This document shows, piece by piece, positions 1 through 64,000 of a stretch of DNA of 64,000 nucleotides. The stretch is from the NCBI GenBank assembly GCA_964016885.1, contig OZ024742.1, forward strand, positions 360,716,001 to 360,780,000, given 5' to 3'. Every line of letters starts with the position of its first letter. The stretch's first letter is position 1. Made by a program: the position numbers and the translations under genes. This DNA comes from Eledone cirrhosa (lineage: Eukaryota). The notes beneath the pieces are model-generated. The model worked only from the letters and a program-made list of their open reading frames with translations, was not told where the DNA came from and did no database searches.

Positions 1-1445
1 CTACACACCATCTCTGAGACCTCACCAATGCCATCATCTCTAACACCCCTCGCCCCACACACACCATCTCTGAGACCCCACCAATGCCATCATCTCTAAC
101 ACCCCTCCCCTCTACACACCATCTCTGAGACCTCACCAATGCCATCATCTCTAACACCCCTCGCCCCACACACACCATCTCTGAGACCCCACCAATGCCA
201 TCATCTGTAACACCTCTCCCCCCACACACCATCTCTGAGACCCCACCAATGCCATCATCTCTAACACCCCTCCCCCCACACACCCATCTCCATGCCCCCC
301 CCCACACCATCCCTGAGACCCCACCAATCCCATCATCTCTAACACCCCTCGCCCCACACACACCATCTCTGAGACCCCACCAATGCCAGCATCTCTACCC
401 CCCCCCAAACCATCTCTGAGACCCCACCAATGCCATCATCTCTAACCCCCCCCCACACCATCTCTAACACCCCCCACACCATCTCTGAGACCCCACCAAT
501 GCCATCATCTCTAACACCCCCACCCACACACCATCTCTGAGACCCCACCAATGCCATCATCTCTAACACTCCACCCCCCACACACACCACCTCTGAGACC
601 CCACCAATGCCAGCATCTCTAACACCCCCCGCCTCCACACACCATCTCTGAGACCCCACCAATGCCATCATCTCTAACACCCCTCCCCTCTACACACCAT
701 CTCTGAGACCTCACCAATGCCATCATCTCTAACACCCCTCGCCCCACACACACCATCTCTGAGACCCCACCAATGCCATCATCTCTAACACCCCTCCCCT
801 CTACACACCATCTCTGAGACCTCACCAATGCCATCATCTCTAACACCCCTCGCCCCACACACACCATCTCTGAGACCCCACCAATGCCATCATCTGTAAC
901 ACCTCTCCCCCCACACACCATCTCTGAGACCCCACCAATGCCATCATCTCTAACACCCCCCCCCCCATCTCCACCCCCCCCCCCCCCAACATCCCTGAGA
1001 CCCCACCAATCCCATCATCTCTAACACCCCTCGCCCCACACACACCATCTCTGAGACCCCACCAATGCCAGCATCTCTACCCCCCCCCCCAAACCATCTC
1101 TGAGACCCCACCAATGCCATCATCTCTAACCCCCCCCCCCCACACCATCTCTAACACCCCCCACACCATCTCTGAGACCCCACCAATGCCATCATCTCTA
1201 ACACCCCCACCCACACACCATCTCTGAGACCCCACCAATGCCATCATCTCTAACCCCCCCCCCCCACACCATCTCTAGCACCCCCCACACCATCTCTGAG
1301 ACCCCACCTATGCCATCATCTCTAACACCGCTCCCCCCACACAACATCTCTGATACCCCACCAATGCCATCATCTCTAACACCTCTTCCCCCACACACCA
1401 TCTCTGAGACCCCACCAACGCTATCATCACAAACCCCCCCCCCCC
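1..1445. repeat. C-rich minisatellite, ~52-57 bp unit, with ~689-bp higher-order duplication (begins before window)
   Basis: Core cacaccatctctgagaccccaccaatgccatcatctctaacaccc is repeated with variable C/CA linkers. Variant markers recur at +689 (ctacacacca at 1/690 and 112/801; catctgtaa at ~202/~891). Confidence 0.95.
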
Positions 1446-1577
1446 ACTCCTATGTTACTGCCATCCTAAATATATCCACCACTGAGCTTCTTTATAGACT
1501 TGTTTTCTTCATTGGACATCATCTGACAGACAACTCTTGTTTACTAGCTATCTCTCTCATATATATATAATATATAC

Positions 1578-2081
1578 AGAATAAAAAGAAAACACACCTC
1601 AGACTCACAAATGAAAACAACCCCTCCCCAAAACATGACACTAACACCAACACAAAAGAGCTCACAACAACAGCAAACAAAAAACACCAAACAAAAACAT
1701 GCATACACATACATAAACACAAGAAACAAAAAACTGTTAAACATTGTGTACAACAACAATCTAATAAAAACACAAGGGCCTAACTTCACCCAGGCAGGGG
1801 ATTTCCCCCACCTCAAAATGATTAAGGCCCCACAGGACACCTATAAAACTTTAAAAAACAATTTTAAAGAGGACGTGGGTCCCCCCTGCGTCGGGCCCAT
1901 TAACCGCGTCCTCCTAAAAAACTACCCCACCCCCTCCCCAAACACCCACACAACTCCAAGCTCCCCAACCACACAACACACTGATGCCCCTACACTTCCA
2001 CAAACCACCACCCCACCCAACAACCCATCCCCCACCCTAATGGAAATTGTGCAGCCCGATACCCGGGACGCTGAGAGGTAA
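1578..2081 (+). CDS. Probable C-terminal remnant of Tx1 ORF1 (low-complexity, K/T/P/Q-rich)
   Basis: The frame is open from the TA tract (RIKRKHTSDSQMKTTPP...) to TAA 2079-2081, 24 nt before the ORF2 ATG. This fits the two-ORF L1/Tx1 layout, but no recognisable domain is visible. Confidence 0.5.
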   Translation, partial: RIKRKHTSDSQMKTTPPQNMTLTPTQKSSQQQQTKNTKQKHAYTYINTRNKKLLNIVYNNNLIKTQGPNFTQAGDFPHLKMIKAPQDTYKTLKNNFKEDVGPPCVGPINRVLLKNYPTPSPNTHTTPSSPTTQHTDAPTLPQTTTPPNNPSPTLMEIVQPDTRDAER

Positions 2082-2105
2082 GTGCCTTTTCTCTTCACCA
2101 CCAAC

Positions 2106-2310
2106 ATGGCTATGCTAAGAGTAGGCTGTTTAAATGCGCGTGGCCTGGGCTCAACTTGGAAGCAAGCAATGCTTCTAAATGACCTCAGGTCACAACGTAT
2201 AGATGTGATGGTTATTTGCGAGGCCCGGATCAGCAACATGCGACAGCTGGCCCCCACCTTTGATGACTTTGAGATGCACGCATCTCTCTGTCAGCCTGGA
2301 GGTGGGGTGG
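2106..2310 (+). CDS. Tx1 ORF2 N-terminus (AP endonuclease start), separated from the main ORF by a 1-nt frameshift
   Basis: MAMLRVGCLNARGL...DVMVICE is the APE N-terminal motif. It joins GVVVLLQKHLGLATQMVHLDPEGR if one G is added in ggtggggtgga (2301-2311). Confidence 0.85.
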
Positions 2311-2353
2311 AGTTGTCGTTCTGCTGCAAAAACATCTGGGTCTCGCAACACAG

Positions 2354-5300
2354 ATGGTACATTTGGACCCGGAGGGTCGACTAGTGGTTCTGGACCTTGG
2401 CAGTGGTAAAGGCGGAGCGTTTAGGTTGGTAGCCGCCTACGGCCCTTTCGGGTCAATGCGGCCGGACTTCTTCCATCGTCTGGAGACTTTTCTAGGGACG
2501 TCCCGCTCCTTGCTATTAGTGGGGGACTGGAATGGTATCCTAGATGCACGCTGGGACTACGTAGGGGCCTGCCCCAATAGAGAGGGGTGTAATAGCCTCA
2601 AAGGGTTAATCGGGCGATTTGACCTGGCCGATAGATATCGACTAGATTTTCCGACTGCGCCAACCTGGACTTGGGAGAATCGTAGTGGATCATCTAGGTC
2701 GTACCTAGATAGGTTCTTAGTTAGAATTAAGGATAAGGACTTTTTAAGTTGTCCAAAAATGCGCATGGTTGGCTATTCAGACCACAAATTAGTGACCTGC
2801 ATGGTCAACCTTGACAGAACTCATAGACAGGGACCTGGTTACTGGAAGCTCAACTTGTCCTTACCGGCAAGTAAGGCTTACAGGAACCGGATTAGCACTT
2901 TAGTTAAGGAGCGGTTGACGGGCGCCATCGTCAACAGCAGGTGGTGGGGAGCTCTCAAAAGAGAGATTAGAGTAGTCTCTATAGAATTTAGTAAGGAGTT
3001 AGCCTCAAATAGAAATAGGAAGGACAGGGAGTTGGTAGATAGTGTAGAAGAGGCAATTAGAAGCGGCGACGTGGCCAGAGTGCTAGCGTCGAGAACGGCC
3101 CTGGGCCAGTTCTTCGACGCGAAGCACGAAGGCTGCATCGTCCGAAGCAAAATATGTGCTCTGGGAAACGAGGGGACCAAAGCTGTTAGCTGGGCCCGCG
3201 TGACAGAAGCCAAAAGAGGGAGCAGATCCACTATCCGGTCTTTGCGAGACCAGGATGGACGGGTGATCCTTGAACCTAAGCAGATGTGCAAGGCTTTTCA
3301 AAAGCACTTTGCTGGATTGTTCGGAAGGGGCGGGGGGCCGGTTGGGGACGTGGACTTCGGTCCATACCTCGACGGCCTGCCGCGTCTCTCGGACAGGGAG
3401 GCGAAGTCCTGCGAGGAGCCGATTTCAGCCGCTGAGATAGAGGACGTGCTGAGCCAATGCGGCAAACGCAAATCCCCGGGTCTCGATGGTCTTCCATACG
3501 AACTATATCTAGCTATGCCGGACTTGTTCCCCGAACTCCTCGAGGCGGTCTACTGCAACTGGCAACAGAACGGGAGAATTCCCTGTGCTGTGACCAAGGG
3601 CGTAGTCACGCTAGTGAGGAAGGACGAGAACAAGGGGGACGATATAAATAATTTGAGGCCCATAACTCTGCTAAATACAGAGTTACAGATTTTGGCCAAG
3701 GTGCTAGCAAAGAGGTTGGCGCTTGTCGTGGGCAACCTGGTGGGAGATGCGCAGACATGTGCTATCCCGTCCAGGTCCATCCACGATAACCTCCACCTCA
3801 TGCGATACATCATAGAGAGGGTTGGGAACGAACCCGGCTTTGGTGGGGCCCTGATCAACTTGGATCAATCTAAGGCATTCGATAGGGTCGACCATGGTTA
3901 CCTGGATGCGGTGCTAGCGGCGGCAGGCTTCGGACCCGTTTTCAGGGGCTGGATCAATGCCATGCACAGCAGCCGCATCTGCTCTAGGGTCAAGGTGAAC
4001 GGCTACCTCTCGGAACCGTTCGAAATCGCACGGTCCATCCGACAGGGGTGCCCTCTCTCCTCCCTTCTGTATGTAATGACTCTAGAGCCACTGCTGCGGA
4101 AGTTGGAGTTGTTGCAGGGCATCCCGTTGGAACCGGGATTGCGGAAAGCGATGTCAGCCTACGCCGATGACGTAACAGTAATGGTGTCGACGGCCTCGGA
4201 AATCAGGACGATCGGCACCTTACTGGAGGAGTACGAAAGGTTTACAGGGGCTAAGCTGAACCGGGACAAGTCGATCGGTCTGCAACTCGGCACATGGAGG
4301 GGCAGATCGATGCCCTCCGATGGCGTCGTCGGGCGCTGGACGGAGGGCCCGGTGAAGTTGCTCGGGGTCTGGTTCGGACCAGACCTCCAGGTGGAGAAGA
4401 ACTGGGGTGAGGTGACGAACAGGGTGTTTGCACTGACCCAGAAGTGGGCCGAGTGCAAACTGTCCCTGAAAGGACGGGCGGAGGTGGCGAACACTTATAT
4501 AGCGTCCGTCATCTACTACCGCCTGACCGTTGTGCCTTGCCCAAGGGAAACGCTCGCCAAAATGGAGCGCGCACTCTTCCAATTCCTTTGGAAGAAGCGG
4601 GCTCCTATGGTGAGGAGATCCATCTGCTGTCAACACCCTTCGAAAGGAGGGCTGGGGATGCCGTGGCTAATGATACGTAAACACGCATTAAGGCTACGGC
4701 ACCTTCAGGTATTCCTCTCCGGTCAACCGGTGTGGGCCCCGTTTGTGAGGCGAGCCTTTCCCAGACTCGTCTCACTCACCGAGCTGCAATCCTGGGTCAA
4801 GCAAAGACCAAGAAAACTGGGCGCCTGGCACACCGAGTGTGCCCAGGCACTCACAGCTCTCTGGCAGGTGGACCTGGCTGTCAGTGGAGAATCCACCTCG
4901 TCATTCTATAGAGGGCTGGTGGTTAGCAGGTGCGACGACGCCCTCGGAGAAGCCCTAGGCATGGAGGAAGACGAACTGGCCAACCTGTTCAGTAGGACAT
5001 TCAGCCCGGGACCCATGGATAACTTCCAGAGGTCCCTGGTCTGGCAATGCTACAGAAGGGCTCTGCCCGTTCGAGAAAGGCTCTACAGACACGGGCGCCC
5101 GGGTAGGGACCCATCGAAAAAGATCTGTCCCAGATGCGTGTGTGACGAGGAAACCGTTGCACACGCATTGGTACACTGCTCGGGCATTGCCGATCTGTGG
5201 GGTTATGTCGAACAACTGCTGTCAAGGGTGGGACCAATCTGGTTGACCACCGAGTCTATTGTAACGATCAAGCCGCCTCCCCTCTTCAAAAACGAAGGAG

Positions 5301-5542
5301 AGGCGGTGTTTCTGTGCATAATAGCCATGGCGAAAGAGGTTGTATGGTGGACGCGTCTGAAAGGACTGAGGTCAGACACCTTTCTCTCTGGCCAACAACT
5401 GGTCCGTTTCTTCCGATATCATTTCGGAAGAAGGATCAGGATGGAGAGAGAGGTGCTGCACCCCAGCCGTTTCTATGAAAGATGGGTGAAAGTGGCGAGA
5501 ATGGCCCGTGTGAATGGGCCTTCACTCTACATTAGACTATAG
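2354..5542 (+). CDS. Tx1/L1 ORF2 polyprotein: AP endonuclease + reverse transcriptase + C-terminal CCHC zinc knuckle
   Basis: APE motifs DPEGR, GDWN, SYLD, SDH. RT motifs KSPGLDGLPYE, RPITLLN, LDQSKAFDRVDH, QGCPLS, YADD. Also GGLG and CPRC-x8-H-x4-C. 1062 aa uninterrupted. Confidence 0.95.
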   Translation: MVHLDPEGRLVVLDLGSGKGGAFRLVAAYGPFGSMRPDFFHRLETFLGTSRSLLLVGDWNGILDARWDYVGACPNREGCNSLKGLIGRFDLADRYRLDFPTAPTWTWENRSGSSRSYLDRFLVRIKDKDFLSCPKMRMVGYSDHKLVTCMVNLDRTHRQGPGYWKLNLSLPASKAYRNRISTLVKERLTGAIVNSRWWGALKREIRVVSIEFSKELASNRNRKDRELVDSVEEAIRSGDVARVLASRTALGQFFDAKHEGCIVRSKICALGNEGTKAVSWARVTEAKRGSRSTIRSLRDQDGRVILEPKQMCKAFQKHFAGLFGRGGGPVGDVDFGPYLDGLPRLSDREAKSCEEPISAAEIEDVLSQCGKRKSPGLDGLPYELYLAMPDLFPELLEAVYCNWQQNGRIPCAVTKGVVTLVRKDENKGDDINNLRPITLLNTELQILAKVLAKRLALVVGNLVGDAQTCAIPSRSIHDNLHLMRYIIERVGNEPGFGGALINLDQSKAFDRVDHGYLDAVLAAAGFGPVFRGWINAMHSSRICSRVKVNGYLSEPFEIARSIRQGCPLSSLLYVMTLEPLLRKLELLQGIPLEPGLRKAMSAYADDVTVMVSTASEIRTIGTLLEEYERFTGAKLNRDKSIGLQLGTWRGRSMPSDGVVGRWTEGPVKLLGVWFGPDLQVEKNWGEVTNRVFALTQKWAECKLSLKGRAEVANTYIASVIYYRLTVVPCPRETLAKMERALFQFLWKKRAPMVRRSICCQHPSKGGLGMPWLMIRKHALRLRHLQVFLSGQPVWAPFVRRAFPRLVSLTELQSWVKQRPRKLGAWHTECAQALTALWQVDLAVSGESTSSFYRGLVVSRCDDALGEALGMEEDELANLFSRTFSPGPMDNFQRSLVWQCYRRALPVRERLYRHGRPGRDPSKKICPRCVCDEETVAHALVHCSGIADLWGYVEQLLSRVGPIWLTTESIVTIKPPPLFKNEGEAVFLCIIAMAKEVVWWTRLKGLRSDTFLSGQQLVRFFRYHFGRRIRMEREVLHPSRFYERWVKVARMARVNGPSLYIRL

Positions 5543-5803
5543 GTGAGGAAGATGAAAGACCAAGGGAGCACCCCTTCTCTGTGCTCCTGAGGAGAAGGGT
5601 TGCACACTTTTTTCGGGGGTGTGTGTGACCCCCCAAGGCGCCTCCTCTCTATTGAGGACTTTGTTATAAATTTTATTTTTTGTTATATTTTATTTTATTT
5701 TTATATATTGTTATTGCCTCCTCCTTATTGAGGACGCCTTGTTTTGTAAACTCCCCCATTGTACTTGTCCCACTTTTGATGCCCTGGTGGCAAATAAAAG
5801 AAA

Positions 5804-5830
5804 CATATATATATCATATATACATATGTG

Positions 5831-5861
<31 letters not shown>

Positions 5862-5896
5862 ATATATATATATATATGTGTGTGTGTGTATATATA

Positions 5897-5934
<38 letters not shown>

Positions 5935-6268
5935 TGTGTTAATGTGTGTATATATATGTGTGTGTGTATATATATATGTGTATATATATGTGTGTGTATA
6001 TATATGTGTGTGTATATATATATGTGTGTATATATATGTGTGTGTATATATATGTGTATATATGTGTGTATATATATATGTGTATATATATGTGTGTGTG
6101 TGTATATATATATATGTGTGTGTATATATATGTGTATATATGTGTATATATATGTGTATATGTATATGTGCGTGTATGTGTGTGTGTGTGTATATATATA
6201 TATATGTGTACGTATGTATGCATATGTGTGTGTGTGTGTGTATGTATGCGTGTGTGTGTGTATATATA
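5804..6268. repeat. Compound (TA)n/(TG)n microsatellite
   Basis: Alternating tatata/tgtgtg runs. Confidence 0.95.
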
Positions 6269-6291
6269 GCAACAATTGCCCAGCTCTAAAC

Positions 6292-6673
6292 ATGATGGTG
6301 GTGATGAAGGTGGTGAAGATGATGGTGATGATGGTGATAACAGTGGTAGTGATAATAGTGGTGGTGATAATAGTGGTAGTGATAATGGTGGTGGTGGTGA
6401 TAACAGTGGTAATGATAATGGTGGTGGTGATAATGGCAGTGGTGATGGTGGTGGTGGTGGTGATAACAGTGGTGGTGATAATGGTGGTGGTGGTGGTGAT
6501 AATGGCGGTGGTGGTGGTGGTGGTGATAACAGTGGTGGTGATAATGGTGGTGGTGATAATGGCGGTGGTGGTGATAAAAGTGGTGGTGGTGAGGACAGTG
6601 GTGGTGATAATGGTGGTGGTGGTGGTGATAACAATGGTGGTGGTGGTGATAATGGTGGTGGTGGTGGTGATAG
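6292..6673. repeat. (GGT)n/GAT-AAT trinucleotide-derived low-complexity repeat
   Basis: ggtggtgataat / gataacagtggt units. Confidence 0.9.
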
Positions 6674-7127
6674 TTGAGAAATATTTGTCTTGTGAATAAC
6701 ACTGCCAGATGAAATATATTTATGGATGCGTATATGCGTGTGTGTTTATCTATGTGCGTGTATGAATGAATGTGTGTACGTGTGTACACATGTATGTATG
6801 AATGTACGTGTGTATACATGTGTGTATGTATGAATGGATGTGTGTATGTCTCTGCAATACTATATATACATTCATATATATAGTGGCGTGATACTTCCGA
6901 AGAGAAAAATCTAGAAATATATGTATAAAAAGAACACACTTATACACACACATACACACACACAGCCTAACATAGCCATGTGTGAATGCAGATGTAAAAC
7001 TAAAGGCAGCCCAGCTTTGAAGCATGTTGATAACACGACTATGACTAATTGTTTAAGATGTTTTTGTTGAGTTTTTCAAGTAAACAAATTATTTTTGGTA
7101 TTGTTATTGAATTCTAAAACTGTGTCT

Positions 7128-7168
7128 GTAGTCATGGCTAAGTGGTTAAGAGGTTTTGATTTACAATC
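7128..7168 (+). mobile_element. 5' head (A-box) of a tRNA-derived SINE interrupted by the RTE element
   Basis: tggctaagtggttaagagg...ttacaatc. The B-box half resumes at ~10447. Confidence 0.6.
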
Positions 7169-10100
7169 GTAGAGATGCTAGAGTGAAAGGAAATTGATGT
7201 ATGCTGTGTGCAAGAGACTAGATGGAGAGGAGAGTCTGCTAGAGTCCTTGTAGGAAAAAGTCGATGCTACAAATTTTTCTGGGTGGGAAATGATGGGATG
7301 GGTGGTGTAGGTATACTACTAGCTGACAAGTGGGTAGATAAAGTAATCTCAGTGTACAGGGTAAATGCAAGAATCAATAAACTCAGACTAGTCCTGAATA
7401 AAACAATTACCACAATAATATCAGCTTACGCACCCCAATCGGGGTTGCCAGACGAACTTAAGGATAGATTTTACGAGACCCTAATGCACACTACTGCTCT
7501 AACAGACGACAATGACTTCCTAATCATCGCAGGAGATTTTAACGGACACGTAGGTAAACACTGTGACGGCTTCAATAGAGTCCATGGAGGCCATGGGGTT
7601 GGCACAAGAAATGAAGAAGGATTCAGACTTCTAGAATTCTGCGACGCCAATGACATGTCGATATGTAACACAAACTTCAAAAAACCGACAACCACCTGAT
7701 CACCTATAGATCAGGGGAGCATTCTAGTAAGATAAATTTTATCCTCATCAGAGGACGTGACAGAAGGACGGTCGTAAACACAAAAGCCATCCCTAGTGAG
7801 GAATGTACCTCCCAACATAGCTTAGTTGTCAGCGACCTCACAGTCAGAACTAGACGAACCTGGAAACAGAGGCCAACCTGGAGAAGAAAGATCTGGAAGC
7901 TGAAAGACCCCTCAGCCAGTAACAGATTTAAAGATATTTTAATCAACGCCTACGACAGTAAAGAAGAACCGATAGAGACATTCAATGTAGAAGAGCACTG
8001 GGAGTTCCTAAAAAAATAACTTACTAGAGGCGACAGATGAGGTCTGTGGCTGGAGTAAGACAACAAGCAGGAGGAGAGTGACTTGGTGGTGGAACAATAA
8101 GGTAGATGAGGCAGTTAAGGTTAAGAGACAGGCATGGAAAGAATGGAAGAACAGGGGGAGCAGGGTACATTACATAGAGACCAAGAGGGAAGCTAGGCGA
8201 CAAGTATACTTAGCTAGGAAGGAAGCAAAGGATAGAAAATTCAAGCATGTTTTGCAACGTGAGGACCAGAAACAGGCGGTGTTCAAGATTGCGAGGCAGT
8301 GTGTCAGAGAGAATTGTGATGTCATTGGAGAGAAGTGTATCCGGAATGATAAAGGTGAGCTTGCCCTCACAAGTGCTGAGAAGAAAAATGCATGGAAGAG
8401 TCATTATGATAGATTACTAAATGAGGAGAATGCATGGGAAGAAGAGACCCTACCCCAAGTAGACCCTATAGAGAGGCCAGCAGTACAAATCAGCAGCAGC
8501 GTAGTAAGTAAGGCAATCAAAGATATGAAGATGGGGAAGGCAACCGGTCTATCGGGTATAGCTGCTGAGATGCTGAAGGCATCTGGGTCTGTAGGTCACA
8601 CTATAACCACACGTATTGTTAACCAGGTAATACTAGAAGGTGTCATACCAAAAGATTGGTGCAGTAGCATCATTGTCAACTGCTACAAAGGTAAAGGTGA
8701 TGCATTCGATAGAGGAAACTATAGAGGTATAAAGCTGATGGACCAGGTCATGAAAGTAACAGAAAGAGTTATAGCACAGTTGATTAGGGACCGGGTGAAA
8801 CTAGATGAGATGCAATTTGGGTTTGTACCAGGAAGAGGCACCACTGATGCCCTCTTCCTTGTGAGGCAGTTACAGGAAAAGTACCTAGCTAAAAGTAAGC
8901 CACTCTACCTGGCATTCGTCGATCTCGAGAAAGCCTTTGACAGAGTTCCACGTGCTGTAATCTGGTGGGCTCTTAGAAAACTAGGAGTAGATGAATGGCT
9001 TGTGAAAGCTGTACAAGCCATGTATAGGGGAGCAGTCAGCAAAGTTAGGATTAGTAATGAGTATAGCGAGGAATTTAGCGTACAGGTTGGGGTCCACCAG
9101 GGCTCTGTTCTTAGCCCCCTCCTGTTCATCATAGTCCTGCAGGCAATAACGGAGGAGTTTAAGACCGGATGCCCATGGGAACTCCTGTATGCTGATGACC
9201 TCGCACTTATAGCTGAATCTATGGTAGAACTAGAGAAGAAATTCCAAACTTGGAAGCAGGGACTAGAAAGAAAGGGTCTCAAAGTCAACATGACAAAGAC
9301 TAAGGTCCTTTAAGTAGACGAGAAAACAGAACCCAGATCCCTCAGGGGAATGGCCTTGCTCAGTATGTAGGAAAGGTGTAGGTAGGAACTCCATTCTCTG
9401 CCCCAAATGTAAACAATGGGTACACAAGAGATGTAGCGGGATCTCAGGAAGCTTAATTAAGAATGTAGGCTTCACATGCAGCAGCTGTACTGGGACAGCA
9501 AGCAGCAAACAGCCACAGGAAACAAGTACCACCAATTTCTGGGAGGGCTCTGTAGACAGTAGACAGCTTCTGCTACCTAGGTGACCGAATTAGCAGCGGA
9601 GGTGGATGTTCAGAAAGTACAATAACTAGGGTAAGAACGGGATGGAAGAAGTTCAGGGAACTACTACCACTGCTAGCTGCAAAAGGCTTCTCCCTCAAAA
9701 GGAAAGGCAGACTGTATGATGCGTGTATCTGAACAGCAATGTTACATGGTAGTGAGACCTGGGCGCTGAAGGTGGAAGACTTACGTAGATTAGAGAGAAA
9801 CGAAGCCTGCATACTCTGATGGATGTGTAATAGTAATATACGTGAACGACAAAGCATAAATGAATTGAGAGAGAGACTGAACATAAGAGGAATCAAATGC
9901 TGTGTGCAGGAGAGGCAGTTGCGCTGGTATGGACATGTGATGCGTATGAAGGATGACAGCTGCATAAAAAGGTGCAGAGCACTAGAAGTTGATGGAAACT
10001 GCGGAGTGGGGAGACCCAAGATGACCTGGGATGAGGTGATAAAGGCCGACTTTACCCAGTTACACCTCTCAAAGGCGATGACACACGACCGTAACCACTG

Positions 10101-10450
10101 GCGTCACGCAGTAATACAGAGTACCCGACCTCCCATGAGTACAAGCTGAAGCATATAGACACTATGCCCCCACACCCTCCACTGCAAGGTGGTCGTGGAG
10201 GTGCCACGGCAAAAAAGCACCCAGCCCACACTGTAAAGTGGACGTGTAGGCGCCACGAAAAAGCACCCAGCACTCACTGTAAATGAGGTTGGTGTTAGGA
10301 AGGGCATCCAACTGTAGAAATCAAGCCAAATCAGTTCCTGTATGAGCAAGGCATGGTCAGCTGACCAGACACTGCCCACAACAGGACAACCCGTCTAACC
10401 CATGCTAGCGTGGAAGAACGGACGTAAAACGGTGATGATGATGATGATGA
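7166..10450 (+). mobile_element. RTE-clade LINE, near full-length, decayed
   Basis: APE (VQETRW, SAYAPQ, GDFNGHVG), RT, PHD-like finger and C-terminal RWYGHVMRM...GRPK..W, then a 3'UTR ending aacccatgctagcgtggaa...(GAT)n. Confidence 0.93.
7208..10149 (+). pseudogene. RTE ORF (APE-RT-PHD) broken by frameshifts and stops; largest piece 8078-9313 is the RT
   Basis: YRGIKL, QFGFVPGRGTTDA, FVDLEKAFDRVP, GVHQGSVLSPLLF, YADD. Frameshifts at about 7690, 8010, 9310 and 9550; TGA stops at about 9730 and 9817. Confidence 0.9.
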
Positions 10451-10532
10451 AACTTATGGGTTCAAGTCCACTAGAAGGAATCTTGTACAGGTTTCATTAC
10501 CATCAATCCCAAGTTAACCCAAGCCTTGTGAA
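10447..10532 (+). mobile_element. 3' continuation of the SINE split by RTE (B-box and body)
   Basis: atgggttcaagtccact...aacccaagccttgtgaat resembles the cephalopod SINE body. Confidence 0.55.
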
Positions 10533-10595
10533 TATGGCCTAGTGGTAAGGATGTTGGACTTATAACAATGTCTTTCAATCCAGTTGTCTTCACCA

Positions 10596-10742
10596 TCTAT
10601 CTATCTATCTATCCATCTATTCATCCATCTATCTGTCTCTCTATCTATCTATCTGACTATGCAAAATCCCTGGCATGTGTCTTTGTATTCTCCCCTTGTG
10701 CGCCCTTGTGGCAAATAAAGAAATCTATCTATCTATTCATCT
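10596..10742 (+). mobile_element. (TCTA)n tract containing a ~65-bp Tx1 3'-end remnant (10658-10723)
   Basis: gtctttgtattctccccttgtgcgcccttgtggcaaataaagaa matches the 3' end at 11095-11141 and resembles 5760-5803. tctatcta lies on both sides. Confidence 0.75.
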
Positions 10743-11141
10743 ACCTTTCTCTCCGGACAACAACTCATTCCCTTCTTTAGGTACCACTTTAGAAGGAGAA
10801 TCTGAGTCGAGAGAGAGGCACTGCACCCCAGTAAATTTACTGAAAGGTGGGTGAATGTGGCGAGAATGGCCCGAGGGATTGGGCTTTCTTTGTATATAAA
10901 CCTGTAGGTTGAAGAAGAGAGCGAAAAGAGGAAAAGAGCACTTGCACAGCATGCTTCTGGAGTTGAGAGTTGTTCTCTCTACAGGGTATAAAGCAACCCG
11001 TTTGTAATGCCTCCCCCCTATTGGGGATTTCGATTGCTATATTTTTTTGTTAAAACTTTTTTTATATGACTGTATGTAAAATCCCCGCCATATGTCTTTG
11101 TATTGTCCCCTTTTCTTGTGCGCCCTTGTGGCAAATAAAGA
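10743..11141 (+). mobile_element. 5'-truncated Tx1 copy (related subfamily): ORF2 C-terminus + 3'UTR
   Basis: Translates as TFLSGQQLIPFFRYHFRRRI*VEREALHPSKFTERWVNVARMAR..LYINL*, homologous to the ORF2 end at 5378-5542. Followed by (TCTA)n. Confidence 0.88.
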
Positions 11142-11239
11142 TATCTATCTATCTATTTATCTTACAATCATTCTATTACACTATTGCATCAACTTCACAC
11201 TAAGCTGTAGATACTATTTACAAGTTGTAGGCCAATAAG

Positions 11240-11560
11240 TGGAGGTGTGTGGCCTAATGGTAAGGGTGTTGGACTTACAATCATAATGTAGTGGGTTCGG
11301 TTCCTTGATTGCGTTGTGTGTTGTGTTCTTGAACAAAACACTTCATTTCTTGTTGCTCCAGTATATTCAGCTGAAAATGAGTACCAGCAATAGCTGAGGG
11401 TTTAACTCTGCAATGGACTGGCATCCTGTCCAGTGGAGAGTCTTGTATTCTGTCTCTTTGTTCCGTGAAACCAGGATAAGCACTGGACTGATGATCCTCA
11501 GGGGGCTCAAGACAGACTTTAACCCTGCAATGGACAGGCGTTCTGTCCAGGAGGCAGTCT
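11240..11560 (+). mobile_element. tRNA-derived SINE (body cagctgaaaatgagtacc...ccctgcaatggactgg)
   Basis: A-box tggcctaatggtaa and B-box gggttcggttcc. Near-identical body at 16542-16815. Confidence 0.8.
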
Positions 11561-11656
11561 TGTACTTAATATTATGATGGATATTAGATAAATATAAACA
11601 CTTTAAAATAAACAGCTTTGAATCAGACAAACAAGGACGGTTTCAGGCAGTTTGAT

Positions 11657-11850
11657 ATCATCATCATCATCACCGTTTAACGTTAATTTTCCACACTAGC
11701 ATGGGTTAGACGGGTTGTCCTATTTGAGGCAAGTCGAGGTCAGATGACCATGTCTTGTTCATACAGAACTGATTTTGGCTTGGTTTCTATGGCTGGATGT
11801 CCTTCCTAATGCCAACTACATTTACAATGAGTACTGGATGCTTTTTGTTG
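11657..11850 (-). mobile_element. RTE 3'-end fragment (similar to 10255-10450)
   Basis: Reverse complement of the RTE terminus with (CAT)n tail. Confidence 0.85.
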
Positions 11851-11995
11851 GTGTTAGGAAAGGCATCCAGCCGTAGAAAACCTGCCAGACAGTCCTATAC
11901 GAGCGAGACAACCAATCTTGCCTCAAGTGGAATAATTCCCGTCTAAACCCATGTTAGTGTGGAAGATAGATGTTAAACGATGATGATGATGATGA
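11847..11995 (+). mobile_element. RTE 3'-end fragment (second subfamily, similar to 26675-26820)
   Basis: gttggtgttaggaaaggcatccagccgtagaa...aaacgatgatgatga. Confidence 0.85.
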
Positions 11996-12008
11996 CATAC
12001 ACAACCTG

Positions 12009-12208
12009 TTTACAAAACCAACCGGCAGGAGACCCACCCAGCAGTAGACCCCGAGCAAGATGGTTGAAAAACATCGAGCTTGGCTGGTCTCACTTGGTGA
12101 TCTAGCCGGATCACCTGGAGACAATTGCTTCTAACAGGACTCACTGGAATGAGTGTTTGAGGACTCTTCCCCCAAGACTCTCCAAGGAATAAGTGGGTGA
12201 AGGAGAGG
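12009..12208 (+). mobile_element. Expander/Rex3-like RTE-clade 3' fragment
   Basis: KPTGRRP..RPRARW... homologous to 17608-17953 and 20345-20725. Confidence 0.75.
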
Positions 12209-12491
12209 TGATAGTTACCCTCCCTTATAGCAGTTATCAGCATTAAAATACATTCTACATCCTACATTGGTAAAACCTGTTTGAACCTCAGTAGAGATCT
12301 GATAATGTCTTTCAATGAAGACTTTTGTTGGAAACTGCTACAAAATAATGGAGTTTTGTTGAAGCTATTTTGTTTAGCAAAAACAAATCTTGTCCCTGCC
12401 TAGACAGAAGAGAGCTAGAATTTTATAGTGGCGTCTTTATAGCAATAATGGCATCATCTCTGGCCTTATACAATTGTTTGTCATGCAAAAT

Positions 12492-12700
12492 CTAACCCTT
12501 TAGTTACCAACCTGACTAAAACCAGCTCTGGTTCTATGAAATGAAACCACCCATTTTAAAGGTTTCCAATTTGAATTAAAATCTTCCAACATAATTTTAT
12601 ATAAGAACCTTACATTAAGTTACTATCTTAGTAATAAAATAATAATTTTAGTAAATCCCTCAAAATTCTTCATTAATTAATTAAAATATGAAAGGGTTAA
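12492..12700. mobile_element. TTAA-flanked MITE (piggyBac-like ends)
   Basis: taacccttt...aaagggttaa termini. Inverted copy at 16880-17107. Confidence 0.75.
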
Positions 12701-12827
12701 CACCAGCTAGATCATAAATATTTTGTGAAAAGGTTGCAAGGTTTTAGTACAATTTAAATCTTATGATTTGTAAATTTGAAAAACAATGAAAATATTATTA
12801 AAAATCAGCTGTAAAGACGCTAACAGT

Positions 12828-12932
12828 CACACCACCATCATCGTCTGTCCACTTCTCCATGCTGGCATGGGTTAGGCAGGATGTTTCGAGACAGTGTTTT
12901 ACAGCCGGATGCCTTTCCTGACCCCAACCCTT
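12828..12932 (-). mobile_element. RTE-type 3' tail fragment
   Basis: catcatcgtctgtcc...ccatgctggcatgggtt...cagccggatgcctttcct. Confidence 0.7.
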
Positions 12933-13027
12933 TTAGTCGTTTCTTACCACATGCAGGGATACGATGTGTCTATTCTAAACTGGATCCATATGACATCCAA
13001 CTTGTCTAAAATTACTAATATTAATGT

Positions 13028-13208
13028 TTAACCATTTTTATAACAACCCACCCAAAACCACTCCTTTTAAAGTGTTTCTATTTAATATTAAAAATTTGTT
13101 ACATAACATCTTAATAATGAAATAATCATTTTATTAAATCCCACCAAATTCTTAATTAGTGAAATACATTAATTAATGAATTGAATGATATGACAGTGAA
13201 AGAGTTAA
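13028..13208. mobile_element. Degenerate TTAA-MITE of the same family
   Basis: ttaaccattt...aaagagttaa, with internal similarity to 12492-12700. Confidence 0.55.
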
Positions 13209-13358
13209 ATGTTTTGGGTGGGAGGCAGCAAAGTTTATTTAGGTTTTAGAGACTTAGTCGGTGAGCTAATTCAAATTTAATTATGAGAGATGTTTTATCC
13301 TTGGGCAAGGAAGCAAGGGGGAAAGGTTTTCTGGGTTATAACATTCATTTCAGTGCTA

Positions 13359-13439
13359 TACAAGGTGCGGTAAAAATGCTGCCCACATTTTAAGGGGTGG
13401 CCGTATAAAATATGGGAGGTTTTCCTGCAGCACTCTGTA
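13359..13439. mobile_element. Tiny TA-flanked Tc1/mariner-type MITE
   Basis: tacaaggtgc...gcactctgta imperfect TIRs. Confidence 0.4.
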
Positions 13440-13881
13440 TTTATATCATTATTTATTTGAATTTCATAAGAATCACAATTGTAATATCATCTACTTAAGA
13501 TATAAATCTTGTGGGGGTATTTGAGGCTTGTTAGGTCTGACCAATGTAGGACAGGTGGTGAAAACTGCCACTCCCCGAACAGATCTGACATTTCTTGTGC
13601 CTGTTGATGATGGCACGAGTGCCACAGGAAACTCCCTGCAGGGTTAGTTATTTGGGTGGGCGGCACAAATCTCTCTGCAGAGGTAGTGAACTGGACAGAT
13701 GGCACGCTGCAGGAAACTCCCTGCAGAAGTCGTGATCTAGGTTGAGTATCATGGACTATTGAACATCATAAATGTAAATGTCACTTTAATTGTTAGTCAT
13801 GTATCACTGATGGATTGTTTGTTGTGGTAGTGAGTTATCTTTGGCATTGTTGTCTTGGACTTAGCTGTCTGAAAAATAATT

Positions 13882-14088
13882 TACTGTTTTTACTCAAATA
13901 TAAACCAAGGAATATGTGACCCCAAAAATTGATGGTAAAATGGAAGAGGTTGTCTTATATACACCATCTAAACAATGTGTTGATTAGCTGCCTTGGCTTA
14001 TAAACGGGGTTTGGATTTTTGTCCATTTCTCAAACATAAAACAGGTTGGCTTACATTCAGATCAGCTTATATTGGAGTATATACAGTA
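13882..14088. mobile_element. TA-flanked pogo/mariner-like MITE
   Basis: TIRs tactgtttttactcaaatataa / ttatattggagtatatacagta. Confidence 0.7.
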
Positions 14089-14317
14089 GTTCACAGTAAG
14101 TTTTTATATATTTCTGTGCTCATTTTTAGCTTGTTAGGGTTCATCACTTGTTTTTCTCCGATAGTAAACTGAAGCTACAATTTCATAGGATGATGTTATT
14201 GGTGATTATATTTATCTGCTCATCAAAGCACATAGACTAAGAAGTCTTCCTGGGTGTGAGTATCTGACACAAATATACATTGATAGAACCTTTAACCACT
14301 AAGCCATGTGCTTCACC

Positions 14318-14500
14318 AAGTAGAGTGTCGGGCCTGTAATCATGAGATTGTGAATTCAATTCCCAGACCGTGCTATGTGTTGTGTTCTTGAAGAAGAGAC
14401 TTTATTTCACGTTGCTCCAGTTCACTCAGCTGTAGAAATGAGTTACGACGTCACTGGTGCCAAGCTGTATCAGCCATTGCTTTTCCCTTGGACAACATTA
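14318..14500 (+). mobile_element. tRNA-derived SINE 5' part
   Basis: gaattcaattccc B-box, then gtgttgtgttcttga...ttgctccagttcactcagctgtagaaatgag. Confidence 0.7.
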
Positions 14501-14585
14501 TATATAATGTATATAGAGAATATATAGTGTATATATACATCGAGTATATAGTGTATATATATATATATATAGTATATAGTATATA

Positions 14586-15035
14586 ATAATGATAATAATA
14601 ATAATAATAATAATGAAATTATTGTGTAAAGTGCTCAGGTGCACTACAACTCGTCAAAGGTGTATGTATAGTACATAGAATAATACACAAATGTCAGGGA
14701 AGTACATGTGTGTATGTGTTAGCTATAGTGTTGGCGGATCTCGGGAAGCATGGAGGCTTTAAAGGATGCAGTGTCTCAACAGCTAACAACTGATGCAGGT
14801 AGTTTGTTCCATGCTTCAGCAACACTGAGCGTGAAAAAATGTTTCCGAAAGTCATGGTAACTGTGCTGTTTTCTTACTTTGTGGGCAGGTCCACGTGTGT
14901 TAGACACATGGAAATCGAAAAGGTACTCAGGGTTGTTGTTGGCAACATGGTTAACAATTTTGTGGGCGTTTACCAAGTCAGTTGCCAGGCATCGGAGCTT
15001 CAATGTATCCATGCCCAGAGAAGCAAGGATATAGT
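14586..15035 (-). mobile_element. CR1-clade LINE 3' fragment with (TTA)n tail
   Basis: LGMDTLKLRCLATDL..HKI...TRG..HKVRK....RKHFFTLSVAEAWNKLPASVV is a canonical CR1 ORF2 C-terminus. Confidence 0.85.
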
Positions 15036-15235
15036 GTGATGTCACTGGTACAAAGCTGTATCGGTCATTGCCTTTCCCTTGGATAATATCAGTGGAGTGG
15101 AGAGGGGAGACTGGTATGTATGGATGACTGCTGGTCTTCCATAAACAACCTTGTTCGAACTTTTGCCTTGGAGTGGAACTCTCTAGGTGCAAATCCCATG
15201 GTCATTCTTAAATGAAGGAGGGCATTACACTTTAT
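15036..15235 (+). mobile_element. SINE 3' part resuming after the CR1 fragment
   Basis: Begins with a diverged copy of 14445-14500 and continues to gtgcaaatcccatggtcatt. Confidence 0.6.
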
Positions 15236-15339
15236 TTGGTGAATATAATTTTAACTCTTAACCTCCTGTAATGATTTAGCAGAAAATATCTAAAAACAGA
15301 TTTGTTAATTCAAATATTTATAGTATATTTTCTACTGAA

Positions 15340-15440
15340 CATCATCATCATCTAATGTCCATCTTCCACGCTAGCATGGGTTCGACAGTTTTGTCCCACT
15401 TGAAACAAGATTGATTGAGAGACCGTGTCTCGCTTGTACA
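15340..15440 (-). mobile_element. RTE 3' tail fragment
   Basis: catcatcatc...cttccacgctagcatgggtt. Confidence 0.75.
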
Positions 15441-15732
15441 GTACATTTCCAGTAAACTAAAAGATTTCAATTATTAATGTGATGCAATCATAGTGCTGTT
15501 TTGTACTTTTCAAGAATGTCATGCTTATAATGTGGTTTCACGTGGTACAGGACATAAGGAGTTAAACCTAATTTAACATTGGTGACCTTTCAACAATTTC
15601 ATTTGATTTTGGATGATATAAAGGTATTTTCAGAGATCTGATCTTATCAGCCATCTACAGAAGCCATTATCAAGAAACTGACATCTTCAGACGCTAATGA
15701 TCCTGGAATGCCATTTCTCGTAAATATAATTC

Positions 15733-15973
15733 TTAACCCTCTCCTTACCGTATTTTTGTATAAAAGACACTGCACATGATTTTCATTTCTCTTTGAAAAT
15801 ACTAAAAAATACGGAGGTATTTACTAATATAACTAACTTTCTCATTATCAGTCTGGAGTTTGGAACATAACTTAACAAAGGTTCTTACATAAAAGTATGA
15901 TGGAAAGTTTGTAGATAAATATAAACAGTTTAGTATTATAGAACCAGGGGTGGTTTCATATCTAAAGGGTTAA
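15733..15973. mobile_element. TTAA-flanked MITE
   Basis: ttaaccct...aaagggttaa. Body related to 16880-17107 and 19185-19550. Confidence 0.7.
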
Positions 15974-16541
15974 TACATGTTAAACAGTTTCTTCATTATT
16001 AACTCATCGCTGATCACTGCTATTGGAGCAGAGTTGGCTACCTGCAGTGGGAACCCTCTCACGTGGAGTAGTTGTTCCAGTGTATCACTTTTACCATACT
16101 CAGGGGCAATGTCTTCTAAATCCTATCAACCAGGATTACTAGGTGGAATGACTCTTTATTTATGGTGGTGGCATGTCAAATATATTTACTTCCATAAGCA
16201 TAAGAAGGTTGAGAACTGCCCTGATATGGTTTGGGGTAACAAACTTCAGCAACTCTGGAGAGATAAAAAGCATTCTAAGGATTATTGTTATATTTGGGGA
16301 GGGTGATGTTATCCTAATGTTGCCATATAACAATATATGTTTCAACACATGATTTCATATCAAATATATCACTGCTATTTTAAGGATTATTAAACCAAAC
16401 AGTTATTTCATTAAATTCCAATATATAATGTCATAGAGACACCATGTTGAACATAGACTGTTTGAGTGAGGCAGAGTCCTCTAATCCATCTCGGATGGCA
16501 GTAACTCCTCTGACCAGTCACTCCTAAATTCTTGATAAATG

Positions 16542-16825
16542 AAGGCACGTGGCCTTGTGGTAAGTGTGTTGGACTTATCATAACATCACGGATTCGATTC
16601 CTGGACTGGGTTGTGTGTTGTGTTCTTGAGAAAAACATTTCATTTCACATTGCTCCTGTATACTCAGCTGAAAATGAGTACCAGCAATAGCTGGAGGTTT
16701 AGCCCTGCAATGGACTGGTGTCCTGTCCAGAGGGGGAGTCATGTATTCTCAGTTACTTCATACCATGGAAACCAGTATAAGCACCGACCCGATGAGCCAC
16801 CAGGTTCATGGTAGGCTTTAGACTT
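16542..16825 (+). mobile_element. tRNA-derived SINE, full-length
   Basis: A-box tggccttgtggtaa and B-box ggattcgattcc. Body matches 11240-11500. Confidence 0.82.
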
Positions 16826-16879
16826 TTAAATTCTTGATAGAAGAGTGATCTATATACAAACATATTCATGCTATAACAT

Positions 16880-17107
16880 GGCCACATTTCTAATGAAATA
16901 TACTCTATTTTAAATTAATTAATGAGGAATTTTGAGGGATGTACTAAAATTATTAATTATTTCATTACTAAGATAGTAACTTAATGTAAGGTTCTTATAT
17001 AAAATTATGTTGGAAGATTTTAATTTAGATTGGAAACCTTTAAAACAAGTTGTTATATTTCATAGAACCAGAGCTGGTTTTGGCCAGGTTGGTAACTAAA
17101 GGGTTAA
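16880..17107. mobile_element. TTAA-MITE, reverse complement of 12492-12700
   Basis: catagaaccagagctggttttggccaggttggtaactaaagggttaa is the reverse complement of 12492-12540. Confidence 0.8.
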
Positions 17108-17444
17108 TTCCTTAGGTGAAGAAGTATGTACTGAGTGAAGTAATTTTATTTTATTTTAGCACATGTTGGATATCTTCTTACACATCTTTTTCACATCTTT
17201 CACACTAACATGTCTACAATGTTTCTAATTTCAACCAAATTCTTTATTAAATCATCACTCACAGTATTTATCTTCAATCATCTCAAAAAGCTCAATGGAA
17301 TAATTAATTCTCCATCATACATGATAGTATCTTCAACTATTGACTTAGTTTTAAAATAATTTAAATGGCTTTTTTTTTTAAATCATAGAACAATTTCTCC
17401 AATTACTGTTAAAAATCTTTTTTGATGTATCAGAAAACTAGTAA

Positions 17445-18058
17445 ATTAGGGGGAAGGGCAAAGTTTATTGATTTAACCCCAGTACTTGACTGGTACTATA
17501 TGTTATCAACCTGAGAAGGGTGAAATTGAAAGTTCACCTCAGCGACATTTGAACTTAGAATATAAAGGGCCAGAAAAAATATCAAAATAGTATTTTATCC
17601 AATGCTTCGGAGTAACATTACTTGACAGAGTGCATAGCTCAGAGATGAGAGAGTCACTCCAGGTAGAGCTGCTACTCCTCTGAATTGAGAGATTACAGCT
17701 CTGATACTATGGACTTATGGTTAGAATGTCTCAAGAAAGAATTGCTGGACAGGTTTTACAGGCACAACGACCTGGCAGGAGACCCAGGGGTAGAACTCGA
17801 GCAAGTTGGTTGGATAACATCCATGAGCTTGGTAGGTCTTGCTTTGAAGATCCAGCTGGATCAGTTGGAGCCGGTTGCTTCTGACAGACTCCGGCTAGGA
17901 GTCTGAAGACTCTCCCTTCATGACCCTCTCAGGAATAAGTGGGCAAGGAAGATGCACTACCAATTCTGCCAATCTACATTTGAACTCAGAATATAAAGAG
18001 TCAGAACAAATACTGCAATTGTATTTCATCTGATGTTCTACCGATTTTGCCAATCCAC
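17445..18058 (-). mobile_element. Cephalopod-type tRNA SINE split by an Expander fragment, with partial head duplication
   Basis: ccccagtacttgactggtact...gaaagttcacctcagcgacatttgaact...ttctgccaatc. The head segment is repeated at 17976-18058. Confidence 0.65.
17608..17953 (+). mobile_element. Expander/Rex3-like RTE 3' fragment
   Basis: LDRVHSSEMRESLQVELLLL*IERLQL...GRRPRGRTRASWLDNIHEL. Confidence 0.82.
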
Positions 18059-18184
18059 TACAGTTTTATATTTTTATGTTTTCTAGTACCAGTAATTCAT
18101 AAGATGAAAGTATGATGATCATTAATCTCACATTCAAGTTGTGATAATCCATTATTATGTTATTTGATTTGAGATCCCTTCACT

Positions 18185-18510
18185 TATTCTCTGGTCCCAA
18201 ATAATGGGAAGGGGAAATAAGTGGAGGGAGTTGGAATAAGGGGATGGAGGTGGATAATTGGTAATTTTTCTAGGTTGTCTCTGTTGATTTCTAAAAACCA
18301 GAATTAGTCGTTTAGTTTACATATTGAGACCCCAACCCATCCTGTTTATTTTATAACATATGGGATTTTTTGTCATGTATAATGTTTTTTGACATCTAAA
18401 GAAAATTAATTGTCGCAGGAATGCTACCACTTAAAATAAAATTTTGCCTGGGGGGGTCTGAAAAATAAATAAGTGGAGGGACGGGAACGATTATTTTAGA
18501 CCCAAGAGTA
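18185..18510. mobile_element. TA-flanked DNA-transposon MITE
   Basis: TIRs tattctctggtcccaaataat / attattttagacccaagagta. Second copy at 25731-26125. Confidence 0.75.
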
Positions 18511-18558
18511 ATCCATTTTGTGATGGGATATTGACATCTGTAAGTTCCAATCTGCAAT

Positions 18559-18704
18559 ATACAAGGGTCAAGTTCATAGGCTGACCAAGATACTCTCATG
18601 TTATGACCAAATAAGGTTTATTTTTCAACATAGTCCCCGGAAAGAAACAATGCATAATTCATGCAAAATATCACAGCCTATAAACTTTTCTGTCTACCCT
18701 CATA
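18559..18704. mobile_element. Mariner-like MITE
   Basis: tacaagggtc..aagttcataggctgac / cagcctataaacttttctgtctaccctcata. Second copy at 24281-24478. Confidence 0.7.
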
Positions 18705-19042
18705 TGTGGATGTTACTTTCAGTCAGCCACAATTGTTAAGAATAAATTCTACTGACCAATATTCTGTGACCAATTTCAATTTTCAGACCCGAAAAAGGCA
18801 TGGGTTCGGCTAGGTTTTAAAGCTACTCCCAAAACACTATGTCACTACACCCCCACCCCCTCCATATAATTTCACTAGGATCTATGAGTCAAAAGAAAGA
18901 AGACTGTTTAGATACTCACATGCCAGCTGTTGTGTAATTTGAATACTTTCATCTTTTGCACTTTGTCCTTCAGTTCCAATATCATGAATAAGTTTAATAG
19001 ATTAGGTTTGATTTTAATGTTGTTATAAAAATCTGACCATTT

Positions 19043-19217
19043 CAGCAATATCATTATCTTTTCAGGGTTAACCCCTTATTAATATATTTTAATGAAAGAC
19101 AGCAATGTCATTATCTTTTGAGGGTTAACCCCCTTATTAATATATTTTAATAAAAGACAGCATTGTCATTATCTTTTGAGGGTTAACCCCCTTATTAATA
19201 TATTTTAATAAAAGACA
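19043..19217. repeat. 3 x ~57-bp tandem repeat containing gggttaaccc (MITE end junction)
   Basis: cagcaat(g)tcattatcttttgagggttaacccccttattaatatattttaataaaaga x3. Confidence 0.85.
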
Positions 19218-19550
19218 TGTCAAGGACTTGCAAATCATTTTGAAAATAATCAAGAATTTGGAAGGGTAATATAACTAAATTTTCTCATTATTAAGTGGGC
19301 AATGCGTTATGTCCTTGGGCAAGACATTTTATTTCACGTTGCTCCTTCTACCTGGAGTTGCGCCTGATAGATAGTATTAGCAGTTGGAAAGACCAATGGA
19401 AGCATTGTTTCCTCGGTCCGGTTTGACGAAAGTCAATCGTTCCTAAGCTGGTGTTTGGAGCATAACATAGCAAATATTCTGACATGAAATTATGATGGGA
19501 GGTTTTTATATGAAAGAAACAAGTTAATATAAACCAAGTTTTCTCGAATA

Positions 19551-19867
19551 TCTAGCTGGAGTGTGAGTAGAGGAATACAACTCTAGCTGGAGTGTGAGTA
19601 GAGGAATACAACTCTAGCTGGAGCATGAGTAGAGGAATACAACTCTGGCTGGAGTGTGAGTAGAGGAATACAACTCTGGCTGGAGTGTGAGTAGAGGAAT
19701 ACAACTCTGGCTGGAGTGTGAGTAGAGGAATACAACTCTGGCTGGAGTGTGAGTAGAGGAATACAACTCTGGCTGGAGTGTGAGTAGAGGAATACAACTC
19801 TGGCTGGAGTGTGAGTAGAGGAATACAATTCTGGCTGGAGTGTGAGTAGAGGAATACAACTCTGGCT
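19551..19867. repeat. 31-bp minisatellite, ~10 near-perfect copies
   Basis: tctggctggagtgtgagtagaggaatacaac tandem. Confidence 0.95.
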
Positions 19868-20344
19868 CTGCATGTTCCATTGTATTTCTTACATGCTCAC
19901 CCTTTATCTCCCTTTGTTGTGGAACTCTTCTTTGTTAAGCGTCAAAGCTATTTCGTCACTTTGCAAATGGTGCACCCATGGACTCAGACATGCTGAGAGC
20001 TTCTTTTGTCATTGCTTCAGTCCTGAGAAAAGCAAAGTGTGTTTGAGATTTATTTAGTGAGTGTATTAGAATTCATAGAATAATCAGAAGTATTCAATGC
20101 AAAGCAGCTGTTAAAGCATCAAAATACTGTCAATGATAGTGTCAGATAAAATTACCTCATTGGACAGAAATCAGTAGCTAGAAGTGTGTTGGGCCTCAGA
20201 AGTGATAGGAAGAAAGGAAGACAAGATCACACAAATATCTTTTAACCTCTTCAGCTCTCAGACTGACAGTGGTTTCACACGATTATACTTAGGGGTTAAT
20301 ATCATAGAATATGGAGTAGTTTTTGGCAGTTTGGTATATAAGGG

Positions 20345-20725
20345 GTTCTTCTTCTTTGCCCACTTGTTCCTGAGAGGGTCGTGGGAGCAGAGTCCTCAAA
20401 CACTCCTTCCAGCAGGTCCTGTCAGAAGCAATCATCTCTAACTGATCCAGCTGGATCCCCAAGTGTGACCAGCCAAACTCATGGATGTTATCCAACCATC
20501 TTGCTCAGGGTCTACCCTTGGGTCTCCCGCCGGTTGGTTTCGTCCATAAAATCTGTCCAGCAATTCTTTCCTGAGACATTCTAACCCCATTCCCATAGTA
20601 TCAGAGCTGTGATCTCTCAATTCGGAGAAGTAGCAGTTCTACCTGGAGTGACTCTCTCATCTCCAAACTACGCACTCTGTCGAGTAACGTTACTTCAAAA
20701 ATGTTTTGGAGGACCCTCATTTCGG
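20345..20725 (-). mobile_element. Expander/Rex3-like RTE 3' fragment
   Basis: AAEMRVLQNIFEVTLLDRVRSLEMRESLQVELLLLRIERSQL...WKECLRTLLPRPSQE. Confidence 0.85.
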
Positions 20726-20864
20726 CTGCAGATCTTATACTGCTAAACTTCTTTGTTTCAAATACCAAGGGTTTCACTTTTATCATTACCAAAACATTTT
20801 GTATGGACATCACTGAAAAAGACCCATCCAACCCATGCAAGCGTGGGAAAAGAAAAAAAAAAAA

Positions 20865-21001
20865 GATGATGATGGAGGTGGTGGTGGTGAGTTTGATGAT
20901 GTTTATGATGGTGATGACGATAGTGGTGGTGGTGATGGTGATGAGTTTGATGATGTTTATGATGGTGATGATGATAGTGGTGGTGGTGATGGTGATGATG
21001 A
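20865..21001. repeat. (GAT/GGT)n low-complexity tract
   Basis: gatgatgatg/ggtggtggt with an internal ~63-bp duplication. Confidence 0.85.
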
Positions 21002-21218
21002 TATTTTGTTGTTTTTTATCATCAGTAATCAGAAGTTCTTTCCTCCTCTTCCTTGTAGTAGTAGCAGCAAGACACCACAGCCAAGTGTTCTGTCATATCT
21101 GGGACATTAGAAGTTTGTTATTAACCATTAACCATCAGATGTTTGTGTAGTTATAGTCACATGTGATTCTCTCATAAGTGACATATTCAAACAGTTTCAT
21201 TGAACTAGCAGCCACACC

Positions 21219-21578
21219 TCATCATCATCGTTTAACGTCCATCTTCCACGCTAGCATGGGTTTAGACGGTAATTTTCCCACTTGAGGCAAGATTGGTTGT
21301 CTTGCTCATATAGGACTGTCTGGCGGGTTTTCTACGGCTGGATGCCCTTCCTAACACCAACCATGTTTACAGTGTGGACTGGGAGGTTTTTACCGTGTTA
21401 CCTACACGGCCACATTACAGTGTGGACTGTGTTTTTTTGTCGTGACACCTACACAACCTCATTTATTTTGGACTGGATGTTGTGGTACCAACATAACTTT
21501 ACAGAGAAAGGGGATGGTGTGGATGGGGTGGGGGTAGTGGGATGGAGGTGTATTTTGGTAAGAGGTGCCTACTGACTG
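21219..21578 (-). mobile_element. RTE subfamily-B 3'UTR
   Basis: Reverse complement of 26458-26820. Confidence 0.88.
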
Positions 21579-21802
21579 TTTCACCACCATCATCATCATC
21601 TTTGTTTTTTTTTTCCCACGCTCGCATGGGTTGGATGGGTTTTTTTCAGTGATGTCCATACAAAATGTTTTGGTAATAATGAAACCCTTGGTATTTGAAA
21701 CAAAGAAGGCACAAATTACTCTAATCATGTGAAGCATGTAATATATATGTCAATAATCTAAACATAACAATGATGTAGCTTTTAGTATACTAATATTATA
21801 GA

Positions 21803-21995
21803 ATAATGGTTTCTGATTTAGGCACAAGGCCAAGAATTTTGGAGGAGGGGAAAGTCGATTAAATTGACCTCAGCACATAACTGGTACTTTATTTTATAAA
21901 CCCCCGTAAGGATGAAAGCAAAAGCTAGCCATGGCGGGATTTGAACTCAAAACATAAAGGGACGTAACTATTTGCAGGATATTCGATGATTTACC
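21803..21995 (-). mobile_element. Cephalopod-type tRNA SINE
   Basis: ggcacaaggcc...gtcgatt...ctggtactttattttat...aggatgaaag...gcgggatttgaactc. Confidence 0.75.
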
Positions 21996-22035
21996 GATAC
22001 TGTAGATAATAATAATAATAATAATAATGATGATT

Positions 22036-22160
22036 TCATTTATTGGCCACAGGGGCTGACATGTAGGGGACAATACAAAGACCCAGACAGTGGAGGTTTA
22101 CAAGATTGAGTAAAAATGCACAATAGCAAAACCAATTTAACAATGAAAAAAAAAAAAAAT
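22036..22160 (-). mobile_element. Tx1-like 3'UTR remnant followed by (ATC/ATT)n
   Basis: Minus strand reads gtctttgtattgtcccct...cccctgtggccaataaatgaa, matching the Tx1 3' ends at 11095-11141. Confidence 0.65.
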
Positions 22161-22262
22161 AATTGTTTCTACTTTTGGCACAAGGCCAGCAATTATCCAG
22201 TGCATTACTGGTACTTTATTTTATCGACCCCGTAAGGATGAAAGGCAAAGTTAACCTCGGAA
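22160..22262 (-). mobile_element. SINE 3' half
   Basis: ggcacaaggccagcaatt...ctggtactttattttatcgaccccgtaaggatgaaaggcaaagttaacctcgg. Confidence 0.75.
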
Positions 22263-22277
22263 TAAAAAAAATAATGT

Positions 22278-22594
22278 GACCAAAAAATAGATACAAATAG
22301 ACCTGATATAATACCAAAGGACTTTAAACAGAGGGTATCCCTGCTAATTGATATGACTGTTTCTATAAACAAGTATGCATCTATAAAAACATTTGAAAAA
22401 TTGAGCAAATATAAAGACCTGGAAAAATGAGGAAGATTGGAAAAATGAGGAAGTTGAGAGCTAAAACAATACCAGTGGTTGTAGGTGCTCTAGGAATTAT
22501 ACCTAAGGGGTCTAATGATTACTTATCCCAGGAAACCCGCATATAGAAGAAATTGGGAACTGCCCATATACTAAGGAAGATTTTGTCAATATAA
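22278..22594 (+). mobile_element. R4/Dong-clade non-LTR 3' fragment (restriction-like endonuclease domain)
   Basis: NRPDII.KD......LLIDMTV......K.FEKLSKYKDLE...TIPVVVGALG...GTAHILRKILSI* is a PD-(D/E)xK RLE signature. The fragment is frameshifted. Confidence 0.8.
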
Positions 22595-23067
22595 ATACAT
22601 CACAAGTGTAAACATATAAAGTACTTGTGTGTGTAAAAGAAGATAAATGAAATGACAATAATTATGTTAACAGTAATAACACAACAAGCATAAACAGGCC
22701 ATTTTTCATTGTAAAGCAGGGTTAATTCTTGCAGGTCCATGACAAGGTTTACCATACATTTTGATGCAATGTTTTATAGCTAGCTGTCCTTCATGGTGCC
22801 AACCATTTTAAGTGGTTCTTAACAACATATATGAATACAATATCCCTTATTTAAACTGAATTGTAATATCATCATCTATTTATGGCTGTGTTTCCATGCT
22901 TACATGTGTTGGATAAGTCATTTGCAACACAGCTTCTTTTCCTCTACCCTACTGAGATCCCTCATCATCTCAGTCAGGTTCATCAATTTGATATCCCCTC
23001 TCACTAAATCTGCTCAAGTCTTCCTTGGTTTTCCTCTACTGCAGCTTCTTTCACCCAACAAGCATCA

Positions 23068-23182
23068 TCTAGATGTGGTGACCATGTAGACATGTGGTGA
23101 CCATGTAGACATGTGGTCACCATGTAGACAGATGTGGTCACCATGCAGACATGTGGTGACCATGGAGACAGATGTGGTGACT
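23068..23182. repeat. ~19-bp quasi-palindromic minisatellite, ~6 copies
   Basis: tagacatgtggtgaccatg tandem. Confidence 0.85.
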
Positions 23183-23248
23183 GAAATATGTTGATATTTG
23201 AATAAAGAGGTAGATACATATAAATAGACATATCTATTATATTACTTC

Positions 23249-24062
23249 TCTGTCACAACACAACACTAGGTATATCTCACATCTGTCACAACACTAGGTA
23301 TGTCTCACATTTGTCACAACACTAGGTATGTCTCACATCTCTGTCACAACACTAGGTATGTCTCACATTTGTCACAACACTAGGTATGTCTCACATCTCT
23401 GTCACAACACTAGGTATATCTCACATCTGTCACAACACTAGGTATGTATCACATTTGTCACAACACTTGGTATGTCTCACATCTGTCACAACACTAGGTA
23501 TGTCTCACATCTCTGTCACAACACTAGGTATGTCTCACATCTCTGTCACAACACTAGGTATGTCTCACATTTGTCACAACACTAGGTATGTCTCACATCT
23601 GTCACAACACTTGGTATGTCTCACATTTCTGTCACAACACTAGGTATGTCTCACATCTCTGTCACAACACTAGGTATGTCTCACATCTCTGTCACAACAC
23701 TAGGTATGTCTCACATCTGTCACAACACTAGGTATATCTCACATCTGTCACAACACTAGGTATGTCTCACATCTGTCACAACACTTGGTATGTCTCACAT
23801 CTCTGTCACAACACTAGGTATGTCTCACATCTGTCACAACACTAGGTATATCTCACATCTGTCACAACACTAGGTATGTCTCACATCTGTCACAACACTA
23901 GGTATGTCTCACATCTCTGTCACAACACTAGGTATGTCTCACATCTCTGTCACAACACTAGGTATGTCTCACATCTGTCACAACACTAGGTATGTCTCAC
24001 ATCTGTCACAACACTAGGTATGTCTCACATCTGTCACAACACTAGATGTGTCTCACATCTCT
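23249..24062. repeat. 28/30-bp minisatellite, ~28 copies
   Basis: gtcacaacactaggtatgtctcacatct(ct) tandem. Confidence 0.95.
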
Positions 24063-24280
24063 ATGTCTCAAACACACTACTTCTCTCTCAATATAAACAC
24101 TGTTCCTGCAATGTTTCTTTATAAAAATGTTCCAATATCATGTGATAAAGTTTGTGTTTGGAAGATACAACACAGTTCTCTCCATTTATTTCTTACATTA
24201 CATTGATTTTCAAGCCTTAAACAGTTGTTTAAAAGACTATTCTTGGATCTTCTTGATCAGCTTCTGAATAAGCAAGTTTC

Positions 24281-24478
24281 TATGAAGGTCTGCTGAAAAG
24301 TTCATAGGCAGACCAAGATACTCTCATGGAATCACAAAATGAGGTTTTTTTTTCAACATAGTCTCTGGAAAGAAACAATGCATTTAATAGTAATAAGAAG
24401 AGTTGAAATTAATGCATACAAGATTTCACAGCTCTAACATCACTTATTCGTAGTCAGCCTGTGAACTTTTCAGAATAG
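24281..24478. mobile_element. Mariner-like MITE
   Basis: ctgaaaagttcataggcagac / gtcagcctgtgaacttttcag TIRs. Body shared with 18559-18704. Confidence 0.72.
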
Positions 24479-24609
24479 AATATTATACCCATCATCATCA
24501 TCATGAGCATCATAATTTTACATTTGGTGACATTTGTTGGAAGGGTTTCCAGTTTAAAACTTGAGGGGTCAGAGTAACCTGACTTTACTCACACATTTTA
24601 TATTTGACA

Positions 24610-25060
24610 GGTTTCTATAGCAACCACCATACAGAGTGTACTGGGTGCATTTTATCATGAGACCAGCGTTACCACCATACAGAGTGTACTGGGTGCAATT
24701 TATCATGAAACCAGCACTACCACCCTACAGAGTGTACTGGGTGCAATTTATCATGACACCACTACCACCATACAGAGTGTACTGGGTGCATTTTATCGTG
24801 GTACCACCACTACCACTTTACAGAGTGTACTGGGTGCAAGTTATAGCACCAGCACTACCACCATACAGAGTGTACTGGGTGCAATTTATTATAGCACCAG
24901 TATTACAGTATTACATTACAGAGTGTACTAGGTACATTTTATAATAGCACCAGCACTATCACTTTACAGAGTGTATTGGGTGCAATTTACCATAACACCA
25001 GCATTATCATTTCACAGAGTGTACTGGGTACATTTTATCATGGTTCCATCACTACCGCTT
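24610..25060 (-). repeat. ~45-48-bp minisatellite derived from the RTE 3'UTR repeat, ~9 copies
   Basis: Minus strand reads ...aaaatgcacccagtacactctgtatggtggt..., homologous to aaagcacccagcccacactgtaaagtgg in the RTE UTR. Confidence 0.8.
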
Positions 25061-25730
25061 TCCAGATTTGATAATGTTGTCATAATACTTTTTACATTGC
25101 TATAAACTTCATATATCTGTAATGACTACAGCACCGACAATATAGATATGATGCTTGAGTTACACTAATGCTCTATATGTAATAAATATGACAGTATTGT
25201 GGATACTAATATATTAATCATATGTAATAAACAGGATTTTATAACAAATGCTAATATATTTATTCTGTCAAATATAACTATTTCATCATATTTATTTGTA
25301 AGACATTCTTTATATAGTTTTATAACATTTTTACTTTTCCTATATTTGTATTCAGCCGAGCTGTTTTCAATCCAGGATGAAACCTCAGCGACTATGATGG
25401 TTTATATTCTATACAGTGCTTGCTTTCCCACTTTGCCAGTAATATAAATACTAGCAGAATACTGCCTGGAGGGCTGCGTCTATTAGTTTTGTTCTAATAG
25501 ATTATTTACTCTTCAAATGTCTCACTCCCATTCCCACTCCATTAGAACATTCAGTCTTTCTTTATTTCTTTTCCTTAATTCATGTTTCTCACTTCAGGGG
25601 TAGCTGTAATTTGGAGATTTTTTATTACCTGAATTATTCTAGGATGGAGTTGAATCTCTGTGCCAAATTTTGTGAAGATTTATTGAGATATTGCAACATT
25701 GTGTAAAAACAGACAAACTTTACCCTTATG

Positions 25731-26125
25731 TACTCTCGGGTCCTAAATAATAAAGGGGTAGGATTGGAATAAGTGGGGGGAGGGATTGGAAAATCAGTAA
25801 TTTTTCTAGGTTGTCTCTGTTGTTTTTTTAAAAACCAAAGTTAGTCATTTAGCTTACATCTTGAGATCCCAGTGCATCCTATTTTATAACATGGGAGTTC
25901 TAGTAATGTACTTTTTTTGTCATGTATAATGTTTTTTAATGAAAATTAAGAAAATTAATTATCACTGGAATGCTACCACTTAAAATAAAATTTTGTCAGA
26001 AATAGATTAGCAAAATGTAATAACCGGGGAGGGGACGTTTGAATAATAGGGGGGGGGGGGAGTGTGGAACAAATCTGAAAAATTAATAAGCGGGGGTGGA
26101 GGTGATTATTTGAAACCTAAGAGTA
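25731..26125. mobile_element. TA-flanked MITE (same family as 18185-18510)
   Basis: tactctcgggtcctaaataat / attatttgaaacctaagagta, plus shared internal blocks. Confidence 0.78.
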
Positions 26126-26317
26126 GGTCATTTGTTACTATTTAACTGTATCATAAAAACAATGTATCTTTATAATCATATTCTTTAATGGAATGGTTCT
26201 TTTATTTCATAACATTTTAATATTCCTTTTGTTTTCTATTATGTTTTTTATTCTTCAATTTTTAGTTTAAATATTGTTGTTACAATTTCACAAAATAAAT
26301 TACTGGTTTGTTAAAAA

Positions 26318-26320
<3 letters not shown>

Positions 26321-26356
<36 letters not shown>

Positions 26357-26367
26357 ATATATACACA
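26321..26367. repeat. (TA)n microsatellite
   Basis: atatatat run. Confidence 0.9.
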
Positions 26368-26821
26368 CCTCTCCAAGACAATGTCACTGGACCGAGATCT
26401 TTGGCGCTACACAGTAATACAGAAGACCTGCTTTGCCTAAGTACAAAGCGAACCCTACAGTCAGTAGGCACCTCTAACAAAACTACACCCCCGTCCCACT
26501 ACCCCTACCCCATCCACACCACCCCTGTCAATGTAAAGTTATGTTGGTACCACAGCATCCAGTCCGAAATAAATGAAGTTGTGTAGGTGTCACGACAAAA
26601 AACACACAGTCCACGCTGTTATGTGGCCGTGTAGGTAACATGGTAAAAACCTCCCAGTCCACAATGTAAACGAGGTTGGTGTTAGGAAGGGCATCCAGCC
26701 GTAGAAAACCCGCCAGACAGTCCTATACGAGCAAGACAACCAATCTTGCCTCAAGTGGGAAAATTCCCGTCCAAACCCATGCAAGCGTGGAAGATGGACG
26801 TTAAACGATGATGATGATGAT
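26368..26821 (+). mobile_element. RTE subfamily-B 5'-truncated copy (last codons + 3'UTR + (GAT)n tail)
   Basis: LSKTMSLDRDLWRYTVIQKT is homologous to 10065-10149. The UTR contains 2-3 copies of the 48-bp unit. Confidence 0.88.
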
Positions 26822-26974
26822 ACTGTAGTAAAAGTTAAGTGGAAATATCCAAGAGTATGAGCACTCAGTCCATAGAATGAGTTTAATATAAATAATTACA
26901 ACAGTGACATAAACAGGTACTCAATACTTAGGGTGTAGAGTGGGTAATAGGAAAAGAGTCAGGACCCCGACGGC

Positions 26975-27883
26975 TATAGTGAAGAATTTAGCGTGCATAT
27001 TGGTGTCCATCAGGGCTCTGTTTTTACCCTTCTTCTGTTTGTTATCATTCTGCCAGCAATAACGGAGGAGTTTAAGACCAGCTTCCCATGGGAACTTCTG
27101 TATGCTGATGGCCTAACCCTTATAGCCGAATCTATAGCTGAACTAGAGATGAAATTCCAAACCTAGAATCTAAAGGTTTTAAAGTCAACCTGGCAAAGAC
27201 TAAAGTCCTAGTAAGTAGAAAGGATAACAGGGCCCAGATATCCTCTGGGAAATGGCCCTGGTCAGTGTGCAGAAAAGGAGTAGGTAGAAATTCCATTTTA
27301 TGTACCAAATGCAAGCAATTGGTGCACAAGAGATGTAGTAGGATCTCAGACAGGCTAACAAAGAATGTAGGTTTTACTTGTGGCCAGTGCACAGGTGCAG
27401 TAAGTAACAAGAACCCTCAGGATACAACCACCTTCAAATGTTCAGAGGGCTCAGTTGAAGTGGTAGATAGTTTCCGTTACCTGGGTGACCAAATCAGTAG
27501 TGGGAGGAGGGTATTCTGAAAGCACAGTAACCAGAGTGAGATTGGGTTGGAGAAAGTTCAGGGAGCTACTACCGTTACTAACTACAAAAGGTTTTTCTCT
27601 CAAAATAAAAGGCAACTGTATGATGCATGTATACCAACAACAATGTTGCACAGCAGTGAGACCTGGGCACTGTGTGCTGAGGACCTGCGGAGATTGTAAA
27701 GAAATGAAGCCTCCATGCTTTGATGGATGTGCAATAGTAATATACGCGAACGGCAAAGTATAAATATACTGCGTCACAAATTAGGTTTAAGAGGGAACAG
27801 TTGTTGCATGCAGAAGAGATTGTGTTGGTATGGACATGTGATGTGTATGAAGGATAACAGCTGTATAATAAGGTGTAGAGCAC
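26975..27883 (+). pseudogene. RTE fragment (RT end, PHD-like finger, C-terminal domain), fused to the satellite
   Basis: GVHQGSV..LLF, PWELLYADG, CRKGVGRNSILCTKC..VHKRC..FTCGQC, FRYLGDQI, WYGHVM. Colinear with 9062-9983. Confidence 0.9.
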
Positions 27884-30800
27884 CCAGTCCACACAGTAAA
27901 GTGGTCATGTAGGTGTCACAACAAAAAGCACCCAATCCACGCTGTAAAGTTGTCATGTAGATGTCACAACAAAAGTGTCCAGTCCACACTGTAAAGTGAT
28001 CATGTAGGTGTCACAACAAAAAGCACCCAGCCCACACAGTAAAGTGGCCAATAAGGTGTCACAACAAAAAGCACCCAGTCCACACAGTAAAGTGGTCATG
28101 TAGGTGTCACAAAAAAAAAGCACCCAATCCATGCTATGAATTGTCATGTAGATGTCACAACAAAAGTGTCCAGTCCACACTGTAAAGTGCTCATGTAGGT
28201 GTCACAACAAAAATCACACAGTCCACACAGTAAAGTGGTCATGTAGGTGTCACAACAAAAAGCACCCAGCCCACACAGTAAAGTGGCCATGTAGGTGTCA
28301 CAACAAAAAGCACCCAGTCCACACAGTAAAGTGGTCATGTAGGTGTCACAAAAAAAAGCACCCAATCCACGCTGTAAATTGTCATGTAGATGTCACAACA
28401 AATGTGTCCAGTCTACACTGTAAAGAGGTCATGTAGGAGTCACAACAAAAGTGCCCAGTCCACACAGTAAAGTGGTCATGTAGGTGTCACAACAAAAAGC
28501 ACCCAGTCCACACAGTAAAGTGGTCATGTAGGTGTCACAAAAAAAAAGCACCCAATCCATGCTATGAATTGTCATGTAGATGTCACAACAAAAGTGTCCA
28601 GTCCACACTGTAAAGTGGTCATGTAGGTGTCACAACAAAAATCACACAGTCCACACAGTAAAGTGGTCATGTAGGTGTCACAACAAAAAGCACCCAATCC
28701 ACGCTGTAAAGTTGTCATGTAGATGTCACAACAAAAGTGTGCAGTCCACACTGTAAAGTGATCATGTAGGTGTCACAACAAAAAGCACCCAGCCCACACA
28801 GTAAAGTGGCCAATAAGGTGTCACAACAAAAAGCACCCAGTCCACACAGTAAAGTGGTCATGTAGGTGTCACAAAAAAAAAGCACCCAATCCATGCTATG
28901 AATTGTCATGTAGATGTCACAACAAAAGTGTCCAGTCCACACTGTAAAGTGCTCATGTAGGTGTCACAACAAAAATCACACAGTCCACACAGTAAAGTGG
29001 TCATGTAGGTGTCACAACAAAAAGCACCCAGCCCACACAGTAAAGTGGCCATGTAGGTGTCACAACAAAAAGCACCCAGTCCACACAGTAAAGTGGTCAT
29101 GTAGGTGTCACAAAAAAAAGCACCCAATCCACGCTGTAAATTGTCATGTAGATGTCACAACAAATGTGTCCAGTCTACACTGTAAAGAGGTCATGTAGGA
29201 GTCACAACAAAAGTGCCCAGTCCACACAGTAAAGTGGTCATGTAGGTGTCACAACAAAAAGCACCCAGTCCACACAGTAAAGTGGTCATGTAGGTGTCAC
29301 AAAAAAAAGCACCCAATCCACGCTGTAAATTGTCATGTAGATGTCACAACAAATGTGTCCAGTCTACACTGTAAAGAGGTCATGTAGGAGTCACAACAAA
29401 AGTGCCCAGTCCACACAGTAAAGTGGTCATGTAGGTGTCACAACAAAAAGAACCCAGTACACACTCTAAAGTGGTCATGTAGGTGTCACAACAAAAAGTG
29501 CCCAGTCCAAACAGTAAAGTGGTCATGTAGGTGTCACAACAAAAAGCACCCAGTACTCACTGTGAAGAGGTCATGAAGGTGTCACAACAAAAGTGCCCAG
29601 TACACACTGTAAAGTGGTCATGTAGGTGTCATGACAAAAGTGCCCAGTCCACACTGTAAAGTGGTCATGTAGGTGTCACGACAAAAGTGCTCAGTACAGA
29701 CTGTAAAGTGGTCATGTAGGTGTCGCAACAAAAGTTCCCAGTCACCACAGTAAAGTGGTCATGTAGGTGTCACAATAAAATGTGCCCGACCACACAGTAA
29801 AATGGTCATGTAGGTGTCACAACAAAAACCACCCAGTCCACACAGTAAAGTGGTCATGTAGGTGTCACAACAAAAAGCACCCAGTCCACACAGTAAAGTG
29901 GTCATGTAGGTGTCACAACAAAAAGCACCCAGTCCACACAGTAAAGTGGCCAATAAGGTGTCACAACAAAAAGCACCCAGTCCACACAGTAAAGTGGTCA
30001 TGTAGGTGTCACCACAAAAAGCACCCAGTACACTGTAAGGTGGTCATGTAGGTGTCACAACAAAAAGTGCCCAGTCCACACAGTAAAGTGGTCATGTGGG
30101 TGTCACAACAAAAAGCACCCAGTACTCACTGTAAAGTGGCCATGTATGTGACAACAGAAAGTACCCAGTCCATACTGGAAAGTGGTCATGTAGGTGTCAC
30201 ATCAACCCCTCCCCCGTCCACACTGTAAAGTGGTCATGTAGGTGTCACAACAAAAGCCCCCAGTCCACGCTGTAAAGAGGTTATGTAGGTGACACAACAA
30301 AAGTGCCCAGTACACACTGTAAAGAGGTCATGTAGGTGTCACAACCAAAGTGCCCAGTCCACACTGTAAATAGGTCATGTAGGTGTCAACAAAAGTGCCC
30401 AGTCCACACAGTAAACAGGTCATGTAGGTGTCACAACAAAAGTGCCCAGTACACACTGTAAAGAGGTCATGTAGGTGTCACAACAAAAGTGCCCAGTCCA
30501 CACAGTAAAGAGGTCATGTAGGTGTCACAACAAAAGTGCCCAGTACACACTGTAAAGAGGTCATGATGTAGTTGTCACAACAAAAGTGCCCAGTCCACAC
30601 AGTAAAGAGGTCATGTAGGTGTCACAACAAAAGTGCGCAGTACACACTGTAAAGAGGTCATGTAGGTGTCACAACAAAAGTGCCCAGTACACTGTAAAGA
30701 GGTCATGTAGGTGTCACAAAAGTGCCCAGTCCACACAGTAAAGAGGTCATGTAGGTGTCACAACAAAAGTGCCTAGTACACACTAAAGAGTTCATGTAGT

Positions 30801-32233
30801 TGTCACAACAAAAGCACCCAGTCCACACAGTAAAGAGGTCATGTAGGTGTCACAACAAAAGTGCCCAGTACACACTGTAAAGAGGTCATGTAGGTGTCAC
30901 AACAAAAGTGCGCAGTACACTGTAAAGGGGTCATGTAGGTGTCACAACAAAAGTGCCCAGTACACACTGTAAAGAGGTCATGTAGGTGTCACAACAAAAG
31001 TGCCCAGTACACACAGTAAAGAGGTCATGTAGGTGTCACAACAAAAGTGCCCAGTCCACACTGTAAAGAGGTCATGTAGGTGTCACAACAAAAGTGCCCA
31101 GTACACACAGTAATGAGATCATGTACGTGTCACAACAAAAGTGCCCAGTCCACACTGTAAAGAGGTCATGTAGGTGTCACAACAAAAGTGCCCAGTACAC
31201 TGTAAAGAGGTCATGTAGGTGTCACAACAAAAGTGCCCAGTACACACTGTAAAGAGGTCATGTAGGTGTCACAACAAAAGTGCCCAGTACACTGTAAAGA
31301 GGTCATGTAGGTGTCACGACAAAAGTGCCCAGTACACTGTAAAGAGGTCATGTAGGTGTCACAACAAAAGTGCCCAGTACACACTATAAAGAGGTCATGT
31401 AGGTGTCACAAAAGTGCCCAGTCCACACTGTAAAGAGGTCATGTAGGTGTCACAACAAAAGTGCCCAGTACACACAGTAAAGAGGTCATGTAGGTGTCAC
31501 AACAAAAGTGCCCAGTACACACTGTAAAGAGGTCATGTAGGTGTCACAACAAAAGTGCCCAGTACACACAGTAAAGAGGTCATGTAGGTGTTACAACAAA
31601 AGTGCCCAGTACACACTGTAAAGAGGTCATGTAGGTGTCACAACAAAAGTGCCCAGTACACACAGTAAAGAGGTCATGTAGGTGTCACAACAGAAGTGCC
31701 CAGTACATACTGTAAAGAGGTCATGTAGGTGTCACAACAAAAGTGCCCAGTACACACAGTAAAGAGATCATGTAGGTGTCACAACAAGAGTGCCCAGTAC
31801 ACACATTAAAGAGGTCATGTAGGTGTCACAACAAAAGTGCCCAGTCCACACTGTAAAGAGGTCATGTAGGTGTCACAACAAAAGTGCCCAGTACACACAG
31901 TAAAGCGGTCATGTAGGTGTCACAACAAAAGTGCCCAGTACACACTGTAAAGAGGTCATGTAGTTGTCACAACAAAAGTGCCCAGTCCACACTGTAAAGA
32001 GGTCATGTAGGTGTCACAACAAAAGTACCCAGTCCACACTGTAAAGAGGTCATGTAGGTGTCACAACAAAAGTGCCCAGTCCACACTGTAAAGAGGTCAT
32101 GTAGTTGTCACAACAAAAGTGCCCAGTCCACACTGTAAAGAGGTCATGTAGGTGTCACAACAAAAGTACCCAGTCCACACTGTAAAGAGGTCATGTAGGT
32201 GTCACAACAAAAGTACCCAGTCCACACTGTAAT
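27879..32233 (+). repeat. 47/48-bp satellite array (~90 units) derived from the RTE 3'UTR, with a 762-bp HOR
   Basis: gtgtcacaacaaaaagcacccagtccacacagtaaagtggtcatgtag grades into gtgtcacaacaaaagtgcccagtacacactgtaaagaggtcatgtag. Identical ORFs at 28144/28906 are 762 bp apart. Confidence 0.95.
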
Positions 32234-32562
32234 GTGTTCATAACCACTTTACAACATCAACCGGCTGGTTTTGCGTCATATCAAAGAAATGAAACACTTT
32301 TAGTCCTGTAGAAGCCATTTCTATATTAAACTTGATGTTTACACTCTCCTAATGTATTGAGTACCTAACTGTGTTGTACACCCGAACCTGGGACTCACAC
32401 ACATTTCTATACATATGTGTGTATATATAACTTAAAGAACTGCTATGAAGTTCCTCATTGGTTGTTATATAATATGGGAGTTTGTGCCAAAGAATGTTGA
32501 ACAAGAAAGAGGTGTTAGTCTCAAATTTCACTAGTTTTCTTGTTTTCTTTACTGATGGCAAT

Positions 32563-32670
32563 CACTATCACCATCATCACCTTCTTCATCATCACCGGCA
32601 TCTTCACCATCAGCTTCACCATAATCATCGCGTTCTTCACCATCACCACCACCATCATCAGCACCACCAC
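32563..32670. repeat. (CAT/CAC)n low-complexity tract
   Basis: catcaccatcatcac runs. Confidence 0.85.
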
Positions 32671-32758
32671 TATTTACGTCCAACTTCCCCACACTATTTA
32701 TTTCTCTTCCAGTGTATTTTAAGTTTTCTATTTATCTTAATGTGTGCTGTGGATTTAA

Positions 32759-35700
32759 GTTATAGCAGTGACTGTTATAGTAGAGACTGGTATAGTAGAG
32801 ACTGTTTTAGTAGAGACTGTTATAGCAGTGACTGGTATAGTAGAGACTGTTTTAGTAGAGACTGTTATAGCAGTGACTGGTATAGTAGAGACTGTTTTAG
32901 TAGAGACTGTTATAGCAGTGACTGGTATAGTAGAGACTGTTATAGTAGAGACTGTTATAGCAGTGACTGTTATAGTAGTGACTGGTATAGTAGAGACTGG
33001 TATAGTAGAGACTGGTATAGTAGAGACTGGTATAGTAGAGACTGTTATAGCAGTGACTGGTATAGTAGAGACTGGTATAGTAGAGACTGTTATAGCAGTG
33101 ACTGTTATAGCAGTGACTGTTATAGTAGTGACTGGTATAGTAGAGACTGGTATAGTAGTGACTGTTATAGTAGTGACTGTTATAGTAGAGACTGTTATAG
33201 CAGTGACTGGTGTAGTAGAGACTGGTATAGTAGAGACTGTTATAGTAGTGACTGGTATAGTAGAGACTGTTATAGTAGAGACTGTTATAGCAGTGACTGT
33301 TATAGTAGAGACTGGTATAGTTGAGACTGGTATAGTAGAGACTGGTATAGTAGAGACTGGTATAGTAGAGACTGGTATAGTAGAGACTGGTATAGTAGAG
33401 ACTGGTATAGTAGTGGCTGGTATAGTAGTGACTGGTATAGTAGTGACTGTTATAGTAGTGACTGTTATAGTAGAGACTGTTATAGTAGTGACTGTTATAG
33501 TAGTGACTGTTATAGTAGTGACTGTTATAGTAGTGACTGTTATAGTAGAGACTGTTATAGTAGTGACTGTTATAGTAGAGACTGGTATAGTAGTGACTGG
33601 TATAGAAGTGACTGTTATAGTAGTGACTGTTATAGTAGAGACTGGTATAGTAGTGACTGTTATAGTAGTGACTGTTATAGTAGAGACTTATAGTAGAGAC
33701 TGGTATAGTAGAGATTGTTATAGTAGAGACTGTTATAGTAGTGACTGTTATAGTAGTGACTGGTATAGTAGTGACTAGTATAGCAGTGACTGGTATAGTA
33801 GAGACTGTTATAGTAGTGACTGGTATAGTAGTGACTGGTATAGTAGAGACTGGTATAGTAGAGACTGTTATAGTAGTGACTGGTATAGCAGTGACTGTTA
33901 TAGCAGTGACTGTTATAGTAGAGACTGTTATAGCAGTGACTGTTATAGCAGTGACTGTTATAGTAGTGACTGTTATAGTAGTGACTGGTATAGTAGTGAC
34001 TGGTATAGCAGTGACTGGTATAGCAGAGACTGTTATAGTAGTGACTGTTATAGTAGTGACTGTTATAGTAGTGACTGTTATAGTAGAGACTGTTATAGCA
34101 GTGACTGTTATAGCAGTGACTGTTATAGCAGTGACTGGTATAGTAGTGACTGGTATAGTAGAGACTGGTATAGTAGAGATTGTTATAGTAGAGACTGTTA
34201 TAGTAGTGACTGTTATAGTAGTGACTGGTATAGTAGTGACTGGTATAGCAGTGACTGGTATAGCAGTGACTGGTATAGTAGTGACTGGTATAGTAGAGAC
34301 TGTTATAGTAGTGACTGGTATAGTAGTGACTGGTATAGTAGTGACTGGTATAGTAGTGACCGTTATAGTAGAGACTGGTATAGTAGAGACTGGTATAGTA
34401 GTGACTTTTATAGTAGGGACTGGTATTGTAGTGACTGGTATAGTAGTGACTGGTATAGCAGTGACTGGTATAGCAGTGACTTTTATAGTAGAGACTGTTA
34501 TAGTAGAGACTGTTATAGTAGAGACTGTTATTGTAGAGACTGGTATAGTAGAGACTGGTATAGTAGAGACTGGTATAGTAGTGACTGGTATAGTAGAGAC
34601 TGGTATAGTAGAGACTGGTATAGTAGAGACTGTTATAGTAGAGACTGGTATAGTAGAGACTGGTATAGTAGAGACTGTTATAGTAGAGACTGTTATAGTA
34701 GTGACTGTTATAGTAGAGACTGTTATAGTAGAGACTGTTATAGTAGAGACTGTTATAGTAGAGACTGGTATAGTAGAGACTGTTATAGTAGAGACTGGTA
34801 TAGTAGTGACTGTTATAGTAGAGACTGTTATAGTAGAGACTGTTATAGTAGTGACTGGTATAGTAGAGACTGTTATAGTAGAGACTGTTATAGTAGAGAC
34901 TGTTATAGTAGTGACTGTTATAGTAGAGACTGTTATAGTAGAGACTGTTATAGCAGTGACTGGTATAGTAGAGACTGTTATAGTAGTGACTGTTATAGTA
35001 GAGACTGGTATAGTGGAGACTGGTATAGTAGAGACTGTTATAGTAGAGACTGGTATAGTAGAGACTGTTATAGTAGAGACTCTTATAGTAGAGACTGTTA
35101 TGGTAGAGACTGTTATAGTACAGACTGTTATAGTAGAGACTGTTATAGTAGAGACTGGTATAGTAGAGACTGTTATAGCAGTGACTGTTATAGTAGAGAC
35201 TGTTATAGTAGTGACTGTTATAGTAGTGACTGGTATAGTAGTGACTGGTATAGTAGAGACTGTTATAGTAGAGACTGGTATAGTAGACACTGTTATAGTA
35301 GTGACTGTTATAGTAGAGACTGTTATAGTAGAGACTGTTATAGTAGTGACTGGTATAGTAGAGACTGTTATAGTAGTGACTGTTATAGTAGAGACTGTTA
35401 TAGTAGTGACTGTTATAGTAGTCACTGTTATAGTAGAGACTGGTATAATAGTGACTGTTATAGTAGTGACTGTTATAGTAGAGACTGTTATAGTAGAGAC
35501 TGTTATAGTAGAGACTGTTATAGTAGTGACTGGTATAGTAGTGACTGGTATAGTAGTGACTGGTATAGTAGAGACTGTTATAGTAGTGACTGGTATAGTA
35601 GTGACTGGTATAGTAGTGACTGGTATAGTAGTGACCGTTATAGTAGAGACTGGTATAGTAGAGACTGGTATAGTAGTGACTGTTATAGTAGAGACTGGTA

Positions 35701-38700
35701 TAGTAGAGACTGGTATAGTAGAGACTGTTATAGTAGTGACTGTTATAGTAGTGACTGTTATAGCAGTGACTTTTATAGTAGGGACTGGTATTGTAGTGAC
35801 TGGTATAGTAGTGACTGGTATAGTAGTGACTGGTATAGCAGTGACTTTTATAGTAGAGACTGTTATAGTAGAGACTGGTATAGTAGAGACTGTTATAGTA
35901 GTGACTGTTATAGTAGTGACTGTTATAGTAGTGACTGGTATTGTAGTGACTGTTATAGTAGTGACTGGTATAGTAGTGACTGTTATAGTAGTGACTGGTA
36001 TAGTAGTGACTGTTATAGTAGTGACTGGTATAGTAGTGACTGGTATTGTAGTGACTGTTATAGCAGTGACTGTTATAGTAGTGACTGGTATTGTAGTGAC
36101 TGTTATAGTAGAGACTGGTATAGTAGTGACTGTTATAGTAGTGACTGGTATAGTAGAGACTGGTATAGTAGTGACTGTTATAGTAGAGACTGTTATAGCA
36201 GTGACTGTTATAGTAGAGACTGGTATAGTAGTGACTGTTATAGTAGAGACTGTTATAGTAGAGACTGTTATAGTAGAGACTGGTATAGTAGTGACTGTTA
36301 TAGTAGAGACTGGTATAGTAGAGACTGTTATAGTAGAGACTGGTATAGTAGAGACTGGTATAGTAGTGACTGGTATAGTAGTGACTGGTATAGTAGAGAC
36401 TGGTATAGTAGAGACTGTTATAGTAGAGACTGGTATAGTAGTGACTGTTATAGTAGAGACTGGTATAGTAGAGACTGTTATAGTAGAGACTGGTATAGTA
36501 GAGACTGGTATAGTAGAGACTGTTATAGTAGAGACTGGTATCGTAGTGACTGTTATAGTAGAGACTGGTATAGTAGAGACTGTTATAGTAGAGACTGTTA
36601 TAGTAGAGACTGGTATAGTAGTGACTGGTATAGTAGAGACTGTTATAGTAGAGACTGTTATAGTAGAGACTGTTATAGTAGAGACTGTTATAGCAGTGAC
36701 TGGTATAGTAGAGACTGTTATAGTAGTGACTGGTATATAGTAGAGACTGTTATAGTAGTGACTGGTATAGTAGAGACTGTTATAGCAGTGACTGGTATAG
36801 TAGTGACTGTTATAGTAGTGACTGGTATAGTAGTGACTGTTATAGTAGAGACTGTTATTGTAGAGACTGGTATAGTAGAGACTGGTATAGTAGTGACTGG
36901 TATAGTAGAGACTGGTATAGTAGAGACTGGTATAGTAGAGACTGGTATAGTAGAGACTGTTATAGTAGAGACTGTTATAGTAGTGACTGTTATAGTAGAG
37001 ACTGTTATAGTAGAGACTGTTATAGTAGAGACTGTTATAGTAGAGACTGGTATAGTAGAGACTGTTATAGTAGAGACTGGTATAGTAGTGACTGTTATAG
37101 TAGAGACTGTTATAGTAGTGACTGGTATAGTAGAGACTGTTATAGTAGAGACTGTTATAGTAGAGACTGTTATAGTAGTGACTGTTATAGTAGAGACTGT
37201 TATAGTAGAGACTGTTATAGCAGTGACTGGTATAGTAGAGACTGTTATAGTAGTGACTGTTATAGTAGAGACTGGTATAGTGGAGACTGGTATAGTAGAG
37301 ACTGTTATAGTAGAGACTGGTATAGTAGAGACTGTTATAGTAGAGACTCTTATAGTAGAGACTGTTATGGTAGAGACTGTTATAGTACAGACTGTTATAG
37401 TAGAGACTGTTATAGTAGAGACTGGTATAGTAGAGACTGTTATAGCAGTGACTGTTATAGTAGAGACTGTTATAGTTGTGACTGTTATAGTAGTGACTGG
37501 TATAGTAGTGACTGGTATAGTAGAGACTGTTATAGTAGAGACTGGTATAGTAGACACTGTTATAGTAGTGACTGTTATAGTAGAGACTGTTATAGTAGAG
37601 ACTGTTATAGTAGTGACTGGTATAGTAGAGACTGTTATAGTAGTGACTGTTATAGTAGAGACTGTTATAGTAGTGACTGTTATAGTAGTCACTGTTATAG
37701 TAGAGACTGGTATAATAGTGACTGTTATAGTAGTGACTGTTATAGTAGAGACTGTTATAGTAGAGACTGTTATAGTAGAGACTGTTATAGTAGTGACTGT
37801 TATAGTAGTGACTGTTATAGTAGAGACTGTTATAGTAGAGACTGGTATAATAGTGACTGTTATAGTAGTGACTGTTATAGTAGAGACTAGTATAATAGTG
37901 ACTGTTATAGTAGAGACTGTTATAGTAGAGACTGGTATAATAGTGACTGTTATAGTAGTGACTGTTATAGTAGAGACTGGTATAATAGTGACTGTTATAG
38001 TAGAGACTGGTATAATAGTGACTGTTATAGTAGAGACTGTTATAGTAGAGACTGGTATAATAGTGACTGTTATAGTAGAGACTGTTATAGTAGAGACTGG
38101 TATAGTAGTGACTGGTATAGTAGTGACTGTTATAGTAGAGACTGTTATAGTAGAGACTGGTATAGTAGAGACTGGTATAGTAGTGACTGTTATAGTAGTG
38201 ACTGTTATAGTAGAGACTGGTATAGTAGAGACTGGTATAGTAGTGACTGGTATAGTAGAGACTGTTATAGTAGAGACTGTTATAGTAGTGACTTTTATAG
38301 TAGAGACTGGTATAGTAGTGACTGTTATAGTAGAGACTGGTATAGTAGAGACTGGTATAGTAGAGAATGTTATAGTAGAGACTGTTATAGTAGTGACTGG
38401 TGTAGTAGTGACTGTTATAGTAGTGACTGTTATAGTAGAGACTGGTATAGTAGAGACTGGTATAGTAGTGACTGTTATAGTAGAGACTGGTATAGTAGAG
38501 ACTGGTATAGTAGAGAATGTTATAGTAGAGACTGTTATAGTAGTGACTGGTGTAGTAGTGACTGTTATAGTAGTGACTGTTATAGTAGTGACTGGTGTAG
38601 TAGTGACTGTTATAGTAGTGACTTTTATAGTAGAGACTGGTATAGTAGAGACTGGTATAGTAGAGACTGTTATAGCAGTGACTGGTATAGTAGAGACTGG

Positions 38701-41700
38701 TATAGTAGAGACTGTTATAGCAGTGACTGTTATAGCAGTGACTGTTATAGTAGTGACTGGTATAGTAGAGACTGGTATAGTAGTGACTGTTATAGTAGTG
38801 ACTGTTATAGTAGAGACTGTTATAGCAGTGACTGGTGTAGTAGAGACTGGTATAGTAGAGACTGTTATAGTAGTGACTGGTATAGTAGAGACTGTTATAG
38901 TAGAGACTGTTATAGCAGTGACTGTTATAGTAGAGACTGGTATAGTTGAGACTGGTATAGTAGAGACTGGTATAGTAGAGACTGGTATAGTAGAGACTGG
39001 TATAGTAGAGACTGGTATAGTAGAGACTGGTATAGTAGTGGCTGGTATAGTAGTGACTGTTATAGTAGTGACTGTTATAGTAGTGACTGGTATAGTAGTG
39101 ACTGTTATAGTAGTGACTGGTATAGTAGTGACTGTTATAGTAGTGACTGTTATAGTAGAGACTGTTATAGTAGTGACTGTTATAGTAGTGACTGTTATAG
39201 TAGTGACTGTTATAGTAGTGACTGTTATAGTAGAGACTGTTATAGTAGTGACTGTTATAGTAGAGACTGGTATAGTAGTGACTGGTATAGAAGTGACTGT
39301 TATAGTAGTGACTGTTATAGTAGAGACTGGTATAGTAGTGACTGTTATAGTAGTGACTGGTATAGTAGTGACTGTTATAGTAGAGACTTATAGTAGAGAC
39401 TGGTATAGTAGAGATTGTTATAGTAGAGACTGTTATAGTAGTGACTGTTATAGTAGTGACTGGTATAGTAGTGACTAGTATAGCAGTGACTGGTATAGTA
39501 GAGACTGTTATAGTAGTGACTGGTATAGTAGTGACTGGTATAGTAGAGACTGGTATAGTAGAGACTGTTATAGTAGTGACTGGTATAGCAGTGACTGTTA
39601 TAGCAGTGACTGTTATAGTAGAGACTGTTATAGCAGTGACTGTTATAGCAGTGACTGTTATAGTAGTGACTGTTATAGTAGTGACTGGTATAGTAGTGAC
39701 TGGTATAGCAGTGACTGGTATAGCAGAGACTGTTATAGTAGTGACTGTTATAGTAGTGACTGTTATAGTAGTGACTGTTATAGTAGAGACTGTTATAGCA
39801 GTGACTGTTATAGCAGTGACTGTTATAGCAGTGACTGGTATAGTAGTGACTGGTATAGTAGAGACTGGTATAGTAGAGATTGTTATAGTAGAGACTGTTA
39901 TAGTAGTGACTGTTATAGTAGTGACTGGTATAGTAGTGACTGGTATAGCAGTGACTGGTATAGCAGTGACTGGTATAGTAGTGACTGGTATAGTAGAGAC
40001 TGTTATAGTAGTGACTGGTATAGTAGTGACTGGTATAGTAGTGACTGGTATAGTAGTGACCGTTATAGTAGAGACTGGTATAGTAGAGACTGGTATAGTA
40101 GTGACTTTTATAGTAGGGACTGGTATTGTAGTGACTGGTATAGTAGTGACTGGTATAGCAGTGACTGGTATAGCAGTGACTTTTATAGTAGAGACTGTTA
40201 TAGTAGAGACTGTTATAGTAGAGACTGTTATTGTAGAGACTGGTATAGTAGAGACTGGTATAGTAGAGACTGGTATAGTAGTGACTGGTATAGTAGAGAC
40301 TGGTATAGTAGAGACTGGTATAGTAGAGACTGGTATAGTAGAGACTGTTATAGTAGAGACTGGTATAGTAGAGACTGGTATAGTAGAGACTGTTATAGTA
40401 GAGACTGTTATAGTAGTGACTGTTATAGTAGAGACTGTTATAGTAGAGACTGTTATAGTAGAGACTGTTATAGTAGAGACTGGTATAGTAGAGACTGTTA
40501 TAGTAGAGACTGGTATAGTAGTGACTGTTATAGTAGAGACTGTTATAGTAGAGACTGTTATAGTAGTGACTGGTATAGTAGAGACTGTTATAGTAGAGAC
40601 TGTTATAGTAGAGACTGTTATAGTAGTGACTGTTATAGTAGAGACTGTTATAGTAGAGACTGTTATAGCAGTGACTGGTATAGTAGAGACTGTTATAGTA
40701 GTGACTGTTATAGTAGAGACTGGTATAGTGGAGACTGGTATAGTAGAGACTGTTATAGTAGAGACTGGTATAGTAGAGACTGTTATAGTAGAGACTCTTA
40801 TAGTAGAGACTGTTATGGTAGAGACTGTTATAGTACAGACTGTTATAGTAGAGACTGTTATAGTAGAGACTGGTATAGTAGAGACTGTTATAGCAGTGAC
40901 TGTTATAGTAGAGACTGTTATAGTAGTGACTGTTATAGTAGTGACTGGTATAGTAGTGACTGGTATAGTAGAGACTGTTATAGTAGAGACTGGTATAGTA
41001 GACACTGTTATAGTAGTGACTGTTATAGTAGAGACTGTTATAGTAGAGACTGTTATAGTAGTGACTGGTATAGTAGAGACTGTTATAGTAGTGACTGTTA
41101 TAGTAGAGACTGTTATAGTAGTGACTGTTATAGTAGTCACTGTTATAGTAGAGACTGGTATAATAGTGACTGTTATAGTAGTGACTGTTATAGTAGAGAC
41201 TGTTATAGTAGAGACTGTTATAGTAGAGACTGTTATAGTAGTGACTGGTATAGTAGTGACTGGTATAGTAGTGACTGGTATAGTAGAGACTGTTATAGTA
41301 GTGACTGGTATAGTAGTGACTGGTATAGTAGTGACTGGTATAGTAGTGACCGTTATAGTAGAGACTGGTATAGTAGAGACTGGTATAGTAGTGACTGTTA
41401 TAGTAGAGACTGGTATAGTAGAGACTGGTATAGTAGAGACTGTTATAGTAGTGACTGTTATAGTAGTGACTGTTATAGCAGTGACTTTTATAGTAGGGAC
41501 TGGTATTGTAGTGACTGGTATAGTAGTGACTGGTATAGTAGTGACTGGTATAGCAGTGACTTTTATAGTAGAGACTGTTATAGTAGAGACTGGTATAGTA
41601 GAGACTGTTATAGTAGTGACTGTTATAGTAGTGACTGTTATAGTAGTGACTGGTATTGTAGTGACTGTTATAGTAGTGACTGGTATAGTAGTGACTGTTA

Positions 41701-44700
41701 TAGTAGTGACTGGTATAGTAGTGACTGTTATAGTAGTGACTGGTATAGTAGTGACTGGTATTGTAGTGACTGTTATAGCAGTGACTGTTATAGTAGTGAC
41801 TGGTATTGTAGTGACTGTTATAGTAGAGACTGGTATAGTAGTGACTGTTATAGTAGTGACTGGTATAGTAGAGACTGGTATAGTAGTGACTGTTATAGTA
41901 GAGACTGTTATAGCAGTGACTGTTATAGTAGAGACTGGTATAGTAGTGACTGTTATAGTAGAGACTGTTATAGTAGAGACTGTTATAGTAGAGACTGGTA
42001 TAGTAGTGACTGTTATAGTAGAGACTGGTATAGTAGAGACTGTTATAGTAGAGACTGGTATAGTAGAGACTGGTATAGTAGTGACTGGTATAGTAGTGAC
42101 TGGTATAGTAGAGACTGGTATAGTAGAGACTGTTATAGTAGAGACTGGTATAGTAGTGACTGTTATAGTAGAGACTGGTATAGTAGAGACTGTTATAGTA
42201 GAGACTGGTATAGTAGAGACTGGTATAGTAGAGACTGTTATAGTAGAGACTGGTATCGTAGTGACTGTTATAGTAGAGACTGGTATAGTAGAGACTGTTA
42301 TAGTAGAGACTGTTATAGTAGAGACTGGTATAGTAGTGACTGGTATAGTAGAGACTGTTATAGTAGAGACTGTTATAGTAGAGACTGTTATAGTAGAGAC
42401 TGTTATAGCAGTGACTGGTATAGTAGAGACTGTTATAGTAGTGACTGGTATATAGTAGAGACTGTTATAGTAGTGACTGGTATAGTAGAGACTGTTATAG
42501 CAGTGACTGGTATAGTAGTGACTGTTATAGTAGTGACTGGTATAGTAGTGACTGTTATAGTAGAGACTGTTATTGTAGAGACTGGTATAGTAGAGACTGG
42601 TATAGTAGAGACTGGTATAGTAGTGACTGGTATAGTAGAGACTGGTATAGTAGAGACTGGTATAGTAGAGACTGGTATAGTAGAGACTGTTATAGTAGAG
42701 ACTGTTATAGTAGTGACTGTTATAGTAGAGACTGTTATAGTAGAGACTGTTATAGTAGAGACTGTTATAGTAGAGACTGGTATAGTAGAGACTGTTATAG
42801 TAGAGACTGGTATAGTAGTGACTGTTATAGTAGAGACTGTTATAGTAGTGACTGGTATAGTAGAGACTGTTATAGTAGAGACTGTTATAGTAGAGACTGT
42901 TATAGTAGTGACTGTTATAGTAGAGACTGTTATAGTAGAGACTGTTATAGCAGTGACTGGTATAGTAGAGACTGTTATAGTAGTGACTGTTATAGTAGAG
43001 ACTGGTATAGTGGAGACTGGTATAGTAGAGACTGTTATAGTAGAGACTGGTATAGTAGAGACTGTTATAGTAGAGACTCTTATAGTAGAGACTGTTATGG
43101 TAGAGACTGTTATAGTACAGACTGTTATAGTAGAGACTGTTATAGTAGAGACTGGTATAGTAGAGACTGTTATAGCAGTGACTGTTATAGTAGAGACTGT
43201 TATAGTAGTGACTGTTATAGTAGTGACTGGTATAGTAGTGACTGGTATAGTAGAGACTGTTATAGTAGAGACTGGTATAGTAGACACTGTTATAGTAGTG
43301 ACTGTTATAGTAGAGACTGTTATAGTAGAGACTGTTATAGTAGTGACTGGTATAGTAGAGACTGTTATAGTAGTGACTGTTATAGTAGAGACTGTTATAG
43401 TAGTGACTGTTATAGTAGTCACTGTTATAGTAGAGACTGGTATAATAGTGACTGTTATAGTAGTGACTGTTATAGTAGAGACTGTTATAGTAGAGACTGT
43501 TATAGTAGAGACTGTTATAGTAGTGACTGTTATAGTAGTGACTGTTATAGTAGAGACTGTTATAGTAGAGACTGGTATAATAGTGACTGTTATAGTAGTG
43601 ACTGTTATAGTAGAGACTAGTATAATAGTGACTGTTATAGTAGAGACTGTTATAGTAGAGACTGGTATAATAGTGACTGTTATAGTAGTGACTGTTATAG
43701 TAGAGACTGGTATAATAGTGACTGTTATAGTAGAGACTGGTATAATAGTGACTGTTATAGTAGAGACTGTTATAGTAGAGACTGGTATAATAGTGACTGT
43801 TATAGTAGAGACTGTTATAGTAGAGACTGGTATAGTAGTGACTGGTATAGTAGTGACTGTTATAGTAGAGACTGTTATAGTAGAGACTGGTATAGTAGAG
43901 ACTGGTATAGTAGTGACTGTTATAGTAGTGACTGTTATAGTAGAGACTGGTATAGTAGAGACTGGTATAGTAGTGACTGGTATAGTAGAGACTGTTATAG
44001 TAGAGACTGTTATAGTAGTGACTTTTATAGTAGAGACTGGTATAGTAGTGACTGTTATAGTAGAGACTGGTATAGTAGAGACTGGTATAGTAGAGAATGT
44101 TATAGTAGAGACTGTTATAGTAGTGACTGGTGTAGTAGTGACTGTTATAGTAGTGACTGTTATAGTAGAGACTGGTATAGTAGAGACTGGTATAGTAGTG
44201 ACTGTTATAGTAGAGACATTGATAGTAGTGACTGGTATAGTAGAGACTGTTATAGTAGTGACTGTTATAGTAGTGACTGTTATAGTAGTGACTGGTATAG
44301 TAGAGACTGTGATAGTAGAGACTGTTATAGTAGAGACTGTTATAGTAGTGACTGTTATAGTAGTGACTGTTATAGTAGTGACTGGTATAGTAGTGACTTG
44401 TATAGTAGAGACTGTTATAGTAGTGACTGTTATACTAGTGACTGTTATAGTAGAGACTGTTATAGCAGTGACTGTTATAGTAGTGACTGTTATAGTAGAG
44501 ACTGTTATAGTAGAGACTGGTATAGTAGAGACTGTTATAGCAGTGACTGTTATAGTAGAGACTGTTATAGTAGAGACTGTTATAGTAGTGACTGTTATAG
44601 TAGTGACTGTTATAGTAGTGACTGGTATAGTAGAGACTGGTATAGTAGAGACTGTTATAGTAGAGACTGGTATAGTAGAGACTGTTATAGTAGTGACTGT

Positions 44701-47700
44701 TATAGTAGAGACTGTTATAGTAGAGACTGTTATAGTAGTGACTGGTATAGTAGAGACTGTTATAGTAGTGACTGTTATAGTAGAGACTCTTATAGTAGAG
44801 ACTGCTATAGTAGTGACTGTTATAGTAGTGACTGTTATAGTAGTGACTGGTATAGTAGAGACTGGTATAGTAGTGACTGTTATAATAGTGACTGTTATAG
44901 TAGTGACTGTTATAGTAGAGGCTGTTATAGTAGAGACTGGTATAGTAGAGACTGGTATAGTAGAGACTGTTATAGCAGTGACTGGTATAGTAGAGACTGT
45001 TATAGTAGAGACTGGTATATAGTAGAGACTGTTATAGTAGTGACTGGTATAGTAGAGACTGTTATAGTAGAGACTGTTATAGCAGTGACTGGTATAGTAG
45101 AGACTGTTATAGTAGAGACTGTTATAGTAGAGACTGTTATAGTAGAGACTGTTATAGTAGAGACTGGTATAGTAGAGACTGGTATAGTAGAGTCTGGTAT
45201 GGTAGAGACTGGTATGGTAGAGACTGTTATAGTAGAGACTGTTATAGTAGAGACTGTTATAGTAGAGACTGGTATAGTAGAGACTGGTATAGTAGAGACT
45301 GTTATAGTAGAGACTGGTATAGTAGAGACTGGTATAGTAGTGACTGTTATAGTAGAGACTGTTATAGTAGAGACTGTTATAGTAGTGACTGGTATAGTAG
45401 AGACTGTTATAGTAGTGACTGTTATAGTAGAGACTGGTATAGTAGAGACTGTTATAGCAGTGCCTGTTATAGTAGTGACTGTTATAGTAGAGACTGGTAT
45501 AGTAGAGACTGTTATAGTAGAGACTGTTATAGTAGTGACTGTTATAGTAGTGACTGTTATAGTAGAGACTGTTATAGTAGAGACTGGTATAGTAGAGACT
45601 GGTATAGTAGAGACTGGTATAGTAGTGACTGGTATAGTAGAGACTGTTATAGTAGAGACTGGTATAGTAGAGACTGGTATAGTAGAGACTGTTATAGTAG
45701 AGACTGTTATTGTAGTGACTGTTATAGTAGAGACTGTTATAGTAGAGACTGGTATAGTAGAGACTGTTATAGTAGAGACTGGTATAGTAGAGACTGTTAT
45801 AGTAGTGACTGTTATAGTAGAGACTGTTATAGTAGAGACTGTTATAGTAGTGACTGGTATAGTAGAGACTGGTATAGTAGATACTGTTATAGCAGTGACT
45901 GGTATAGTAGAGACTGTTATAGTAGTGACTGTTATAGTAGAGACTGGTATAGTAGATACTGTTATAACAGTGACTGGTATAGTAGAGACTGTGATAGTAG
46001 AGACTGTTATAGCAGTGACTGGTATAGTAGTGACTGTTATAGTAGAGTCTGTTATGGTAGTGACTGGTATAGTAGAGACTTTTATAGTAGAGACTGTTAT
46101 AGTAGAGACTGGTATAGTAGAGACTGGTATAGTAGAGACTGGTATAGTAGAGACTGTTATAGTAGTGACTGGTATAGTAGTGACTTGTATAGTAGAGACT
46201 GGTATAGTAGTGACTGTTATAGTAGTGACTGGTATAGCAGTGACTGGTATAGTAGAGACTGTTATAGTAGTGACTGTTATAGTAGTGACTGTTATAGTAG
46301 AGACTGTTATAGTAGAGACTGTTATAGTAGTGACTGGTATAGTAGTGACTGTTATAGTAGAGACTGTTATAGTGGTAACTGGTATAGTAGAGACTGTTAT
46401 AGTAGAGACTGTTATAGTAGAGACTGTTATAGTAGTGACTGTTATAGTAGAGACTGTTATAGTAGAGACTGTTATAGTAGTGACTGTTATAGTAGTGACT
46501 GGTATAGTAGAGACTGGTATAGTAGAGACTGTTATAGTAGAGACTGTTATAGGAGTGACTGTTATAGTAGAGACTGTTATAGTAGAGACTGTTATAGTAG
46601 AGACTGTTATAGTAGTGACTGGTATAGTAGTGACTGTTATAGTAGTGACTGGTATAGTAGTGACTGGTATAGTAGAGACTGTTATAGTAGAGACTGTTAT
46701 AGTAGAGACTGGAATAGTAGTGACTGTTATAGTAGAGACTGTTATAGTAGAGACTGGTATAGTAGAGACTGTTATAGTAGAGACTGTAATAGTAGAGACT
46801 GGTATAGTAGAGACTGTTATAGTAGTGACTGTTATAGTAGAGACTGTTATAGTAGAGACTGTTATAGTAGTGACTGGTATAGTAGTGACTGTCATAGTAG
46901 AGACTGGTATAGTAGAGACTGTTATAGTAGTGACTGGTATAGTAGTGACTTGTATAGTAGAGACTGGTATAGTAGTGACTGGTATAGTAGTGACTGGTAT
47001 AGTAGTGACTGTTATAGTAGAGACTGTTATAGTAGAGACTGGTATAGTAGAGACTGTTATAGTACAGACTTATAGTAGAGACTGGTATAGTAGTGACTGT
47101 TATAGTAGAGACTGTTATAGTAGAGACTGGTATAGTAGAGACTGGTACAGTAGGGACTGGTATAGTAGAGACTGTTATAGTAGAGACTGGTATAGTAGAG
47201 ACTGGTATAGTAGAGACTGTTATAGTAGAGACTGGTATAGTAGAGACTGGTATAGTAGTGACTGGTATAGTAGAGACTGTTATAGTAGAGACTGTTATAG
47301 TAGAGACTGTTATAGTAGTGACTGTTATAGTAGAGACTGTTATAGTAGTGACTGTTATAGTAGTGACTGTTATAGTAGAGACCGTTATAGTAGTGACTGT
47401 TATGGTAGAGACTGTTATAGTAGAGACTGGTATAGTAGTGACTGGTATAGTAGAGACTGGTATAATAGTGACTGTTATAGTAGTGACTGTTATAGTAGAG
47501 ACTGTTATAGTAGAGACTGTTATAGTAGTGACTGTTATAGTAGAGACTGTTATAGTAGAGACTGGTATAGTAGTGACTGTTATAGTAGAGACTGGTATAA
47601 TTGTGACTGTTATAGTAGAGACTGGTATAATAGTGACTGTTATAATAGTGACTGTTATAATAGTGACTGTTATAGTAGAGACTGGTATAATAGTGACTGT

Positions 47701-50700
47701 TATAGTAGAGACTGGTATAATAGTGACTGTTATAGTAGAGACTGGTATAATAGCGACTGTTATAGTAGTGACTGTTATAGTAGAGACTGTTATAGTAGTG
47801 ACTGTTATAGAAGAGACTGGTATAGTAGAGACTGTTATAGTAGAGACTGTTATAGTAGAGACTGGTACAGTAGAGACTGGTATAGTAGAGACTGTTATAG
47901 TAGAGACTGGTATAGTAGAGACTGTTATAGTAGTGACTGGTATAGTAGTGACTGTTATAGTAGAGACTGGTATAGTAGTGACTGTTATAGTAGAGACTGT
48001 TATAGTAGAGACTGTTATAGTAGTGACTGTTATAGTAGAGACTGTTATAGTAGTGACTGGTATAGTAGTGACTGTTATAGTAGAGACTGTTATAGTAGAG
48101 ACTGGTATAGTAGAGACTGTTATAGTAGAGACTGTTATAGTAGTGACTGGTATAGTAGTGACTGTCATAGTAGAGACTGGTATAGTAGAGACTGTTATAG
48201 TAGTGACTGGTATAGTAGTGACTTGTATAGTAGAGACTGGTATAGTAGTGACTGGTATAGTAGTGACTGGTATAGTAGTGACTGTTATAGTAGAGACTGT
48301 TATAGTAGAGACTGTTATAGTAGAGACTGTTATAGTAGTGACTGGTATAGTAGAGACTGGTATAGTAGATACTGTTATAGCAGTGACTGTTATAGTAGTG
48401 ACTGTTATAGTAGAGACTGGTATAGTAGATACTGTTATAACAGTGACTGGTATAGTAGAGACTGTTATAGTAGTGACTGTTATAGTAGAGACTGTTATCG
48501 TAGAGACTGTTATAGCAGTGACTGGTATAGTAGTGACTGGTATAGTAGAGACTGGTATAGTAGTGACTGTTATAGTAGTGACTGTTATAGTAGTGACTGT
48601 TATAGTAGAGACTGGTATAGTAGAGACTGTTATAGTAGAGACTGTTATAGTAGAGACTGGTATAGTAGTGACTGTTATAGTAGTGACTGGTATAGTAGAG
48701 ACTGGTATAGTAGAGACTGTTATAGTAGAGACTGTTATAGTAGAGACTGTTATAGTAGTGACTGTTATAGTAGTGACTGTTATAGTAGTGACTGTTATAG
48801 TAGTGACTGTTATAGTAGAGACTGTGATAGTAGAGACTGTTATAGCAGTGACTGGTATAGTAGTGACTGTTATAGTAGAGTCTGTTATGGTAGTGACTGG
48901 TATAGTAGAGACTTTTATAGTAGAGACTGTTATAGTAGAGACTGGTATAGTAGAGACTGGTATAGTAGAGACTGGTATAGTAGAGACTGGTATAGTAGAG
49001 ACTGTTATAGTAGTGACTGGTATAGTAGTGACTTGTATAGTAGAGACTGGTATAGTAGTGACTGTTATAGTAGTGACTGGTATAGCAGTGACTGGTATAG
49101 TAGTGACTGTTATAATAGTGACTGTTATAGTAGTGACTGTTATAGTAGAGGCTGTTATAGTAGAGACTGGTATAGTAGAGACTGGTATAGTAGAGACTGT
49201 TATAGCAGTGACTGGTATAGTAGAGACTGTTATAGTAGAGACTGGTATATAGTAGAGACTGTTATAGTAGTGACTGGTATAGTAGAGACTGTTATAGTAG
49301 AGACTGTTATAGCAGTGACTGTTATAGTAGAGACTGTTATAGTAGAGACTGTTATAGTAGAGACTGTTATAGTAGAGACTGGTATAGTAGAGACTGGTAT
49401 AGTAGAGTCTGGTATGGTAGAGACTGGTATGGTAGAGACTGTTATAGTAGAGACTGTTATAGTAGAGACTGTTATAGTAGAGACTGGTATAGTAGAGACT
49501 GGTATAGTAGAGACTGTTATAGTAGAGACTGGTATAGTAGAGACTGGTATAGTAGTGACTGTTATAGTAGAGACTGTTATAGTAGAGACTGTTATAGTAG
49601 TGACTGGTATAGTAGAGACTGTTATAGTAGTGACTGTTATAGTAGAGACTGGTATAGTAGAGACTGTTATAGCAGTGCCTGTTATAGTAGTGACTGTTAT
49701 AGTAGAGACTGGTATAGTAGAGACTGTTATAGTAGAGACTGTTATAGTAGTGACTGTTATAGTAGTGACTGTTATAGTAGAGACTGTTATAGTAGAGACT
49801 GGTATAGTAGAGACTGGTATAGTAGAGACTGGTATAGTAGTGACTGGTATAGTAGAGACTGTTATAGTAGAGACTGGTATAGTAGAGACTGGTATAGTAG
49901 AGACTGTTATAGTAGAGACTGTTATTGTAGTGACTGTTATAGTAGAGACTGTTATAGTAGAGACTGGTATAGTAGAGACTGTTATAGTAGAGACTGGTAT
50001 AGTAGAGACTGTTATAGTAGTGACTGTTATAGTAGAGACTGTTATAGTAGAGACTGTTATAGTAGTGACTGGTATAGTAGAGACTGGTATAGTAGATACT
50101 GTTATAGCAGTGACTGGTATAGTAGAGACTGTTATAGTAGTGACTGTTATAGTAGAGACTGTTATAGTAGTGACTGTTATAGTAGTGACTGTTATAGTAG
50201 AGACTGTGATAGTAGAGACTGTTATAGCAGTGACTGGTATAGTAGTGACTGTTATAGTAGAGTCTGTTATGGTAGTGACTGGTATAGTAGAGACTTTTAT
50301 AGTAGAGACTGTTATAGTAGAGACTGGTATAGTAGAGACTGGTATAGTAGAGACTGGTATAGTAGAGACTGTTATAGTAGTGACTGGTATAGTAGTGACT
50401 TGTATAGTAGAGACTGGTATAGTAGTGACTGTTATAGTAGTGACTGGTATAGCAGTGACTGGTATAGTAGAGACTGTTATAGTAGTGACTGTTATAGTAG
50501 TGACTGTTATAGTAGTGACTGTTATAGTAGAGACTGTTATAGTAGAGACTGTTATAGTAGTGACTGGTATAGTAGTGACTGTTATAGTAGAGACTGTTAT
50601 AGTGGTAACTGGTATAGTAGAGACTGTTATAGTAGAGACTGTTATAGTAGAGACTGTTATAGTAGTGACTGTTATAGTAGAGACTGTTATAGTAGAGACT

Positions 50701-53700
50701 GTTATAGTAGTGACTGTTATAGTAGTGACTGGTATAGTAGAGACTGGTATAGTAGAGACTGTTATAGTAGAGACTGTTATAGGAGTGACTGTTATAGTAG
50801 AGACTGTTATAGTAGAGACTGTTATAGTAGAGACTGTTATAGTAGTGACTGGTATAGTAGTGACTGTTATAGTAGTGACTGGTATAGTAGTGACTGGTAT
50901 AGTAGAGACTGTTATAGTAGAGACTGTTATAGTAGAGACTGGAATAGTAGTGACTGTTATAGTAGAGACTGTTATAGTAGAGACTGGTATAGTAGAGACT
51001 GTTATAGTAGAGACTGTAATAGTAGAGACTGTTATAGTAGTGACTGTTATAGTAGAGACTGTTATAGTAGAGACTGTTATAGTAGTGACTGGTATAGTAG
51101 TGACTGTCATAGTAGAGACTGGTATAGTAGAGACTGTTATAGTAGTGACTGGTATAGTAGTGACTTGTATAGTAGAGACTGGTATAGTAGTGACTGGTAT
51201 AGTAGTGACTGGTATAGTAGTGACTGTTATAGTAGAGACTGTTATAGTAGAGACTGGTATAGTAGAGACTGTTATAGTACAGACTTATAGTAGAGACTGG
51301 TATAGTAGTGACTGTTATAGTAGAGATTGTTATAGTAGAGACTGGTATAGTAGAGACTGGTACAGTAGGGACTGGTATAGTAGAGACTGTTATAGTAGAG
51401 ACTGGTATAGTAGAGACTGGTATAGTAGAGACTGTTATAGTAGAGACTGGTATAGTAGAGACTGGTATAGTAGTGACTGGTATAGTAGAGACTGTTATAG
51501 TAGAGACTGTTATAGTAGAGACTGTTATAGTAGTGACTGTTATAGTAGAGACTGTTATAGTAGTGACTGTTATAGTAGTGACTGTTATAGTAGAGACCGT
51601 TATAGTAGTGACTGTTATGGTAGAGACTGTTATAGTAGAGACTGGTATAGTAGTGACTGGTATAGTAGAGACTGGTATAATAGTGACTGTTATAGTAGTG
51701 ACTGTTATAGTAGAGACTGTTATAGTAGAGACTGTTATAGTAGTGACTGTTATAGTAGAGACTGGTATAGTAGTGACTGTTATAGTAGAGACTGGTATAA
51801 TTGTGACTGTTATAGTAGAGACTGGTATAATAGTGACTGTTATAATAGTGACTGTTATAGTAGAGACTGGTATAATAGTGACTGTTATAGTAGAGACTGG
51901 TATAATAGTGACTGTTATAGTAGAGACTGGTATAATAGCGACTGTTATAGTAGTGACTGTTATAGTAGAGACTGTTATAGTAGTGACTGTTATAGAAGAG
52001 ACTGGTATAGTAGAGACTGTTATAGTAGAGACTGTTATAGTAGAGACTGGTACAGTAGAGACTGGTATAGTAGAGACTGTTATAGTAGAGACTGGTATAG
52101 TAGTGACTGTTATAGTAGAGACTGGTATAGTAGAGACTGTTATAGTAGTGACTGGTATAGTAGTGACTGTTATAGTAGAGACTGGTATAGTAGTGACTGT
52201 TATAGTAGAGACTGTTATAGTAGAGACTGTTATAGTAGTGACTGTTATAGTAGAGACTGTTATAGTAGTGACTGGTATAGTAGTGACTGTTATAGTAGAG
52301 ACTGTTATAGTAGAGACTGGTATAGTAGAGACTGTTATAGTAGAGACTGTTATAGTAGTGACTGGTATAGTAGTGACTGTCATAGTAGAGACTGGTATAG
52401 TAGAGACTGTTATAGTAGTGACTGGTATAGTAGTGACTTGTATAGTAGAGACTGGTATAGTAGTGACTGGTATAGTAGTGACTGGTATAGTAGTGACTGT
52501 TATAGTAGAGACTGTTATAGTAGAGACTGTTATAGTAGAGACTGTTATAGTAGTGACTGGTATAGTAGAGACTGGTATAGTAGATACTGTTATAGCAGTG
52601 ACTGGTATAGTAGAGACTGTTATAGTAGTGACTGTTATAGTAGAGACTGGTATAGTAGATACTGTTATAACAGTGACTGGTATAGTAGAGACTGTTATAG
52701 TAGTGACTGTTATAGTAGAGACTGTTATCGTAGAGACTGTTATAGCAGTGAATGGTATAGTAGTGACTGGTATAGTAGAGACTGGTATAGTAGTGACTGT
52801 TATAGTAGTGACTGTTATAGTAGTGACTGTTATAGTAGAGACTGGTATAGTAGAGACTGTTATAGTAGAGACTGTTATAGTAGAGACTGGTATAGTAGTG
52901 ACTGTTATAGTAGTGACTGGTATAGTAGAGACTGGTATAGTAGAGACTGTTATAGTAGAGACTGTTATAGTAGAGACTGTTATAGTAGTGACTGTTATAG
53001 TAGTGACTGTTATAGTAGTGACTGTTATAGTAGTGACTGTTATAGTAGAGACTGTGATAGTAGAGACTGTTATAGCAGTGACTGGTATAGTAGTGACTGT
53101 TATAGTAGAGTCTGTTATGGTAGTGACTGGTATAGTAGAGACTTTTATAGTAGAGACTGTTATAGTAGAGACTGGTATAGTAGAGACTGGTATAGTAGAG
53201 ACTGGTATAGTAGAGACTGGTATAGTAGAGACTGTTATAGTAGTGACTGGTATAGTAGTGACTTGTATAGTAGAGACTGGTATAGTAGTGACTGTTATAG
53301 TAGTGACTGGTATAGCAGTGACTGGTATAGTAGTGACTGTTATAATAGTGACTGTTATAGTAGTGACTGTTATAGTAGAGGCTGTTATAGTAGAGACTGG
53401 TATAGTAGAGACTGGTATAGTAGAGACTGTTATAGCAGTGACTGGTATAGTAGAGACTGTTATAGTAGAGACTGGTATATAGTAGAGACTGTTATAGTAG
53501 TGACTGGTATAGTAGAGACTGTTATAGTAGAGACTGTTATAGCAGTGACTGGTATAGTAGAGACTGTTATAGTAGAGACTGTTATAGTAGAGACTGTTAT
53601 AGTAGAGACTGTTATAGTAGAGACTGGTATAGTAGAGACTGGTATAGTAGAGTCTGGTATGGTAGAGACTGGTATGGTAGAGACTGTTATAGTAGAGACT

Positions 53701-56700
53701 GTTATAGTAGAGACTGTTATAGTAGAGACTGGTATAGTAGAGACTGGTATAGTAGAGACTGTTATAGTAGAGACTGGTATAGTAGAGACTGGTATAGTCG
53801 TGACTGTTATAGTAGAGACTGTTATAGTAGAGACTGTTATAGTAGTGACTGGTATAGTAGAGACTGTTATAGTAGTGACTGTTATAGTAGAGACTGGTAT
53901 AGTAGAGACTGTTATAGCAGTGCCTGTTATAGTAGTGACTGTTATAGTAGAGACTGGTATAGTAGAGACTGTTATAGTAGAGACTGTTATAGTAGTGACT
54001 GTTATAGTAGTGACTGTTATAGTAGAGACTGTTATAGTAGAGACTGGTATAGTAGAGACTGGTATAGTAGAGACTGGTATAGTAGTGACTGGTATAGTAG
54101 AGACTGTTATAGTAGAGACTGGTATAGTAGAGACTGGTATAGTAGAGACTGTTATAGTAGAGACTGTTATTGTAGTGACTGTTATAGTAGAGACTGTTAT
54201 AGTAGAGACTGGTATAGTAGAGACTGTTATAGTAGAGACTGGTATAGTAGAGACTGTTATAGTAGTGACTGTTATAGTAGAGACTGTTATAGTAGAGACT
54301 GTTATAGTAGTGACTGGTATAGTAGAGACTGGTATAGTAGATACTGTTATAGCAGTGACTGGTATAGTAGAGACTGTTATAGTAGTGACTGTTATAGTAG
54401 AGACTGGTATAGTAGATACTGTTATAACAGTGACTGGTATAGTAGAGACTGTTATAGTAGAGACTGTTATCGTAGAGACTGTTATAGCAGTGACTGGTAT
54501 AGTAGTGACTGGTATAGTAGAGACTGGTATAGTAGTGACTGTTATAGTAGTGACTGTTATAGTAGTGACTGTTATAGTAGAGACTGGTATAGTAGAGACT
54601 GTTATAGTAGAGACTGTTATAGTAGAGACTGGTATAGTAGTGACTGTTATAGTAGTGACTGGTATAGTAGAGACTGTTATAGTAGAGACTGTTATAGTAG
54701 AGACTGTTATAGTAGTGACTGTTATAGTAGTGACTGTTATAGTAGTGACTGTTATAGTAGTGACTGTTATAGTAGAGACTGTGATAGTAGAGACTGTTAT
54801 AGCAGTGACTGGTATAGTAGTGACTGTTATAGTAGAGTCTGTTATGGTAGTGACTGGTATAGTAGAGACTTTTATAGTAGAGACTGTTATAGTAGAGACT
54901 GGTATAGTAGAGACTGGTATAGTAGAGACTGGTATAGTAGAGACTGTTATAGTAGTGACTGGTATAGTAGTGACTTGTATAGTAGAGACTGGTATAGTAG
55001 TGACTGTTATAGTAGTGACTGGTATAGCAGTGACTGGTATAGTAGAGACTGTTATAGTAGTGACTGTTATAGTAGTGACTGTTATAGTAGAGACTGTTAT
55101 AGTAGAGACTGTTATAGTAGTGACTGGTATAGTAGTGACTGTTATAGTAGAGACTGTTATAGTGGTAACTGGTATAGTAGAGACTGTTATAGTAGAGACT
55201 GTTATAGTAGTGACTGTTATAGTAGAGACTGTTATAGTAGAGACTGTTATAGTAGTGACTGTTATAGTAGTGACTGGTATAGTAGAGACTGGTATAGTAG
55301 AGACTGTTATAGTAGAGACTGTTATAGGAGTGACTGTTATAGTAGAGACTGTTATAGTAGAGACTGTTATAGTAGAGACTGTTATAGTAGTGACTGGTAT
55401 AGTAGTGACTGTTATAGTAGTGACTGGTATAGTAGTGACTGGTATAGTAGAGACTGTTATAGTAGAGACTGTTATAGTAGAGACTGGAATAGTAGTGACT
55501 GTTATAGTAGAGACTGTTATAGTAGAGACTGGTATAGTAGAGACTGTTATAGTAGAGACTGTAATAGTAGAGACTGGTATAGTAGAGACTGTTATAGTAG
55601 TGACTGTTATAGTAGAGACTGTTATAGTAGAGACTGTTATAGTAGTGACTGGTATAGTAGTGACTGTCATAGTAGAGACTGGTATAGTAGAGACTGTTAT
55701 AGTAGTGACTGGTATAGTAGTGACTTGTATAGTAGAGACTGGTATAGTAGTGACTGGTATAGTAGTGACTGGTATAGTAGTGACTGTTATAGTAGAGACT
55801 GTTATAGTAGAGACTGGTATAGTAGAGACTGTTATAGTACAGACTTATAGTAGAGACTGGTATAGTAGTGACTGTTATAGTAGAGACTGTTATAGTAGAG
55901 ACTGGTATAGTAGAGACTGGTACAGTAGGGACTGGTATAGTAGAGACTGTTATAGTAGAGACTGGTATAGTAGAGACTGGTATAGTAGAGACTGTTATAG
56001 TAGAGACTGGTATAGTAGAGACTGGTATAGTAGTGACTGGTATAGTAGAGACTGTTATAGTAGAGACTGTTATAGTAGAGACTGTTATAGTAGTGACTGT
56101 TATAGTAGAGACTGTTATAGTAGTGACTGTTATAGTAGTGACTGTTATAGTAGAGACCGTTATAGTAGTGACTGTTATGGTAGAGACTGTTATAGTAGAG
56201 ACTGGTATAGTAGTGACTGGTATAGTAGAGACTGGTATAATAGTGACTGTTATAGTAGTGACTGTTATAGTAGAGACTGTTATAGTAGAGACTGTTATAG
56301 TAGTGACTGTTATAGTAGAGACTGTTATAGTAGAGACTGGTATAGTAGTGACTGTTATAGTAGAGACTGGTATAATTGTGACTGTTATAGTAGAGACTGG
56401 TATAATAGTGACTGTTATAATAGTGACTGTTATAGTAGAGACTGGTATAATAGTGACTGTTATAGTAGAGACTGGTATAATAGTGACTGTTATAGTAGAG
56501 ACTGGTATAATAGCGACTGTTATAGTAGTGACTGTTATAGTAGAGACTGTTATAGTAGTGACTGTTATAGAAGAGACTGGTATAGTAGAGACTGTTATAG
56601 TAGAGACTGTTATAGTAGAGACTGGTACAGTAGAGACTGGTATAGTAGAGACTGTTATAGTAGAGACTGGTATAGTAGTGACTGTTATAGTAGAGACTGG

Positions 56701-59700
56701 TATAGTAGAGACTGTTATAGTAGTGACTGGTATAGTAGTGACTGTTATAGTAGAGACTGGTATAGTAGTGACTGTTATAGTAGAGACTGTTATAGTAGAG
56801 ACTGTTATAGTAGTGACTGTTATAGTAGAGACTGTTATAGTAGTGACTGGTATAGTAGTGACTGTTATAGTAGAGACTGTTATAGTAGAGACTGTTATAG
56901 TAGAGACTGGTATAGTAGAGACTGTTATAGTAGAGACTGTTATAGTAGTGACTGGTATAGTAGTGACTGTCATAGTAGAGACTGGTATAGTAGAGACTGT
57001 TATAGTAGTGACTGGTATAGTAGTGACTTGTATAGTAGAGACTGGTATAGTAGTGACTGGTATAGTAGTGACTGGTATAGTAGTGACTGTTATAGTAGAG
57101 ACTGTTATAGTAGAGACTGTTATAGTAGAGACTGTTATAGTAGTGACTGGTATAGTAGAGACTGGTATAGTAGATACTGTTATAGCAGTGACTGGTATAG
57201 TAGAGACTGTTATAGTAGTGACTGTTATAGTAGAGACTGGTATAGTAGATACTGTTATAACAGTGACTGGTATAGTAGAGACTGTTATAGTAGTGACTGT
57301 TATAGTAGAGACTGTTATCGTAGAGACTGTTATAGCAGTGACTGGTATAGTAGTGACTGGTATAGTAGAGACTGGTATAGTAGTGACTGTTATAGTAGTG
57401 ACTGTTATAGTAGTGACTGTTATAGTAGAGACTGGTATAGTAGAGACTGTTATAGTAGAGACTGTTATAGTAGAGACTGGTATAGTAGTGACTGTTATAG
57501 TAGTGACTGGTATAGTAGAGACTGGTATAGTAGAGACTGTTATAGTAGAGACTGTTATAGTAGAGACTGTTATAGTAGTGACTGTTATAGTAGTGACTGT
57601 TATAGTAGTGACTGTTATAGTAGAGACTGTGATAGTAGAGACTGTTATAGCAGTGACTGGTATAGTAGTGACTGTTATAGTAGAGTCTGTTATGGTAGTG
57701 ACTGTTATAGTAGAGACTGGTATAGTAGAGACTGGTATAGTAGAGACTGGTATAGTAGAGACTGGTATAGTAGAGACTGTTATAGTAGTGACTGGTATAG
57801 TAGTGACTTGTATAGTAGAGACTGGTATAGTAGTGACTGTTATAGTAGTGACTGGTATAGCAGTGACTGGTATAGTAGAGACTGTTATAGTAGTGACTGT
57901 TATAGTAGTGACTGTTATAGTAGAGACTGTTATAGTAGAGACTGTTATAGTAGTGACTGGTATAGTAGTGACTGTTATAGTAGAGACTGTTATAGTGGTA
58001 ACTGGTATAGTAGAGACTGTTATAGTAGAGACTGTTATAGTAGTGACTGTTATAGTAGAGACTGTTATAGTAGAGACTGTTATAGTAGTGACTGTTATAG
58101 TAGTGACTGGTATAGTAGAGACTGGTATAGTAGAGACTGTTATAGTAGAGACTGTTATAGGAGTGACTGTTATAGTAGAGACTGTTATAGTAGAGACTGT
58201 TATAGTAGTGACTGTTATAGTAGTGACTGGTATAGTAGTGACTGGTATAGTAGAGACTGTTATAGTAGAGACTGTTATAGTAGAGACTGTTATAGTAGAG
58301 ACTGGAATAGTAGTGACTGTTATAGTAGAGACTGTTATAGTAGAGACTGGTATAGTAGAGACTGTTATAGTAGAGACTGTTATAGTAGAGACTGGTATAG
58401 TAGAGACTGTTATAGTAGTGACTGTTATAGTAGAGACTGTTATAGTAGAGACTGTTATAGTAGTGACTGGTATAGTAGTGACTGTCATAGTAGAGACTGG
58501 TATAGTAGAGACTGGTATAGTAGTGACTTGTATAGTAGAGACTGGTATAGTAGTGACTGGTATAGTAGTGACTGTTATAGTAGAGACTGTTATAGTAGAG
58601 ACTGGTATAGTAGAGACTGTTATAGTACAGACTTATAGTAGAGACTGGTATAGTAGTGACTGTTATAGTAGAGACTGTTATAGTAGAGACTGGTATAGTA
58701 GAGACTGGTACAGTAGGGACTGGTATAGTAGAGACTGTTATAGTAGAGACTGGTATAGTAGAGACTGGTATAGTAGAGACTGTTATAGTAGAGACTGGTA
58801 TAGTAGAGACTGGTATAGTAGTGACTGGTATAGTAGAGACTGTTATAGTAGAGACTGTTATAGTAGAGACTGTTATAGTAGAGACTGTTATAGTAGTGAC
58901 TGTTATAGTAGAGACTGTTATAGTAGTGACTGTTATAGTAGTGACTGTTATAGTAGAGACCGTTATAGTAGTGACTGTTATGGTAGAGACTGTTATAGTA
59001 GAGACTGGTATAGTAGTGACTGGTATAGTAGAGACTGGTATAATAGTGACTGTTATAGTAGTGACTGTTATAGTAGAGACTGTTATAGTAGAGACTGTTA
59101 TAGTAGTGACTGTTATAGTAGAGACTGTTATAGTAGAGACTGGTATAGTAGTGACTGTTATAGTAGAGACTGGTATAATTGTGACTGTTATAGTAGAGAC
59201 TGGTATAATAGTGACTGTTATAATAGTGACTGTTATAGTAGAGACTGGTATAATAGTGACTGTTATAGTAGAGACTGGTATAATAGTGACTGTTATAGTA
59301 GAGACTGGTATAATAGTGACTGTTATAGTAGTGACTGTTATAGTAGAGACTGTTATAGTAGTGACTGTTATAGAAGAGACTGGTATAGTAGAGACTGTTA
59401 TAGTAGAGACTGTTATAGTAGAGACTGGTACAGTAGAGACTGGTATAGTAGAGACTGTTATAGTAGAGACTGGTATAGTAGTGACTGTTATAGTAGAGAC
59501 TGGTATAGTAGAGACTGTTATAGTAGTGACTGGTATAGTAGTGACTGTTATAGTAGAGACTGGTATAGTAGTGACTGTTATAGTAGAGACTGTTATAGTA
59601 GAGACTGTTATAGTAGTGACTGTTATAGTAGAGACTGTTATAGTAGTGACTGGTATAGTAGTGACTGTTATAGTAGAGACTGGTATAGTAGAGACTGTTA

Positions 59701-62700
59701 TAGTAGTGACTGTTATAGTAGAGACTGTTATAGTAGTGACTGTTATAGAAGAGACTGGTATAGTAGAGACTGTTATAGTAGAGACTGTTATAGTAGAGAC
59801 TGGTACAGTAGAGACTGGTATAGTAGAGACTGTTATAGTAGTGACTGGTATAGTAGTGACTGTTATAGTAGAGACTGGTATAGTAGTGACTGTTATAGTA
59901 GAGACTGTTATAGTAGAGACTGTTATAGTAGTGACTGTTATAGTAGAGACTGTTATAGTAGTGACTGGTATAGTAGTGACTGTTATAGTAGAGACTGTTA
60001 TAGTAGAGACTGGTATAGTAGAGACTGTTATAGTAGTGACTGTTATAGCAGAGACTGTTATATTAGAGACTGTTATAGTAGTGACTGTTATAGTAGTGTC
60101 TGTTATAGTAGAGACTGGTATAGTAGTGACTGTTATAGTAGTGACTGTTATAGTAGTGACTGTTATAGTAGAGACTGTTATAGTAGTGACTGTTATAGTA
60201 GAGACTTATAGTAGAGACTGGTATAGTAGTGACTGTTATAGTAGAAAGTGGTATAGTAGTGACTGTTATAGTAGTGAATGTTATAGTAGTGACTGTTATA
60301 GTAGTGACTGGTATAGTAGTGACTGTTATAGTAGAGACTGTTATAGTAGAGACTGGTATAGTAGAGACTGTTATAGTAGAGACCGGTATAGTAGTGACTG
60401 GTATAGTAGTGACTGTTATAGTAGAGACTGTTATAGTAGAGACAGTTATAGTAGTGACTCTTATAGTAGAGACTGGTATAGTAGTGACTGTTATAGTAGT
60501 GACTGTTATAGTAGACTTATAGTAGAGACTGGTATAGTAGAGACTGTTATAGTAGAGACTGTTATAGTAGTGACTGGTATAGTAGAGACTGTTATAGTAG
60601 AGACTGTTATAGTAGAGAGTGTTATAGTAGAGACTGGTATAGTAGAGACTGTTATAGTAGAGACTGTTATAGTAGTGACTGGTATAGTAGTGACTGTTAT
60701 AGTAGTGACTGGTATAGTAGTGACTGTTATAGTAGTGACTGGTATAGTAGTGACTGTTATAGTAGTGACTGTTATAGCAGTGACTGTTATAGTAGAGACT
60801 GTTATAGTAGAGACTGTTATAGTAGAGACTGTTATAGTAGAGACTGGTATAGTAGAGACTGTTATAGTAGAGACTGTTATAGTAGTGACTGGTATAGTAG
60901 AGACTGTTATAGTAGAGACTGTTATAGTAGAGAGTGTTATAGTAGAGACTGTTATAGCAGTGACTGTTATAGTAGAGACTGTTATAGTAGAGACTGTTTT
61001 AGTAGTGACTGTTATAGTAGAGACTGTTATAGTAGTGACTGTTATAGTAGAGACTGTTATAGTAGTGACTGGTATAGTAGTGACTGTTATAGTATTGACT
61101 GGTATAGTAGAGACTGTTATAGTAGTGACTGTTATAGTAGTGACTGTTATAGTAGAGACTGTTATAGTAGAGACTGTTATAGTAGTGACTGGTATAGTAG
61201 TGACTGTTATAGTAGAGACTGTTATAGTGGTAACTGGTATAGTAGAGACTGTTATAGTAGAGACTGTTATAGTAGTGACTGTTATAGTAGAGACTGTTAT
61301 AGTAGAGACTGTTATAGTAGTGACTGTTATAGTAGTGACTGGTATAGTAGAGACTGGTATAGTAGAGACTGTTATAGTAGAGACTGTTATAGGAGTGACT
61401 GTTATAGTAGAGACTGTTATAGTAGAGACTGTTATAGTAGTGACTGTTATAGTAGTGACTGGTATAGTAGTGACTGGTATAGTAGAGACTGTTATAGTAG
61501 AGACTGTTATAGTAGAGACTGTTATAGTAGAGACTGGAATAGTAGTGACTGTTATAGTAGAGACTGTTATAGTAGAGACTGGTATAGTAGAGACTGTTAT
61601 AGTAGAGACTGTTATAGTAGAGACTGGTATAGTAGAGACTGTTATAGTAGTGACTGTTATAGTAGAGACTGTTATAGTAGAGACTGTTATAGTAGTGACT
61701 GGTATAGTAGTGACTGTCATAGTAGAGACTGGTATAGTAGAGACTGGTATAGTAGTGACTGTTATAGTAGAGACTGTTATAGTAGTGACTGGTATAGTAG
61801 TGACTGTTATAGTAGTGACTGGTATAGTAGTGACTGTTATAGTAGTGACTGGTATAGTAGTGACTGTTATAGTAGTGACTGTTATAGCAGTGACTGTTAT
61901 AGTAGAGACTGTTATAGTAGAGACTGTTATAGTAGAGACTGTTATAGTAGAGACTGGTATAGTAGAGACTGTTATAGTAGAGACTGTTATAGTAGTGACT
62001 GGTATAGTAGAGACTGTTATAGTAGAGACTGTTATAGTAGAGAGTGTTATAGTAGAGACTGTTATAGCAGTGACTGTTATAGTAGAGACTGTTATAGTAG
62101 AGACTGTTTTAGTAGTGACTGTTATAGTAGAGACTGTTATAGTAGTGACTGTTATAGTAGAGACTGTTATAGTAGTGACTGGTATAGTAGTGACTGTTAT
62201 AGTATTGACTGGTATAGTAGAGACTGTTATAGTAGTGACTGTTATAGTAGTGACTGTTATGGTAGAGACTGTTATAGTAGAGACTGGTATAGTAGTGACT
62301 GGTATAGTAGAGACTGGTATAATAGTGACTGTTATAGTAGTGACTGTTATAGTAGAGACTGTTATAGTAGAGACTGTTATAGTAGTGACTGTTATAGTAG
62401 AGACTGTTATAGTAGAGACTGGTATAGTAGTGACTGTTATAGTAGAGACTGGTATAATTGTGACTGTTATAGTAGAGACTGGTATAATAGTGACTGTTAT
62501 AATAGTGACTGTTATAGTAGAGACTGGTATAATAGTGACTGTTATAGTAGAGACTGGTATAATAGTGACTGTTATAGTAGAGACTGGTATAATAGTGACT
62601 GTTATAGTAGTGACTGTTATAGTAGAGACTGTTATAGTAGTGACTGTTATAGAAGAGACTGGTATAGTAGAGACTGTTATAGTAGAGACTGTTATAGTAG

Positions 62701-64000
62701 AGACTGGTACAGTAGAGACTGGTATAGTAGAGACTGTTATAGTAGAGACTGGTATAGTAGTGACTGTTATAGTAGAGACTGGTATAGTAGAGACTGTTAT
62801 AGTAGTGACTGGTATAGTAGTGACTGTTATAGTAGAGACTGGTATAGTAGTGACTGTTATAGTAGAGACTGTTATAGTAGAGACTGTTATAGTAGTGACT
62901 GTTATAGTAGAGACTGTTATAGTAGTGACTGGTATAGTAGTGACTGTTATAGTAGAGACTGGTATAGTAGAGACTGTTATAGTAGTGACTGTTATAGTAG
63001 AGACTGTTATAGTAGTGACTGTTATAGAAGAGACTGGTATAGTAGAGACTGTTATAGTAGAGACTGTTATAGTAGAGACTGGTACAGTAGAGACTGGTAT
63101 AGTAGAGACTGTTATAGTAGTGACTGGTATAGTAGTGACTGTTATAGTAGAGACTGGTATAGTAGTGACTGTTATAGTAGAGACTGTTATAGTAGAGACT
63201 GTTATAGTAGTGACTGTTATAGTAGAGACTGTTATAGTAGTGACTGGTATAGTAGTGACTGTTATAGTAGAGACTGTTATAGTAGAGACTGGTATAGTAG
63301 AGACTGTTATAGTAGTGACTGTTATAGCAGAGACTGTTATATTAGAGACTGTTATAGTAGTGACTGTTATAGTAGTGTCTGTTATAGTAGAGACTGGTAT
63401 AGTAGTGACTGTTATAGTAGTGACTGTTATAGTAGTGACTGTTATAGTAGAGACTGTTATAGTAGTGACTGTTATAGTAGAGACTTATAGTAGAGACTGG
63501 TATAGTAGTGACTGTTATAGTAGAAAGTGGTATAGTAGTGACTGTTATAGTAGTGAATGTTATAGTAGTGACTGTTATAGTAGTGACTGGTATAGTAGTG
63601 ACTGTTATAGTAGAGACTGTTATAGTAGAGACTGGTATAGTAGAGACTGTTATAGTAGAGACCGGTATAGTAGTGACTGGTATAGTAGTGACTGTTATAG
63701 TAGAGACTGTTATAGTAGAGACAGTTATAGTAGTGACTCTTATAGTAGAGACTGGTATAGTAGTGACTGTTATAGTAGTGACTGTTATAGTAGACTTATA
63801 GTAGAGACTGGTATAGTAGAGACTGTTATAGTAGAGACTGTTATAGTAGTGACTGGTATAGTAGAGACTGTTATAGTAGAGACTGTTATAGTAGAGAGTG
63901 TTATAGTAGAGACTGGTATAGTAGAGACTGTTATAGTAGAGACTGTTATAGTAGTGACTGGTATAGTAGTGACTGTTATAGTAGTGACTGGTATAGTAGT
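32759..64000. repeat. 15-bp satellite TATAGTAG(A/T)GACTG(T/G), >31 kb, with nested higher-order repeats; continues beyond window
   Basis: Uninterrupted tandem array of about 2,080 units. Diagnostic variants recur at 5700/5715, 4230 and 3279 bp spacings. Confidence 0.98.

Follow-up and report, generated by a model that had tools for sequence, protein, structure and literature searches.

LINE and SINE copies in the window

The window is a stretch of 64,000 nucleotides from Eledone cirrhosa (GCA_964016885.1, contig OZ024742.1, positions 360,716,001 to 360,780,000, forward strand). Genome comparison delimits in it a LINE copy, of family A, at 1578-5803 on the plus strand. Family A is a young LINE of 5.7 kb with two ORFs, and this copy is 98-99% identical to many others in the genome. 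It is truncated within ORF1, because all 29 other family A copies (among the matches listed) include the sequence that would lie 5' of position 1578. The 3' part of ORF1, with a low-complexity tail, occupies 1578-2081 (plus strand); the alternative that an element on the minus strand has its 3' end there was ruled out, the region being ORF1. ORF2 (2106-5542, plus strand) encodes an APE endonuclease, a reverse transcriptase and a zf-RVT domain, with a single frameshift here near 2300. At 5781-5803 (plus strand) the copy ends in a predicted small hairpin with a GC stem, followed by AATAAA 7 nt before the element end. The copies share this terminus, as an earlier reading made from the sequence alone had stated, and poly(A) is absent from them there.

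TA-rich runs on both sides of the long copy had also been described, and they are there. The same sequence-only reading placed a possible 11-nt target-site duplication at 1558 and 5804. A duplication is present, but it measures 21 nt, with one mismatch between its 5' copy (1558-1578, a TA-type site) and its 3' copy (5804-5824), both on the plus strand; the latter continues as (TA/TG)n to about 6267. The CAT that opens it is also family A's own 3' end at 29 out of 30 loci (among the matches listed), so the real duplication is about 18 nt.

Two short relatives, of family B, lie on the plus strand within (TATC)n, where they had first been placed. A (TATC)n tract at 10595-10657 precedes a 66-nt remnant (10658-10723) that is 89% identical to the best other B copies and 86% to its neighbour, upstream of which it stands head-to-tail. 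The neighbour (10743-11141) comprises the end of ORF2 and the 3' UTR and is about 90-92% identical to other copies. It has its own 20-nt (TATC)n duplication, with one mismatch between the spacer at 10723-10742 and its counterpart at 11143-11162.

On the minus strand a family C remnant, at about 22033-22162, consists of 3' UTR only and is 85% identical to the young C family. As the sequence-only reading had it, the remnant ends in (ATC/ATT)n (22006-22035). The SINE tail that was thought to lie at that end is on the 5' side: the 3' part of a SINE with an ATT-type tail (22160-22262) stands directly 5' of the remnant, and the remnant's own ATT end adjoins another SINE of that family at its truncated head (21800-22004), all of them on the minus strand. 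This SINE, very abundant, has a head that we take to be tRNA-like.

Pfam finds RVT_1, Exo_endo_phos and zf-RVT in ORF2, and the closest solved structure is human L1 ORF2p, with E values of 4e-44 (family A) and 6e-57 (family C), compared with about 1e-18 for R2. By their ORF2 domains, 5' truncation and target-site duplications, families A-D belong to the L1 group of non-LTR retrotransposons. Membership of the Tx1 clade is plausible, as is the cephalopod origin of the lineages that the sequence-only reading suggested; their relatives in the reverse transcriptase tree are unnamed, at 38% identity or less with one at 69%. ORF1 of that clade has an RNA-binding domain and a CCHC knuckle, unlike the ORF1 of vertebrate L1, and CCHC occurs in other clades as well. 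The complete family A ORF1 is about 595 aa and has one such knuckle (CX2CX4HX4C); zf-CCHC falls below the cut-off, with CCHC clusters at 0.91-0.92. No CCHC knuckle was found in a young family C copy.

Target repeats of the families

Copy sets were the best 40 matches per search, and background frequencies come from a sample of 170 kb. Within the last 20 nt before the 5' junction, TATC directly precedes 24 out of 38 family A copies (background 0.24%), and the opposite-strand GATA precedes none of the 38. TATC is found at 6 of 16 5' junctions in a second family A set and 5' of 23 of the 25 full-length copies. Family B has the same target (14 out of 29 5' junctions), as does the young family D, with its near-identical copies (18 out of 20). 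For family C the repeat is ATT, present 5' of 8 out of 24 old copies and 16 out of 20 young ones (background 0.98%), with TATC at neither. Among 16 control copies of RTE, none has TATC. All these counts are among the matches listed. Each of families A-D thus has one repeat at more than the 20% of flanks that Kojima used as a criterion.

Because they are found on the 5' side of truncated copies as well as within target duplications, and nearly always on one strand, the repeats are targets, not only tails. The sequence-only reading had named microsatellites confined to the 3' side of copies as the result that would count against it; that result was not obtained, and its proposal of microsatellite targeting is borne out for TATC and ATT, both above chance. 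Target duplications run to about 10-21 nt. The duplication score of true flank pairs is 16.9, compared with 10.9 +- 1.1 for permuted pairs, and 0 of 2000 permutations scored as high. There are two target classes, TATC (families A, B and D) and ATT (family C), not three.

A strict repeat 5' of the junction is missing from 10 of 38 family A copies, from 9 of the 16 copies of the second set and from about half of the family B copies (among the matches listed). Degenerate repeats, rearrangements within the copy or probable deletions of target account for some of these cases, but not for all. Contigs from four runs gave no empty site over 1445-5830, the flanks being barely covered. A relative lies directly downstream of 25 out of 69 family A copies, on the same strand in 25 of 25 (among the matches listed). 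Head-to-tail stacks of LINEs and SINEs in these repeats are explained by the targeting.

Selection of the repeat

The copies probably sit in TATC or ATT through the choice of their APE endonuclease, which would cut one strand of these repeats ahead of target-primed reverse transcription. The nick would fall on the bottom strand at or adjoining a T-A step, 5'-AGAT^AG for family A and 5'-TAAT^A for family C, and the 3-4 letters common to element end and target would aid priming. Every insertion would leave target on both sides and so could seed arrays. C occupies the second place upstream in 9 out of 10 informative duplications (family B left out), where the element end has A. Outside a tandem context it is C in 5 out of 7, a small, post hoc count judged by eye (p 0.003). 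This C lies outside the primer, which points to a constraint beyond the primer and fits readout by the protein. With only the family A endonuclease as query, a structure search gave no solved relative, and a single-sequence fold of the endonuclease, at pLDDT 33, was too low for use.

A loose endonuclease, cutting at any AT^A step, could instead leave the choice to the 3' end of the RNA: with AATAAA 7 nt before the element end, the transcript would be cut within the flanking repeat, and the few units it carried would pair with the nicked strand. We consider this unlikely, though several features suit it. Element ends and their targets have letters in common (CAT then ATCT in A, ATC then ATT in C), poly(A) tails are missing from all copies, and the SINE combines a C-like tail with the C target. 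The sequence-only reading had supposed APE domains that diverge in specificity. Between the TATC and ATT families the endonucleases have 60% identity but are nearly alike in the specificity hairpin loop, with one or two differing positions only; measured by the reverse transcriptase (endonuclease/RT identity 79/87% for A-D, 60/78% for A-C), the divergence of the endonuclease is nothing unusual. Against it, copies with unique duplications gain nothing past the target-derived letters, and the upstream C is beyond the primer's reach. Nor was 3' transduction found among 44 family A flanks without a relative at their start (among the matches listed); the single shared flank pair, only 81% alike, was read as another repeat. 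That TA-flanked copies do not cluster is a weak further point. A related and similarly doubtful proposal is that sister lineages went over from one target to another, TATC versus ATT, mainly through a change in the few repeat letters at the RNA 3' end and not in the endonuclease, and that the abundant SINE is carried along by the ATT lineage because it has copied that lineage's tail hairpin.

Under endonuclease choice, TA runs would be a tolerated near-match, struck occasionally, perhaps because they are some 20 times commoner. That there are three lineages, each with its own target and one of them specific to (TA)n, as the sequence-only reading proposed, is very improbable. TA does lie on both sides of the long copy and of at least three further family A copies. 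However, it stands 5' of 5 out of 38 copies (among the matches listed) against a background of 10% (p 0.33), which is no enrichment. TA-flanked copies number 4 of 46, are 99% identical to TATC-flanked ones and are scattered over a poorly resolved tree, where four copies need four changes. The letters after the element end are ATCT in 34 out of 38 copies and ATAT in 4 (among the matches listed), compared with background counts of 580 for TATCT and 13002 for TATAT, an odds ratio of 190 for ATCT. The long copy is a member of a TATC family inserted in a TA repeat, not of a third, TA-specific kind.

That there is no targeting, the repeats being tails made by the elements or insertions persisting only in repeat-rich DNA, is almost certainly wrong: the genome is indeed repeat-rich, with TA in 10% of windows, and RTE copies too lie in TA (3 out of 16, among the matches listed), but the repeats here lie on one strand only and are family-specific, are found on the 5' side of truncated copies as well as within duplications that contain unique letters, and mark nearly every junction of young family D.

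Known targeting systems and implications

Dong, Waldo and Mino, LINEs that also target microsatellites, belong to other clades, R4 and R1. Their targets are given as (TAA)n, (ACAY)n and (AC)n, respectively (PMC3812793). The repeat of Dong is that of family C, whose sense strand reads ATT and not TAA. Other such systems are the teleost Kibi, in (TC)n, and Koshi, in (TTC)n, and a Tx1 group of crocodilians, in (TTCC)n/(TTTC)n (PMC4494074, PMC3812793). Like the present families, these are APE-type LINEs of the L1/Tx1 group favouring one microsatellite, past Kojima's threshold. Their targets as described there are pyrimidine-only and are not those found here; TATC and ATT hold A on both strands. 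Crocodilian SINEU shares its target preference with Tx1-Mar, a Tx1 family (PMC4494074); as that source describes it, it differs from the SINE here, with its presumed tRNA-like head and LINE-like tail hairpin.

In vitro, the endonuclease of Xenopus Tx1L cuts specifically at its own target (PMC1950540), which favours endonuclease choice in the present families. Tx1L likewise has an APE-RT ORF2 and a target duplication and is a model for specificity set by the endonuclease. Unlike the families here its target is a DNA transposon, and its hairpin loop has eleven residues (PMC1950540), whereas the present loop can be aligned gap-free with the shorter one of human L1.

How APE-type LINEs target microsatellites is called not well understood in a review (PMC3812793). 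No report of TATC or ATT as targets of such LINEs was found by title in the literature, and Repbase, Kojima and Fujiwara 2004 and supplements may contain them. Microsatellite targeting being already known as a class, what these families add is two new targets, along with a test system. Young copies have unbroken ORF2 (1144 aa in A, 1150 aa in D, 1140-1143 aa in C), with A and C 69% identical. If targets were switched by the RNA end, this would be an RNA-tuned, re-targetable integration system of the L1 group, and a single genome would hold young intact copies of either specificity. As closely related families that differ in target, A and C lend themselves to swaps of domains and of tails.

LINE families and other repeats

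The long LINE copy in the window (1578-5803, plus strand), which represents family A, codes for the end portion of ORF1 and for an ORF2 with APE-RT-zf-RVT, disrupted by a single frameshift near 2300. Human L1 ORF2p is its closest relative among solved structures. Judged by sequence identity, family A is young in this 3.0-Gb genome, whose size and repeat types suggest an octopus-like host: all 40 scored matches to the 3' end (the best 40 of 2405 candidates) are 99-100% identical and all 40 to the 5' part (the best 40 of 1703) are at least 98% identical. The window copy is truncated, because all 29 other copies read run on upstream of 1578, and the full-length element is about 5.7 kb. The same body occurs with two alternative 5' ends (L095, L102, L104 and L105 versus L092 and L093).

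Family B, present as a pair of plus-strand copies (10658-10723 and 10743-11141), is older, at about 90% identity. Many of its copies are fused to upstream parts of their own element, as if internally deleted (L034, L044, L045, L046, L049, L053, L054, L058). Family C, sampled with a minus-strand remnant (22033-22162) and here called old C, stands at 88-90%. Two related families have copies elsewhere in the genome, family D (100% over 167 nt in at least 40 matches) and young C (at least 150 endonuclease matches at 89-100%). ORF2 identity is 84% between A and D, 69% between A and C, and 70% between C and D.

The window also holds a long RTE-type LINE copy (7187-10450, plus strand) that encodes APE and RT, is interrupted by several stops and frameshifts and has a (TGA)n end; it is 96-97% identical to 39 other copies, and its family served as a control. 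An array of about 93 copies of a 47-bp unit (27883-32241) is possibly a satellite derived from this LINE's tail: over 28-31 nt the unit is 87-89% identical to the RTE 3' UTR near 10210-10250. Half of the window is a 15-bp satellite of about 2080 copies (32759-63999). Minisatellites occupy 1-1447 (period about 56 bp), 6292-6669 (about 15-63 bp), 19551-19867 (about 31 bp), 23259-24062 (about 28 bp) and 24623-25056 (about 48 bp). A broken frame at 22281-22594 (plus strand) has a translation resembling the restriction-like endonuclease found at the C terminus of Dong/R4 elements; no family match was obtained for it.

Simple repeats at the junctions

We took the 20 nt preceding each 5' junction and scored a repeat where they contained 8 letters of TATC, GATA or TA, or 7 letters of ATT or AAT. 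In 67,864 background windows, drawn on both strands from 17 fixed 10-kb stretches, the rates were 0.24% for TATC, 10.1% for TA and 0.98% for ATT. The main family A set comprised 38 of the 40 3'-end matches, the other two being moved to the full-length set; TATC preceded 24, TA five and GATA none. A second set of 30 loci, reduced to 16 by removing seven duplicates and seven without a junction in view, gave TATC in six and TA in one. Full-length starts, located by their motif in 25 of 39 loci, followed TATC in 23 and TA in one. Family B had TATC at 14/29 5' junctions and on 26/30 3' sides, with ATT at no 5' junction. Family D had TATC at 18/20 and TA at 1/20 (10 of 30 were out of view, and two pairs are neighbours in one array). 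Old C had no TATC; ATT preceded 8 of 24 copies, a count that an 8-nt extension raises to 11 (the junction was out of view in 6 of 30), and followed 22 of 30. For young C the script found ATT at 16/20 and AAT at one, and counting by eye gave ATT at 19/20. The RTE control (n = 16; 13 of 29 out of view) had TATC at none, TA at three and ATT at two.

Several C copies share sequence past the ATT run in their 3' flanks (L335, L346, L347, L348, L350, L088), which probably means that an unrelated repeat on the opposite strand served as target through its (AAT)n tail. Judging by their 3' flanks, A and D copies L009, L125 and L400 are inserted at the TATCTATA-like start of another repeat, which we take to be Helitron-type; the L009 and L125 flanks are 81% identical over 268 nt.

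The match score between 5' and 3' flanks was 16.9 for true pairs versus 10.9 ± 1.1 for permuted pairs, and none of 2000 permutations scored as high. Several target duplications contain unique letters (L010, L024, L025, L252). Together with the 5' junction counts, these observations indicate that the repeats are pre-existing targets, bearing out the sequence-only reading that the families target microsatellites. Copies without a scored repeat are real exceptions, and repeat degeneracy, rearrangement within the element and probable deletion of target sequence account for only some of them.

Of the three targets that reading proposed, TATC and ATT stand, while TA does not hold as a class of its own. 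TA lies 5' of A copies at background level (p 0.33). Past the element end the letters are ATCT in 34 copies versus ATAT in four, even though the background holds TATAT 22 times as often as TATCT. In a tree built from the final 1.2 kb of 46 copies, the four TA-flanked copies need four changes, the same as shuffled labels; because the tree is star-like, a single origin keeps some probability. We therefore reject a separate (TA)n-specific lineage and regard the window copy, with its 21-nt duplication, as a TATC-family insertion into a near-match.

Target selection

Insertions show a one-sided strand bias and target duplications. A relative begins within 130 nt downstream of 25 of the 69 A copies, on the same strand in 25/25. 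Target-primed reverse transcription would start from a bottom-strand nick, probably placed on a T-A step or adjacent to one. Among 10 informative duplications, all have T as the first upstream base and nine have C as the second, a position at which the element end has A. Further duplications have C, C and A at the second position in A copies and C in two D copies.

Pairing of the RNA end, rather than the enzyme alone, may select the repeat, and this remains a live alternative. In every family the terminal letters agree with that family's target; AATAAA stands a short way before the end, and poly(A) is absent. The endonuclease hairpin loop, of L1 length, is also nearly alike across families with different targets (NRSG[TS]SRS in A, B and D; NR[MI]GSSRS in C). 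However, the constraint on the upstream bases extends past the primer, which favours readout of the target by protein, although outside a tandem context the second base is C in only 5/7. Protein readout was demonstrated in vitro for Tx1L, according to the portion of that report consulted (PMC1950540).

A probable SINE partner and known elements

A 219-nt SINE, presumably a MetaSINE, adjoins the C remnant at either end. The SINE tail immediately precedes the 5' end of 8/24 C, 0/38 A and 0/29 B copies, and in the 60 nt downstream a SINE begins on the same strand at 17/30 C, 0/38 A and 1/30 B copies. ATTAT precedes 17 of 29 SINE copies versus 5% of the background. In a predicted fold, and by eye, the SINE tail forms a small hairpin whose loop is that of the LINEs and whose stem is reversed. 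The SINE likely uses the family C enzymes; MetaSINE partners are stated to be unknown in the part of PMC4824008 consulted.

No earlier report of TATC or ATT targets was found in the literature searched, which did not include Repbase, supplementary files or Kojima and Fujiwara 2004. The extract of a review (PMC3812793) names Waldo, Mino, Kibi, Koshi and Dong, with TATC absent from the targets it gives, and that of an O. vulgaris repeat annotation (PMC13282606) lists 13 recently active L1-Tx1 families without the word "target". Kibi, Koshi and a crocodilian Tx1 group target TC, TTC, TTCC and TTTC repeats, as excerpted from PMC4494074. The present elements work like Kibi and Koshi and are candidate members of the Tx1 clade. 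Relative to the literature searched, the TATC and ATT targets are new, and microsatellite targeting with these two targets, in a known kind of element, is real and well supported.

Follow-up and report, generated by a model that had tools for sequence, protein, structure and literature searches.

A 48-bp satellite array on a decayed RTE-type LINE fragment in Eledone cirrhosa probably reflects rearrangement at one site, after the transposon-derived satellite was already established

Results

A decayed LINE fragment joined to a tandem array

In the window (a stretch of 64,000 nucleotides from Eledone cirrhosa contig OZ024742.1), a decayed LINE fragment continues directly into a long tandem array, and the locus comprises the following features.

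26917–26975, plus strand: part of a different dispersed repeat, adjoining the fragment on its upstream side (83–97% matches, 8 fetched loci)
26975–27883, plus strand: decayed RTE-type LINE ORF fragment (end of the RT and C-terminal region), 5'- and 3'-truncated
27259–27847, plus strand: tract ~99% identical to a single other copy, L002 (6 mismatches in 589 bp)
27879–27883, plus strand: AGCAC overlap between ORF and array, equivalent to 9978–9982 of the reference element
27883–32232, plus strand: array of ~92 monomers of 47–48 bp, member of a genome-wide satellite
27885–29308, plus strand: higher-order block, in which 27885–28546 recurs at 28647–29308 (99.85% over 662 bp)
30271–32232, plus strand: homogeneous 47-bp block with its own variants
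32239–32253, minus strand: 15-nt inverted unit-like piece just past the array end (by eye)
32288–32370, strand unassigned: dispersed-repeat piece downstream of the array (78–92% matches, several fetched loci)

Related sequences lie upstream in the window.

7166–10450, plus strand: RTE-type copy used as reference, from another subfamily; broken, 2–3 UTR units and (GAT)n present
21219–21579, minus strand: RTE 3' end with a short UTR repeat
24623–25056, minus strand: second, independent 9-copy array of a diverged unit version (TRF period 48; 73–78% to the UTR unit, E 3e-8)
26365–26821, plus strand: separate short RTE 3' end that belongs to a third subfamily and has (GAT)n after 2 UTR units

We take the LINEs of the window to be RTE-type from their structure and C-terminal motifs, their relatives carrying no clade names. 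RTE elements end in short tri- to pentamer repeats, and (GAT)n is present at 10435–10450 and in paralogs and absent at 26975–32233. The best relatives are APE+RT proteins of 1000–1100 aa (52–62%), in keeping with the single ORF of ~1000–1100 aa with APE endonuclease and RT described for the clade (PMC1291365). The same paper describes RTE 3'UTRs as unusually short, with 177 bp cited for SR3, which is exceeded by the ~340 bp of the reference copy and the ~500 bp of the fragment's subfamily. No structured RNA or ribozyme was found in 7000–29500, where Rfam gave four weak matches to microRNA models, all far under the gathering score.

Across two frames, the fragment corresponds to residues 696–1002 of an APE+RT relative of 1048 aa, with 9–31 stops per frame, and its ORF diverges by a median of 9.65% from 28 other paralogs (L002 apart). 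It aligns to 9062–9982 of the reference copy, as the initial annotation had described; however, the identity is only 75.7%, and this presumed full element belongs to a different subfamily and is itself broken, being covered by five tblastn pieces in three frames (residues 66–1047 of the 1048-aa relative) with the Pfam domains Exo_endo_phos and RVT_1. The tandem array was placed by TRF at 27883–32241 (period 47, 92.6 copies, 87% matches), and by eye the last unit stops at 32232. No RTE tail or (GAT)n was found 3' of the array in the window. TRF and alignment agree with the earlier description of a ~90-copy, ~4.35-kb array on an RTE fragment lacking the ORF end and (GAT)n, and of only 2–3 units in three RTE 3'UTRs of the window. 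The inverted piece beyond the array is possibly a fold-back scar.

L002 lies on the same contig, 15.4 Mb from the nearly identical tract. Outside the tract, the two copies differ by 31 mismatches and 4 indels over 26975–27258 and by 4 mismatches over 27848–27883, and the tract likely reflects non-allelic gene conversion between dead copies. A segmental duplication was rejected, as the flanks (43 kb versus 50 kb) are without extended homology and identity falls to just 75% in the 5' parts. The conversion-like tract speaks for non-allelic exchange at the window locus itself.

Homology of the unit to an RTE 3'UTR repeat

The proposed alignment of the array unit to RTE 3'UTRs beat shuffled controls: against seven UTRs, z was 7–27, and none of the 300 shuffles reached the real score in any of the 14 comparisons. 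The array scored 64–110 against the UTRs of the fragment's own subfamily (four copies), compared with 40–66 against 26560–26680. The unit originally cited is a real UTR unit (26588–26635), but it is that of the third subfamily and not the fragment's own. By alignment, the satellite unit and the tandem 3'UTR repeat of the RTE-type LINE are homologous, and we infer the direction to be from LINE to satellite.

Full UTR units numbered four or fewer in 110 of 118 tails of fetched loci, a biased set in which the counting program overlooked the arrays of L075 and L024 and ended early in two others. In twenty arbitrary 10-kb pieces, tail motifs occurred 8 times and the TRF arrays did not exceed 3.7 copies (units were counted as TRF rows, local-alignment counts being inflated by gaps and discarded), giving a background density of about one RTE tail per 50 kb per strand.

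Arrays of the unit elsewhere in the genome

We inspected 18 other arrays of the unit; array counts are lower bounds, each search having yielded 40 scored candidates chosen by query similarity. An RTE tail in sense follows 8 of the 15 arrays with a visible 3' end, counting the window as a miss in this pure-array query and setting aside three more arrays with no end in view. Compared with the background density, this bears out the suggested sense linkage of arrays to RTE. Arrays of 4 to >400 units lie inside or directly before RTE tails, and the ORF end, UTR head and tail are intact around the arrays of L075 (96 copies), L076 (17), L074 (22) and L024 (25). In other arrays, neighbouring units have locus-private variants in common.

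On C25, the region 18.500–19.124 Mb was probed with 13 further samples, every one of which contains pure array. The array reaches position 19,124,329, the last sample lies past its end, and two 30-kb stretches are also pure array. This array, at least 624 kb as known from samples and not from continuous reading, likely exceeds 600 kb and 10,000 units. Further long arrays exceed 29 kb. The initial annotation had presented the array of the window as a satellite caught being born, which does not hold for a family that already has arrays of thousands of copies.

Alternatively, the satellite could be ancestral, a few of its units having been captured into the 3'UTR by RTE elements. Among the native units, the genome-wide monomer indeed takes a roughly central place (median distance 8 changes, 3 to the nearest unit), and capture has also been considered for Ogre arrays (PMC7004042). 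However, native units differ by 7–13 changes between subfamilies ~25% apart in the ORF, whereas the big arrays are 82–98% homogeneous. Moreover, five small arrays are expansions of their subfamily's own unit, 9–13 changes from the common monomer, and one array of as much as 18 kb is still followed by an RTE tail. We thus regard capture as improbable.

Many arrays start abruptly at their 5' side. Because such starts resemble those of 5'-truncated retrocopies, an RNA intermediate may have carried some of the short arrays to their sites. No convincing target-site duplication was found at the 27 arrays examined.

The ORF/array junction

Past AGCAC, the sequence matches the UTR unit instead of the ORF, with a loss of ~300 bp that comprised the ORF end and the UTR head; 28 of 29 paralogs have their first unit-like motif 233–348 bp beyond the junction point. 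All 29 fetched paralogs run on into the ORF end at this position, and the junction recurred at 0 of 39 other scored loci, on which grounds a mobile composite element of ORF and array was rejected. The join looks microhomology-mediated, as first proposed, and a 5-nt overlap is expected in 0.13% of random breakpoint pairs, while 5–7% of ORF positions give a 5-nt overlap to some phase of the unit. However, the overlap may truly be only 3–5 nt, because paralogs vary at the AGCAC position (by eye, AGCAC in 12 of 29 and AGCGC or AGTGC in most others, with AGCCC in the closest relative). The duplicated array block starts 2 nt past the junction, compatible with either deletion or expansion having come first.

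The junction region adjoins >50 kb of another satellite. A join between two repeats in such surroundings could be an assembly artefact, but we find this very improbable: the join keeps the register of the monomer and shows microhomology, the array contains ordered private variants, and contigs of sample S1, which may be the assembled sample, carry one private variant as well as window-type 5' ORF sequence. Among the matches listed for short-read contigs (4 runs, 2 samples), none had at least 31 letters on each side of 27883, pieces near the junction reaching 47 nt at most. A search of sequencing runs listed 5 matching runs from 2 studies; fewer than half of the words were found in each, and none of those listed was from RNA.

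Growth of the array

The higher-order duplication has an offset of 762 bp, or 16 monomers. Monomers of the 30271–32232 block differ by 3.1 changes among themselves and by 7.1–7.7 from those of the other blocks. Variants form a gradient along the array, with three regional blocks, and monomer distance rises from ~5.5 at short lags to 7.2–7.6 at lags 40–60. Because the duplication is 99.85% identical compared with ~10% divergence of the ORF, growth of the array continued long after the LINE insertion. The young duplication beside an old fragment makes later unequal exchange the likely growth route, one of two that the initial annotation had offered; the other, reiteration by RT during TPRT, does not fit near-identical multi-monomer duplication and regional variant blocks beside ~10% ORF divergence.

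According to that second route, insertion itself created junction and array in one event, through a jump or reiteration of RT along the UTR repeat, and a new satellite is starting here. The rarity of a 5-nt overlap, the sense orientation and the many other arrays with a tail and an abrupt 5' start would suit such an event. But the array is without the tail or (GAT)n, where TPRT begins, and array and ORF differ widely in age (0.15% in the duplication versus 9.65%). The junction is unique, whereas arrays are common without it; the lack of convincing target-site duplications, the three variant blocks and the thousands of copies already in the family speak against it as well. An RT-jump origin of the long array is therefore largely refuted, and we consider it highly improbable. 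Nor is the junction supported as the trigger of amplification that had been proposed: it is not needed, because arrays grow in elements without such a deletion.

The source of the first units

Only 0–4 changes separate the majority units of the three blocks from the genome-wide monomer, compared with a median of 8–10 to 33 native units (21 copies of the fragment's subfamily). The array consists of an RTE UTR unit, as claimed initially, but its derivation from the LINE's own UTR is uncertain, since the majority units are nearer to the genome-wide monomer than to native units. The array may instead have been imported from the mature satellite by template switch or ectopic repair and joined via AGCAC to an unrelated dead ORF fragment, never having been its own UTR. 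The 3' block has two changes in common with an array at C3:376.79 Mb, which lies 0.6 Mb from the ORF conversion partner, and L075 suggests import at another locus. On the other hand, both changes also occur in L024, a local expansion of the fragment's own subfamily, and the best ungapped matches to the C3:376.79 array reach only 92–93%. The nearest native units are just 3–4 changes off, and native units are decayed; three private monomer variants of the window are absent from all fetched arrays, and the array orientation is that expected in situ. Import thus appears possible but doubtful, and it is a variant of our preferred explanation that differs only in the source of the array's first units. 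Recent copying from another fetched array was not seen, at most 16% of 31-mers being common with 22 others.

Discussion

We consider the window array, with a probability of about 0.8, to be a mid-sized member of an established 48-bp satellite that grew by DNA-level unequal exchange long after insertion and decay of the LINE, the junction having arisen once, at this site, by microhomology-mediated deletion or repair. Most RTE 3' ends were observed to have no more than four units, and the observed series extends from 4 to >400 units inside or before RTE tails to the C25 array. Each UTR repeat would act as an unstable minisatellite seed, and in a few of them one local duplication after another would lead to runaway growth. 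Arrays would exchange sequence between loci, with the result that one monomer dominates many of them. At the window locus, which lies in a region rich in satellites and prone to recombination, later rearrangements would have removed the ~300 bp between ORF and array as well as the tail. The event is likely a later one-site rearrangement of a transposon-derived satellite and not the birth of one.

RTE 3'UTR repeats might serve not only as seeds but also as landing pads, ectopic repair returning the mature monomer to the UTRs of RTE copies from several subfamilies, with thousands of tails forming a network that spreads and homogenises the satellite. We give this idea an even chance. L075 (C27) contains both native units, then ~94 genome-wide monomers, 12–14 changes from its subfamily's full native unit, and then its own tail. 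Such an element, with the common monomer between its own UTR units, suggests satellite re-entry. In L085 and L073, the common monomer precedes tails whose native units differ by 9–11 changes. If true, re-entry would provide a concrete route for satellite spread between chromosomes.

Taken alone, the window locus is ordinary, a deletion scar adjoining a satellite. Its family can serve as a model, with all stages from 2 to >10,000 units in one assembly. With seeds at very many dispersed LINE tails, array growth rates, the influence of chromosome position and the exchange of sequence among loci become directly measurable.

Comparison with known systems

The route from transposon to satellite is itself already known from Ogre 3'UTRs and SINE-derived satellites. 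As in other TE-derived satellites, the monomer here is homologous to an internal repeat, intermediates have element flanks on both sides (L024, L074, L075, L076 and others), and long homogeneous arrays exist (C25 at 18.50–19.12 Mb; others >29 kb). We found no report of an RTE-UTR-derived satellite in the open-access literature searched, and the text of one review has no match to RTE (PMC9659126).

That review lists several LINE-derived satellites: the cetacean common satellite (L1 3' part), chicken HinfI/SCR1 (CR1 3'UTR and ORF2) and Drosophila 18HT (HeT-A/TART). Like the present satellite, these come from a LINE 3' region, but their monomers are listed as similar to or containing LINE pieces (PMC9659126). 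In Tetris and DINE/Helentron elements, an internal short array likewise gave rise to satellites and the elements disperse the repeat, although these are DNA transposons and not retroelements (PMC7004042, PMC9659126, PMC12628747). The SINE-derived satellites of squamates (sSat) resemble our case in their non-LTR source and many loci; they are described as reaching ~1000 units and being homogeneous within and between loci, with unequal recombination proposed (PMC10702118). The sSat unit is, however, a tandemised SINE portion, whereas the repeat here was already tandem in the LINE UTR and one array likely exceeds 10,000 units.

Ogre elements (Ty3/gypsy) have 3'UTR repeats from which PisTR-A and nine satellites of Lathyrus sativus are reported to derive (PMC7004042, PMC9659126; Macas 2009 as cited there). 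As described there, both systems start from a short tandem repeat in the non-coding 3' part of a retroelement, and both form a continuum from short arrays in elements to long satellites, with long arrays at few loci. Unlike Ogre, the donor here is a non-LTR RTE-type LINE in an animal, in which several subfamilies carry versions of one unit.

Results

The window (G000:C3:360716001-360780000, in a 3.0-Gb genome) holds a decayed piece of an RTE-type LINE ORF, RTE features being taken from PMC1291365, followed directly by an array of the tandem repeat of RTE 3'UTRs.

26975-27883, fragment, residues 696-1002 of a 1048-aa endonuclease and reverse transcriptase (RT) relative
27879-27883, junction, AGCAC overlap of fragment and array
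27883-32241, array, period 47, 92.6 copies (TRF, window)
26917-26975 and 32288-32370, abundant dispersed repeat, partly palindromic, with pieces on either side of fragment plus array
24623-25056, minus strand, independent 9-copy expansion of a diverged UTR-unit version
1-1447, 54-56-bp satellite, ~6.5 kb counting the 10 kb upstream, preceded by an unrelated 48-bp array
2273-5542, plus strand, open 1089-aa frame of another LINE type with endonuclease, RT and zf-RVT matches, apparently intact
32759-64000, 15-bp satellite starting 500 bp from fragment and array, running past the window end for at least 20 kb and recurring in two more samples, with a 16-bp satellite ~130 kb further on

The fragment has stops in every frame and aligned at 75.7% identity with positions 9062-9982 of another RTE-type copy in the window; the alignment stops at AGCAC, where the UTR-unit match starts. 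No RTE tail (the 3' end after the UTR units) was found 3' of the window array. Two real monomer pairs compared with seven UTRs gave z values of 7-27, above all 300 shuffles every time, and the fragment's own subfamily provided the best-fitting UTR. Because the TRF array, the alignment to AGCAC, the missing tail and this shuffle control agree, the initial annotation had described fragment and array correctly. However, the "full element" used there for comparison belongs to another subfamily and is itself broken, while a third subfamily supplied the unit that was quoted.

With a query of four monomers and no ORF sequence, arrays turned up on eight or more other contigs. On contig C25, twelve samples within 18.500-19.124 Mb and two 30-kb stretches were array, ending at 19,124,329; if continuous, this sampled array would span at least 624 kb (~13,000 monomers), a candidate centromeric or heterochromatic block. 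It finishes in a short inverted monomer piece. Further arrays exceeded 29 kb, and one exact 48-mer, the common monomer, was the commonest in 9 of 25 array segments compared. A 3' end was visible in 15 arrays of this search, the window included, and out of view in three more. Eight of the 15 carried an RTE tail directly 3' and in sense, so that arrays elsewhere are tied to RTE as proposed; the tail was absent from the window array and six others. As background, 200 kb of arbitrary sequence contained 8 tail motifs and no array above 3.7 copies.

Most of the 30 loci from an array-plus-tail query, biased by construction, held arrays of 4-36 units, and five of these arrays consisted of the own-subfamily unit. 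At four loci (L075, L076, L074 and L024), 17-96 units lie between a retained ORF end and UTR head on one side and the tail on the other. Given the tail-linked arrays, these intact loci and the own-unit arrays, expansion of the RTE UTR repeat is recurrent and does not require ORF deletion, which speaks against the junction as the amplification trigger. Six loci at G000:C25:19.1-22.9 Mb (L136, L138, L139, L152, L169, L186) share identical array flanks around 9-19 units; they are duplicated segments whose arrays later changed length.

The junction itself matched across in 0 of the 39 other loci among the 40 scored of 4165 candidates. All 29 fetched copies run on into the ORF end at this position, and 28 of them reach their first UTR unit after a further 233-348 bp, so ~300 bp were lost here if the event was intra-element. 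Since a 5-nt overlap is expected in just 0.13% of random breakpoint pairs, a microhomology-mediated join is favoured, although 5-7% of ORF positions could give such an overlap and only 12 of 29 paralogs have AGCAC there.

Growth by RT reiteration during insertion, one of the two routes first proposed, did not fit the array. Positions 27885-28546 are repeated at 28647-29308 with one mismatch in 662 bp, against a median ORF divergence of 9.65% from 28 paralogs. The array comprises three blocks, each with its own variants; monomers differ at 3.1 sites inside the 3' block and at 7.1-7.7 across blocks, rising with distance. We infer serial local duplication, as predicted by established unequal exchange theory, rather than one reiteration round on 2-4 template units. 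None of the 27 arrays examined had a convincing target-site duplication. Counting against this DNA-level reading, RNA-mediated movement of short arrays is possible because many arrays start abruptly at the 5' side, like truncated retrocopies.

The fragment shares a 589-bp tract (27259-27847; 6 mismatches, ~99%) with L002, a locus 15.4 Mb away (G000:C3:376.18 Mb), including identical stops and a frameshift in both dead copies. Outside it, 31 sites and 4 indels separate their 5' parts, and the last 36 bp contain 4 mismatched sites. Because the tract stops 5' of the junction and no flank duplication was found between the loci, its sequence likely reflects gene conversion. Both copies start within ~8 bp of one element position, with a similar short motif upstream.

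Only 0-4 changes separate the majority units of the window array from the common monomer, against a median of 8-10 (nearest 3-4) for 33 native units; as judged from these distances, the array likely exchanged with the satellite family or was imported. The clearest case of monomer import is L075 (G000:C27:16.86 Mb), an element of a different subfamily in which native units are followed by ~94 common monomers (L075:3017-7617) and then its own tail; its full native unit is 12-14 changes from the common monomer. Convergence can account for weaker cases, since arrays were found by likeness to the common monomer, itself close to the centre of the native units. At L073:4453-5322 (G000:C27:19.17 Mb), array head and tail resemble, by eye, different RTE-related families, possibly through recombination within the array.

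Discussion

The 48-bp satellite very probably does derive from RTE tails, as the initial annotation held. Its reading of a satellite being born at this site does not stand, the family being established on at least eight other contigs and, if continuous, over at least 624 kb on C25; the window locus is probably a late, single-site rearrangement within it. The possible re-entry of the common monomer into LINE tails is the part worth following.

The genome is probably that of an octopod, judging by the appearance of its repeats. No RTE-UTR-type satellite was found in the octopus repeat papers PMC13282606 (0 hits for 'satellite') and PMC9115989; their supplements or repeat libraries may hold the family. 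LINE UTRs are a listed route to satellites (PMC12628747), SINE-derived satellites of squamates occupy many loci with between-locus homogeneity (PMC10702118), and for Ogre elements satellites from tandem repeats in the retroelement 3' region are documented at all stages of expansion (PMC7004042, PMC9659126).
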